From Kiritimatiella glycovorans (GTDB lineage Bacteria; Verrucomicrobiota; Kiritimatiellia; Kiritimatiellales; Kiritimatiellaceae), in assembly GCF_001017655.1 (NCBI RefSeq), contig NZ_CP010904.1, positions 1,710,001-1,742,000 of the forward strand: a stretch of 32,000 nucleotides of DNA. Reading direction: 5' to 3'. Below are positions 1-32,000 of this stretch, one piece after another. Position 1 is the stretch's first letter, and every line of letters begins with the position of its first letter. The position numbers and the translations under genes were made by a program. The notes beneath the pieces were generated by a model that ran no database searches, was not told where the DNA came from, and was given only the letters and a program-made list of their open reading frames with translations.

Positions 1-131
1 TCGGCGATGCCGCCGACCTCAAGATTGAGGCCGGTCCGTTCGGCGATCCGTGCGCCGTTGCGCCTCAATCCTTCGACGACTCCCGCACCGACCGTCCCGA
101 ATCCCAGGATCCCCACTCGTACCGTTTTCAT
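1..131 (-). CDS. hom: homoserine dehydrogenase, N-terminal fragment (continues beyond window start)
   Basis: Not in the ORF track because it is open-ended. ATG at 131..129 translates to MKTVRVGILGFGTVGAGVVEGLRRNGARIAERTGLNLEVGGIA, a Rossmann GxGxxG N-terminus typical of Hom. It starts 6 nt after the ackA stop on the same strand. Confidence 0.6.
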   Translation of the reverse strand, partial: MKTVRVGILGFGTVGAGVVEGLRRNGARIAERTGLNLEVGGIA

Positions 132-136
132 CCGCA

Positions 137-1354
137 TCAAACCTTCTCTGATTCTACTTCCGATATCAGCCGGTAGGTATCGCGCGCGATAACCAGCTCT
201 TCATCGGTATGGATGACCAGCCCCGCGACCGCCGAATCCTCCGTCGTGATGACGGTCTCGTGATTCCGGTTGGCTTCGACATCGACCTTGAGTCCGAGGA
301 ACCCGAAATTCTCGAGCACGGAGGCCCGGATATGGTGCTCATTCTCACCCACTCCGGCGGTAAAGACAATAGCATCCACTCCGTTCATGGCGGCGGCGTA
401 GGCGCCGATGTACTTCTGGATACTGTACACGTACATCTCCACCGCCTCCGCGGCCTCCCGGTCTCCTTCGACGACGGCCGAGCGGATGTCGCGCATGTCG
501 CGCCGGCCGCAAATCCCGAGCAGTCCGCCCTGTTTGTTCATGATGGCGCTGACCTGCGAGACGCTGAGCCCCTCGTTTTCCATCATGTGCAGCGGAATGT
601 AGGGATCCAGGTCGCCCGAGCGGGTACCCATGACGATCCCTGCCAGCGGGGTGAAGCCCATGGACGTGTCGATCGACTTCCCATCCTCGAAGGCGGTGAT
701 CGATCCGCCGTTCCCCAAGTGGCAGGTGATGATCTTCAGGTCCCGCAGGGGCCGGCCCAGGGCCTCGGCGGCCTGCCCGGCGACGTATCCGTGCGACGTC
801 CCGTGAAACCCGTAGCGGCGGATGCGGTAATTCTTGTACTGCTCGCGCGGCAGCCCGTACATGTAGGCCTTGCGGGGCATAGTCTGGTGAATGGCCGTAT
901 CGAAGACCGCGACCTGCGGAATGTCCGGCAGGATCTCGTAGACGGCCTGGATACCCATCAGGTTGGGAGGATTGTGCAGCGGGGCGAGATCGGCGTTCTT
1001 CCGGATCGCCTTGACCACTGCCTTGTTGATCCGCACCGAACGGGTGAAATCCTCGCCCCCGTGGACGACGCGGTGGCCCACGCCCCACAGGTCGTCCAGG
1101 GACTGGAGCACGCCCTTTTCAGAATCCTGAAGCATCTCCAGGATGCCGTTGATCGCCTGTTTATGATCCTTGATCTCCCCGTACCGGTGCAGCTTGGCGC
1201 CGTCGCTGCGCTTCTGCTCAAGCGTCGAGCCCGTGATGCCGATGCGGTCGGCCTGCCCCCTGGCGAGCACCTCGTACTCGTCGTTTCCGTCGGTGACTTC
1301 GAAAAGCTGGTACTTGATGGATGAGGATCCGGAATTGATTACTAGAATTTTCAT
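137..1354 (-). CDS. ackA: acetate kinase
   Basis: 405 aa. N-terminus MKILVINSGSSSIKYQLF and the GFHGTSH motif are hallmarks of the acetate/propionate kinase family. The ATG overlaps the pta stop (ATGA at 1351-1354). Confidence 0.95.
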   Translation of the reverse strand: MKILVINSGSSSIKYQLFEVTDGNDEYEVLARGQADRIGITGSTLEQKRSDGAKLHRYGEIKDHKQAINGILEMLQDSEKGVLQSLDDLWGVGHRVVHGGEDFTRSVRINKAVVKAIRKNADLAPLHNPPNLMGIQAVYEILPDIPQVAVFDTAIHQTMPRKAYMYGLPREQYKNYRIRRYGFHGTSHGYVAGQAAEALGRPLRDLKIITCHLGNGGSITAFEDGKSIDTSMGFTPLAGIVMGTRSGDLDPYIPLHMMENEGLSVSQVSAIMNKQGGLLGICGRRDMRDIRSAVVEGDREAAEAVEMYVYSIQKYIGAYAAAMNGVDAIVFTAGVGENEHHIRASVLENFGFLGLKVDVEANRNHETVITTEDSAVAGLVIHTDEELVIARDTYRLISEVESEKV

Positions 1355-2370
1355 GATGACTCGTTTCTCCCGTCGATGGCCTGCCGGGCGGTGATGGCGA
1401 CTACGCCGATGATATCGTCGACGCTGCAGCCGCGCGAAAGGTCGTTGACCGGCCGGGCGAGACCCTGCAGCACGGGTCCGTAGGCCTCGGCTCCGCCGAG
1501 GCGCTGCACCAGCTTATACCCGATGTTTCCGGCGTTTAGATCGGGAAAGATGAGCACGCGCGCCTCGCCGCCGAGCGGGCTTCCGGGAGCCTTCCGCTCC
1601 GCCACGCCGGGAACGATGGCCGCGTCGACCTGGAGTTCGCCGTCCAGCGCCACTTCATGCTCTTCGCCGGACTCCGCGAGCATCTCCTGCGCCCTCCGGG
1701 TCGCCTCCACCACCTTCCGGGTCAACACACTGTCTGCCGAACCTTTCGTGGAGTAGGACAGCAGGGCCACGCGGGCGGGAATGCGGAACTGACGCGCGGA
1801 ACGGGAACTCTCGATGGCGATCTTTGCGAGCTGTTCGGCATCCGGGTTTTCCACGAGTCCGGCATCGGAAAAGATGTACGGAACCCCTTCGCACACCATA
1901 AAGAAAAGGCTCGATACCATCGAACCCTTCCGCTTGCCCCGCACGAGCTGCAGCGCGGGCCGGACCGTGTCGGCCGTCGAATGGACCGCGCCGGAGACGA
2001 GCCCGTCGGCCTCGCCCCCGCGCACCATCAGCATCCCGTATATGTTGGATTTGGTCACCGCCTCGCGCGCCTGTTCCTCCGTGACGCCCTTGTGCCGGCG
2101 CGCCTCATGGTAAAGCTCCGCGTATCGTCCGGCGTCCGGGGACTGCGCGGGATCGACGATCTTCAGGGAGTCGACTTCCATCCGCTGCTGACGATACCAT
2201 GACCGGATCTCCTCCTCCGGCCCCAGTAGCGTGACGTCCGCCAAACCCTCCGCGGCCGACCGGGCCGCCGCGCGGCGCACCCTCTCGTCGTCGCCTTCAG
2301 GCAGGACGATCCGGCATCCGCGGCCCCTGACCTGTTCCATCACTCCGGTTATGAAATCACTCGCACTCAT
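1351..2370 (-). CDS. pta: phosphate acetyltransferase (short form)
   Basis: Contains RIVLPEGDDERV, GAVHSTADTVRPALQ and NDLSRGCS, all Pta-like. I chose the internal ATG at 2370 (MSASDFITG...), which follows a GAGAGGA Shine-Dalgarno-like sequence. The 42 upstream codons of the track ORF look like non-coding read-through. Confidence 0.9.
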   Translation of the reverse strand: MSASDFITGVMEQVRGRGCRIVLPEGDDERVRRAAARSAAEGLADVTLLGPEEEIRSWYRQQRMEVDSLKIVDPAQSPDAGRYAELYHEARRHKGVTEEQAREAVTKSNIYGMLMVRGGEADGLVSGAVHSTADTVRPALQLVRGKRKGSMVSSLFFMVCEGVPYIFSDAGLVENPDAEQLAKIAIESSRSARQFRIPARVALLSYSTKGSADSVLTRKVVEATRRAQEMLAESGEEHEVALDGELQVDAAIVPGVAERKAPGSPLGGEARVLIFPDLNAGNIGYKLVQRLGGAEAYGPVLQGLARPVNDLSRGCSVDDIIGVVAITARQAIDGRNESS

Positions 2371-2469
2371 TCGCGTCCTCTCACTCGTCAACCGCCCTCT
2401 CTGCCGCCCCGATCCATCGTGTTCCGGGGGGCCTTTTTCCGCCGCTATTACGGCCCGCAAAAAAAACGG

Positions 2470-2499
2470 ACGCACTGTAACAGAGCACTTACGCACTGT
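2470..2499. promoter_or_regulatory. two direct copies of ACGCACTGT spaced 21 bp start to start, in the divergent pta / DUF4186 control region (candidate operator)
   Basis: ACGCACTGT occurs at 2470-2478 and 2491-2499. The 21-bp spacing equals two helical turns. The site lies in a non-coding gap between divergent genes. Confidence 0.25.
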
Positions 2500-2531
2500 C
2501 CAACCCTACCTCGAAACAAGTCTGAAATCGC

Positions 2532-2560
2532 TTGATTTTAAGCGGATTCCGGATTAAATT
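2532..2560 (+). promoter_or_regulatory. sigma70-like promoter candidate for the DUF4186-pcnB unit
   Basis: TTGATT (2532-2537), a 17-nt spacer, then TAAATT (2555-2560). It sits in the most AT-rich stretch of the gap. Confidence 0.35.
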
Positions 2561-2622
2561 CTATGCTCGCCCGAAGGAGTGGATCGCAACAGCGAACGCG
2601 CCGATTCAACGAAACCCGGGGC

Positions 2623-3027
2623 ATGATGGACTCCATGACGATGACCGCGACGATGACCAGGCTGGACAACTGGAAAGAGATCAGGCAGCGCTTCGAAAAA
2701 TCGAAGCACCGTCGTCAGTTCCAATTCGGTGAGGCCGAACGCGAATACGTAAGCTCACGCGGAATGGACATCATCCGCCGTCATGCAAGCGATTTTGTCC
2801 GCAAGCGGCTCCGGCCCGCCAATCCGCGCAACGACGGACGCCAGACCCCGACGAAAGGACATCCGGTTTTCATCGCCCAGCATGCGACCGCGACCTGCTG
2901 CCGCAAATGCCTCTCCAAAGTTCATCGCATCGAACTGGACCGACCGCTGACGGACGACGAGGCCGCGTTCGCGGTGAATGTGATCGTCCAGTGGATTGCG
3001 GATCAGATGAACACCCCTTCCACCTGA
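2623..3027 (+). CDS. DUF4186 family protein (function unknown)
   Basis: The motif GHPVFIAQHATATCCRKCL and overall layout match my recollection of DUF4186. The start is uncertain, with Met codons at 2623, 2626, 2635, 2641 and 2653. The track start at 2563 would lie inside or ahead of the predicted promoter. Confidence 0.7.
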   Translation: MMDSMTMTATMTRLDNWKEIRQRFEKSKHRRQFQFGEAEREYVSSRGMDIIRRHASDFVRKRLRPANPRNDGRQTPTKGHPVFIAQHATATCCRKCLSKVHRIELDRPLTDDEAAFAVNVIVQWIADQMNTPST

Positions 3028-3045
3028 CCGCCCCCTTGTTATCCG

Positions 3046-4314
3046 ATGGACGACCGCTCAGAGACCCCCGCCGCCCCGCCCGCTGATCCTCAGGGATCTG
3101 CCGCGGTCATCGACCGCGGCAGTCATCCGGTGAGCCGCAGGAACATCAGCAGCGCCGCGATCAAGGTGCTCTACAGAATCAAGAACCACGGCCACCTCGC
3201 CTATCTCGCCGGAGGCGGCGTCCGCGATCTGCTTCTCAATCGCACTCCCAAGGATTTCGATATCGCCACCGACGCCACGCCCGAAGAACTGCGCGCCATG
3301 TTCAACAACTCGCGCATCATCGGGCGGCGATTCCGGCTCGTTCATGTGCTCTTCCGCGGGGAGATTATCGAAGTCTCCACCTTCCGCGCGGGGGTCAGGG
3401 CCGAAGACGCCGAACAGCATTCCGACCACGCATTCCGCACCGAGGACGGCGTGATCGTGCGGGATAACGTCTGGGGCACCGCCGCCCAGGACGCCCTGCG
3501 CCGCGACTTCACGGTCAATGCCCTGTTCTATAACATCGCCGATTTTTCGATCATCGATTACGTGGGCGGGCTCGAAGACATCGACCGGCGCACCATCCGC
3601 GTGATCGGCGATCCCACCGATCGCTTCACCGAGGACCCGGTGCGCATGATCCGCGCGATCCGTTTCGCCGCCACACTGGGATTCGATATCGAGGAGACGG
3701 CCCGCCGGTCTATCGGGGAACTTGGAGAAACCATGCAGGCCGCCTCGCCGGCCCGCCTCTACGAAGAGGTCCGCAAACTGTTCCTGTGCGGAAACGGGGA
3801 ACGGGTCTTTGAACTGCTCTCCGAGCTGGATTTCATCGAGCCGCTCTTCCCGGAACTCGGGGAGTGGCTGAAAGATCCCGAGGGCGAAGCGGGCGTACAC
3901 TGGATCCGAAACACGTTCCGCCAGCTCGACCGCTGGGTCGCGGCGGGACTGAAAGTGGATACGCCTCTCATGTTCGCGCTCCTGTTCGGGGCCTACCACG
4001 AACGCCGGGCCGAGACGCTCTGCCGGGAAGAGTCCCTGTCACCCGCCGCCGCGCTTCAGCAGGCGACGCACGATCATATCCTCCAGCTCGGCGAACGGAT
4101 CGCCATCCCGAAAAACGACCGGGCACGGATCGCCCGGATCATGGCCCTTCAGCCGCGTTTCCGTAAAACGACGCCGTCCAGAGTCCATAAGCTGGAACGA
4201 AATCCCCAGTTCCTCGACGCCTGGCTCTATTTCAAATTCGCCGCCAAGACGTTCGACCGCGACGGCAAAGAAGTGACGTTCTGGGAAAAACGCCATCGGG
4301 GGGAAGGGGGATGA
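3046..4314 (+). CDS. pcnB: poly(A) polymerase I / tRNA nucleotidyltransferase family protein (PcnB-like)
   Basis: AYLAGGGVRDLLLNRTPKDFDIAT (GG..RD...DxD nucleotidyltransferase core), RIIGRRFRLVHV and RDFTVNALFYN are typical of PcnB/CCA-adding enzymes. Confidence 0.85.
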   Translation: MDDRSETPAAPPADPQGSAAVIDRGSHPVSRRNISSAAIKVLYRIKNHGHLAYLAGGGVRDLLLNRTPKDFDIATDATPEELRAMFNNSRIIGRRFRLVHVLFRGEIIEVSTFRAGVRAEDAEQHSDHAFRTEDGVIVRDNVWGTAAQDALRRDFTVNALFYNIADFSIIDYVGGLEDIDRRTIRVIGDPTDRFTEDPVRMIRAIRFAATLGFDIEETARRSIGELGETMQAASPARLYEEVRKLFLCGNGERVFELLSELDFIEPLFPELGEWLKDPEGEAGVHWIRNTFRQLDRWVAAGLKVDTPLMFALLFGAYHERRAETLCREESLSPAAALQQATHDHILQLGERIAIPKNDRARIARIMALQPRFRKTTPSRVHKLERNPQFLDAWLYFKFAAKTFDRDGKEVTFWEKRHRGEGG

Positions 4315-4329
4315 GGGGGAGGATTTTGT

Positions 4330-4509
4330 GAGTGAGAAACCTGAAACCTGAGACCTGAGTAAGAGGGGGAGAGGTCTGAGTGAGAAACCTGAAACCTGAG
4401 ACCTGAGTAAGAGGGGGAGAGGTTTGAGTGAGAAACCTGAAACCTGAGACCTGAGTAAGAGGGGGAGAGGTTTGAGTGAGAAACCTGAAACCTGAGACCT
4501 GAGTAAGAG
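4330..4509 (+). repeat. tandem repeat, 3.75 copies of a 48-bp unit (left arm of a large inverted structure)
   Basis: Units lie at 4330-4377, 4378-4425, 4426-4473 and 4474-4509 (truncated). The unit is gagtgagaaacctgaaacctgagacctgagtaagagggggagaggtYt, and only one C/T position differs among copies. Each unit contains three consecutive heptads CCTGARN. Confidence 0.95.
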
Positions 4510-4561
4510 CTGCGGATTCCAAGGCTCACCCGCCTTTTCCCGTCGCAGCTTATGACCCCGC

Positions 4562-4604
4562 TCCTGAGTTCCACATGGGGACACCCGGGGGAATATCGTA
4601 CTCG
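4562..4604 (+). repeat. conserved 43-nt core, copy 1 (TCCTGAGTTCCACATGGGGACACCCGGGGGAATATCGTACTCG)
   Basis: 42/43 identical to 27615-27657 in the same orientation. It is preceded by a 7-bp hairpin (agctgcg 4508-4514 / cgcagct 4544-4550). Confidence 0.9.
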
Positions 4605-4682
4605 AATTATGTTCTCTCTGAATCCCGATTTCGGCTTCGATCCGGATTTCGAGATCCCATCCGCATCATCAAGCTTCCCACT

Positions 4683-4806
4683 CTCTTACTCAGGTTTCAG
4701 GTCTCAGGTTTCCCACTCATAAATCTTACTCAGGTCTCAGGTCTCAGGTTTCCCACTCATAAATCTTTCTCAGGTTTCTCACTCTCTTACTCCGCTTTCC
4801 CACTCA
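4683..4806 (-). repeat. degenerate reverse-complement copies of the 4330-4509 unit (right arm)
   Basis: Copies lie at 4683-4718, 4725-4758 and 4765-4784, plus a partial copy to about 4806, separated by ATAAAT. The reverse complement of 4683-4718 matches the first 36 nt of the left unit at 33/36 positions. Confidence 0.9.
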
Positions 4807-4809
4807 CCG

Positions 4810-5814
4810 TCACCCTCCCCCGCTCAGTTCCCTCATCGTATGCTCAAAGATGAGCCGGTCGCGGCGCGCGAGACGTGCGAGCCGCTCGCTCATGCGCTCC
4901 AGGGTGCGGAGGTGGTGAAGCGCGGTCGAGGGCGTGAGCCGCGAGGCGCCGCGGGCGAGCGCTTCGCGCCGCCCCCCGAAATGCAGGCAGGCGCAGTCGC
5001 CCGCCACGGTGAGCGTCCACAGGTCCCGGACCCAGGAGATCAATTCGGCCAGCACGGCGTTGCGCGCCTCGATCGTCCGGGTGCGGATGCGCGCCTCTAC
5101 CTCCTTGCGGTCCGGCTCTTCCCCCTCTGCCCCGATCTCGCGCTCTACTTCCGCCTCCGCTTCGGCCGCCGCCTCGTCGAGCAGATCGCACACCCGGGAG
5201 GCCAGTCCTTCCGCCTCGAGCGGATTGGAAGGAGGATACGCCTCGAGCAGATCAGCCAGGGACGCGGCGCGCGGATCGGCTTCGACACACCCCCCGCCCG
5301 ACGGCTTGAGCAGCTGGCATCGCGACCGGATGGTCGACAGCAGCGCGCCCGGACGTTCGGCGATCAGGATGAGGAGGGTGTTGTCCGGAGGCTCTTCCAG
5401 GGTCTTGAGAAACTTGTTCTGGGCGGCCGGGTGCAGGCATTCGGCCGAGAGAATGAGCCCCGCCTTCCATCCGCCTTCGTAGGCGGTCCGGGAGATCGGG
5501 GTGAGGACCTGTTCGCGGAGGTCTTCCACCCTGATCTGACGCGACTTGCTTTTCGGCTCGACCCGGTGCACGTCGGGGTGCGCGAGTTCCGCAACCCTGA
5601 CACACGGGCTGCAGACGCCGCAGGGCGGCGAGTCCGCAGTGCAGTAGAGGATCTGAATCATGGACTCGGCCAGACGCAGCGCGGCGCCGCGGGGTGCGCC
5701 GGCGATCAGATAGGCGTGGGCGAGGCGCCCCCGTTCCCGGCTCCGAAGCACGCCCTCCCAGGCCTGATCGTAACCGGCCGTATCCGGTCGGGTCACCTCC
5801 GCCCCCGGGGTCAT
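4810..5814 (-). CDS. holB: DNA polymerase III subunit delta prime
   Basis: HAYLIAGAPRGAA, a CGVCSPC zinc module, LKTLEEPP and STIRSRCQ are delta-prime/clamp-loader motifs. I chose the ATG at 5814, which overlaps the tmk stop (ATGA); an alternative ATG is at 5823. The longer track ORF would overlap tmk extensively. Confidence 0.85.
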   Translation of the reverse strand: MTPGAEVTRPDTAGYDQAWEGVLRSRERGRLAHAYLIAGAPRGAALRLAESMIQILYCTADSPPCGVCSPCVRVAELAHPDVHRVEPKSKSRQIRVEDLREQVLTPISRTAYEGGWKAGLILSAECLHPAAQNKFLKTLEEPPDNTLLILIAERPGALLSTIRSRCQLLKPSGGGCVEADPRAASLADLLEAYPPSNPLEAEGLASRVCDLLDEAAAEAEAEVEREIGAEGEEPDRKEVEARIRTRTIEARNAVLAELISWVRDLWTLTVAGDCACLHFGGRREALARGASRLTPSTALHHLRTLERMSERLARLARRDRLIFEHTMRELSGGG

Positions 5815-6458
5815 GGCAGCCATCCCGTGTCTGAAATTTCCCGCCACAACGTCGCGAACACCTCCTCCGGCGGCGCGGATGCGTCGATGACCCGAAACCG
5901 GCCCGGTTCCCCGCGGGCGAGGTCGAGGTATCCCTCCCGGATGCGGCGGTGGAACTCGATCGGCTCGCGCTCGATCCGGTCCGGCGCGCTCGATCCGTCC
6001 GCGAACAGCGGCTCCAGCCGCGCCATACCGGTCTCCGCCGGCAGATCCAGCAGCAGGGTGAGATCGGGCATCACGCCCGCGACGGCGAACCGGTTCAGTC
6101 CGTCCAGCGCATCGGCAGAGAGTCCGCGCCCCGGACCCTGATAGACGGTGGTGGAATCCAGGTAGCGGTCGCCGACCACCCATTCGCCGCGCTCCAGGGC
6201 GGGTCCGATCACCCGGGCGGCCAGCTGCGCCCGACTGGCGGCGAAGAGCAGCACCTCGCAGCGCGCCGTCATGGCCTCTTCCGTCTCCCGGTGCTGGAGG
6301 AGTTCGCGAATGGCCTCGCCGATCTCCGTCCCGCCCGGTTCGCGCACGTGGCGCACGGTAAGGCCCCGATCCTGAAGCGAAGCGACCAGCCGGCGGGCCT
6401 GCGTGGTCTTACCGCCGCCCTCCGGCCCCTCGAATGTGATGAAGCGACCTGTTTTCAT
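5811..6458 (-). CDS. tmk: thymidylate kinase
   Basis: FITFEGPEGGGKTTQ P-loop and a DRY motif. Length is 215 aa. Confidence 0.95.
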   Translation of the reverse strand: MKTGRFITFEGPEGGGKTTQARRLVASLQDRGLTVRHVREPGGTEIGEAIRELLQHRETEEAMTARCEVLLFAASRAQLAARVIGPALERGEWVVGDRYLDSTTVYQGPGRGLSADALDGLNRFAVAGVMPDLTLLLDLPAETGMARLEPLFADGSSAPDRIEREPIEFHRRIREGYLDLARGEPGRFRVIDASAPPEEVFATLWREISDTGWLP

Positions 6459-6494
6459 GGGCGGGATGAACCGTAGCAGGGAAATGGACCCATG

Positions 6495-7892
6495 TCAGCT
6501 CCGCGTCAGTTTGGGCCCCTCCGGCGTGTCCTTCACGACCCAGCCCCGAGCGGCTAGTTCGTCGCGGATCCGGTCGGCCGCGTCGAAATCGCGCCTCCGG
6601 CGCGCCTCCTGACGCTCGTGCGCCATGCGCTCGATCTCCTCCGGAACCTCCAGCCGGGGCGGCACCAGATAGCCGAACACGGTGTCGAGACGCCGCCAGA
6701 GGTCGAGCACCGCGGCGGCCGCGGACTCGTCCACCTCCCCCGCATCCAGGGCGCGGTTGCCCTCGTGCACGGCATCGAATACGGCCGCCGAGGCGCCCGA
6801 CACGTTCAGATCGTCGTCCATCGCCTCCCGGAACCGCGGCTCGGTATCCCGCGCCCATGCGGGGAGTTCGCCCGGCGACGCGCCCGAGGCCGTCTCCTCC
6901 AGGCGCCGGTAGAATTCATCGAGGCGCCGGAGCGCGCTGCGTCCGGCCTCGAGCGAGCGGAGGGTGAAATTGAGCGACTGGCGATAGTGGGCCGAGGCCA
7001 GTTCGCACCGGATCTCGCGCCCCGAAAAACCCCGGTCGCGCAGGTCGCGCAACGTGAAGAAATTGCCGAGCGACTTCGACATCTTCTTGTCTTCGACCAC
7101 GAGATATCCGCAGTGCATCCAGTAGCGGACGAACGGCTCGCCGGTGGCCGCCTCGCTCTGGGCGGTCTCGTCCTCGTGGTGCGGAAATATGTTGTCTACG
7201 CCGCCGGTATGGATATCCAGCGTAGGCCCGAGGTAGTGCATGCTCATGGCCGAACACTCGATATGCCAGCCCGGCCGGCCGCGTCCCCACGGGGCCTCCC
7301 ACGCCACGTCCCCGTCCTCCGGGGTCCACGCCTTCCAGAGCGCGAAGTCGGCGACGTTCTCCTTCTCGTACTCGTCGTGGGCCACGCGGGCTCCGCTGCG
7401 CATCCCCTCGCGGTCGAGCCGCGCCAGTTTTCCGTACTCCTCGAACCGGTCGATGCTGAAATAAATCGAGCCGTCCTCGGCGCGGTACGCGTAGCCCTTA
7501 TCCATGAGCGTCTGCACGAGATCGATCATGTCCTGCACGTGATCGGTGGCGGCGGGATAGAACTCCGCCGGCTCGACGTTGAGGGTGTGCAGGTCTTCGA
7601 AAAAGGCGTCGATGTAGGGCTTTGTGTACTCCTTCAGCGGGACGCCTTTTTCGCGCGCGCCGCGGATGGTTTTGTCGTCGACGTCCGTCAGGTTCTGCAC
7701 CTGGATGACCCGGTAGCCGAGGTAGCGGAGGTAGCGGCGCAACAGGTCCTCGAAGACATACGCGCGAAAATTGCCGATGTGGGCAAAGTCGTAGACCGTG
7801 GGGCCGCAGGTGTACATGCGCACCACGCCCTCTTCAAGGGGCTCGAAGGCCTCCCTGCTCCGGGACATCGTGTTGTACAGCCGGAGGGTCAT
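6495..7892 (-). CDS. cysS: cysteine--tRNA ligase
   Basis: [16 protein letters not shown] (HIGH region) and KMSKSLGN (KMSKS). The start is the internal ATG at 7892 (MTLRLYNT...), which overlaps the clpX stop (ATGA). The 138 upstream codons of the track ORF lie inside clpX. Confidence 0.95.
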
Positions 7893-9145
7893 GCCGACTT
7901 TCGCTCGCCGGATGCGCCGTCGAGCGGATTGGACCGCCCTTCCACGACATCGCCGTCGATGACGATCCGTTCGAGATCCTCGCGGGAGGGGGCCTCGTAC
8001 ATCAGATCGAGCATCAGGTGTTCGAGAATCGCGCGCAGCCCGCGCGCGCCGGTGTTGCGCCGTATGGCCTGGCGCGCGAGGGCGTGCAGGCCGTCCTCCG
8101 AGAACTCCAGATCGATGTGGTCCATCTCGAGAAGGTGCTGGTACTGGCGCGTCATGGCGTTGCGGGGCTCGGTCAGGATGCGGACCAGCTCCTCTTCGCG
8201 CAGCGGATGCAGGAGCGTGGTCACGGGGATGCGGCCGACGAACTCGGGGATCAGGCCGTACTTGATCAGGTCTTCCGGTTCGATGCGCATACTGGCCGGT
8301 TTCCACGCGCCGTCCGCGGACGCGCCGGACGTGAATCCGATGCTCCGGTCCTGGCTGCGGCGACGAATGATGTCGTCGATCCCGACAAACGCACCGCCGC
8401 AGATGAACAGGATGTTGGTCGTGTCGAGCTTGATGTACTCCTGGTGGGGATGCTTGCGCCCGCCCTTGGGCGGGATGCGGGCGGTCGTGCCCTCGAGCAT
8501 CTTCAGCAGCGCCTGCTGGACGCCCTCGCCGGACACATCGCGCGTGATCGAGACGTTCTCGGTGCGGCGGCCGATCTTATCGATTTCGTCGATGTAGATG
8601 ATGCCGCGCTGGGCGCGCTCCGCGTTGTAATCGGCCGCCTGCAGCAGCGTCAGCAGGATATTCTCGACGTCCTCGCCGACGTACCCGGCCTCCGTGAGCG
8701 TGGTGGCGTCGGTGACCGCGTAGGGCACGTCGAGCACGTTGGCCAGCGTGCGCGCGAGCAGGGTCTTGCCGCAGCCGGTGGGACCGGCGAGCAGGATGTT
8801 GCTCTTCTCGAGTTCGACCCCGTCGCCTCCGCGCCTGCGCTGGAGCATCCGCTTGTAGTGGTTGTGGACGGCCACGGAGAGCACCCGCTTGGCCTCTTCC
8901 TGGCCGACGACATATTCGTCGAGCGCGGCCTTGATTTCCTGCGGCTTCATTAGGGAGAAGGCGTCCTTCTGCTCCGTTCCTTCCCCTCCCTCTCCCGGTT
9001 CCGCGGCCTGTTCATTCTGCAGTACGGCCTCGCACAGTTCGACACAGTCGCTGCAGATGAATACGCCCGGACCGGCGATAAGTCGGTCCACTTCCTCTTC
9101 GCCCTTTCCGCAGAAAGAGCAGCGTGTCGGCTTGTCTTCGGTCAT
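7889..9145 (-). CDS. clpX: ATP-dependent Clp protease ATP-binding subunit ClpX
   Basis: N-terminal zinc finger CSFCGK...CSDCV, Walker A GPTGCGKT and Walker [10 protein letters not shown]. Confidence 0.97.
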
Positions 9146-9166
9146 TCGGACCTCCCGGGACCCGGC

Positions 9167-9775
9167 TTACGCCGAGCCCGTCTTGGCTTCGATCACCTCG
9201 TCGACCAGCCCGTAGTCGACCGACTCGGTGGCGGACATGAAGAAATCGCGATCGGTGTCTTTGGCCACCCGCTCCACGTCCTGTCCGCTGTGATGCGAAA
9301 TGATCTCGTTGAGCCGGTCTTTCATGCGCATGATCTCGCGGGCCTGGATGTGCACATCCTGGGCCTGCCCCTGCGCCCCTCCGATGGGCTGGTGAATCAT
9401 GATGCGCGCGTTGGGCAGCGCGTACCGCTTCCCCTTCGTGCCCGCCGCGAGCAGCAGGGCGCCCATGCTGGCGGCCTGGCCCACACAGTAGGTGGTGATG
9501 TCGCACTTGACGAACTGCATCGTATCGTAGATCGCCAGTCCGGCCGTGACCGCCCCGCCGGGCGAATTGATGTAAAGCTGGATGTCCTTTTCGGCGTCCT
9601 CGCTCTGCAGAAACAGCATCTGCGCCACGACGAGGTTGCTGACCGCGTCGTCCACGGGGGTGCCGAGAAAGATGATGCGCTCCTTCAGCAGCCGCGAATA
9701 GATGTCGTAGGCGCGTTCGCCGCGCCCCGTCTGTTCCACCACCATGGGAATGAGCATCTGAGCCCGCTCGTCCAT
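9167..9775 (-). CDS. clpP: ATP-dependent Clp protease proteolytic subunit
   Basis: [20 protein letters not shown] (active-site Ser) and MIHQP (His). I chose the ATG at 9775 (MDERAQ...), just downstream of the tig stop at 9786. Confidence 0.95.
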
Positions 9776-9785
9776 GTCGTCCTCC

Positions 9786-11084
9786 TTATGCAACCTGCGC
9801 CTTCTCCATAATACGGTCGATCGTCTTCCGGAACCGCACATCGTCGCGTACCTGATCGAGCCGCTCTTCCTTCTCCAGCCGCTTGCGCAGTTCGGCGGCG
9901 TCCTGACGCTGCCGCACGGCCATTTCGGCGATGTGTTCCTGCACTTCGCGGTCGGAGGCCTCGATCTCCTCCCGGTCGGCGATGGCGCTTATGATGTGTC
10001 TGAGTTTAACACGCCGCTCCGCGATCCCGCGCGCCTCGCCCCATATATTTTCGCGGTCGGCATTGATGTCCTCCCGGCTCTCGCCCCGCGAGAGCCGCTC
10101 GCGGGAGAGATCGTAGAGCGCCTCCCTCGCCTCTTCATCGACCTGCGATTTCGGCGCGTCCAGTTCGGTGGCTTCGAGGAGTTTTTCGAGCAGGGCCGTC
10201 TCGCGGCGGCTGTGCTCGCGCTGCTGCTCGTTCTCCTCGAGGCGGTTGCGCATCTCGCCGCGGAGTTCCTCTTCGGTGTTCACCCCGATCCGCTGCAGAA
10301 AATCCTGATCGACCTCCGGCATCTGCTGTTCGCGGATGCCGCTGACGGTGACCTCGTACTGCGCCGTCCTGCCCCCGAGCGCCTGGATGGTGAAATCCTC
10401 CGGGAAGGTCACCTCGACCTGTTTCGTGTCGCCCGCGTTCATTCCGATCAGGGCCTCGCCCAGGCCGGGAATGAAACTGTCCTCGCCCGCCTGGATCCAC
10501 TGGCCCTCGGCCTGCCCCAGCGCTTTCGCCTCCTGCGCGAAGGTCTCCAGCGGCTGACCGTCGCACTGCGCGCTGTAGTTCACCTCAATGATATCGTCCT
10601 GCTGAATGGGCCGGTCGGAGACTTCTTCGTACGTCGCAAACCGGCGCCGGAGCTGATCGACGGTCTCGTTCACGCGGTCGTCGGTGACCTCCTCCTGCTC
10701 GTCCTTCAATTCGAGGCCTTCGTATTCGGGAACCTCGAATTCGGGCGGCACGTCGACCGTGACCTCGAACACGAAAGGCGCGCCCTCCTCCAGCTGAGGC
10801 TCATCGAGATTCAGCACGGCGACGGGATCGATCCCCTGTTCTTTAATCGCCTTGCGGTAATATTCGGGAACGAGCGTCTCGCGCGTCTGTTCGGCGATCT
10901 TATCCGCGAATTTACGCCGGACCAGGTCCCGGGGGGCCTTGCCTTTGCGGAACCCCGGTACCGAGGCCTGGGCCGCGTAGAGATCCTCGATCTCGCGCCT
11001 CTCCTTCTCCACGTCCTCGGCGGGAACCTCGATGCGCAGTTTTTTGCGGCAGGGCTCCAGTTCCTCGATGTCCACTTTCATCAT
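9786..11084 (-). CDS. tig: trigger factor
   Basis: 432 aa. N-terminus [27 protein letters not shown], a central FKBP-like segment and an acidic C-terminus. It sits in the conserved tig-clpP-clpX order. Confidence 0.9.
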
Positions 11085-11137
11085 GCGTTCCTTTCCTGTG
11101 CCGGCACGCAGACCGGCGTCATGAGCACAAGCGCGGC

Positions 11138-11166
11138 ATGGTAGGAAAAGTGCCGGATACGGTCAA
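11138..11166 (-). promoter_or_regulatory. sigma70-like promoter candidate for tig-clpP-clpX-cysS
   Basis: On the minus strand: TTGACC (11166-11161), a 17-nt spacer, then TACCAT (11143-11138). This is about 55 nt upstream of the tig ATG. Confidence 0.35.
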
Positions 11167-11171
11167 GGGCG

Positions 11172-11219
11172 CGGCCGCGTTCGGCGGCCGGAACACCCTC
11201 CGGTTTATCCGCGGGAGGG
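11172..11219 (-). terminator. two GC hairpins downstream of rho (possible terminator, no U-tract)
   Basis: The first hairpin is cggccgc (11172-11178) / gcggccg (11184-11190) with a 5-nt loop. The second is ccctcc (11196-11201) / ggaggg (11214-11219). Both lie between the rho stop (11262) and the putative tig promoter. Confidence 0.3.
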
Positions 11220-11261
11220 CCTTTCTTCTCAACCGCGAATCAACGCGAACAGCCAGGCCCC

Positions 11262-12698
11262 CTATTTATTCTGCAGCGCCATGAGAAACTCGGCGTTGCT
11301 GGAGGTCTTCTTGAGCCGGTTGATGAGCAGTTCCATCGCTTCCACCGCGGGGACATCCTTGAGCGCGCGGCGGAGGGTCCAGATGCGTTCCAGCTCGTCC
11401 GGGTGCAGGAGCAGCTCTTCCTTGCGCGTGCCGGATTTCTCGACATTGATCGCGGGGAAGATGCGTTTGTCGACCAGGCTGCGGTCGAGACCCAGCTCCA
11501 TGTTGCCGGTGCCCTTGAACTCCTCGAAGATCACCTCGTCCATGCGGCTGCCCGTATCCACCAGCGCGGTGGCGATGATGGTCAGGCTGCCGCTGTCCTC
11601 CAGGTTCCGGGCCGCGCCGAAAAACCGCTTGGGTTTCTGCAGCGCGTTGGCGTCGACCCCGCCCGAGAGGATCTTGCCGCTGTGCGGCTGCAGCGTGTTG
11701 TACGCGCGGGCCAGCCGGGTGATGCTGTCGAGCAGGATGACCACGTCCTTGCCGAGTTCCGCGCGGCGCTTGGCCATCTCGCTGACGATTTCCGCCACCT
11801 GCGTATGGCGTTCCGGCGGTTCGTCGAACGTGGACGAGAGGACCTGCGCCCTGGTATTGCGCTCGGTGTCGGTCACCTCTTCCGGACGCTCGTCGATGAG
11901 CAGAATGATCAGTTCCGCCTCGGGATTGTTGGTACTGATGCTGTTGGCGATCTTCTGCAGGAGCACCGTTTTCCCGGTGCGCGGCGGCGCGACGATCAGT
12001 CCTCGCTGCCCCTTCCCGATCGGGGTCAGGATGTCCATGACCCGCATCGAGATCTCTTTGCTGTCGCGTTCGAGATGAAAACGGTCTTCCGGGAACAGCG
12101 GGGTCTGCTGTTCGAACGGGATGCGGTGACGATTCTGCTCGGGCTCCATCCCGTTGATGGATTCCATCTGGAGCATCGCAAAGAACCGTTCCCGGTCCTT
12201 GGGGGGGCGGATCTCGCCGGCGGCGTGATCGCCGGTACGCAGCCCGAACCGGCGAATCTGCGAGGGGGAGATGTATATGTCTTCCGGACAGGGAAGGTAG
12301 TTGTACCGGGGGGAGCGGAGAAATCCGAAGTTATCGGGAAGGACCTCGAGCACACCTTCGCCACGCAGTCTTCCGTTATTGCGCGCGTGGGCCTTGAGGA
12401 TCTCGAAGACCAGTTCGTGGCGGCGGAGACCCGCGAAGTCCTCCAGCTCGAACTTCTGCGCCTGCTCGTGCAGCTGGGGCACCTTCATCGCCTGCAGATC
12501 TTTCAGATCCAGAAAAGGTCCGGTGTTGCGGCGGTCCTTCTCCTTGTTCTGATTGCGGCCGCCCCCGCGCCCGCGCTTGCCGCGCTGACCGCCGCCGCCC
12601 TTGTTCCCGCCGTCATTGCCGCGACGATTTTTCTGCTGCTGCTTTTGCTGCTCGTTCTGCTGATTCCGCTCGTTCTGCTGATTCTGTTCGTCGCTCAT
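11262..12698 (-). CDS. rho: transcription termination factor Rho with a Q/N- and RGG-rich N-terminal extension
   Basis: PPRTGKT Walker A, RFGLRTGD and [11 protein letters not shown]. The start is the ATG at 12698, overlapping the coaE stop (ATGA). Residues 1 to about 60 are low complexity; the canonical N-terminal helix bundle starts near [15 protein letters not shown]. Confidence 0.95.
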
Positions 12699-13312
12699 GG
12701 CTCGCTCTTCTCCTGCTTGATCCGCTCGATCGTCGCCCATAATTGTTTCTCCAGTCCGGCGAGATCGCCGTCGTTTCGGATTACGTAATCGGAACGTTCC
12801 GCTTTTTCTTCCACGGGCCACTGGGCCCCGATTCGTTTCTCCGCGTCCGATCCGCAGACCCCCCGCAATGCCAGACGCTCTTTCATGGTCTCCACGGAAG
12901 CCGCGATGCAGAGCACCGCATCCCAGGGTGCCCGGACACCGGCCTCGAACAGCAGCGGCACGATCGCGGCCGCGTCCCGTCCGCTCCGGCGCTGCTCGTC
13001 CGCCCAGCGGCCCAGCTCCGCGATCACCGCCGGGTGAACGATTTCGTTGAGCCTCTGACGCGCGACGGGATCGTCGAAAACCCTCTTCCCCAGGACCCGG
13101 CGGTCGATGCGGCCCTGTTCATCCGCACACGCCGGGCCGAATTCCTCAAGGATGTTCGCGTGTACGGCGGTGCCGGGTTTCATCGATTCATGCGCCAGCC
13201 GGTCCGCCTCGCACACCGCCCATCCGCCTTCCTTCAACATGCGTCCCGCTTCGGACTTGCCGCAGGCGATTCCCCCGGTCATTCCCAGCACAAGCCCTTG
13301 TTTGGAATTCAT
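12695..13312 (-). CDS. coaE: dephospho-CoA kinase
   Basis: [13 protein letters not shown]-loop at the N-terminus. I chose the internal ATG at 13312 ([10 protein letters not shown]...). Confidence 0.9.
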
Positions 13313-13511
13313 CGATTGATTATTCAGCGCCGCGGATCGCGGGAAACCGTATGCCGGAATGGCCTGCCCGTGCTGTCCTGAAAACCGGTACTCCGGCCAT
13401 TGCAGTGTGTTCGGGGATAGAAGGCGTCGTCCTGAATCGACTCGGAATCTGCCGTTTTGCGCATGCGATGTCAACCTTGCGCGCGAAAAGTTTTTCAGGG
13501 AAAAAGAGCTT

Positions 13512-14321
13512 ATGCCCGAACTGCCCGAAGTCGAAACCATCCGCCGTCAGCTGCGCGCCGCCGGGATCGAGGGACGCCGTATCGAACGGGTCCGTATCGA
13601 CTGGCCGCGGACGGTCGATCCGCTCACGCCGGCCGCATTCGCACGGCGGGTGAAGGGACGTACGCTGCTGCGTCTGCGCCGACACGGCAAGTGGCTGATC
13701 TTTGAACTCGACGCGGAAAACCACCTGCTGATTCATCTGCGCATGACCGGCGGATTCGGACTGACGCGCGGTCGTCTGCGGCGCGGGCCGCATGATCGCG
13801 TCATCCTGCGTCTCGCGGGCGGGTTGAATCTTCACTACCGCGATCCGCGCAAATTCGGTCGCTGGCGTCTCGGTCCCGCGCCGGCCGGGGTGGGACCCGA
13901 CGCCCTGCGGATGCGGACCGCGACCCTGGCCCGTGCGCTGGGCACGCGGCGGCGGATGGTCAAGGCCCTGCTGCTCGACCAGTCCTTCGTCGCCGGGATC
14001 GGCAACATCTACGCCGACGAATCGCTGTTTGCGGCGGGAATCGATCCGCGCCGCAACACCGCGACGCTCACCGCCTCCGAACGTGCAGTGCTGGCGGAGG
14101 CGATAAAACGCATCCTGCGCGCCGCGGTGCGGAATCAGGGCACCTCGCTCGGGACCGGCCGCGGGAATTACCGCGATCTCAACGGGAACTCGGGCGGACA
14201 CCGCGAGCGCGTCCAGGTCTACGGCCGCGCCGGACAGCCCTGCCCGTGCTGCGGAAGCCCGTTGCAGCCGACCCGCATCGCGCAGCGCACGACGGTGTTC
14301 TGCGCCCGCTGCCAGCACTGA
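13512..14321 (+). CDS. mutM: formamidopyrimidine-DNA glycosylase
   Basis: Begins MPELPEVETIRR (catalytic Pro2/Glu3) and ends with the zinc finger CPCCGSPL...FCARCQ. I used the internal ATG at 13512. Confidence 0.95.
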   Translation: MPELPEVETIRRQLRAAGIEGRRIERVRIDWPRTVDPLTPAAFARRVKGRTLLRLRRHGKWLIFELDAENHLLIHLRMTGGFGLTRGRLRRGPHDRVILRLAGGLNLHYRDPRKFGRWRLGPAPAGVGPDALRMRTATLARALGTRRRMVKALLLDQSFVAGIGNIYADESLFAAGIDPRRNTATLTASERAVLAEAIKRILRAAVRNQGTSLGTGRGNYRDLNGNSGGHRERVQVYGRAGQPCPCCGSPLQPTRIAQRTTVFCARCQH

Positions 14322-14401
14322 ACGGCCGCGCAGGCCATCAAACGGGGTACGGCCCCGCCCCGCGAGGCAAATATGTATGACCCGGTCCGCGAGTCTATCA
14401 C

Positions 14402-14431
14402 CCCCGGCTGGCGAAACCGGACAGCCCGGGG
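14402..14431. terminator. hairpin between the convergent mutM and manC-like genes (possible bidirectional terminator)
   Basis: ccccggctg (14402-14410) pairs with cagcccgggg (14422-14431), giving 9 bp with one bulge and an 11-nt loop. There is no clear U-tract. Confidence 0.25.
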
Positions 14432-14442
14432 TCCTGCGCGGA

Positions 14443-15528
14443 TCAGAGCAGGTTTTCGTACCCCTGTTTTTCGCGCAGTTTCCCGACCAGCTTCTTCACG
14501 TCCTGCGCGCGGTCGCGGGGACAGACCAGGGTGACGCCTTCGGCCTGGACGACGACAGTATCCTCCATCCCGATCAGGGCGGTGAGGCGATCGGGCGAGT
14601 AAACGATATTGCCGCCGCCGTCGAGCGTCTCGCAGGTCCCCTGAACCGTATTGCCGGCCTCGTCGGCGGCCCAGTGGTTGCGCACCGCCGGCCACGACCC
14701 GACGTCGTCCCATGCAAAGGTTCCGCGCGCCATGACGATGTTGGAAGCCTTCTCCATGAGGGCGTAGTCGATGGAGATCTTCTCCAGTTCCGGATACGTG
14801 CGCGCCATCGCCTCGTCGAGCGTCCCCGCCTCCGCCGCCGCGGACAGCTCGTCCATCAACCCGCTGAGCTGCGGGCGGTATTCGTCGAAGGCACGCTGCA
14901 GCGCGGGCACCGACCAGACGAACATTCCCGAATTCCAGCAATAGCGGCCGCTCGCACAGTATTCCCCGGCGGTGGCGCGATCCGGTTTTTCCACAAAGCG
15001 CGCGGCGCGGTGAAACGACACGCCCTCGCGCTCGGCGTAGGGCTCGCCCGCCTCGATGTAGCCGAACCCGGTACTCGGTTCCGAGGGTTCGATCCCGATG
15101 GTGAGAAGCAGATCTTCCCCGGCCGCGAGGTCCATCGCGCCGCGGAGCGTGGAACGGAACAGCGGGAGATCGCCGATCACGTGGTCGGCGGTGAGGATGC
15201 AGAAGACGCCGTCCGGATCGCGGGCTTTGATCAATGCCCCGCCGCAGGCCACCGCCGCCGCGGTATCGCGCCCCATGGGCTCGCCGACGATCTGTTCCGC
15301 GGGCACTTCCGGCACCGCCGCGCGGGTGGCGTCCACGAGGTCCCGGTTGGTCACCACCCACACCCGCTCCGGCGGGACCAGGCCCTCGAGCCGCTCGACC
15401 GCCTGCGCGAGGAACGGGCGCTTCCCGACGAGGGACAGAAGCTGTTTCGGATGCTGCGAGGTGCTGAGCGGCCAGAACCGCTCGCCTTTGCCTCCCGCCA
15501 TGATCACCGCGTATCGTTCGCCCATCAT
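14443..15528 (-). CDS. mannose-1-phosphate guanylyltransferase (nucleotidyltransferase domain only)
   Basis: YAVIMAGGKGERFWPLS (GxGxRxxPxS sugar-nucleotidyltransferase motif). Tandem ATGs at 15528 and 15525 follow GAGGAGGAA. The track start at 15549 is less likely. Confidence 0.85.
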   Translation of the reverse strand: MMGERYAVIMAGGKGERFWPLSTSQHPKQLLSLVGKRPFLAQAVERLEGLVPPERVWVVTNRDLVDATRAAVPEVPAEQIVGEPMGRDTAAAVACGGALIKARDPDGVFCILTADHVIGDLPLFRSTLRGAMDLAAGEDLLLTIGIEPSEPSTGFGYIEAGEPYAEREGVSFHRAARFVEKPDRATAGEYCASGRYCWNSGMFVWSVPALQRAFDEYRPQLSGLMDELSAAAEAGTLDEAMARTYPELEKISIDYALMEKASNIVMARGTFAWDDVGSWPAVRNHWAADEAGNTVQGTCETLDGGGNIVYSPDRLTALIGMEDTVVVQAEGVTLVCPRDRAQDVKKLVGKLREKQGYENLL

Positions 15529-15573
15529 TTCCTCCTCGGCCTGTCTCATCTCTGTGCGGAAGGCCTCCGCCGT

Positions 15574-16380
15574 TCACCTTGCCTTAACCGCCCCCACCAG
15601 CGAGGCGGCGAAGGCTTCGACCTCCGCGCGGCCCTCTTCGCGGCCGCCGAGACGGTGGAAGCGGTCGACGAGCGCGCTGCCGACCACGACTGCATCGGCG
15701 TAGCGCGCCGCCTCGGCGGCGCGTTCGGGGCTGCCGATCCCGAATCCCAGCGCGACCGGCATCTCCGTATGTCTTCGAATCGATCCCACCAGTCCCTCGG
15801 CCCCGCTTTCGATCCGCTGCTGCACGCCCGTCACGCCCGCGCGCGAAACACAGTAGACGAATCCCGAACCGTGGCGGACGATCTTCCTGATCCGTTCCTC
15901 CGGGGTGGTCGGCGTAATCAGCATGATCGAGTCCAGCCCGTGAGATTTCACCGCAGCGCGGTACTCGCGGTCCTCCTCCATCGGCAGGTCGAGCAGCAGA
16001 AATCCGTCGACCCCCGCCTCCGCCGCCTCGGCCATCGCCCGGTCGAACCCCCGCGCACACAGCGGATTCATGTAGGAATAGATCACGATCGGGATTTCGG
16101 ACGATTCGCGGACGCGACGAACGAGGTCCATCACCTTTGCAAAGTCCGTGCCCGCCTCAAGGGCACGGATCGCGGAATCCTGGTTGACCGGTCCGTCGGC
16201 CACCGGATCGGAGAACGGGAACCCGAGTTCGACCAGATCCACTCCGGCCCGGATGAGTCTTTGAACATACTCGACCGTAGCGCCCGGATCGGGGTCGCCG
16301 GCGGTGAGGTAGGCGATAAACCCGCGCTCGCCCCGATCCCTGAGCCCGTCGAACAGCTTTGAAATGCGCGTCTTCTTCAA
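15574..16380 (-). CDS. trpA: tryptophan synthase alpha chain
   Basis: FIAYLTAGDPD, GVDLVELGFPFSDPVADGP and ALGFGI. The start codon is apparently TTG (16380..16378), preceded by AAGGA. No trpB is adjacent. Confidence 0.9.
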   Translation of the reverse strand: MKKTRISKLFDGLRDRGERGFIAYLTAGDPDPGATVEYVQRLIRAGVDLVELGFPFSDPVADGPVNQDSAIRALEAGTDFAKVMDLVRRVRESSEIPIVIYSYMNPLCARGFDRAMAEAAEAGVDGFLLLDLPMEEDREYRAAVKSHGLDSIMLITPTTPEERIRKIVRHGSGFVYCVSRAGVTGVQQRIESGAEGLVGSIRRHTEMPVALGFGIGSPERAAEAARYADAVVVGSALVDRFHRLGGREEGRAEVEAFAASLVGAVKAR

Positions 16381-16403
16381 GATCCGTCCTTTCGTCCGTC
16401 CCG

Positions 16404-17174
16404 TTACATTCCTTCAAAGCGATCCGGGTTGCGTTCGCCGATGATTCCCAGCCCGCGCAGTGTCAGGTGCGGATCGACCTCGATATCCATGTCTCCGCAG
16501 ATCCACGAAGCCTGCCCGCCCGTGGCGCAGACCGACAGGCGCTCCGCGTCCAGATCCGCGCGCACCGCCTCGATCACCTCGCGCACCATCCCGCGCGCGC
16601 CGAGCCGTGCGCCGCTGCGCATCGCTCCGACCGTGCTGCGCCCGATCACCCGGCTCACCCGGCCGGGCCCGATCCGGGGCAGCAAGGCCGTTCGCTCCGC
16701 GAGATACTCGAACATCAGCGGCAGCCCCGGGCAGATCAGGCCGCCCACATACCCCTTTTCCGCCAGAATCACATCGAAGGTCAAGGCGGTTCCGAAGTCG
16801 CACACCACCACGGGCGGCTCGTAGCGCCGCGCGGCCGCGGCGGCGTTGGCCAGCCGGTCGGCGCCGATCGTCTCCGGCCGCGGGTAATCGACCGCCACAC
16901 CGAGATCGAGGTGGGGGCCGATCGGAAGCACGGAACTGAACCCGGCCGCGGCGAGTGCGTCGCGCCACAGCGGATTGACTTCGGGGACGACGGAGGCGTA
17001 GGCCGCCTGCCGGATTGCGTCGCCGGACGGCGTCAGCCACGCCCGGAGTTCCCCGGCATCCGCGCGTCCGGTGTCCCGTCGCCGGACGCGAGAGACCCGG
17101 CCCGCGCGGTACCGCCCCGCCGTCACCCCGGTGTTGCCGACATCCAGCACGAGCATGTGTTCTGATGCATCCAT
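16404..17174 (-). CDS. coaX: type III pantothenate kinase
   Basis: MLVLDVGNTGV N-terminal ASKHA phosphate-1 motif, VVCDFGTALTFD and ATGG near the C-terminus. Length is 256 aa. Confidence 0.85.
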   Translation of the reverse strand: MDASEHMLVLDVGNTGVTAGRYRAGRVSRVRRRDTGRADAGELRAWLTPSGDAIRQAAYASVVPEVNPLWRDALAAAGFSSVLPIGPHLDLGVAVDYPRPETIGADRLANAAAAARRYEPPVVVCDFGTALTFDVILAEKGYVGGLICPGLPLMFEYLAERTALLPRIGPGRVSRVIGRSTVGAMRSGARLGARGMVREVIEAVRADLDAERLSVCATGGQASWICGDMDIEVDPHLTLRGLGIIGERNPDRFEGM

Positions 17175-17209
17175 AGATCCGTCATTCCGTGATGTCCCGC
17201 CGCCCCCGC

Positions 17210-18091
17210 TCAGTCCTCCGCGAAATCGAGCGCGAGGTCGACGGCGGTGGCGGAGTGGGTGAGCGCACCGACCGAGATGGCGTCGACCCCGGCCGCGGCG
17301 ACTTCGGCGACGCGATCGAGGGTCATCGTACCCGAGGCCTCGGTCGAGCAGCGGCCCGCGCAGCGCCGTACGGCTTCGCGCAGCGTCCCGGGGTCCATGT
17401 TGTCCAGAAGCACCCAGTCGGGCTCCGCGGTCAGGGCTTCGTCGAGCTGATCGAGCGTATCGACTTCAACCTCTATCGTCAGGTGCGGAAAGGCCGCGCG
17501 CGCATCGCGCACGGCGTCGGCGACGGGGGTATCGCCGCAGGATGCGCGGTAGTGGAGGTGGTTATCCTTGATCAGCACGGCGTCGAAGAGTCCCATGCGG
17601 TGATTCGCGCCTCCGCCGCAGCGTACGGCGTATTTCTCCAGCGCGCGATAGCCGGGCGTGGTCTTACGGGTATCGAGGATGCGCGCCTGTGTGCCCTGGA
17701 CCGCATCGACGAACCGGCGCGTGACGGTGGCGACGCCGGTGAGGCGCTGGATGAAATTGAGGGCGGTGCGCTCGGCCGTCAGCAAAGAACCGGCGCGCCC
17801 TTTGATCTCCAGCACCGCCTCGCCGGCTCCGGCCTGCCGGCCGTCCTCAATGAGCGTCCTGACCCGCGTGTCGGGGTCGACGCACTCGAACACCGCCGCC
17901 GCCACGGGACCGCCCGCCACGGTGCAGGGGGCGCGGGTGACAAGTCTCGCTCGCGCGGTCCGGTCGCCGCGCACGAGCGCGAGGGTGGTGGCATCGAGCC
18001 GGTCCGGACCGAGGTCCTCGCGCAACGCCGCCTCGATCAGCGCTTCCGCCTCCCCGATCCCGCTTAGCTGCAGTATCCCGCCGGTCGTCAT
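17210..18091 (-). CDS. nadC: nicotinate-nucleotide diphosphorylase (quinolinate phosphoribosyltransferase)
   Basis: LTAERTALNFIQRLTGVAT, ILDTRKTTPG, MGLFDAVLIKDNH and LLDNM are family motifs. The ATG overlaps the stop of the upstream permease gene (ATGA at 18088-18091). Confidence 0.9.
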   Translation of the reverse strand: MTTGGILQLSGIGEAEALIEAALREDLGPDRLDATTLALVRGDRTARARLVTRAPCTVAGGPVAAAVFECVDPDTRVRTLIEDGRQAGAGEAVLEIKGRAGSLLTAERTALNFIQRLTGVATVTRRFVDAVQGTQARILDTRKTTPGYRALEKYAVRCGGGANHRMGLFDAVLIKDNHLHYRASCGDTPVADAVRDARAAFPHLTIEVEVDTLDQLDEALTAEPDWVLLDNMDPGTLREAVRRCAGRCSTEASGTMTLDRVAEVAAAGVDAISVGALTHSATAVDLALDFAED

Positions 18092-19137
18092 GCGCCCTCT
18101 TGCGCTTCCTCGCGCCAGAACCGTTTTCCGGATTCCATCATGATGCTGATCGGCCGCAGCGGTTCGATGTTTTCACACACGATCTTGATCGCGGCCGCGA
18201 TGGGCACCGCGAGCAGGGCGCCGATAAAGCCCCACAGCCATCCCCAGAAGACCAGCGCGATCAGGACCACCAGCGGACTGAGGTTGAGCCGCTCGCCCAT
18301 CATCTTGGGTTCGACGCCGTTGCCCATGACGACCTGGATAATCATGAAGATCAGCGCGGTGAGCACCGCCATCCAGTAGTTCGGGTAGAACTGGACCAGC
18401 GCCATAAGCGTCGGCGGGATGCCGGCGATGATCGATCCGATGGTCGGGATAAAATTCAGGAAGAAGGCAATCGCGCCCCAGGTCATCGGAAAATCGACCC
18501 CGATCGCGGTCATCGCCCCCCAGACCAGCAGACCGGTGATCAGGCTGATGACCAGTTTCGCCGTGAGGTATCGGCTGATCTGCCCCGCGATCGAGTCGAG
18601 CACGTCGGTGACCCGCGCGGAGCGTCCGCCGGGGAACGCGTACCGGATCTTGGCCTTCATGTACGGCTTTCCGAGCAGCATGAACACGAGAAAGATGAGC
18701 ACCATCACCAGGTTGCTCACAAAGCCGACAAAAGATCCCGAGAAGGCGACGATCCGCTTGCCGGCGAGCTGCAGCCAGTCGACTTCGGCGAGCGAAGACT
18801 TGATGTAAGGCAGGCGCGTGGTGATGTCCGCCGAGATTTCGGTGAACCGCTGCGCGTAGGCTTCGTACTCCTGGGCGAAGGAGGCGACCCGGGCATAGAC
18901 GAACATCCCGCCCAGGTAGCACACCGCCAGCAGGAACAAAATCACGCACATCACGGCGAACCCGATGTTGATGTGATAGCGGATCAGACGACGGACCACC
19001 GGCGCGAAGATGTACGAGAGGAGCCACGCGATCATCAGCGGCAGGATCACGACCTGCGCGGCGTCCAGCACGACCCCCACTGCGATCACGGCCACGATGC
19101 CGAGCAGCGCCGTCATAAAATTGCGGTCATCGATCAT
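18088..19137 (-). CDS. AI-2E family transporter (PerM/YhhT-like permease)
   Basis: 349 aa with multiple hydrophobic spans. The NFIPTIGSIIAGIPP and LSPLVVLIALVFWGWLWG segments are typical of UPF0118/AI-2E permeases. Confidence 0.8.
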   Translation of the reverse strand: MIDDRNFMTALLGIVAVIAVGVVLDAAQVVILPLMIAWLLSYIFAPVVRRLIRYHINIGFAVMCVILFLLAVCYLGGMFVYARVASFAQEYEAYAQRFTEISADITTRLPYIKSSLAEVDWLQLAGKRIVAFSGSFVGFVSNLVMVLIFLVFMLLGKPYMKAKIRYAFPGGRSARVTDVLDSIAGQISRYLTAKLVISLITGLLVWGAMTAIGVDFPMTWGAIAFFLNFIPTIGSIIAGIPPTLMALVQFYPNYWMAVLTALIFMIIQVVMGNGVEPKMMGERLNLSPLVVLIALVFWGWLWGFIGALLAVPIAAAIKIVCENIEPLRPISIMMESGKRFWREEAQEGA

Positions 19138-19158
19138 GAGCGCTTCCCCTTTCGGAGG

Positions 19159-19788
19159 TCACTCGGAATGCCCCGATTCATACTCCGTGATTGCATGCTC
19201 GTGACGGAGCGTGAGGTCGATCAGATCCTCGCCGCGCAGGAGGCGTTCGCGCACCGTGTCCTCGATCGCAAACCTGTACGTGGCCTCTCCGCCCGCATCA
19301 TGCACCGTGAGCACCTGGGCTTCAAGATCGACCGAACCCTCGATCCCCGGCGACGCCTTCAGTCGATTGAAGATCTCCTCCGCCTCTTCAGGCGGGAGTT
19401 CGATCGGCAGCAGCCCGTTATTGAGGGCGTTGTTGCGGAAGATATCCGCGAAGGCGGGCGTGCGGTCTTCTCCCGCGCCCTGCCAGGGGGCGACGATCGC
19501 CCGCAGCCCATACTGCTGCAGGGCCCACACGGCGTGTTCGCGGCTCGATCCGCAGCCGAAGTTGGAGCCGGCGACGAGGATGCGCGCGTTCTGATTCTCC
19601 GGCCGGTTCAGCACGAATTCCGGGTCCGGCGATCCGTCATCCCGGTAGCGCCACTCGGCGAACAGGGCGCGGTCGAAGCCCTCACGGCTGACCGATTTCA
19701 GGTGTTCCTTGGGGATGATCGCATCGGTGTCGATATTTGCACGATCGATCCCCGCCATCGTTCCGCGAAAGGTGGTCAACGGTTCCAT
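19159..19788 (-). CDS. leuD: 3-isopropylmalate dehydratase small subunit
   Basis: NTDAIIPKEHLK and NFGCGSSREHAVWAL, the LeuD/aconitase swivel domain. It follows directly downstream of leuC. Confidence 0.92.
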   Translation of the reverse strand: MEPLTTFRGTMAGIDRANIDTDAIIPKEHLKSVSREGFDRALFAEWRYRDDGSPDPEFVLNRPENQNARILVAGSNFGCGSSREHAVWALQQYGLRAIVAPWQGAGEDRTPAFADIFRNNALNNGLLPIELPPEEAEEIFNRLKASPGIEGSVDLEAQVLTVHDAGGEATYRFAIEDTVRERLLRGEDLIDLTLRHEHAITEYESGHSE

Positions 19789-19789
19789 G

Positions 19790-21193
19790 TCAGAACTCCC
19801 TCGGATCGGTGAATCGTCCGCTTACGGCCGCCGCCGCGGCGGTACGCGGACTCACCAGGTGGGTGCGGCCGCCCATGCCCTGGCGGCCCTCGAAGTTGCG
19901 ATTGGAGGTGGAGGCGCAGCGTTCGCCGGCCTCGAGGCGGTCGGGATTCATGGCGAGGCACATACTGCAGCCGGCGTACCGCCATTCCGCGCCGGCCTCC
20001 ACAAAGATCCGGTCGAGCCGCTCCTGTTCAGCCTGATGGCGGACGCGCTCTGATCCGGGCACGACCAGGACGCGCACGCCCTGTGCCACACGGCGGTTCT
20101 TCATCACCTCCGCCGCCTCGCGCAGATCCTCGATGCGGCCGTTCGTGCAGCTCCCGATAAACACCGTATCGACCTCGATATCGCCGATCGCCTGCCCCGG
20201 CTTCAGCCCCATGTAGTCCAGCGCGCGCTGCACATCGGCGGGCCGGTAGTTCGGGACCTCGTCGAGCTGCGGGACGCGTCCGTTCACCCCCGTCACCATG
20301 CCGGGACTGGTGCCCCAGGTGACCTGGGGTTCGAGCGACGACAAATCGACCTCCAGCTCGTGGTCGAAGTGTGCGCCCTCGTCGGTGGTCAGCGTACGCC
20401 AGTCTTCGATCGCCCGATCGAGCGCCGCGCCTCCGGGAGCGTAGGGACGCTCCTCCGCGCGCAGGTAATCAAAGGTCATTTCGTCCGGCGCGATCATGCC
20501 GGTCCGCGCGCCGGCCTCGATGGCCATGTTGCATATCGTGAACCGGCCCTCCATCGAGAGCGTCCGCACCGCCGGGCCGCAGAACTCGAAGGCCGCCCCG
20601 GTCCCGGCGGCGGTCCCGTAGAGTCCGATAAACCGGAGGATCAGGTCCTTGGCCCCGCAGCCCCCGGGAAGATCGCCCATGAAGAGGACCCGGTTGACCG
20701 CCGGTTTGCGCTGACGGATCGTCTGCGTGGCGAGGACGTGTTCCACCTCCGAGGTGCCGATACCGAAGGCGAGCGAACCGAACGCGCCATGGGTGGCCGT
20801 ATGGGAATCGCCGCAGACAACCGTCTGGCCCGGAAGCGTGATGCCGAGTTCGGGGCCGATGATGTGGACGATGCCCTGGTGGTCGTCGCCGAGCCCGAAG
20901 AGCCGGACGCCGAACTCGCCGCAGTTGCGGTCGAGCGCTTCGATCTGGGCGCGGGAGACCTCGTCGCGGACACAGAGCCGATCCGCGCCGGTGGGCACGT
21001 TGTGATCCATCGTCGCGAACGTCCGCTCCGGACGGCGCACCCGGCGTCCTTTCAGCCGCAGGCCTTCAAATGCCTGCGGGCTGGTGACTTCATGGACGAG
21101 GTGCCGGTCGACGTAGAGCAGCTGCTCGCCGCCGCCCAGCTCGGTCACGACATGACGGTTCCATACCTTATCGAAAAGGGTCTGTGGTTCCAT
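19790..21193 (-). CDS. leuC: 3-isopropylmalate dehydratase large subunit
   Basis: [27 protein letters not shown] and CSMCLAMN Fe-S ligand motifs. I chose the internal ATG at 21193 (MEPQTLFDK...). Confidence 0.95.
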
Positions 21194-21331
21194 GACTCCC
21201 TGCTTTGCTTCATGAATTGAGCGGGGAAGTATAGCGATACACCCCGCTGCAATCACGCACAAAACACCCGCAGGCTGAGTCCTCGGAAGCATCGGATCAC
21301 GACCCGGCTCCAAAACAGGACGGCGGCTTCA

Positions 21332-22177
21332 TCAGGCGTTATCCGCGGCAGCGGTTATCAGGGCGTAGGTCAGCCGCGCGGCGGTGAAGTCCGGGGCATG
21401 CATTCCGGGAATCGGGGCCAGTTCGACGACATCGATGCCGACCACGCGGCGACCGGCGGTCACGGCACGAATCAGCCGCCGGGCGGTCCACCAGTCGAGC
21501 CCGCCGGGCTCGGGCGTACCCGTGGCGGGCATCAGCGAGGGGTCGAGCGCATCGACGTCAAACGTGATGTACACATGCCCGGGAAAGGTCGCGGGCAGGA
21601 GCGGCGCGGGCACACCGCCGGCCGCGATCGATTCGGCGTCCAGGTGCGGAATGGCCCGTTCGCGCCGCAGCTCGTGCTCCCCGGGCGACATCGCGCGCAC
21701 GCCGATCTGAAAGAGCGGGAGATCGAGATCCTCGATCGCCCGCCGCATCACGCAGGCATGGCTGTCGCGGCGCCCTTCGTAGCAGTCGCGCAGGTCGGCA
21801 TGCGCATCGAACTGCACCAGGCCGAACGATACGCCCTCGTCCCTGAGCGCCTTCAGCGGGGCGAGGGTGGCGCTGTGCTCGCCGCCGAGCAGGACCGGCA
21901 CGGCCCCGCACCGGAGCGCCTTCGCCGCCGTCCGCCTGACGGCGTCCGGATCGCCGGCGGCCGCAGCGGTGTGGATCCCCCGTTCGCAGGCGCAGAGGCC
22001 TTCATCGAACGCCTCAAGCTGCGTGGAGGCGCGCAGGATCGCCTCCGGCCCGTTGCGCGTACCCCCACCGTACGACACCGTCTCCTCCAGCGGCGCGGGG
22101 ATCACATGAAACAGGCACTGCTCCGCCGGCCGCGGACTCAGTTCGGATTCAAGAAAGTCCGGGATCTCCCTGCTCAT
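21332..22177 (-). CDS. speB: agmatinase (ureohydrolase family)
   Basis: LGGEHS, FDAHADLRD and FDVDALDP are the Mn-binding motifs of the arginase/agmatinase family. The gene is adjacent to speA and nspC. Confidence 0.85.
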   Translation of the reverse strand: MSREIPDFLESELSPRPAEQCLFHVIPAPLEETVSYGGGTRNGPEAILRASTQLEAFDEGLCACERGIHTAAAAGDPDAVRRTAAKALRCGAVPVLLGGEHSATLAPLKALRDEGVSFGLVQFDAHADLRDCYEGRRDSHACVMRRAIEDLDLPLFQIGVRAMSPGEHELRRERAIPHLDAESIAAGGVPAPLLPATFPGHVYITFDVDALDPSLMPATGTPEPGGLDWWTARRLIRAVTAGRRVVGIDVVELAPIPGMHAPDFTAARLTYALITAAADNA

Positions 22178-22180
22178 GAT

Positions 22181-23362
22181 TTACCCCAGCCTCGACTTGT
22201 AGTCTTCATACGTGAACTCACGCAGCATCACGATCCGCCCGTCGCGGCGGACGGCGATCGACGGATGGCGCACGCCGTTGAAAAACGTGGTCTTGACCAT
22301 CGTGTAGTGGGCCATGTCCTCGAACGCCAGCCGGTCTCCGACGCGCAGCGGTCGCGGGAACGCGTAGTCGCCGATCACGTCGCCGGCGAGGCAGCTGTGG
22401 CCCGCCAGCCGCACGGCATGCCGCCCTTCCCTTCCGCCGCGCGGGTCGTCGGCGCCGGGAAAACTTCCGCCGCGTTCCATCAGCGCCACGCGGGGCCTGT
22501 ACGGCATCTCGAGTACGTCCGGCATGTGGCAGGTACAGGAGATATCGAGCACCGCGACCTCGCGGTTCCCCGCGGAAATCACATCCAGCACCGTGCAGAG
22601 CAGCACGCCGGCATGGAGCACAACGGCCTCGCCCGGCTCGAGAATAACCTCCACGCCGTAGAGGTCGCGGGCGCGGTCGATCAGCCGGCAGAGCAGATCG
22701 ACATCGTAATCCCCGCGTGTAATGTGGTGTCCGCCGCCGAGGTTGAGCCAGCGCATCGCGGGCAGTATATCGGCGAATTTCCCGTGCAGGGCGTCCAGCG
22801 TGACCTCAAGCGCCTCCGCGCCCTGTTCACAGAGCGTATGCATGTGCAGCCCGTCTATCTCGCCAAAATCCATCCCTTCACACTGCGAGCGCCTGAGACC
22901 GAGGTGCGAGTCCGGACGGCAGGGATCGTAGAGGGCGTGTCCGGGCGGCTGGGTGGAGTGTTCGGGATTGACGCGCAAACCGTAACTCACCGCGCTTCCC
23001 GCCCGGCGGGCGGGTCTTGCGAAGCGCTCCCACTGCGACCGCGAATTGAAGCTGATCGCGTCGCAGTACTTCTCCAGCTCGCGGAATCCCGCGTCATCAC
23101 AGGCGGGACCGTAGGCGTGGACATAGCCGCCGAATTCCTCGCGTCCGAGTCGCGCCTCCCAGGGTGAACTGACGCAGACTCCGTCGAGATACGCGCGCAT
23201 CTGCGGGAAGAGTCGCCACAGCGCGAACGCCTTGAGCGCGAGCAGGATCCGGCAGCCGGTGCGCTCCCTGACCGCCGCCAGCGTCCTCAGATTCGCGCGC
23301 AGCCGATCCTCGTCCACGATGTACAGCGGTGATATAGGGCGTTGATTCGTCATCGTCTCCAT
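22181..23362 (-). CDS. nspC: carboxynorspermidine/carboxyspermidine decarboxylase
   Basis: ILLALKAF (PLP-Lys region), FGGYVHAYGP and AISFNS resemble Vibrio NspC as I recall it. The start is the ATG at 23362 or 23353, and neither has a strong Shine-Dalgarno. The track N-terminal extension runs into the repeat region. Confidence 0.85.
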   Translation of the reverse strand: METMTNQRPISPLYIVDEDRLRANLRTLAAVRERTGCRILLALKAFALWRLFPQMRAYLDGVCVSSPWEARLGREEFGGYVHAYGPACDDAGFRELEKYCDAISFNSRSQWERFARPARRAGSAVSYGLRVNPEHSTQPPGHALYDPCRPDSHLGLRRSQCEGMDFGEIDGLHMHTLCEQGAEALEVTLDALHGKFADILPAMRWLNLGGGHHITRGDYDVDLLCRLIDRARDLYGVEVILEPGEAVVLHAGVLLCTVLDVISAGNREVAVLDISCTCHMPDVLEMPYRPRVALMERGGSFPGADDPRGGREGRHAVRLAGHSCLAGDVIGDYAFPRPLRVGDRLAFEDMAHYTMVKTTFFNGVRHPSIAVRRDGRIVMLREFTYEDYKSRLG

Positions 23363-23576
23363 GAGCCACGAAAAAAGCACAGGGGCAGCAAGAAAAGAAG
23401 TGCCACAAAGAAGCACAAGAAATACAGAAGAAGCCACAAAAAAGCACAAGACGCACAGAAGATCCCACAGAAGAAGCCACTTATTTCACAGCCGGAAAAG
23501 GCACCTCTCTTCTGTGTCTCCTGTGCCTTTTTGTGGCCGTTTTTCTCATTCCCCTCTTCTGTGCCCTTTTGCGGCC
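23363..23576. repeat. intra-operon spacer made of roughly 33-bp purine-rich units in direct and inverted orientation (long imperfect hairpin)
   Basis: Plus-strand units of the type GCCACAAAAAAGCACAAG..CACAGAAGA begin near 23364, 23400 and 23433. Reverse-complement units lie at 23509-23537 and 23551-23574. Segment 23433-23461 matches the reverse complement of 23509-23537 at 25/29 positions. Confidence 0.85.
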
Positions 23577-24779
23577 TCAGGGGAGCGGTTCGGCCCCTTC
23601 CTGCACCGTCCACGGCAACCCGTACTTTTCGAGATCCGCCATGAACGGGTCGGGGTCGAACTGTTCCATATTGAACACCCCTTCGCCGCGCCAGGTCCCT
23701 TCGATCATCTGTTTCGCGCCCACCATCGCCGGAACCCCGGTGGTATACGAGATCGCCTGGGCGCGCACTTCGCGGTAGCACTGCTGGTGATCGCAGATGT
23801 TGTAGATGTAGCAGGTGCGCGGCTCGCCGTCTTTGATCCCGCTGACGATGCATCCGATACAGGTTTTGCCCCGGGTTTCGGGTCCGAGCGAAGCCGGTTC
23901 CGGCAGCACGGCCTTGAGGAACTGGAGCGGAACGATCTGCTGTCCCCGATAGTCCACGGGATCGATGCGCGTCATACCCACATTCTGCAGGACCTCGAGA
24001 TGTTTGAGATACGCATCCGAAAAGCTCATCCAGAACCGCGCGCGCTGCAGCCCCGGGACATGTTTCACCAGGGACTCGAGTTCCTCGTGATACATGAGAT
24101 AGATATTCATTCCGCCCAGCTCCTCCGGGAGGTCAAACGACCGGCGGACCGAGAGCGGGTCGGTCTCTCTCCACTGCCCGTTTTCCCAGTAGCAACCTTT
24201 CGCGGTGACTTCGCGGATATTGATCTCCGGGTTGAAGTTGGTAGCGAACGGCTGGTTGTGGGCTCCCGCGTTGCAGTCGACGATATCGATCGCGTGCAGC
24301 TCGTCGAAGTAATGCTTGCGGAGGTACATGCAGAACACGCTCGTCACGCCCGGATCAAACCCCGATCCCAGCAGGGCCATCAGGCCGGCCTTGCGAAATG
24401 CTTCGTCGTAGGCCCACTGCCAGGAATACTCGAATTTTGCGGTGTCGCGGGGCTCGTAGTTCGCGGTGTCGAGGTAATCGACCCCGCACTGCAGGCACGC
24501 ATCCATGATCGCCAGGTCCTGGTACGGGAGGGCCAGGTTCATGACCAGCGACGGCCGGTGGCGGCGGATCAGCTCGACGAGTTCGGGCCCGTGCTCCGCA
24601 TCGACCTCCGCCGTCGTGACGGGGCGGGGCAGTTGCGCCGCGACCGCCTCGCATTTTTCGCGCGTGCGGCTGGCGAGGACGAGGTCTCCGAACACCTCCG
24701 GGTGCGCCGCGACTTTATGCGCGGCCACCCCGCCGACCCCGCCGGCTCCGATCATCAACACCCCGGATTTATCTCTCAT
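23577..24779 (-). CDS. carboxynorspermidine/carboxyspermidine dehydrogenase (saccharopine dehydrogenase family)
   Basis: VLMIGAGGVGGVAAHK Rossmann N-terminus, GFDPGVTSVF, ATNFNPEIN, AISYTTGVPA and VFNMEQFDPDPF match the CANSDH family as I recall it. Confidence 0.85.
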   Translation of the reverse strand: MRDKSGVLMIGAGGVGGVAAHKVAAHPEVFGDLVLASRTREKCEAVAAQLPRPVTTAEVDAEHGPELVELIRRHRPSLVMNLALPYQDLAIMDACLQCGVDYLDTANYEPRDTAKFEYSWQWAYDEAFRKAGLMALLGSGFDPGVTSVFCMYLRKHYFDELHAIDIVDCNAGAHNQPFATNFNPEINIREVTAKGCYWENGQWRETDPLSVRRSFDLPEELGGMNIYLMYHEELESLVKHVPGLQRARFWMSFSDAYLKHLEVLQNVGMTRIDPVDYRGQQIVPLQFLKAVLPEPASLGPETRGKTCIGCIVSGIKDGEPRTCYIYNICDHQQCYREVRAQAISYTTGVPAMVGAKQMIEGTWRGEGVFNMEQFDPDPFMADLEKYGLPWTVQEGAEPLP

Positions 24780-26691
24780 AGTAGGTATACCCCCTCAGTC
24801 CCGCTTCGTACGCGTTGACGATGTCCCGGCTTTCACGCGGGGTGATGCGTTTCGCGCGCACCGCCTGCTCGGCGAGTCTGCGCATGCCGGCGACCATATC
24901 CTTGGATTGATACTCCACCACATCCAGCACGTCCGCCACCGCGTCGCCTTCGACATCGCGCACGTACTCCACGCTGCCGTCCTCATCCATATGCACGCTG
25001 ACGACGTTCGTATCCCCCAGCAGATTGTGCAGGTCTCCGAGCGTCTCCTGGTACGCCCCGACCAGAAAGATGCCGAGGTAGTACTCTTCGCCGTCCCGGA
25101 GTTCGTGCAGCGGAAGCGTACGCCTCACATCGTGCAGATCGATGAAGCGGTCCAGCTTGCCGTCGCAGTCGCAGGTGATGTCGGCGATCATCCCTTCCCG
25201 TGCCGGGCGCTCGTCGAGCCGGTGCAGCGGCATGACCGGGAAGAGCTGATCGATCGCCCATGCGTCGGGCAGCGACTGGAACACGCTGAAGTTTCCGTAG
25301 TAGACATCCGCCACCCGCTGACCCAGCCCCTCGAAATCATCCGGCACGTACTCCATGCCGCGGATCGTATCGACCACCTTCATCATGAGGTGCCAGAAAA
25401 GCTGTTCCGCGACCGCGCGCTGCCGCAGTCCGAGCGATCCGTGCTGGAAGAGCTGGCGTATCTCGTCACGGTAGTACAGGGCGTCGTGATAACACTCCTG
25501 CACGTTCCGGGCCGTCATGGTTTCCGGAATCGACGCCAGGCTGCGAAGGGACTCATGCGAATCCTCCGGAAGCGCGCCGGACGGCGGCGAGCACTCGAAC
25601 CGGCTCACATCGAGCACGTTGAAGAGCAGGACCGAGTAGTAAGCCGTGATGGCGCGTCCGGACTCCGTCACGATATCGGGATGGTCGATGCCCGCCTCGT
25701 TCATGATCGACATCACACCCTCGATAATATCGGCCGTATATTCGTCCATGCTGTAGTTGCGGCTGCTGGAGAAGTCGGTATGCGAACCGTCGTAATCCAC
25801 GGCCAGCCCCCCGCCGAGATCGAGCAGCCCCATGGGCGCCCCTTCCCGGACCAGGCCCGCATAGACCCGGGCCGCCTCGCGCACGGCGTTGCGGATGTCG
25901 CGGATATTCGGGATCTGGGATCCGACGTGGTAGTGCAGCATGTGCAGACCGTCGAGCATGCCGCGTTCGCGGAGTTCATCGACGAGATTCACGACCTGCG
26001 CCGTGTTGAGTCCGAACACGCTCTGGTCCCCGCCGGACTCCGACCAGCGCCCTCCGGCGCTGCTGGAGAGCTTGATGCGCACCCCGAGACTCGGACGCAC
26101 GCCCAGCGCCGCGGCGCGCCGGAGAATGATCGGAAGTTCGCCGGGCGACTCGATAACCAGGACGCAGGACATGCCGAGTTTGCGGGCATACAGGCCGAGG
26201 TCGATGAACTCCTCGTCCTTGTAGCCGTTGCAGATAAGCAACGCCTCGGGATCGCGCAGCACCGACATCGCCGCGATCAGCTCCGCCTTGCTGCCCGCCT
26301 CGAGGCCGTAGTGGTACGGAGCCCCGTAGCGTGCGACCGCGGCCACCACCTGCGCCTGCTGATTGACCTTGATCGGGTATACGCCGCGAAACCCGGCACG
26401 GTAGCCGGCCTCGCGGATCGCGCGCGCGAAGCTTTCGTTCAGGGTTCGGATCCTTGAGGCGAGAATATCCTCGAGCCGGAGCAGCACCGGCATCGCCACG
26501 CCGCGCTCTTCCAGGTCTTCGATGACGGCCCTCAGGCTCAACCGCGCGCCGTCGGGGGACCCGTCGGGACAGACGAGCACTTCCCCGCCGTCCGAGACAT
26601 CGAAATACCCGGCGCCCCAGTTGCGGACCCCGTACACTTCGCGCGCGTCCCGTACGCCCCAGGATTCGGCTGCTGTCGTATCGACCGTCAT
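24769..26691 (-). CDS. speA: biosynthetic arginine decarboxylase
   Basis: YGVRNWGAGYF, YPIKVNQ (PLP-Lys region), HYHVGSQ and GGGLAVDYDG. I chose the ATG at 26691, preceded by GGAGGGG; the track start at 26709 is a GTG. The 3' end overlaps the next gene by 11 nt. Confidence 0.92.
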   Translation of the reverse strand: MTVDTTAAESWGVRDAREVYGVRNWGAGYFDVSDGGEVLVCPDGSPDGARLSLRAVIEDLEERGVAMPVLLRLEDILASRIRTLNESFARAIREAGYRAGFRGVYPIKVNQQAQVVAAVARYGAPYHYGLEAGSKAELIAAMSVLRDPEALLICNGYKDEEFIDLGLYARKLGMSCVLVIESPGELPIILRRAAALGVRPSLGVRIKLSSSAGGRWSESGGDQSVFGLNTAQVVNLVDELRERGMLDGLHMLHYHVGSQIPNIRDIRNAVREAARVYAGLVREGAPMGLLDLGGGLAVDYDGSHTDFSSSRNYSMDEYTADIIEGVMSIMNEAGIDHPDIVTESGRAITAYYSVLLFNVLDVSRFECSPPSGALPEDSHESLRSLASIPETMTARNVQECYHDALYYRDEIRQLFQHGSLGLRQRAVAEQLFWHLMMKVVDTIRGMEYVPDDFEGLGQRVADVYYGNFSVFQSLPDAWAIDQLFPVMPLHRLDERPAREGMIADITCDCDGKLDRFIDLHDVRRTLPLHELRDGEEYYLGIFLVGAYQETLGDLHNLLGDTNVVSVHMDEDGSVEYVRDVEGDAVADVLDVVEYQSKDMVAGMRRLAEQAVRAKRITPRESRDIVNAYEAGLRGYTYYER

Positions 26692-26750
26692 GGACCCCTC
26701 CGGAAACACGCCCTTTTACTGGCGCGCCGCCGGCGCCGCCAAGCAAATCT

Positions 26751-27479
26751 TCACCCCTGCCCCGCAATCGTCGACCGGCCGCCGTCGACCCCGATGACCT
26801 GGCCCGTGATCCAGTCCGCGTCCGACGACACCAGAAAGGCGGTCAGCGCCGCGATGTCCTGCGCCGCCCCCAGGCGCGGCAGGGGGTGCCCGGCGGCGAT
26901 CGCCGCGGCCGTCTTTTCGCTGGAAAGGATTCCCGCGGCGAGCGGGGTACGCGTCAGCGAGGGGGCCACGGCATTGATCCGGACTTGGGGCGCGAGTTCC
27001 GCCGCAAGCGATACGGTCAGTCCCGACACGGCGGCCTTGGCCATACCCATGGAGGCATGCCACTTGAATCCGCGCGCCGCGGCGACACTCGAAAAGAACA
27101 CGACCGAAGCCGGCTGTTCGCTCTGTTTAAGCGCCGGCAGCGCCGAACGCACCGCCAGCGCGGCCCCCAGCGCATTAACCCGGAAATCGCGCTCGTAATC
27201 CTCTCTTCCCAGACGGGAAAAACTCCCGAGATTGATGGTTCCCACGGCGTACACCAGTCCGGCGAGTTCGCGGCCGGCTTCCTCCGCGGCCCGCTCGAAG
27301 GTTTCGGTGTCGTTTACATCTCCCGCCGTAAAGCCCGCCTCCAGCTCTTCAGCCAGAGCCTGCAGCCTGTTTTCGCTGCGCGCGACGAGATGCAGTCCGT
27401 ATCCCCGCCCGCGAAGCTCGCGGGCGCAGGCCTCGCCTATGCCTCCCGTCCCGCCGTACATCATAATTGTTCCGGCCAT
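26751..27479 (-). CDS. short-chain dehydrogenase/reductase family protein, atypical active-site region
   Basis: GGTGGIG cofactor motif, FFSSVAA and INAVAPS. The expected YxxxK reads ...WHASMGMAKAAV... with no Tyr four residues before the Lys. Confidence 0.8.
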   Translation of the reverse strand: MAGTIMMYGGTGGIGEACARELRGRGYGLHLVARSENRLQALAEELEAGFTAGDVNDTETFERAAEEAGRELAGLVYAVGTINLGSFSRLGREDYERDFRVNALGAALAVRSALPALKQSEQPASVVFFSSVAAARGFKWHASMGMAKAAVSGLTVSLAAELAPQVRINAVAPSLTRTPLAAGILSSEKTAAAIAAGHPLPRLGAAQDIAALTAFLVSSDADWITGQVIGVDGGRSTIAGQG

Positions 27480-27495
27480 GATGCGACTCCTTTAC

Positions 27496-27556
27496 TGTGC
27501 GCACACTGTAGCAGAACCGGGAACCGGATGGGAATGAGCGCACGCCCCGGTTCTGC
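27496..27556 (-). promoter_or_regulatory. palindrome plus 11-bp perfect stem in the leader/promoter of the SDR-speA operon
   Basis: A 10-bp perfect palindrome TGTGCGCACA lies at 27496-27505, flanked by ACTGT on both sides and 17 nt upstream of the SDR ATG. The stem gcagaaccggg (27511-27521) pairs with cccggttctgc (27546-27556) around a 24-nt loop. Confidence 0.4.
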
Positions 27557-27614
27557 GAGCCTCTTGCACCCCCCGCAGCGCGGCGCCTGACGGCTTGCGT
27601 CGCGGGGCGTTTTG

Positions 27615-27657
27615 TCCTGAGTTCAACATGGGGACACCCGGGGGAATATCGTACTCG
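27615..27657 (+). repeat. conserved 43-nt core, copy 2 (TCCTGAGTTCAACATGGGGACACCCGGGGGAATATCGTACTCG)
   Basis: 42/43 identical to 4562-4604 in the same orientation. It is preceded by a GC hairpin (ccccgc 27571-27576 / gcgggg 27602-27607). Confidence 0.9.
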
Positions 27658-27757
27658 TACTCGTACTCAGCGAAGGGGTACTCGTACTCAAATTCCTTGA
27701 ATCGGGGGATGGGATCGCGCCTTCGGCGCTCCGAGTACGCGTACCGAGTACGAGTAC
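27651..27757 (+). repeat. inverted hexamer-repeat hairpin (GTACTC x5 facing GAGTAC x3 plus a partial copy)
   Basis: GTACTC occurs at 27651, 27657, 27663, 27678 and 27684. GAGTAC occurs at 27733, 27746 and 27752. Segment 27677-27689 pairs with 27733-27745 at 12/13 positions, and 27651-27668 can pair with 27746-27757 over 12 bp. The apical part contains a small GC stem with a CUUCG loop (27717-27729). Confidence 0.9.
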
Positions 27758-28132
27758 GGATTTCGTTCCCCCCCCCCTTCAACCCACCTTCATGCTCATC
27801 ATGTGAAGGTAGGGATTCTGCCGGACAGCAGAAGGCCGTCCGCAAAAGAGCGGCGCGCTTAGCCTGTCCGCCGAAGGCATAAAGGGCCGAAGGCGGAGAG
27901 ATCACGCCCTACCCGTAAATCGCAAAGATGAATGAGAAGAGCACAGGCAAAGAAATGGTGCGTTCTCTCTTCGTGGCGACCGCCGCAGGCGGGCGACGCG
28001 AAGGGTTCTGCAAGAGCCTCCTGCGTGAACTTTTTTCATTAGCTCATAAACTCAAATCGATATTCACGGGCGGGCCGGGCTGCCCTAAGATGCCGCGATG
28101 GATTGTGTACGGGTTAAACGAAGAGCCTTTGG

Positions 28133-29563
28133 ATGACGCAGAAAAAGCCGCCACAGGATAACTCCGGGCGTCTGCCGCGCAGCAGGAAATTCGCGTACGG
28201 CCTCGGCGGATTCTGCGAGTGCTTCCTCCAGAACAACTTCAACGTCATCGCCAACCCGGTACTCAATATCGGCCTCGGCGTGAGTCCCGCACTGGTCAGC
28301 ACGGCGATGACGATCCCGCGCATCTGGGACGCCTTCACCGACCCGGTGATGGGGTCGATTTCGGACAACTTCCGCTCCCGGCACGGCAGGCGGCGGCCGT
28401 TCATCCTCCTCGGCGGAATATTGACGGCGATCTCGTACGCCGCCATCTGGTGGTTCCCCCCCGGGCTCTCGGAGATGGGCTACTTCTTCTTCTTTCTCGG
28501 GATGCTGCTTCTTTTTTACACCTGCGTGACGATCTTCCTGGTGCCGTACATTGCGCTCGGGTTCGAACTGACGCCGGACTACAACGAGCGGACCCGCGTG
28601 ATGGGCTTCAAGGCGTTCTTTTCCGTCTCCGCCGGACTGGCGATGAACTGGATGTTCTGGCTGACCAAACGCCCCGTTTTCCCGGACATCGTCGAGGGCA
28701 TGAAATGGGTCGGGCTCGGATTCGGGGTCGTGATCCTGATCTGCGCGCTGACCCCGGCGGTATTCCTGCGCGAGCGCATCCTGACCGCCTCCGCGGCCGA
28801 ACACGGCGCCGGGCCGCCCAAGACGGGGATCGTGAAAAGCATCAAGGCGGCATTGAGCACGAAACCGTTCCTGCTGATCCTGCTCTGCTGCGTCAGCGTC
28901 ATCATCGGCGTCATGTCGATCATGCAGGTCGGTCTGTACCTGAATATCTATTACGTCTGCGCGGGCGACCAGGATTTCGCTTCGCAGCTGCAGGGGATTG
29001 TCGGCACCTGCTACCAGGCGGCCTCGATCGCCACCGTCCCGGCCGTCTCGTGGCTCGGGACCCATCTCGGTAAACGCCGCGCGCTCATGACGATTCTTTC
29101 TCTGGGGATCATCGGGAGCATCTCGACCTGGTTCATGCTCACCCCCGAGATGCCCTATCTGCAGATCGTGCCGCTGCTGTTCTCCGCCCCCGCGATCGGA
29201 GGTCTGTGGATCCTGGCTCCCTCGATGATCGCCGACGTCTGCGACTATGACGAGATGCACAGCCGCCGTCGGCGGGAGGGCATCTTCGGGGCGGCGTTCG
29301 GGTGGTTCACCAAACTGGGCAGCTCGGCGGCGATCCTCGCCTCCGGCTTCGCCCTCGTCTGGACCGGGTTCGACGTCTCGCTGGAGACGGGACAGATCCC
29401 GACCACCATCGTCAAAATGCGCCTGGCGAACGCCTTTATTCCCGCCTTCGCCTTCCTCATCGCGATCATCGCGATCCGCAAATATTTCATCACGGAGGAA
29501 ATGGCCAACGACATCCGCGCGAAACTGGGAAGAAACCATGAACAGAACCCGGAGACCGCCTGA
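28133..29563 (+). CDS. MFS transporter, glycoside-pentoside-hexuronide (GPH):cation symporter family
   Basis: FAYGLGG and DAFTDPVMGSISDNFRSRHGRRRPF (the GPH signature D..G...D..R...GRRRP), with about 12 hydrophobic spans. Confidence 0.88.
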   Translation: MTQKKPPQDNSGRLPRSRKFAYGLGGFCECFLQNNFNVIANPVLNIGLGVSPALVSTAMTIPRIWDAFTDPVMGSISDNFRSRHGRRRPFILLGGILTAISYAAIWWFPPGLSEMGYFFFFLGMLLLFYTCVTIFLVPYIALGFELTPDYNERTRVMGFKAFFSVSAGLAMNWMFWLTKRPVFPDIVEGMKWVGLGFGVVILICALTPAVFLRERILTASAAEHGAGPPKTGIVKSIKAALSTKPFLLILLCCVSVIIGVMSIMQVGLYLNIYYVCAGDQDFASQLQGIVGTCYQAASIATVPAVSWLGTHLGKRRALMTILSLGIIGSISTWFMLTPEMPYLQIVPLLFSAPAIGGLWILAPSMIADVCDYDEMHSRRRREGIFGAAFGWFTKLGSSAAILASGFALVWTGFDVSLETGQIPTTIVKMRLANAFIPAFAFLIAIIAIRKYFITEEMANDIRAKLGRNHEQNPETA

Positions 29564-29581
29564 CGAATCTTATAAAGCTCG

Positions 29582-30382
29582 ATGAACCCGATACCCTTCA
29601 ACCAGGCGTATTCGCTCGCGCTCTACCGTCCGGTCCTGGACGGTTTCACGCCGCCGGACGGCGAGCACGATCCCGGCCGGGATCACACCCTGACCTTCGG
29701 GATCTACGAGTTCATGGCCGCGCCAAAGCGCAGCGGGACCCTTACGATCCGGAGCGAGCGCGGGGCGAACGGAGTCGTCGTGCGCGTGGACTACGTCAAA
29801 AAGGCCCCCGGCGACTACGAAAACCTCCTCCACGCCGAGATCCACTGCGGCGGAGAGGGCTGGCCCGACCTGCGGCGCTGGAACGGCAAGTCGGAGATGC
29901 GCGGCCCCGACGGCCGGGTGCTGCCTTTGACGGAGTACGCCTTCGAGGGTCGGCGCGAATCCGCGGAGTGGGTGTTCAAGACCGGTAAGTCAGAACGACG
30001 CCTTCCACGCCTGCGTCCGGCGCTGCTCCCCTGGACCGCTTGGGCCGCCCTCGCCCGGATGAACTCTGATGAAGCGTTTTCGGCCCTCCACTGCGATTTT
30101 ATCGAGGACGGCGAACACCTTAAGCACGATCAGCGGCTCGACATCCACCGCACGGGGTCGATGGCGCTGGGCGGAAAACGCGCCTTCCTGTGGGAGGAGC
30201 GGGAACTGGACGCGGGCACGCTGCGCTCACCCTCCGAGGTGCGCGACGGCGGACGTGATCTGGAGGTAACCGCCTTCTGCCGCACGGGAGAAGGTTCCGT
30301 TCCGACGTTCTACTGGATCGCGAAACGCGAGGGGCCGCTCTTCATGACGGCCGGAACCCACGCCTGGATCAGGGAAACATGA
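29582..30382 (+). CDS. hypothetical protein (no recognisable motif), translationally coupled to the sulfatase
   Basis: It fills the gap between the transporter stop and the sulfatase start exactly, with an ATGA overlap at 30379-30382. Third codon positions are strongly G/C and the amino-acid composition is balanced (K, E, F, Y, W, D). I see no signal peptide. Confidence 0.6.
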   Translation: MNPIPFNQAYSLALYRPVLDGFTPPDGEHDPGRDHTLTFGIYEFMAAPKRSGTLTIRSERGANGVVVRVDYVKKAPGDYENLLHAEIHCGGEGWPDLRRWNGKSEMRGPDGRVLPLTEYAFEGRRESAEWVFKTGKSERRLPRLRPALLPWTAWAALARMNSDEAFSALHCDFIEDGEHLKHDQRLDIHRTGSMALGGKRAFLWEERELDAGTLRSPSEVRDGGRDLEVTAFCRTGEGSVPTFYWIAKREGPLFMTAGTHAWIRET

Positions 30383-31740
30383 ACACCACGACTGCATTGA
30401 ATCATCACGGTGCGGCGTTATCCCGCCGGGGCTTTCTCGCCGGAACGGGCGCGGCGGCCCTCGCGGCCGGAGCGGCCGGCGGGGCGCCCTCTTTTACGGG
30501 CACCCGCCGGGCCAATATCCTGCTGATCGTCTGCGATCAGCTCCGGCTCGACGCCATGTCCGCCTACGGGTGCACCGATGCGCGCACACCGAACCTCGAC
30601 CGCCTCGTTCAGGGTGGCTTGTCGTTCACGAATCATTGCTGCACCAATCCGGTCTGCGGCCCCAACCGCAGCACGATCTTCACCGGACGCATGACCTGCG
30701 AGACGGGCGTCATCCGCAACGGTCTTCCGATTCGAGACGGCATGCCGACCATGGGCGAGTGGTTCCGGCAGCAGGGCTACGAGACGATGTACTGCGGGAA
30801 ATGGCATCTGCCGGAACCCTATACGCACCGGATTCCCGGATTCGACGTCCTTCCCGTCGGCCACGGCGAGGGCGACCTCGTCGATCCCTTCGTCTCGCGT
30901 TCGGTATCGGCCTGGCTCAGGAACCGTCCCGTCCGCGCCAGCCAGCCCTTTCTGGTCGTGGCCGGCTTTCTACAGCCGCACGACATCTGCCACTGGAAAC
31001 TCAATGCGCGTCACTACATGAACGACCGCGTTCCGTTCGAGGGGCTGCGGGAGGCTATGCCGTCCCTGCCGCCCAACCTCCACCTCGTGCCTGAGATGCC
31101 GCGCCGGCTCGCGCAGCACAACCATCTCGAGGGGCTGACCGATCTCGACTGGACCCAGTACCGGCACGTCTATTTCCGCCAGGTGGAGATGCTCGACGCC
31201 GAAGTCGGGCGCCTGCTGGACGCGCTGGAGTCTTCCCCGCACGCGAAGGACACGATCGTCCTCTTCACCTCCGACCACGGCGAACACGCCGGCTGCCAGG
31301 AGAAGGTCACCAAGTGGACGCCCTTCGAGAGTTCGACGACCGTGCCGTATATCTGGTACGCGCCCGAACACCTGCCCGCCGGGGTCGTGGACCGCGAACA
31401 TCTCAGCTCGACGCTCGACCTGTTTCCAACCTTCTGCGGCGCGGCGGGGATCGCCCCGCCCGGCGGAGTCAACGGACAGAACCAGTTTCCCCTCGTGCAG
31501 GGCAACCCGATGGAATCGCGGGAGTTTGCGCCGGGCGAATTCCTGTTCGAAGGTCGCTACCTGCGGACGACGGAGTTCAAATACGCGCGCTACGGCGATG
31601 ACCCGGTCGAAATGCTCTTCGACCTGCGCAGTGATCCGCTGGAGACGAACAATCTCTACCGCGATCCGCAGTACGCCGAGACGCTGCGCGCACTGAGAAC
31701 CCTGCAGCAGGAATACGAAGCCGGACTGGACAAAGCATGA
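30379..31740 (+). CDS. Tat-exported sulfatase (S1 family, Cys-type)
   Basis: Twin-arginine signal SRRGFLAGTGAAALAAGAAG, NILLIVCDQLR metal-binding start, the CxPxR formylglycine motif VCGPNRSTIFTGR, and TSDHGE. Confidence 0.9.
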   Translation: MNTTTALNHHGAALSRRGFLAGTGAAALAAGAAGGAPSFTGTRRANILLIVCDQLRLDAMSAYGCTDARTPNLDRLVQGGLSFTNHCCTNPVCGPNRSTIFTGRMTCETGVIRNGLPIRDGMPTMGEWFRQQGYETMYCGKWHLPEPYTHRIPGFDVLPVGHGEGDLVDPFVSRSVSAWLRNRPVRASQPFLVVAGFLQPHDICHWKLNARHYMNDRVPFEGLREAMPSLPPNLHLVPEMPRRLAQHNHLEGLTDLDWTQYRHVYFRQVEMLDAEVGRLLDALESSPHAKDTIVLFTSDHGEHAGCQEKVTKWTPFESSTTVPYIWYAPEHLPAGVVDREHLSSTLDLFPTFCGAAGIAPPGGVNGQNQFPLVQGNPMESREFAPGEFLFEGRYLRTTEFKYARYGDDPVEMLFDLRSDPLETNNLYRDPQYAETLRALRTLQQEYEAGLDKA

Positions 31741-32000
31741 GTGCATGGTTCTTCATCACTCAGGCGTTCCTGGCGGTTTCGATCGCGGCGGGATCGCCGG
31801 TCGAGAACGGAAGTTTCGAGACCGACCGTTTCTCCCGGGCGCCGGGATATGCCGGCGGCGCCAACGGCGCCATGACAGGCTGGGAGACGGAGGGCCGCGC
31901 CGGCCTGAACCCGGTCGGCCGACAGCGGCCGTTCCACGACAACGGGCGGGTACCGCAGGGAAAACAGGTCGCCGTGATCCAGTCGGCCGGGGCGCTCCAT
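31737..32000 (+). CDS. secreted protein, N-terminal fragment (runs off window end)
   Basis: Not in the ORF track because it is open-ended. The ATG at 31737 overlaps the sulfatase stop (ATGA). Translation is MSAWFFITQAFLAVSIAAGSPVENGSFETDRFS...GWETEG...PQGKQVAVIQ: a signal peptide followed by an NGSFE...GW...Q.A.IQ pattern reminiscent of DUF642/CBM-like beta-sandwich N-termini. Confidence 0.5.
   Translation, partial: MSAWFFITQAFLAVSIAAGSPVENGSFETDRFSRAPGYAGGANGAMTGWETEGRAGLNPVGRQRPFHDNGRVPQGKQVAVIQSAGALH

Follow-up and report, generated by a model that had tools for sequence, protein, structure and literature searches.

A giant heptad-repeat hairpin in the spacer between pcnB and holB of Kiritimatiella glycovorans

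The whole 495-bp spacer between the converging genes pcnB and holB of Kiritimatiella glycovorans is a huge imperfect hairpin built of tandem CCTGARA heptads. It is well supported that this spacer belongs to a class of heptad-repeat hairpins, of which it is an oversized case with higher-order organisation. The term is used here for a tandem array of a CTGA-containing 7-mer that faces a complementary array nearby, the two filling the gap between genes. Among the cases compared, the Kiritimatiella locus is the largest and the only one with a higher-order unit. The reading we favour, and hold only tentatively, is that the hairpin grew by slippage and that its role, if it has any, is at the RNA level, as a structure at which the transcripts of both converging operons end or are processed. 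All positions below refer to the stretch of 32,000 nucleotides that was analysed (the window).

Anatomy of the spacer

Both sides of the spacer are occupied by tandem repeats (Table 1). An earlier note on this DNA had described near-perfect 48-bp units on the left, and Tandem Repeats Finder indeed reports 4.1 copies of a 48-bp unit there, with 95% matches. The three full units are 99-100% identical, with one C/T difference among them. Each left-arm unit consists of a 36-nt heptad module followed by GGGGGAGAGGTY. The left arm is purine-rich, and TGA or TAA is present in all three frames. The right arm does carry reverse-complement repeats, as the note had said, but their unit length is not 48 bp: the same program finds a 40-bp unit (2.3 copies, 4684-4775, 96%) and a 21-bp unit (2.0 copies, 4764-4805). 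When read on the minus strand, the 40-bp unit is TTTA plus the 36-nt module of the left arm. The module common to both arms, TGAGTGRG AAACCTG ARACCTG ARACCTG AGTAAGA, is identical between them at 33/36 and 34/36 positions, which agrees with the match reported before.

The 48-, 40- and 21-bp units are all themselves strings of heptads. Tested as tandem heptads, the arm units show period 7 x 3.3 within every unit (Tandem Repeats Finder), and the 36-nt module amounts to five heptads. The heptads of the spacer, CCTGAAA and CCTGAGA, contain CTGA. All 12 matches to CCTGANACCTGA in the 32-kb window fall in the spacer, with a chance expectation of 0.29; those on the plus strand lie at 4340-4502 and those on the minus strand at 4690-4748, the latter being the second, complementary array nearby. 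This is the only CCTGARA pair within the window, and two further hairpins there use other units.

Complementarity between the inverted arms extends over as much as 58 nt (81%) or 40 nt (93%), with many alternative registers. The arms are unequal in length (197 nt on the left vs 123 nt on the right). Between them lies a unique centre of 173 bp, close to the estimate of about 170 bp in the note, and it carries a 43-nt core. As also noted earlier, the arrays abut the stop codons of both genes, at 4312-4314 for pcnB and 4810-4812 for holB.

Several familiar identities of such a spacer were rejected. The units are contiguous head to tail without spacers and so do not make a CRISPR array. Coding repeats were discarded on codon composition, as GC3 is 0.47-0.60 in spacer ORFs vs 0.73-0.87 in the genes of the window. 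A known RNA family was likewise rejected: Rfam 15 gave no match in the window at gathering thresholds and, at E up to 10, only chance-level matches to eukaryotic lncRNAs.

Table 1. Features of the pcnB-holB locus and of the related repeat loci in the window
Feature	Position	Strand	Remarks
pcnB (poly(A) polymerase)	3046-4314	+	Pfam PolyA_pol, PolyA_pol_RNAbd, PolyA_pol_arg_C; protein 100% identical to K. glycovorans PcnB; last of the DUF4186-pcnB pair
Outer G-rich stem segment GGGGAAGGGGGATGAGGGGGAGG	4300-4322	+	pairs with 4808-4821 in the minimum-free-energy structures
Left arm	4313-4509	+	one degenerate unit, three full 48-bp units, 37-nt partial unit
Full 48-bp left units	4329-4376, 4377-4424, 4425-4472	+	unit dissection
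Small central hairpin AGCTGCG ... CGCAGCT	4508-4550		29-nt loop; in both minimum-free-energy folds
43-nt core	4562-4604	+	second copy at 27615-27657, same strand, 42/43 identity
Unique right half of centre, local hairpin GAATCCCGATTTCGG...CCGGATTTCGAGATCC	4605-4682	+	no tRNA, Rfam match or coding signal
Right arm	4683-4805	-	reverse-complement units 4684-4723 and 4724-4763 (40-bp), 4764-4784 and 4785-4805 (21-bp)
Outer C-rich stem segment CCGTCACCCTCCCCCGCTC	4808-4825		overlaps holB stop and last codons; pairs with 4300-4322
holB ORF (DNA polymerase III delta-prime)	4810-6183	-	Pfam DNA_pol3_delta2, residues 142-293
Third low-complexity inverted array, units such as GCCACAAAGAAGCACAAGA	23345-23576	-	Tandem Repeats Finder, inverted pairs; without core
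Second core copy with (GTACTC)n ... (GAGTAC)n hairpin	27615-27757	+	core 27615-27657, hairpin 27651-27757; fold z = -4.5

Heptad-repeat hairpins in other genomes

The assignment to a class is based on the presence of the same design elsewhere. In a metagenome scan, arrays of (CCTGARA)n with at least 3.7 units turned up in at least 120 unrelated contigs, and the core was absent from every one of them. Of the 108 array clusters among the matches listed, 36 are accompanied by an inverted partner no more than 300 nt away, and the arrays typically lie 0-30 nt from the ends of ORFs, usually abutting a stop or a start codon. In viral contigs, CCTGARA gave 19 matches, whereas four control heptads, scrambled but of equal composition, gave 0, 2, 4 and 1 (a difference of about 10-fold); the core is absent from all 19 of these contigs. 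Five hairpins among the matches listed share the arm order seen here and also lie between converging genes (one each in contigs L094, L099 and L141, two in L149). Other heptads form matched hairpins in the same set of contigs, such as ACRTGAG in L149, TGCTGAG in L094 and GCTGAAA in L128.

Most hairpins of the class, among the matches listed, have loops of only 4-40 nt. One contig holds 31 tRNA genes with heptad hairpins between the tRNAs, a position in which translation cannot be their target. Where the hairpins lie between co-directional genes, the distance from their end to the next start codon is often only 2-30 nt (again among the matches listed), so that these hairpins cannot be full terminators. 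The orthologous contigs L093 and L140, which are 78% identical, have retained both arms; their loops cannot be aligned, and they differ in copy number. Such conservation of the arms could reflect continual homogenisation by slippage and not selection. Selection at the RNA level should show itself in G-U pairs being tolerated only on the strand that is transcribed. For 19 hairpins whose direction of transcription is known, no such asymmetry of folding energy was seen: 8 were more stable as the sense strand and 11 as the antisense strand.

It had been proposed earlier that a 48-bp unit recurring at many unrelated loci without the core would indicate a generic dispersed repeat. This applies to the heptad, which is generic across organisms, but not to the 48-bp higher-order unit, which was found nowhere else in the three public collections scanned (genome, metagenome and viral) or in the fetched loci checked by BLAST. 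Full-text string searches for bacterial repeat hairpins of the CCTGAAA or TCTCAGG type returned only primers and unrelated eukaryotic work.

Predicted folding and the ends of the genes

RNAfold gives the region 4300-4825 an energy of -257.5 kcal/mol on the plus strand (z = -10.3) and -267.7 kcal/mol on the minus strand (z = -11.3), and none of 100 shuffles matches the folding energy of this region. The minimum-free-energy structure of the plus strand has 115 inter-arm pairs, with a longest uninterrupted helix of 20 bp. The spacer can form the stem of more than 100 bp, in many registers, that the note had foreseen. About half of the left arm does not pair with the right arm in the minimum-free-energy structure. 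This, along with the unequal arms, indicates that perfect pairing of the arms is not maintained. The stem reaches into the last codons of both genes. The last codons and stop of pcnB lie inside the outermost stem, whose outermost pair is 4300-4821.

A canonical intrinsic terminator was rejected, as no short GC-rich stem-loop with a U-tract is found in 4315-4809 on either strand. Neither is there any hairpin-plus-T-run in the spacer, nor a U-tract or T-run after the arms on either strand, and terminator-like sites are at chance level in the window as a whole. The structure is, as had been remarked before, far larger than any ordinary terminator. At the DNA level, cruciform extrusion is strongly disfavoured by a spacer of 173 bp between the arms, and cruciform DNA at 4315-4809 is considered unlikely.

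The core, the flanking genes and other repeat hairpins of the window

On the minus strand, holB is the last gene of the run clpX, cysS, tmk and holB (tmk and clpX were identified by Pfam). Its ORF overlaps tmk (5811-6458), so that the true start of holB is probably near 5800. The gene order DUF4186-pcnB is kept in relatives, the closest of which have PcnB proteins only about 60% identical. In none of the 80 loci from relatives are holB, tmk or cysS found downstream of pcnB, and thus synteny breaks at the pcnB-holB spacer. No comparable inverted repeat occurs in 1.1 Mb of relatives' pcnB loci. The closest relatives have a short low-complexity hairpin directly after the pcnB stop; that of relative L001 is (TGGAATA)n...(ATTCCA)n, with z = -2.7, and that of L009 starts with the same heptad.

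The 43-nt core is present twice in the window, and an exact 25-mer of it also occurs twice, with 0 expected. It reads TTCCAC (4569-4574), a 16-nt spacer, GAATAT (4591-4596) and then CGTAC, a promoter-like arrangement oriented towards holB. In relatives, TTGYCR-N16-GAATATCATAC is found upstream of tRNA-Ser, directly after pcnB. The K. glycovorans core, TTC[C/A]AC-N16-GAATATCGTAC, has the same relative place and strand as this block. Both contain TTNNNN-N16-GAATATCRTAC, and the block is conserved in nine relatives. A single exact copy of the 11-mer GAATATCRTAC is present in each of six relatives, and it invariably lies between pcnB and tRNA-Ser. Judged from these motifs, the best candidate identity for the core is a putative promoter cassette of sigma-70 type, akin to the tRNA-Ser promoter of the relatives. 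It does not pass a generic sigma-70 consensus scan. Its two copies share an identical 16-nt spacer, and in this they resemble a copied cassette more than a conserved promoter. The core may have become trapped in the hairpin when synteny broke at this spacer. Exact 22-mer scans for it gave no match in the genome, metagenome and viral collections, to which the K. glycovorans genome does not belong.

Two further origins of the centre were rejected. A decayed tRNA-Ser or integration scar is opposed by the alignment to the relatives' tRNA-Ser, which is at chance level (p = 0.6 at the first core locus and 0.05 at the second, uncorrected), and ARAGORN finds no tRNA gene in the centre. As for broader homology to the relatives' spacers, local alignments stay within the shuffled range and only GAATATCRTAC stands out.

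The second core copy, which runs straight into its hairpin, is located 480 nt upstream of an MFS_2 transporter and sulfatase operon (Pfam) on the same strand, a position in keeping with a promoter, and is without CCTGARA arrays. The idea that the arms of the pcnB-holB spacer are amplified from core-derived sequence, put forward in the earlier note, does not hold up. The same heptad arrays occur in at least 120 metagenome and 19 viral contigs, all without the core; the second copy lacks them; and a 7-mer shared by core and arm turns up in 23% of shuffled cores, and one near an end of the core in 4.5%. One point in favour of local seeding is that the (GTACTC)n array begins inside the 3' end of the second core copy (27651-27668), which makes slippage of whatever sequence is at hand plausible in general. 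The third inverted array of the window folds at -94.7 kcal/mol (z = -4.5) and fills the gap between genes of the saccharopine-dehydrogenase and Orn/DAP-decarboxylase families (Pfam), which are read as the polyamine genes CANSDH and CANSDC.

Origin and possible function

The anatomy of the arms suggests an origin in three steps. Heptads would have multiplied by replication slippage; neighbouring heptads would then have diverged into the 36-nt module; and an inverted duplication of the module would have been followed by slippage or unequal exchange of whole units, of 48 bp on the left and of 40 and 21 bp on the right. The left arm would be the most recent expansion. The near-identity of its units and their construction from heptads argue for recent growth by slippage, as the earlier note had supposed. 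This near-identity fits neutral recent slippage equally well.

As for function, the DUF4186-pcnB and clpX-cysS-tmk-holB operons would both have to end in the spacer. A transcript reading through from either side would be expected to fold, from its own stop codon onwards, into a hairpin with about 115 pairs between the arms. Such a hairpin may mark the end of the transcript by slowing or stopping RNA polymerase and by blocking 3' exonucleases, and it may also present a long double-stranded RNA to RNase III. The two converging operons would thereby be insulated from each other. It is this role in ending or processing transcripts that we infer for the hairpin. A constrained or RNA-level role is hinted at by the retained arms of L093 and L140, by the heptad hairpins among tRNA genes, by the short hairpin that the closest relatives carry behind pcnB, and by the lack of a hairpin-plus-T-run in the spacer, with terminator-like sites of the window at chance level. 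A bolder proposal, which we regard as unlikely, is that CTGA heptad hairpins are a punctuation shared across phyla and read by a conserved factor, such as RNase III or another reader of CTGA/UCAG, through which transcripts are cut or ended in the gaps that separate genes or tRNAs. The Kiritimatiella hairpin would then have engulfed an active promoter, and read-through folding would switch the core promoter or antisense transcription over holB.

Alternative explanations

A serious rival, which we consider somewhat improbable, is that the structure is a neutral or selfish by-product. Slippage would expand the heptads and template switching would make the inverted copy, with no cellular function, and the structure would persist because its 173-bp centre makes the inverted repeat tolerable. 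The single-base difference among the left units, a sign of very recent expansion, speaks for such an origin, as do the unequal and poorly matched arms, the lack of detected strand asymmetry, the differing copy number of the L093 and L140 orthologues and the position at a synteny breakpoint. Furthermore, heptanucleotide repeats are reported to be the most frequent among the long simple repeats of prokaryotes, and they are ascribed to polymerase slippage (Mrazek 2007, as summarised in PMC4679880). However, mere slippage does not readily account for CCTGARA being about ten times commoner in viral contigs than its four scrambled controls, or for one third of the arrays, among the matches listed, having an inverted partner, far above chance. 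The conservation of the arms around a randomised loop in L093 and L140, and the regular placement flush with stops and starts and between tRNA genes, also argue against it.

At the DNA level, it is decidedly unlikely that the arrays bind a nucleoid-associated or regulatory protein, with the arms bracketing and controlling the core in a parC-like manner, or that they act as a cruciform or slipped-DNA barrier. Comparable pairs in Geobacter have been annotated as putative global-regulator or IHF/HU sites (PMC2700814). The arrays also flank a promoter-like core, and the two strands fold about equally well, with no preference for the sense strand. Against this, a promoter would not fit into the short loops of most hairpins in the class, the genes beside the locus encode no candidate binding protein, and the long centre disfavours a cruciform. 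A non-autonomous mobile element of the MITE or REPIN type, with the core as cargo and the arms as terminal inverted repeats, would explain why the core is nearly identical at loci 23 kb apart, with sharp boundaries, and why both loci have inverted arms. It is nevertheless very improbable: the arms of the two loci are unrelated (CCTGARA heptads vs GTACTC hexads), both arms of the second locus lie on one side of the core, and the outer flanks are complementary to each other, with no direct target-site duplication visible. Moreover, no transposase is encoded nearby, and both the core and the 48-bp unit are missing from the three public collections and the BLAST-checked loci, K. glycovorans itself not being included. 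Finally, a collapsed, expanded or chimeric palindrome has to be considered, since assemblers are notoriously troubled by tandem and inverted repeats, and PacBio SMRTbell libraries can yield palindromic chimeras. The genome is a single circular contig, assembled from PacBio RSII data at 265x and checked with 2 x 150 MiSeq reads (PMC5148204), so the artefact that the earlier note had guarded against is hardly credible. A fold-back chimera would not give imperfect arms with different unit lengths, as seen here; both flanking genes are intact to their stops, and hairpins of the same design occur in many independent assemblies.

Significance and comparison with known systems

The locus and the metagenome survey together bear on the little-studied heptanucleotide repeats. 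The CCTGANA family is strongly over-represented relative to scrambled heptads of equal composition, one third of its arrays are paired into hairpins (among the matches listed), and in many unrelated organisms the arrays border directly on the ends of genes or lie between tRNA genes. As K. glycovorans is a cultured and sequenced strain with an extreme example beside well-known genes, the question becomes testable. Should the hairpins prove to be places where transcripts end or are processed, they would represent an operon punctuation of a new type, in phyla with few canonical terminators. Should they be inert, they would offer a clean model for the way in which large palindromes arise by slippage and template switching and are tolerated by cells.

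Bidirectional intrinsic terminators resemble the Kiritimatiella hairpin in lying between two stop codons and in offering a hairpin usable by both transcripts. The canonical ones have GC-rich stems of 7-20 bp and U-tracts on both sides, whereas the Kiritimatiella hairpin has about 115 pairs over 495 bp, no U-tract and a 173-nt loop. REP hairpins protect upstream mRNA against 3' exonucleases. The REP, BIME and REPIN elements of Proteobacteria are likewise extragenic, hairpin-forming and often placed at operon ends, REPINs being inverted doublets that form hairpins (PMC3116915). REPs are fixed palindromes of about 20-40 nt in hundreds of copies, tied to a RAYT transposase. The Kiritimatiella locus, unlike these, has tandem heptads and locus-specific arm sequences, with no RAYT nearby. 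In the plasmid centromere parC of R1, iteron arrays flank a core promoter, and the direct repeats are bound by the product of the adjacent parR gene. The likeness lies in the repeat arrays on either side of a promoter-like core, but the Kiritimatiella arrays are inverted and chromosomal, without partition genes nearby.

The cyanobacterial STRR heptamers are intergenic direct tandem arrays of heptanucleotides and are comparable to the Kiritimatiella heptads. The 7-nt repeats of Mrazek, too, are intergenic tandem arrays that occur across phyla; as far as the summary in PMC4679880 describes them, they are direct arrays of other heptads, with neither inverted pairing nor amplification of modules. 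TAACTGA direct repeats are known from marine Beggiatoaceae, Cyanobacteria and Bacteroidetes, and a role at the RNA level has been proposed for them (MacGregor 2015, PMC4679880). They share with the Kiritimatiella arrays the tandem CTGA heptads and the intergenic position flush with gene boundaries. Their sets of 2-6 copies lie upstream of start codons and are almost all direct (169 vs one indirect; PMC4679880), whereas the Kiritimatiella arrays are paired and follow the stop codons of converging genes.

A further parallel is found in Geobacter metallireducens, in which eight opposite-strand pairs of (YCTGAMT)5, with the consensus MTYCTGA, were annotated as 'class 3 predicted global regulator binding sites' (Gmet_I301-I308) and as putative IHF/HU sites (Aklujkar et al. 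2009, PMC2700814). Like the spacer described here, these sites are intergenic tandem CTGA heptads (YCTGAMT vs CCTGARA) with an array on the opposite strand, which lies about 80-110 bp from the first. Their function has only been guessed (IHF/HU), and their arm order is the opposite, with the complement array coming first. Each of their arms contains about five heptads, and they lack both a higher-order unit and a promoter-like core between the arms, whereas the Kiritimatiella locus is about five times larger and is organised in super-units of 48, 40 and 21 bp.

Structure of the spacer

The array in the spacer is genuine: CTGA-type heptads, non-coding and with strong self-complementarity, sit where synteny breaks and enclose a promoter-like 43-mer of which the window has two copies. 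The identities of pcnB (3046-4314) and holB were confirmed with Pfam; the PcnB protein matches that of K. glycovorans at 100% identity, and the nearest relatives outside this species are only about 60% identical. On the + strand, pcnB is the last gene of a DUF4186-pcnB run, and on the - strand, holB is the last of a clpX-cysS-tmk-holB run (Pfam); thus, both runs end in the 495-bp spacer. The real starts of holB and cysS probably lie some 130-140 codons inside their longest ORFs, which would leave clpX-cysS-tmk-holB tightly packed.

Coordinates of the repeat features and of the two longest ORFs (positions in the window unless a relative's locus is named)
Feature	Position	Strand	Description
Left arm	4313-4509		TRF: 48 bp x 4.1 copies
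Right arm, long units	4684-4775		TRF: 40 bp x 2.3
Right arm, short units	4764-4805		TRF: 21 bp x 2.0
holB longest ORF	4810-6183	-	457 aa; overlaps upstream tmk (5811-6458); Pfam domain from residue 142
cysS longest ORF	6495-8306	-	603 aa; overlaps upstream clpX (7889-9145); Pfam domain from residue 154
Low-complexity inverted array, 230 bp	23345-23576		Units such as GCCACAAAGAAGCACAAGA, CACAGAAGA; fold -94.7 kcal/mol, z = -4.5
(GTACTC)n...(GAGTAC)n hairpin	27651-27757		Starts within second core copy; z = -4.5
Heptad-array sites, Pontiella and related MAGs	L010 3990-4120 and 7674-7756; L026 7013-7150		

The earlier note had described an inverted array of tandem repeats filling the spacer, and its structural reading was correct. 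Tandem arrays were found by TRF on both sides, and region 4300-4825 folds with z = -10.3 on the + strand and z = -11.3 on the - strand (RNAfold). The fold contains 115 inter-arm pairs, with a perfect helix of at most 20 bp, and base pairing extends inside the final codons of both pcnB and holB. The left units, said there to be near-identical, are indeed so, as the complete ones share 99-100% identity. Each consists of a 36-nt module (TGAGTGAG AAACCTG AAACCTG AGACCTG AGTAAGA) followed by GGGGGAGAGGTY. On the - strand, each long right unit is TTTA and then this module, with 33 or 34 of its 36 positions identical, and the two 21-nt units are shortened versions of it. All three units (48, 40 and 21 nt) have lengths near a multiple of seven, so the structure as a whole is hierarchical heptads. 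Within the window, CCTGANACCTGA is confined to the spacer (12 matches vs 0.29 expected). The ORFs in the spacer have GC3 of the non-coding type, an Rfam search gave no match for it, and no ordinary terminator was called in it by the terminator scan.

The final codons of pcnB (…GGGGAAGGGGGATGAGGGGGAGG, 4281-4328) are similar to the G-rich tail with which the 48-bp unit ends, and the reading frame of holB is closed by the reverse complement of this motif. With the motif at both coding ends, the hairpin may have arisen from the ends of pcnB and holB, or may have spread into them. In a repeat search, 4281-4365 was also a 62%-identical copy of an 85-nt repeat family.

The core and other arrays in the window

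An origin of the arms from the core, the 43-nt segment at 4562-4604 with a second copy at 27615-27657, had been suggested. This is not supported: a shared 7-mer has a chance probability of 0.23, falling to 0.045 for one close to an end of the core, and the heptad is generic across organisms. At the second locus, (GTACTC)n grows out of the 3' end of the core, which favours local seeding.

Sequence comparison gives moderate evidence for the core as a promoter cassette. Some 20 nt 5' of tRNA-Ser, after the low-complexity sequence that follows pcnB, relatives conserve TTGYCR-N16-GAATATCATACA; the K. glycovorans core reads TTC[C/A]AC-N16-GAATATCGTAC. Six relatives each have a single GAATATCRTAC 11-mer, always in the block upstream of tRNA-Ser. 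The tRNA-Leu promoter of the closest-clade genomes is a textbook TTGACT-N17-TTAATA, so promoters of the sigma-70 type are in use in this lineage. The core was not called by a generic sigma-70 consensus scan. The 16 nt between its two hexamers are identical in both copies, which has the look of a segment that was copied. On the same strand, 480 nt downstream of the second copy, is an operon for an MFS_2 transporter and a sulfatase (Pfam). The rest of the spacer centre aligned with relatives and with tRNA-Ser no better than chance.

Two further large intergenic regions of the window hold low-complexity inverted arrays, with units different from those of the spacer. One occupies the entire gap between co-directional genes of the Orn/DAP-decarboxylase (~22181-23332) and saccharopine-dehydrogenase (23577-24779) families (Pfam), presumably the polyamine genes CANSDC and CANSDH. 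It stops immediately 5' of the downstream gene's ribosome-binding site (GGAGA). The other begins within the second core copy, which is itself preceded by a terminator-like hairpin and T-run on the + strand (CCCCGC...GCGGGG CGTTTTGT, 27571-27612). No + strand gene lies upstream of that hairpin; a small + strand RNA may be encoded within 27480-27610.

The pcnB locus in relatives

A scan of PcnB relatives covered 80 loci, about 43 of them from Kiritimatiellales. The order DUF4186-pcnB is kept, and holB, tmk and cysS were found downstream of pcnB in none of the 80; the spacer is therefore a synteny breakpoint. The gene order of the closest clade is tRNA-Leu, DUF4186, pcnB, tRNA-Ser(GCU). In two relatives' loci, L001 and L009, short low-complexity sequence immediately follows the pcnB stop; in L001, it is (TGGAATA)n...(ATTCCA)n and folds with z = -2.7, and the fold in L009 is not significant.

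In Pontiella-type relatives, a conserved block, CTTGTG...N...(G)ATACATTTTTGTA, lies ~20-90 nt past the pcnB stop and upstream of the next gene (L010, L011, L014, L023, L025, L027, L030, L031, L034, L036, L038 and L039). It is closer to the Bacteroidetes-type -33/-7 promoter (TTG ... TAnnTTTG) than to the sigma-70 consensus. Heptad arrays also stand immediately after stop codons in Pontiella and related MAGs (CAGTTAG x 10, AGGTTTT/AGGTGTT x 7, AGGCACC x 4, GTAATRC x 9), and CTTAAAA-/CCTAAAA-type heptads just upstream of a start codon. In L026, the latter also precede a match to the conserved RNase P RNA core GGAAAGTCCGG.

Heptad hairpins in other organisms

Tandem heptads are common between genes in the Kiritimatiellales, Nitrospirota and Geobacter loci that were fetched. 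A Pontiella MAG carries (CCTGAAA)6.4 between two genes that are taken to be exbB/exbD-like. (CCTGARA) x 3.7 was found in at least 120 metagenome contigs, of which 80 (GC 0.30-0.69) were fetched. Among the matches listed, a complement array lies within 300 nt in 36 of 108 array clusters. In the fetched contigs, the distance from the start or end of an array to an ORF boundary is typically 0-30 nt; pairs lie between co-directional (12), converging (9) or diverging (5) genes. The complement arm comes first in all 12 co-directional pairs, and five converging pairs have the K. glycovorans arm order. Other heptads make their own matched hairpins in these contigs. Thus, what recurs is the architecture, the arms of each hairpin matching each other. 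Among the ~37 pairs examined, the K. glycovorans spacer is the largest and the sole higher-order example.

Among viral contigs (L201-L226), 19 had CCTGARA arrays, vs 0, 2, 4 and 1 for four scrambled heptads of the same composition. This roughly 10-fold excess (four controls only), together with TAACTGA in Beggiatoaceae and MTYCTGA in Geobacter, suggests a favoured family of heptads that contain CTGA.

Two metagenome contigs that are 78% identical hold orthologous intergenic heptad hairpins (L093 700-920, L140 4380-4600). Both arms are nearly intact and the loops are unalignable; the copy number in the 5' arm differs by some three heptads. On the antisense strand, the arm variants form G-U pairs; on the sense strand, they are A-C mismatches. 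Another metagenome contig (L157) has 31 consecutive tRNA genes on one strand (4134-9284), many of them separated by CCTGANA/TNTCAGG hairpins (6620-9380), whose loops can be as short as 4 nt.

Origin and function

The spacer would have grown by inverted duplication of a module, followed by slippage at two levels, that of the heptads and that of the 48/40-bp units. The preferred function is an RNA-level end or processing structure, which would be common to the transcripts of both operons, because the spacer has no ordinary terminator and both operons end there. However, its arms are of unequal length, and those members of the class that lie between co-directional genes end just a few bases 5' of the start codon that follows, and so cannot act as full terminators. 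A strand-asymmetry folding test for RNA-level selection gave 8 sense-favoured and 11 antisense-favoured hairpins.

A strong rival to this RNA-level role is that the hairpin is a neutral by-product of slippage and template switching. Protein binding at the DNA level is less likely than that; for paired heptads in G. metallireducens, binding of a global regulator or IHF/HU was the authors' guess (Aklujkar et al. 2009, PMC2700814). A mobile element is less likely again. The heptad of the 48-bp unit is widespread, and the unit itself, like the core, has no copy in the fetched CCTGARA-array metagenome contigs. An assembly artefact ranks below all of these; the published genome is one circular contig, from PacBio RSII at 265x, and MiSeq-checked (PMC5148204).

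Comparison with published repeats

CCTGARA hairpins, simple or higher-order, were absent from the literature covered by a full-text search. Mrazek et al. (2007), as cited in PMC4679880, found that in most prokaryotic genomes the long simple repeats are most often built of heptanucleotide units, and put them down to polymerase slippage. TAACTGA direct repeats lie immediately upstream of start codons, and a post-transcriptional role was proposed for them (MacGregor 2015, PMC4679880). In G. metallireducens, eight annotated pairs of five tandem heptads each (consensus MTYCTGA) lie on opposite strands (Aklujkar et al. 2009, PMC2700814), the same design as that of the metagenomic hairpins. The spacer is a new, extreme form of a known, functionally unexplained kind of element.

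Follow-up and report, generated by a model that had tools for sequence, protein, structure and literature searches.

What is a 43-nt sequence doing twice, nearly unchanged, within 32 kb of one bacterial genome? The sequence, TCCTGAGTTC[C/A]ACATGGGGACACCCGGGGGAATATCGTACTCG, lies on the + strand at 4562-4604 (copy 1) and 27615-27657 (copy 2) of the 32,000-nt stretch of Kiritimatiella glycovorans DNA analysed here, hereafter the window. The two copies are 23,053 bp apart and 42/43 identical, the single difference being C or A at position 11. A preliminary description of this DNA had proposed a structured RNA gene family, a MITE/REP/PATE-like mobile element or a protein-binding DNA signal. Our analysis favours the mobile element, leaves the structured RNA family unsupported and finds that neither an ordinary MITE nor a REP/RAYT system fits. 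We put at roughly 0.7 the probability that a small selfish cassette of Kiritimatiellia has the 43-mer as its left terminal module and that the window copies are its gene-less derivatives, decayed mobile DNA and not a new RNA gene.

The repeat itself is as it had been reported, with the coordinates, the common strand and the identity all confirmed. Its level of identity was also taken to exceed chance in 32 kb, and rightly so, as a match to the 43-mer arises in 0/100 dinucleotide-preserving shuffles of the window. Within the 32-kb window, no other substantial repeat is dispersed; the remaining multi-copy families are either arranged in tandem or amount to 71–86% matches within coding sequence. 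The two loci are alignable over the core only. With the core 98% identical and the rest far more diverged, the pair calls for an explanation by selection on the terminus, by gene conversion or by insertions that were independent.

The parallel architecture claimed for the two loci stands on one side of the core. Downstream, ~80 nt of the two copies resemble each other weakly, though significantly (local score 35 against 20.7 ± 3.7, reached by 2/500 shuffles), whereas the local alignment finds no likeness between the upstream regions, 180/500 shuffles doing as well. The upstream hairpins fold as described at both copies, but their sequence is not common to both. On the downstream side, TGAATC is where it had been placed in copy 1 (4619-4624) and had been placed one base off in copy 2, where it actually occupies 27698-27703. 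The other shared motif, CGGATTTCG, is present at 4643-4651 and 27757-27765, and the hairpin of TGAATCC with GGATTTCG in copy 1 is predicted by folding. The hairpin-rich surroundings are made of tandem arrays plus their inverted counterparts, a point absent from the preliminary description.

Both copies are intergenic, in the gene contexts that had been assigned to them. Copy 1 lies within 4315-4809 between the convergent pcnB (+) and holB (-), and copy 2 within 27480-28132 between the SDR-speA genes (-) and the divergent genes for an MFS_2 transporter and a sulfatase (+), the last two being its neighbours on the right. By Pfam, ackA, pta, a DUF4186 gene and then pcnB (+, 3046-4314) lie left of copy 1. 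Between the copies are holB (-, 4810-6183), cysS, clpX, clpP, rho, coaE, fpg, an AI-2E transporter gene and leuCD, and further speB, an nspC-like gene, a carboxynorspermidine dehydrogenase-like gene, speA and the SDR gene (-, to 27479). The window's pcnB product is 100% identical to the K. glycovorans protein and ~60% identical to its next relatives, and at the orthologous pcnB loci of relatives the element is absent and the downstream synteny is not conserved. The window contains no rRNA according to Rfam at the gathering score.

The nature of the core emerges from its relatives in other genomes. Scanned for the left half of the core, CCTGAGTTCMACATGGGGAC, metagenomes yielded two ~1-kb contigs, L007 and L008, which share a 620-bp block of 94% identity between unrelated flanks. 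Their likeness begins exactly at CCTGAG and stops exactly at CTCAGG. The full element of ~620 bp starts with CCTGAGTTCAACATGGGGACACCC and ends with its perfect inverse, ATGTTGAACTCAGG, giving a perfect terminal inverted repeat (TIR) of 14 bp, CCTGAGTTC[A/C]ACAT, within a conserved terminus of 24 nt, CCTGAGTTCMACATKGGGACACCC. The left part of the block reads CCTGAGTTCAACAT GGGGACACCC GAACAATATT and then (CGTAAT)n; the remainder holds a 132-aa ORF on the opposite strand, (ATTACG)n, ~85 nt and the closing ATGTTGAACTCAGG. The gene is bracketed by subterminal inverted hexamer arrays, (GTAATC)n / (GATTAC)n.

A 619-bp block with identical ends occurs in a third context, between ribF and the moaE operon of the MAG L019. 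L020/L021 hold a copy truncated on the right, and its left end is the C variant as in window copy 1. The boundaries of the element are discrete in these different flanks, and it is solely from such identical boundaries that we infer the mobility of the cassette. Neither a target-site duplication nor a conserved target is seen at the junctions of L007, L008, L019 and the window copies. An 11-bp direct repeat does flank the cassette at L012, but this is one of a different subfamily.

The 132-aa ORF matches PF05635 (5.8e-20), TIGR02436 (1.4e-18) and PDB 2GSC (1.7e-8), where PF05635 is the 23S-rRNA intervening-sequence protein and TIGR02436 the four helix bundle protein. This four-helix-bundle protein is all that the full-length element encodes, and no linked transposase or recombinase is found in the fetched loci. 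A Y1_Tnp gene lies 2 kb from one cassette with no demonstrated link to it. The named homologue matches of the L007 ORF belong to Kiritimatiellia or Verrucomicrobia. Viral contigs, plasmids and PADLOC give no match for the cassette or its protein.

All the fetched loci carry the gene between (GTAATC/CTAATC/GTACTC/CTACTC/CTCCCT)n and its inverse. The number of array units differs in otherwise identical contexts (L023/L026/L028/L029), so the arrays slip. The terminal module with CCTGAGTTC is limited to one subfamily, that of L007, L008, L019, L020/21 and K. glycovorans. Folding of the full L007 element gives a terminal stem and an array stem, with -232.8 kcal/mol (z = -7.3). The strand asymmetry of the array stems in G-U versus A-C, a sign of selection as one-strand RNA, gives mixed results.

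The cassette gene is codirectional with the upstream host gene in 6/7 distinct contexts. Cassettes stand in tandem in L022 and L037-L039, and in the latter a unit that has lost the gene adjoins full ones, its arrays being separated only by the leaders that flank the ORF. As judged from its sequence, this gene-less unit is a direct precedent for window copy 2.

The window copies are linked to the cassette by an nhmmer profile built from three full elements. Run on the window, the profile matches solely at the two cores, in copy 2 at 27616-27690 against model positions 1-66 (E 2e-7) and in copy 1 at 4563-4607 against 1-46 (E 5e-4). Since both matches start at model position 1, the core comprises the left terminus of the element and the opening units of its array. 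Over the first 24 nt, K. glycovorans and the metagenomic elements agree at 22-24/24 positions; the following ~10 nt are different, and beyond them begin the hexamer arrays, of GTACTC versus GTAATC. The alignment thus indicates that the sharp left edge of the core is the element terminus and the right edge is the array start. The option of a MITE/REP/PATE-like element is borne out to this extent, in that the core, starting with its first base, shows homology to the end of a discrete element placed in different flanks.

The rest of the cassette is less apparent in the window. Neither copy, nor any other part of the window, has a PF05635-like coding sequence (tblastn best E 0.58), so the 32 kb hold two copies that are both short of the cassette gene. 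The homology of their right parts to the L007/L019 right end is not above shuffles. Neither are the right ends as inverses of their own left ends (p = 0.18 for copy 1 and 0.61 for copy 2). The exact central 23-mer had 0 matches in GTDB genomes and JGI metagenomes, a searched set with K. glycovorans itself outside it. An 18-mer from the right half had three genome matches, on Lentimicrobiaceae, Bacteroidetes and Thermococcus contigs, which were judged chance by their taxa alone.

Table 1. Features of the two repeat loci in the window
Feature	Position	Strand	Description
Core, copy 1	4562..4604	+	left terminus from 4563 (CCTGAGTTCCACAT), GGGGACACCC box, spacer, 1.3 hexamer units (CGTACTCG)
Degenerate right hexamer array, copy 1	4616..4656	+	GAATCC CGATTT CGGCTT CGATCC GGATTT CG; self-folding
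Putative right-terminal region, copy 1	4657..4694	+	ends with CTTACTCAGG (4685-4694); boundary uncertain
Outer left tandem array, copy 1	4313..4509	+	48-nt unit x4.1; CCTGAG twice per unit; unit ends with ACCTGAGTAAGAG
Outer right tandem array, copy 1	4684..4805	+	40-nt unit x2.3 (4684-4775) plus degenerate 21-nt unit; inverse of the left array
Hairpin AGCTGCG ... CGCAGCT	4508..4550	+	12 nt upstream of copy 1; flank, not common to copy 2
Core, copy 2	27615..27657	+	left terminus from 27616 (CCTGAGTTCAACAT), GGGGACACCC box, start of hexamer array
Left hexamer array, copy 2	27651..27689	+	(GTACTC)x3, 9-nt interruption, (GTACTC)x2; runs on from the core
Central segment, copy 2	27690..27732	+	43 nt with small GC hairpin; occupies the ORF position of full-length relatives
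Right inverted hexamer array, copy 2	27733..27765	+	GAGTAC GCGTAC C GAGTAC GAGTAC GGATTTCG; pairs with the left array
Putative right-terminal region, copy 2	27766..27813	+	C10 at 27768-27777, hairpin 27783-27813, degenerate end ATGTGAAGGTAGG at 27801-27813; boundary uncertain
GC hairpin then GTTTTG	27571..27613	+	just upstream of copy 2; terminator-like; flank, not common to copy 1

Copy 2 extends from 27616 to ~27813 (Table 1). Its (GTACTC)n array is the counterpart of (GTAATC)n in L007/L008/L019, and its (GAGTAC)n array proper lies at 27733-27757. The inverted repeats, of 12-14 nt each, are 92-100% complementary, and the arrays make a long stem in the MFE structure of the copy, which folds with -89.2 kcal/mol (z = -5.2). 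At the right end, the best inverse match to the left 20 nt covers 8 nt and includes a gap. In the upstream flank, the hairpin 27594-27610 scans as terminator-like with a T run.

Copy 1, from 4563 to ~4694, folds weakly by itself (z = -2.3). A 14-nt spacer separates its terminus and hexamers from the degenerate right array. This array includes both TGAATC and CGGATTTCG, and its counterpart in the alignment is the (GAGTAC)n array of copy 2. At the right end of copy 1, the inverse of the left end extends over just 7 nt, a match equalled in 17.75% of 2000 shuffles. The outer arrays of copy 1 have arms that are 81-93% complementary and pair into a giant hairpin that has the core close to the apex, and the fold of 4315-4809 reaches -236.8 kcal/mol (z = -10). 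They carry multiple CCTGAG/CTCAGG terminus-like heptamers. These 48/40-nt arrays lie outside the core and have their purine-rich arm on the 5′ side, a polarity opposite to that of the canonical cassettes, which counts against the cassette model.

Other readings of the repeat have to be weighed against a cassette terminus. The core might be a conserved promoter or the 5′ domain of a small RNA family, with divergent hairpin-rich transcripts driven from it at both loci. This would suit the length of the core, which is about that of a promoter (-42 to +1), and its TTC[C/A]AC ... GAATAT spaced by 16-17 nt, as well as the terminator-like hairpin just upstream of copy 2 and the strong folding of the downstream sequence. 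A sigma-70 scan, however, gives no promoter-like site at either locus, no consistent downstream gene is found in either orientation, and the left boundary is the exact element terminus elsewhere, where the core is 3′ of and antisense to the gene. Rfam is empty at the gathering score, in line with the preliminary remark that no named RNA family was recognised, and at E up to 10 it returns only chance matches to eukaryotic lncRNA or sok models that are far below threshold. The structured-RNA gene is further disfavoured as only the terminal 43 nt are conserved, with TGAATC and CGGATTTCG falling in degenerate hexamer arrays. Proteins from the core ATG were considered and rejected, of 92 aa in copy 1 and of 84 aa in copy 2, or of 95 aa there from an upstream TTG. 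These ORFs have only 10 codons in common (MGTPGGISYS) and then read the shared CGGATTTCG in different frames, so the conservation is at the nucleotide level, which also speaks against the promoter or small RNA; we consider this reading improbable. The REP/RAYT idea finds no support because the core is no palindrome and folds weakly (-10 to -12 kcal/mol), and a REP/REPIN was rejected likewise, as inverted pairs are lacking and both copies have the same orientation 23 kb apart. As 43-nt direct repeats in one orientation at a distance of 23,053 bp, the cores could be attL/attR-type sites bounding a 23-kb integrated island. Yet the interval consists of housekeeping genes, namely those from holB through cysS, clpX, clpP, rho, coaE and fpg to leuCD and those for polyamine synthesis. 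With this gene content, the repeats are not the att sites of an island. Moreover, Pfam scans of the main ORFs of the interval detect no integrase, Rfam assigns the core to no tRNA/tmRNA family, and in other genomes this sequence terminates a 620-bp element; an island is hardly credible.

Movement might alternatively follow the integron way, with the element being a cassette or attC-type folded site on whose hairpin a tyrosine recombinase acts. The attC consensus places R″ (RYYYAAC) and R′ (GTTRRRY) at either end of a hairpin of 57-141 bp located 3′ of the ORF. Like integron cassettes and CALINs, the elements here are small, possibly promoterless ORF units with imperfect inverted repeats, sometimes arranged in tandem with gene-less units among them, codirectional with the upstream host gene in most contexts (6/7) and with no target duplication seen. 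Their A-variant termini hold GTTCAAC, which fits RYYYAAC, and GTTGAAC, which fits GTTRRRY. Unlike integron cassettes, they have hairpin arms on either side of the ORF and not a 57-141-bp site located 3′ of it, and the termini fit the attC core motifs only partly. The C variant of copy 1, GTTCCAC, breaks the motif, a degenerate 7-mer match has a chance expectation of ~1%, and no integrase is present in any fetched locus table, so this way is very improbable. The copies may also be solo left ends, that is, deletion footprints with no right end or present function, whose arrays arose from independent local slippage. Only their left 43-75 nt match the full-element profile, their right inverted repeats and right-end homology to L007/L019 are not significant, and truncated copies with no right end do exist (L020/L021); a solo left end plus unrelated sequence is conceivable, especially for copy 1. 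Against it, copy 2 keeps both complementary hexamer arrays, and the likeness over the ~80 nt downstream (2/500 shuffles) suggests a shared but diverged right part. We hold solo left ends to be rather unlikely.

In the preferred reading as a cassette terminus, the module would comprise the 14-bp terminal repeat, the GGGGACACCC box, a spacer of ~10 nt and the initial units of the hexanucleotide array. The termini and arrays of the cassette would pair into one long stem around the gene, as in the rRNA intervening sequences. Copy 2 would then keep both arrays around a 43-nt centre with the gene gone. Copy 1, at the apex of the 48/40-nt-repeat hairpin, would retain the left terminus together with a degenerate array and a diverged part on the right. 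Both may have arisen by internal deletion or by slippage between the arrays.

The conserved terminus could serve as the recognition site of a recombination or processing machinery. RNase III may cut the stems in read-through transcripts from the host genes. The long stems could act at the level of RNA, for instance if RNase III processes them in the manner of the rRNA intervening sequences.

By analogy, the closest known kind of element is the S23p-encoding intervening sequence (IVS) of 23S rRNA, here found outside rRNA, and the family probably represents IVS-like selfish cassettes living there. The terminal inverted repeats of S23p IVSs form a stem that is cut by RNase III, and in the Coxiella IVS heptamers repeated in tandem a variable number of times lie beside the ORF, which shows decay (PMC4990558). 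The cassette ORF is of the same family, PF05635/'S23p', as those of the IVSs in Leptospira, Coxiella burnetii, Xanthomonas and Brucella. Common to both are stem-forming terminal repeats around the ORF, short tandem repeats of variable number and the decay or loss of the ORF in some copies. The IVS-type stem is formed in L007 (z = -7.3) and in copy 2 (z = -5.2) and is weak in copy 1 (z = -2.3).

The differences concern the location and the make-up of the stem. Unlike the S23p IVSs, which reside in helix 9, 25 or 45 of 23S rRNA, the cassettes are intergenic, lying between protein genes in many contexts and sometimes in tandem. Their stems come from hexanucleotide arrays, to which one subfamily adds the 14-bp terminal repeat module. 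Also unlike the IVSs, neither window copy has an ORF.

The window copies resemble MITEs as well, as they are non-coding, intergenic and hairpin-forming with ~130-200 bp and keep the end of a longer multi-copy element. Unlike MITEs, their longer relative carries no transposase, no target-site duplication is seen, and the right inverted repeat of the window copies is at the chance level. TIRs of the MITE type, 14 bp long in the full-length relatives, are not detectable in the window copies.

The PF05635 proteins resemble Avd of the diversity-generating retroelements, with 2GSC as the structural representative (PMC10053308). The relation to Avd is at the protein level only, and no reverse transcriptase, template repeat or variable repeat is found beside the fetched cassettes. 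It is doubtful, though conceivable, that the cassettes make up an undescribed class of transposase-free mobile elements that spread outside rRNA and move at the hairpin or RNA level, maybe by their Avd-like protein, with the K. glycovorans miniatures kept for their giant stems, as RNase III or insulator sites between genes. The features behind such a reading are the hexamer-array stems, the conserved 24-nt terminus, the lack of target duplication, the tandem arrays and the gene-less miniatures.

The protein family and the rRNA intervening sequences are already known. No description of dispersed hexamer-array cassettes or their miniatures outside rRNA was found in the open-access literature, and the paper describing K. 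glycovorans makes no mention of repeats. The candidate for a new RNA family is replaced by a concrete and testable identity. The S23p/four-helix-bundle IVS elements have abundant relatives outside rRNA in Kiritimatiellia. Those relatives end sharply, have hexamer stems prone to slippage and include derivatives that have lost the gene. Their conserved 24-nt terminus offers a way to look for the recognition machinery.

The L007 ORF has a very large number of homologues with 78-97% identity, most of them on contigs of <2 kb. Homologues on such short contigs are typical of repeats that break assemblies, and the cassettes probably fragment the metagenome assemblies of this group.

The cassettes related to the 43-nt core, elements of ~620 bp with a four-helix-bundle gene (PF05635) between inverted hexamer arrays, are length-polymorphic in their arrays. 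Across a set of metagenomic contigs (L023, L026, L028, L029 and L032), one flank of the cassette gene carries 4 to 7 units of GTAATC and the other 7 to 12 units of GATTAC or GATTAG. In several metagenomes, a giant TPS/DUF3739 gene is found upstream of this same cassette.

Two cassettes stand in tandem in the contig L022, separated by a 29-bp stretch, ACCGGCCAGTTAAAAGGAACACGCTACCA, that duplicates the 3′-terminal part of the adjacent Fic gene. The run in the contigs L037-L039 comprises one full copy, the start of a second full copy and one gene-less unit, in which the arrays are only ~27 nt apart and the gap consists of the leaders that flank the ORF.

Coordinates of the features in the window and in related metagenomic contigs
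Feature	Position	Strand	Content
Outer arrays of copy 1	4313-4509, 4684-4805		terminus-like copies
holB ORF as listed	4810-6183	-	457 aa
Polyamine cluster	21332-27479	-	speA, Sacchrp_dh (CANSDH-like), Orn_DAP_Arg_deC (nspC-like), arginase-family speB
Tandem repeat	23402-23480		31-nt unit x2.4
Terminator-like hairpin	27571-27613	+	GC hairpin and T run
Homopolymer in copy 2	27768-27777		C10
Cassette gene, L023, L026, L028, L029, L032	1501-1899		arrays in its flanks
Cassette gene, L037-L039 run	1201-1599 / 867-1265		run of cassettes in its flanks
Tandem cassettes, L022	about 2150-3000		two cassettes
Cassette, L012	about 2900-3500		other end subfamily
Y1 transposase gene, L012-L015	5520-6002		PF01797, IS200-like

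At the cassette ends, GGGACACCC occurs in direct (the same) orientation near both termini of the L007 and L019 elements, and a second AACTCAG is placed ~60 nt inward of their right end. These repeats could be repeated, putative binding sites. The L012 cassette has a left end, CTTGAGTTCC, similar to the core, and on both of its sides is an 11-bp direct repeat, GGCGTTCTCTT, a possible target duplication or recombination scar. The Y1 transposase gene of L012-L015 is ~2 kb from a four-helix-bundle cassette, a distance that by itself does not link the two.

Around copy 1 of the core in the window, the outer arrays hold heptamer-like copies resembling the terminus (CCTGAG eight times and CTCAGG six times), with the purine-rich arm 5′, the reverse of the canonical cassette arrangement. 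These arrays could have arisen by nested insertion, by end duplication or by co-expanding slippage. Within copy 2, the homopolymer immediately 3′ of the right hexamer array is a potential slippage site. The terminator-like hairpin separates the SDR start codon from the copy 2 element, and no plus-strand gene lies 5′ of it.

Beside copy 1, the real start of holB is probably further downstream than listed, because the DNA_pol3_delta2 domain begins only at residue 142. Beside copy 2, the SDR gene heads a complete-looking alternative polyamine (norspermidine/spermidine) cluster. Its tandem repeat, GCCACAAAGAAGCACAAGAAACACAGAAGAA, falls in the start region of the nspC-like gene and in the spacer between this gene and the carboxynorspermidine dehydrogenase-like gene, and is A-rich whereas the DNA around it is GC-rich.

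Follow-up and report, generated by a model that had tools for sequence, protein, structure and literature searches.

An intergenic box of Kiritimatiella glycovorans beside a hairpin that may have grown by replication slippage and template switching

In the stretch of 32,000 nucleotides of the Kiritimatiella glycovorans genome analysed here (the window, in which all positions are given), a 43-nt box occurs twice, and the copy at 27615-27657 runs directly into a hairpin built of GTACTC and GAGTAC hexamers. Our preferred reading, to which we assign a probability of about one half on the strength of sequence analysis, is that the box is a lineage-specific, non-coding intergenic repeat, and that the hairpin beside it would have grown by replication slippage, with template switching keeping its arms complementary. 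The box probably adjoins the stem without forming one machine with it, because the same genome builds array hairpins where there is no box.

The hairpin and core copy 2 lie in a 653-nt gap between a divergent short-chain dehydrogenase (SDR) gene and an MFS-sulfatase operon. At 100% identity, the MFS transporter, the sulfatase and PcnB of the window each match an NCBI protein of K. glycovorans. From left to right, the features of this locus are as follows.

26751..27479, minus strand: SDR gene, the divergent left neighbour.
27570..27614, plus strand: GC-rich, terminator-like hairpin with TTTTG, just 5' of the core.
27615..27657, plus strand: core copy 2, the conserved 43-nt box, TCCTGAGTTCAACATGGGGACACCCGGGGGAATATCGTACTCG, 42/43 identical to 4562-4604.
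27650..27689, plus strand: 5' arm, starting with the final 8 nt of the core, with three GTACTC copies in all, then a purine-rich spacer of 9 nt and GTACTC x2.
27690..27732, plus strand: apical region of 43 nt with two small predicted hairpins (27692-27710; 27712-27732, with GCGCC-TTC-GGCGC).
27733..27758, plus strand: 3' arm, reading GAGTAC, GCGTAC, C, GAGTAC, GAGTAC, G, that is, a 13-nt unit x2.1.
27759..27777, plus strand: tail GATTTCGTT, with CGGATTTCGTT between the 3' arm and the C run, then C10.
27783..27814, plus strand: CCCACCTTCA...TGAAGGTAGG hairpin in a C-rich, G-poor tract.
28133..31740, plus strand: right operon, encoding an MFS_2 (GPH) transporter, a 266-aa protein without a family match and a sulfatase.

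The first-pass annotation had placed three GTACTC copies after the core, then an 8-nt interruption, two more copies and a 43-nt apical region. Three copies are indeed present in register (27651-27668), with the first inside the core and the second starting at the core's last base, so that two extend beyond it. The interruption counts 9 nt (27669-27677, AGCGAAGGG), and the second array (27678-27689) and the apical region (27690-27732) are as described. On the 3' side, the three GAGTAC copies reported earlier lie at 27733 and, as a pair, at 27746-27757, with a variant copy, GCGTAC at 27739, and an extra C between. The two helices of the earlier description, of 12/12 and 12/13, were recovered, the former as a perfect inverted repeat, together with a longer perfect repeat of 14/14 (27650-63 with 27745-58); an inverted-repeat search shows that two pairing registers are possible among the repeats.

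Removal of the 14-nt GTACTCAGCGAAGG brings the 5' arm and the reverse complement of the 3' arm to 25/26 identity, and the structure is thus a 26-bp quasi-palindrome with one 14-nt bulge on the 5' arm. Two hexamers make up a 13-mer, which each arm contains in duplicate. The core's final 8 nt supply the first 8 bp of the stem, and the GTACTC repeats continue the core in register, which bears out the proposal that the arms beside core copy 2 are an amplified hexamer from the core's 3' end and its reverse complement. The hairpin is not a chance feature: the 12-mer GTACTCGTACTC, allowing at most one mismatch, occurs five times against 0.02 expected, each time within the 27650-27758 hairpin, and 0/200 shuffles fold as well as the hairpin region. 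The region has a fold z-score of -4.5 as RNA of the plus strand, -3.6 as RNA of the minus strand and -4.3 as DNA; the advantage of the plus strand is only 6 kcal/mol and comes from G-U pairs within a single small apical helix. Restriction-site bias was rejected as a source of the GTAC cluster, since GTAC occurs in the window at the expected frequency (99 vs 104).

The C10 run announced by the earlier annotation follows the hairpin at 27768-27777, and five of its residues can pair with the core's G5 (27640-27644). The window has no longer homopolymer, and this one, lying upstream of the sulfatase operon, may be prone to slippage. When 27611-27800 is folded, CCCA and GCTCA of the 27783-27814 region pair with TGGG and TGAGT of the core. 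Local folds at both loci allow the core's TGAGT and TGGG(G) to pair with downstream CTCA and CCCA(C); with two sequences and repeat-rich partners, this predicted pairing is a hint. The motif GCCGAAGGC/GCCTTCGGC is repeated (27719, 27868, 27886) on the way from the element to the MFS start, and the 27820-27900 region contains a paired CGGAC...GTCCG; these segments suggest further structure in what may be a long leader. To the left of the core, a perfect 11-bp inverted repeat, GCAGAACCGGG/CCCGGTTCTGC, lies at 27511-27556, and no plus-strand gene lies upstream of the terminator-like 27570-27614 hairpin. This hairpin and the inverted repeat could belong to a small RNA read from the plus strand and antisense to the SDR leader, or to an operator.

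What is conserved between the two copies of the box? Their sole mismatch is C/A at core position 11. A blastn-short search found these two copies in the 32-kb window and no others, and no window shuffle gave a match to the core's central 26-mer. The upstream flanks show no significant similarity (p = 0.55); for the downstream flanks, p = 0.06-0.11 comes from a few collinear short blocks, and homology was not accepted. The core is abutted by CCCCGC and AATTAT at locus 1 and by GTTTTG and TACTCG at 27615-27657. The earlier claim of a 43-nt head common to two loci with unrelated arms is thereby upheld. The isolated 43-mer is not palindromic and folds like its shuffles (z -0.1 to +0.7); the core is conserved as sequence, not as a hairpin. 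A small protein-coding gene was rejected: the reading frames of the two copies diverge right outside the 43 nt, and a 137-aa minus-strand ORF over core copy 2 has a GC3 of 0.63 vs 0.73-0.87 in real genes. Identity at 42/43 positions with sharp edges is beyond slippage, and some copying or conserving process is needed. Conservation across loci 23 kb apart could reflect a recent copy, gene conversion, a sequence-specific binding site or an sRNA seed.

Core copy 1 has quite different surroundings, which we call locus 1.

4313..4509, plus strand: left array, a 48-nt unit x4.1 with GARACCT heptamers, beginning on the pcnB stop codon.
4562..4604, plus strand: core copy 1, the 43-nt box, within the apical portion of the giant hairpin between pcnB and dnaX.
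4669..4805, plus strand: right array, ~3.4 inverted 40-nt units, ending 4 nt before the dnaX stop codon.

Here the whole convergent pcnB/dnaX gap (4313-4805), from stop to stop, is one ~500-nt hairpin with z = -9.8. The arrays stand on both sides of the core, 52 and 64 nt off, and core copy 1 is held in the 159-nt centre between them. Duplications are nested in a hierarchy of 7, then 48, then 197 nt, the left arm carries purine-rich extra segments, and identity within arms (98-99%) exceeds complementarity between arms (81-93%). The two strands fold alike, in keeping with transcription from both of the convergent genes. The array units contain stop codons in all three plus-strand frames. PcnB (window 3046-4314) has 422 aa vs ~402 aa in most relatives, and alignments cover ~94% of the query. 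The first, degenerate array unit encodes both the extra C-terminal tail (...KRHRGEGG) and the stop codon, so that the array looks as though it had grown into the end of pcnB and added ~20 residues to PcnB. The first-pass annotation had likened these arms to the core's 5' end. The likeness comes down to one shared 7-mer, CCTGAGT, and its score is matched by 7-10% of shuffled cores (p 0.07-0.10), so a derivation of the locus 1 arrays from the core was rejected. Nested self-insertion of a palindromic unit was also rejected, as the interleaving of left and right units that it predicts was not seen.

A third tandem-array hairpin has no core at all and lies inside the polyamine operon.

23380..23575, minus strand: locus 3, tandem-array hairpin without a core.

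Two minus-strand genes border locus 3, a saccharopine-dehydrogenase-family gene with its stop and a decarboxylase gene with its start. Purine-rich units of ~31 nt, x2.4 in the left arm, stand opposite an inverted copy, and the 30-nt arms are 87% complementary. The transcribed minus strand folds 15 kcal/mol more stably than the plus strand, with 10 vs 4 G-U pairs. This asymmetry toward the transcribed strand suggests that the hairpin was shaped at the RNA level, and it is what selection on the RNA, rather than on the DNA, would be expected to leave.

The 32 kb therefore contain three array-built hairpins, one of them without a core, and at all three the numbers of units on the two arms are roughly equal. 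As locus 3 demonstrates, array stems do not require the core. Long inverted repeats number 2 in the 32 kb of the window; the background loci, 2.1 Mb in all and including a set fetched by ClpX from unrelated phyla, have 1.4-3.7 per 100 kb. The density is somewhat higher in the window, on counts too small to carry weight. A soil-metagenome contig (L156, 4776-5134; PcnB match of 47% identity) carries a 33-nt array of 7 overlapping copies opposite a single inverted copy, with 54-nt arms of 85% complementarity. Structures of an array plus an inverted copy thus also occur in unrelated bacteria.

These comparisons bear on the proposal that a conserved head and a hypervariable stem form one element. 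The head is indeed common to both loci and the arms are private to each, but the reading as one unit is not supported: there are two examples, their architectures differ (arrays flank the core at locus 1, whereas both arms lie 3' of the core and overlap it at 27650-27758), and locus 3 has no core. With n = 2, a box-plus-stem unit is indistinguishable from a short repeat lying in the two largest intergenic gaps. A real functional link may nevertheless exist, as both cores adjoin array hairpins.

How might such a stem grow? Judging from its anatomy, ordinary replication errors could have built it, and the enzyme that had been suggested to copy core ends would be unnecessary, since slippage and template switching suffice (PMC8794818). 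Slipped-strand mispairing would have amplified the hexamer at the 3' edge of the box from 6 to 13 to 26 nt. Intramolecular template switching, in which the reverse complement is copied, would have made the opposing arm or kept the arms matched, and a later 14-nt insertion would have produced the bulge on the 5' arm. Slippage would explain the in-register, hierarchical growth and the higher identity within than complementarity between arms; template switching would explain why the 3' arm is exactly complementary to the core end with its expansion, and why unit numbers are similar on the two arms at all three loci. Template switching can create a perfect stem in one event and can homogenise and expand the arms of an inverted repeat (PMC8794818), and homogenisation and enlargement of such arms by template switching are also described in the abstract of a second report (PMC13100816). 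That the two arms have almost the same number of repeats at each of the three loci could in addition reflect selection for pairing, and not mutation bias alone.

Relatives of the element were sought widely. The core's central 20-mer, ATGGGGACACCCGGGGGAAT, has 0 exact matches in GTDB species genomes, JGI metagenomes and IMG/VR, a search that perhaps did not extend to the rest of the source genome, and blastn-short found no match to the core in 162 fetched loci totalling 2.15 Mb. A blastn search of 27560-27810 against phage and plasmid collections returned noise (E 0.8). The closest non-self homologues of PcnB, the MFS transporter and the sulfatase are 50-63% identical; K. glycovorans is without a close relative in the protein database, and no further K. 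glycovorans sulfatase paralogues are among the best 120 matches listed. In relatives, 37-50 nt follow pcnB and 9-327 nt precede the MFS gene, and nothing like the array hairpins or the core is found there. In the literature, we found no description of intergenic repeats for K. glycovorans, the first cultured member of the Kiritimatiellota.

Both core copies fall in the window's two largest intergenic gaps, copy 1 between convergent genes (pcnB/dnaX) and copy 2 between divergent ones (SDR/MFS), as expected for a context-independent repeat. Could the box instead be a piece of mobile DNA? It would then be a remnant or target of mobile DNA (a solo IS end, a MITE fragment or an att-type core) that settled in hairpin-rich intergenic DNA or has a preference for it, and the stems would be unrelated local structures. 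We consider this unlikely, although it fits the sharp edges, the 98% identity, the unrelated flanks and the independence of gene context, and although 75 transposase genes and 12 putative islands have been reported for the K. glycovorans genome (PMC5148204). On inspection, the flanks of neither copy contain the direct repeat of a target-site duplication, and as terminal inverted repeats the core ends have GAGT/ACTC in common and nothing more. Nor did the genome, metagenome or viral collections yield a further exact match to the 20-mer, with the reservation noted above for the source genome. A MITE of the Correia or BOX type was rejected on related grounds, as terminal inverted repeats and a target-site duplication are lacking and the inverted repeats are internal and differ between loci. 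No transposase gene was found in the 32-kb window, and no tRNA or tmRNA genes were found.

The two cores, at 4562-4604 and 27615-27657 and in the same orientation, are the exact ends of a 22.7-kb minus-strand block of ~22 housekeeping genes. The genes between them include dnaX, tmk, cysS, clpX, clpP, tig, rho, coaE, fpg, trpA, coaX, nadC, leuCD, the polyamine genes and speA, and the ends of the block are a convergent and a divergent strand-switch point. The window has a G+C content of 64.7% and a GC skew that is negative throughout, with no break at either core copy. An island bounded by the two cores as att direct repeats was rejected because its cargo is housekeeping genes, with no integrase among the ~22, and because the skew does not break; these same features weigh against the box as mobile DNA. 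A recent inversion of the 22.7-kb block was likewise rejected, on the uniform GC skew.

We think it doubtful, and somewhat less probable than mobile DNA, that the two loci encode sibling sRNAs with a common 5' box (promoter plus seed, or seed) and different 3' stem-loops, the one at copy 2 running on the plus strand from ~27615/27655 to 27767/27800. A conserved single-stranded box beside stable hairpins is a typical sRNA layout, the plus strand folds slightly better, and by its length the 43-nt box could suit a promoter from -35 to +1. A terminator-like hairpin ending in T4 lies just 5' of the box, so that the box would not belong to an upstream transcript; in the terminator scan near core copy 2, the small 5' hairpin at 27594-27610 alone qualifies, weakly. 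However, a scan for sigma-70-like promoters (-35 and -10 each at least 4/6, spacing 16-18 nt), which did not cover this phylum's promoter types, found none in 27300-28300 or 4200-4900, the best hexamers reaching 3-4/6. The terminator scan did not report the GTACTC/GAGTAC hairpin, whose stem is followed by GGATTTCGTTC10 and no U-run; an intrinsic terminator was rejected on this ground, and the proposed sRNA would have no U-tract terminator after its hairpin. At locus 1, the box is buried in the 500-nt hairpin between convergent genes, and a transcript from it would run antisense into dnaX. No homologue was found in the genome, metagenome and viral collections or in the 2.15 Mb of loci. Rfam gave 0 matches at gathering thresholds in the whole window; at E up to 10, its one match in 27480-28132 was a 12-bit sok match (gathering score 59) at 27852-27909, outside the element. 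With no match near a gathering score, membership of any Rfam RNA family (6S, Y RNA, ribozymes, riboswitches, type I antitoxins) was rejected, as were a type III toxin-antitoxin antitoxin array and CRISPR, the neighbours being SDR and MFS genes and the repeats being inverted pairs without spacers.

Still less probable, in our view, is a contingency switch, in which changes in hexamer number or in the C10 run would alter hairpin strength or spacing and thereby expression of the MFS-sulfatase operon or the SDR gene. Such a switch would make sense of short tandem repeats and a C10 run together upstream of an accessory operon for polysaccharide use, and of the two pairing registers that the repeats allow. 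Three hexamers, though, are a short tract for frequent slippage, and base frequencies predict ~0.9 runs of ten C or G by chance per 32 kb. Core copy 2 ends 476 nt before the MFS ATG at 28133, in agreement with the ~475 nt first given; the element sits 355-476 nt before this ATG, the scan for sigma-70-like promoters found none there, and core copy 1 has no downstream gene to control.

We regard it as quite improbable that the box is the recognition or priming site of a process not yet described, or a new class of structured RNA, that seeds long stems from its own terminal bases. Least probable of all is a DNA-level protein-binding site, with the boxes acting as polar fork barriers or domain boundaries around the 22.7-kb minus-strand block: they are non-palindromic, share one orientation and lie exactly at both strand-switch points, but this is a single observation, the GC skew is unchanged across the window, there is no candidate binding protein and a binding site would leave the hairpins unexplained.

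How does a lineage-specific repeat beside a slippage-grown hairpin, the reading we prefer, compare with known systems? MIRUs of mycobacteria are tandem 40-100 nt intergenic units in direct arrays without an inverted partner arm, and form dispersed families. They fill intergenic gaps within and between operons and touch stop codons, and here too the pcnB stop is where locus 1 starts, and locus 3 is found inside an operon; the K. glycovorans arrays differ in being inverted pairs private to each locus. REP/BIME and ERIC elements of enterobacteria and Correia elements of Neisseria are co-transcribed, lie at operon 3' ends and between convergent genes, and are involved in mRNA stability and in processing by RNase III/E. 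Like the present element, they are extragenic and form hairpins (PMC3049150). In these families, however, the conserved part is the palindrome, whereas the K. glycovorans 43-mer is non-palindromic and the palindrome is locus-specific. A GTAG-type foot, inverted ends with a TA duplication and high copy number, which belong to these families, were not seen for the two box copies in the window. Judged as a REP/BIME element, whose unit is an imperfect palindrome of ~35 nt, bears a conserved tetranucleotide at its 5' end and is recognised by a RAYT transposase, the core was rejected, since it is not a palindrome and the window has no transposase gene.

The BOX elements of Streptococcus pneumoniae (boxA, boxB in n copies, boxC) are likewise small, modular intergenic repeats with conserved and variable tandem modules; they are predicted to form a stem-loop when transcribed, and their arrays gain and lose units readily (PMC3049150). 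They show no sequence similarity to the K. glycovorans box. In BOX, boxB is family-wide and lies in the loop, whereas the K. glycovorans tandem units are locus-private and form the stem; BOX also has terminal inverted repeats and >100 copies, against a box without such repeats and with 2 copies in the window. Quasi-palindrome template-switch mutagenesis with hairpin birth (Ripley model; Monttinen and Loytynoja 2022) would yield perfect 12-14 bp arms as exact reverse complements of sequence close by, and spreads changes from arm to arm (PMC8794818), but it is a mutational process and no element family, and it explains the stem and not the conservation of the 43-nt box. On the best reading, the element resembles BOX, ERIC and REP in kind and is a member of none.

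What might the hairpin do? If it is functional, the analogy with these families suggests that it would most likely be a passive RNA structure after co-transcription, serving for processing, for stability or as a barrier. Among modular intergenic repeats whose tandem modules vary, BOX folds as RNA and influences the genes beside it (PMC3049150), and a co-transcribed hairpin here could similarly stabilise, cleave or insulate transcripts, as in BOX, ERIC, REP and Correia elements (PMC3049150). For the locus 3 hairpin at least, the G-U bias supports relevance at the RNA level.

For annotation, the window carries a warning: within 32 kb, array hairpins that touch stop codons fill three intergenic gaps. 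Were the box to seed its own stems, each genomic copy would carry a private, self-templated hairpin, grown from the GTACTC 3' end here and from the CCTGAGT 5' end at locus 1, and should the box turn out to be multi-copy, with a stem of its own at each copy, this would indicate an element or RNA class not yet described. On the ordinary reading, the K. glycovorans locus would provide a clean natural example of the birth and lengthening of a hairpin, with the stem lengthened by hierarchical slippage and its arms matched by reverse-complement copying, in an isolated lineage.
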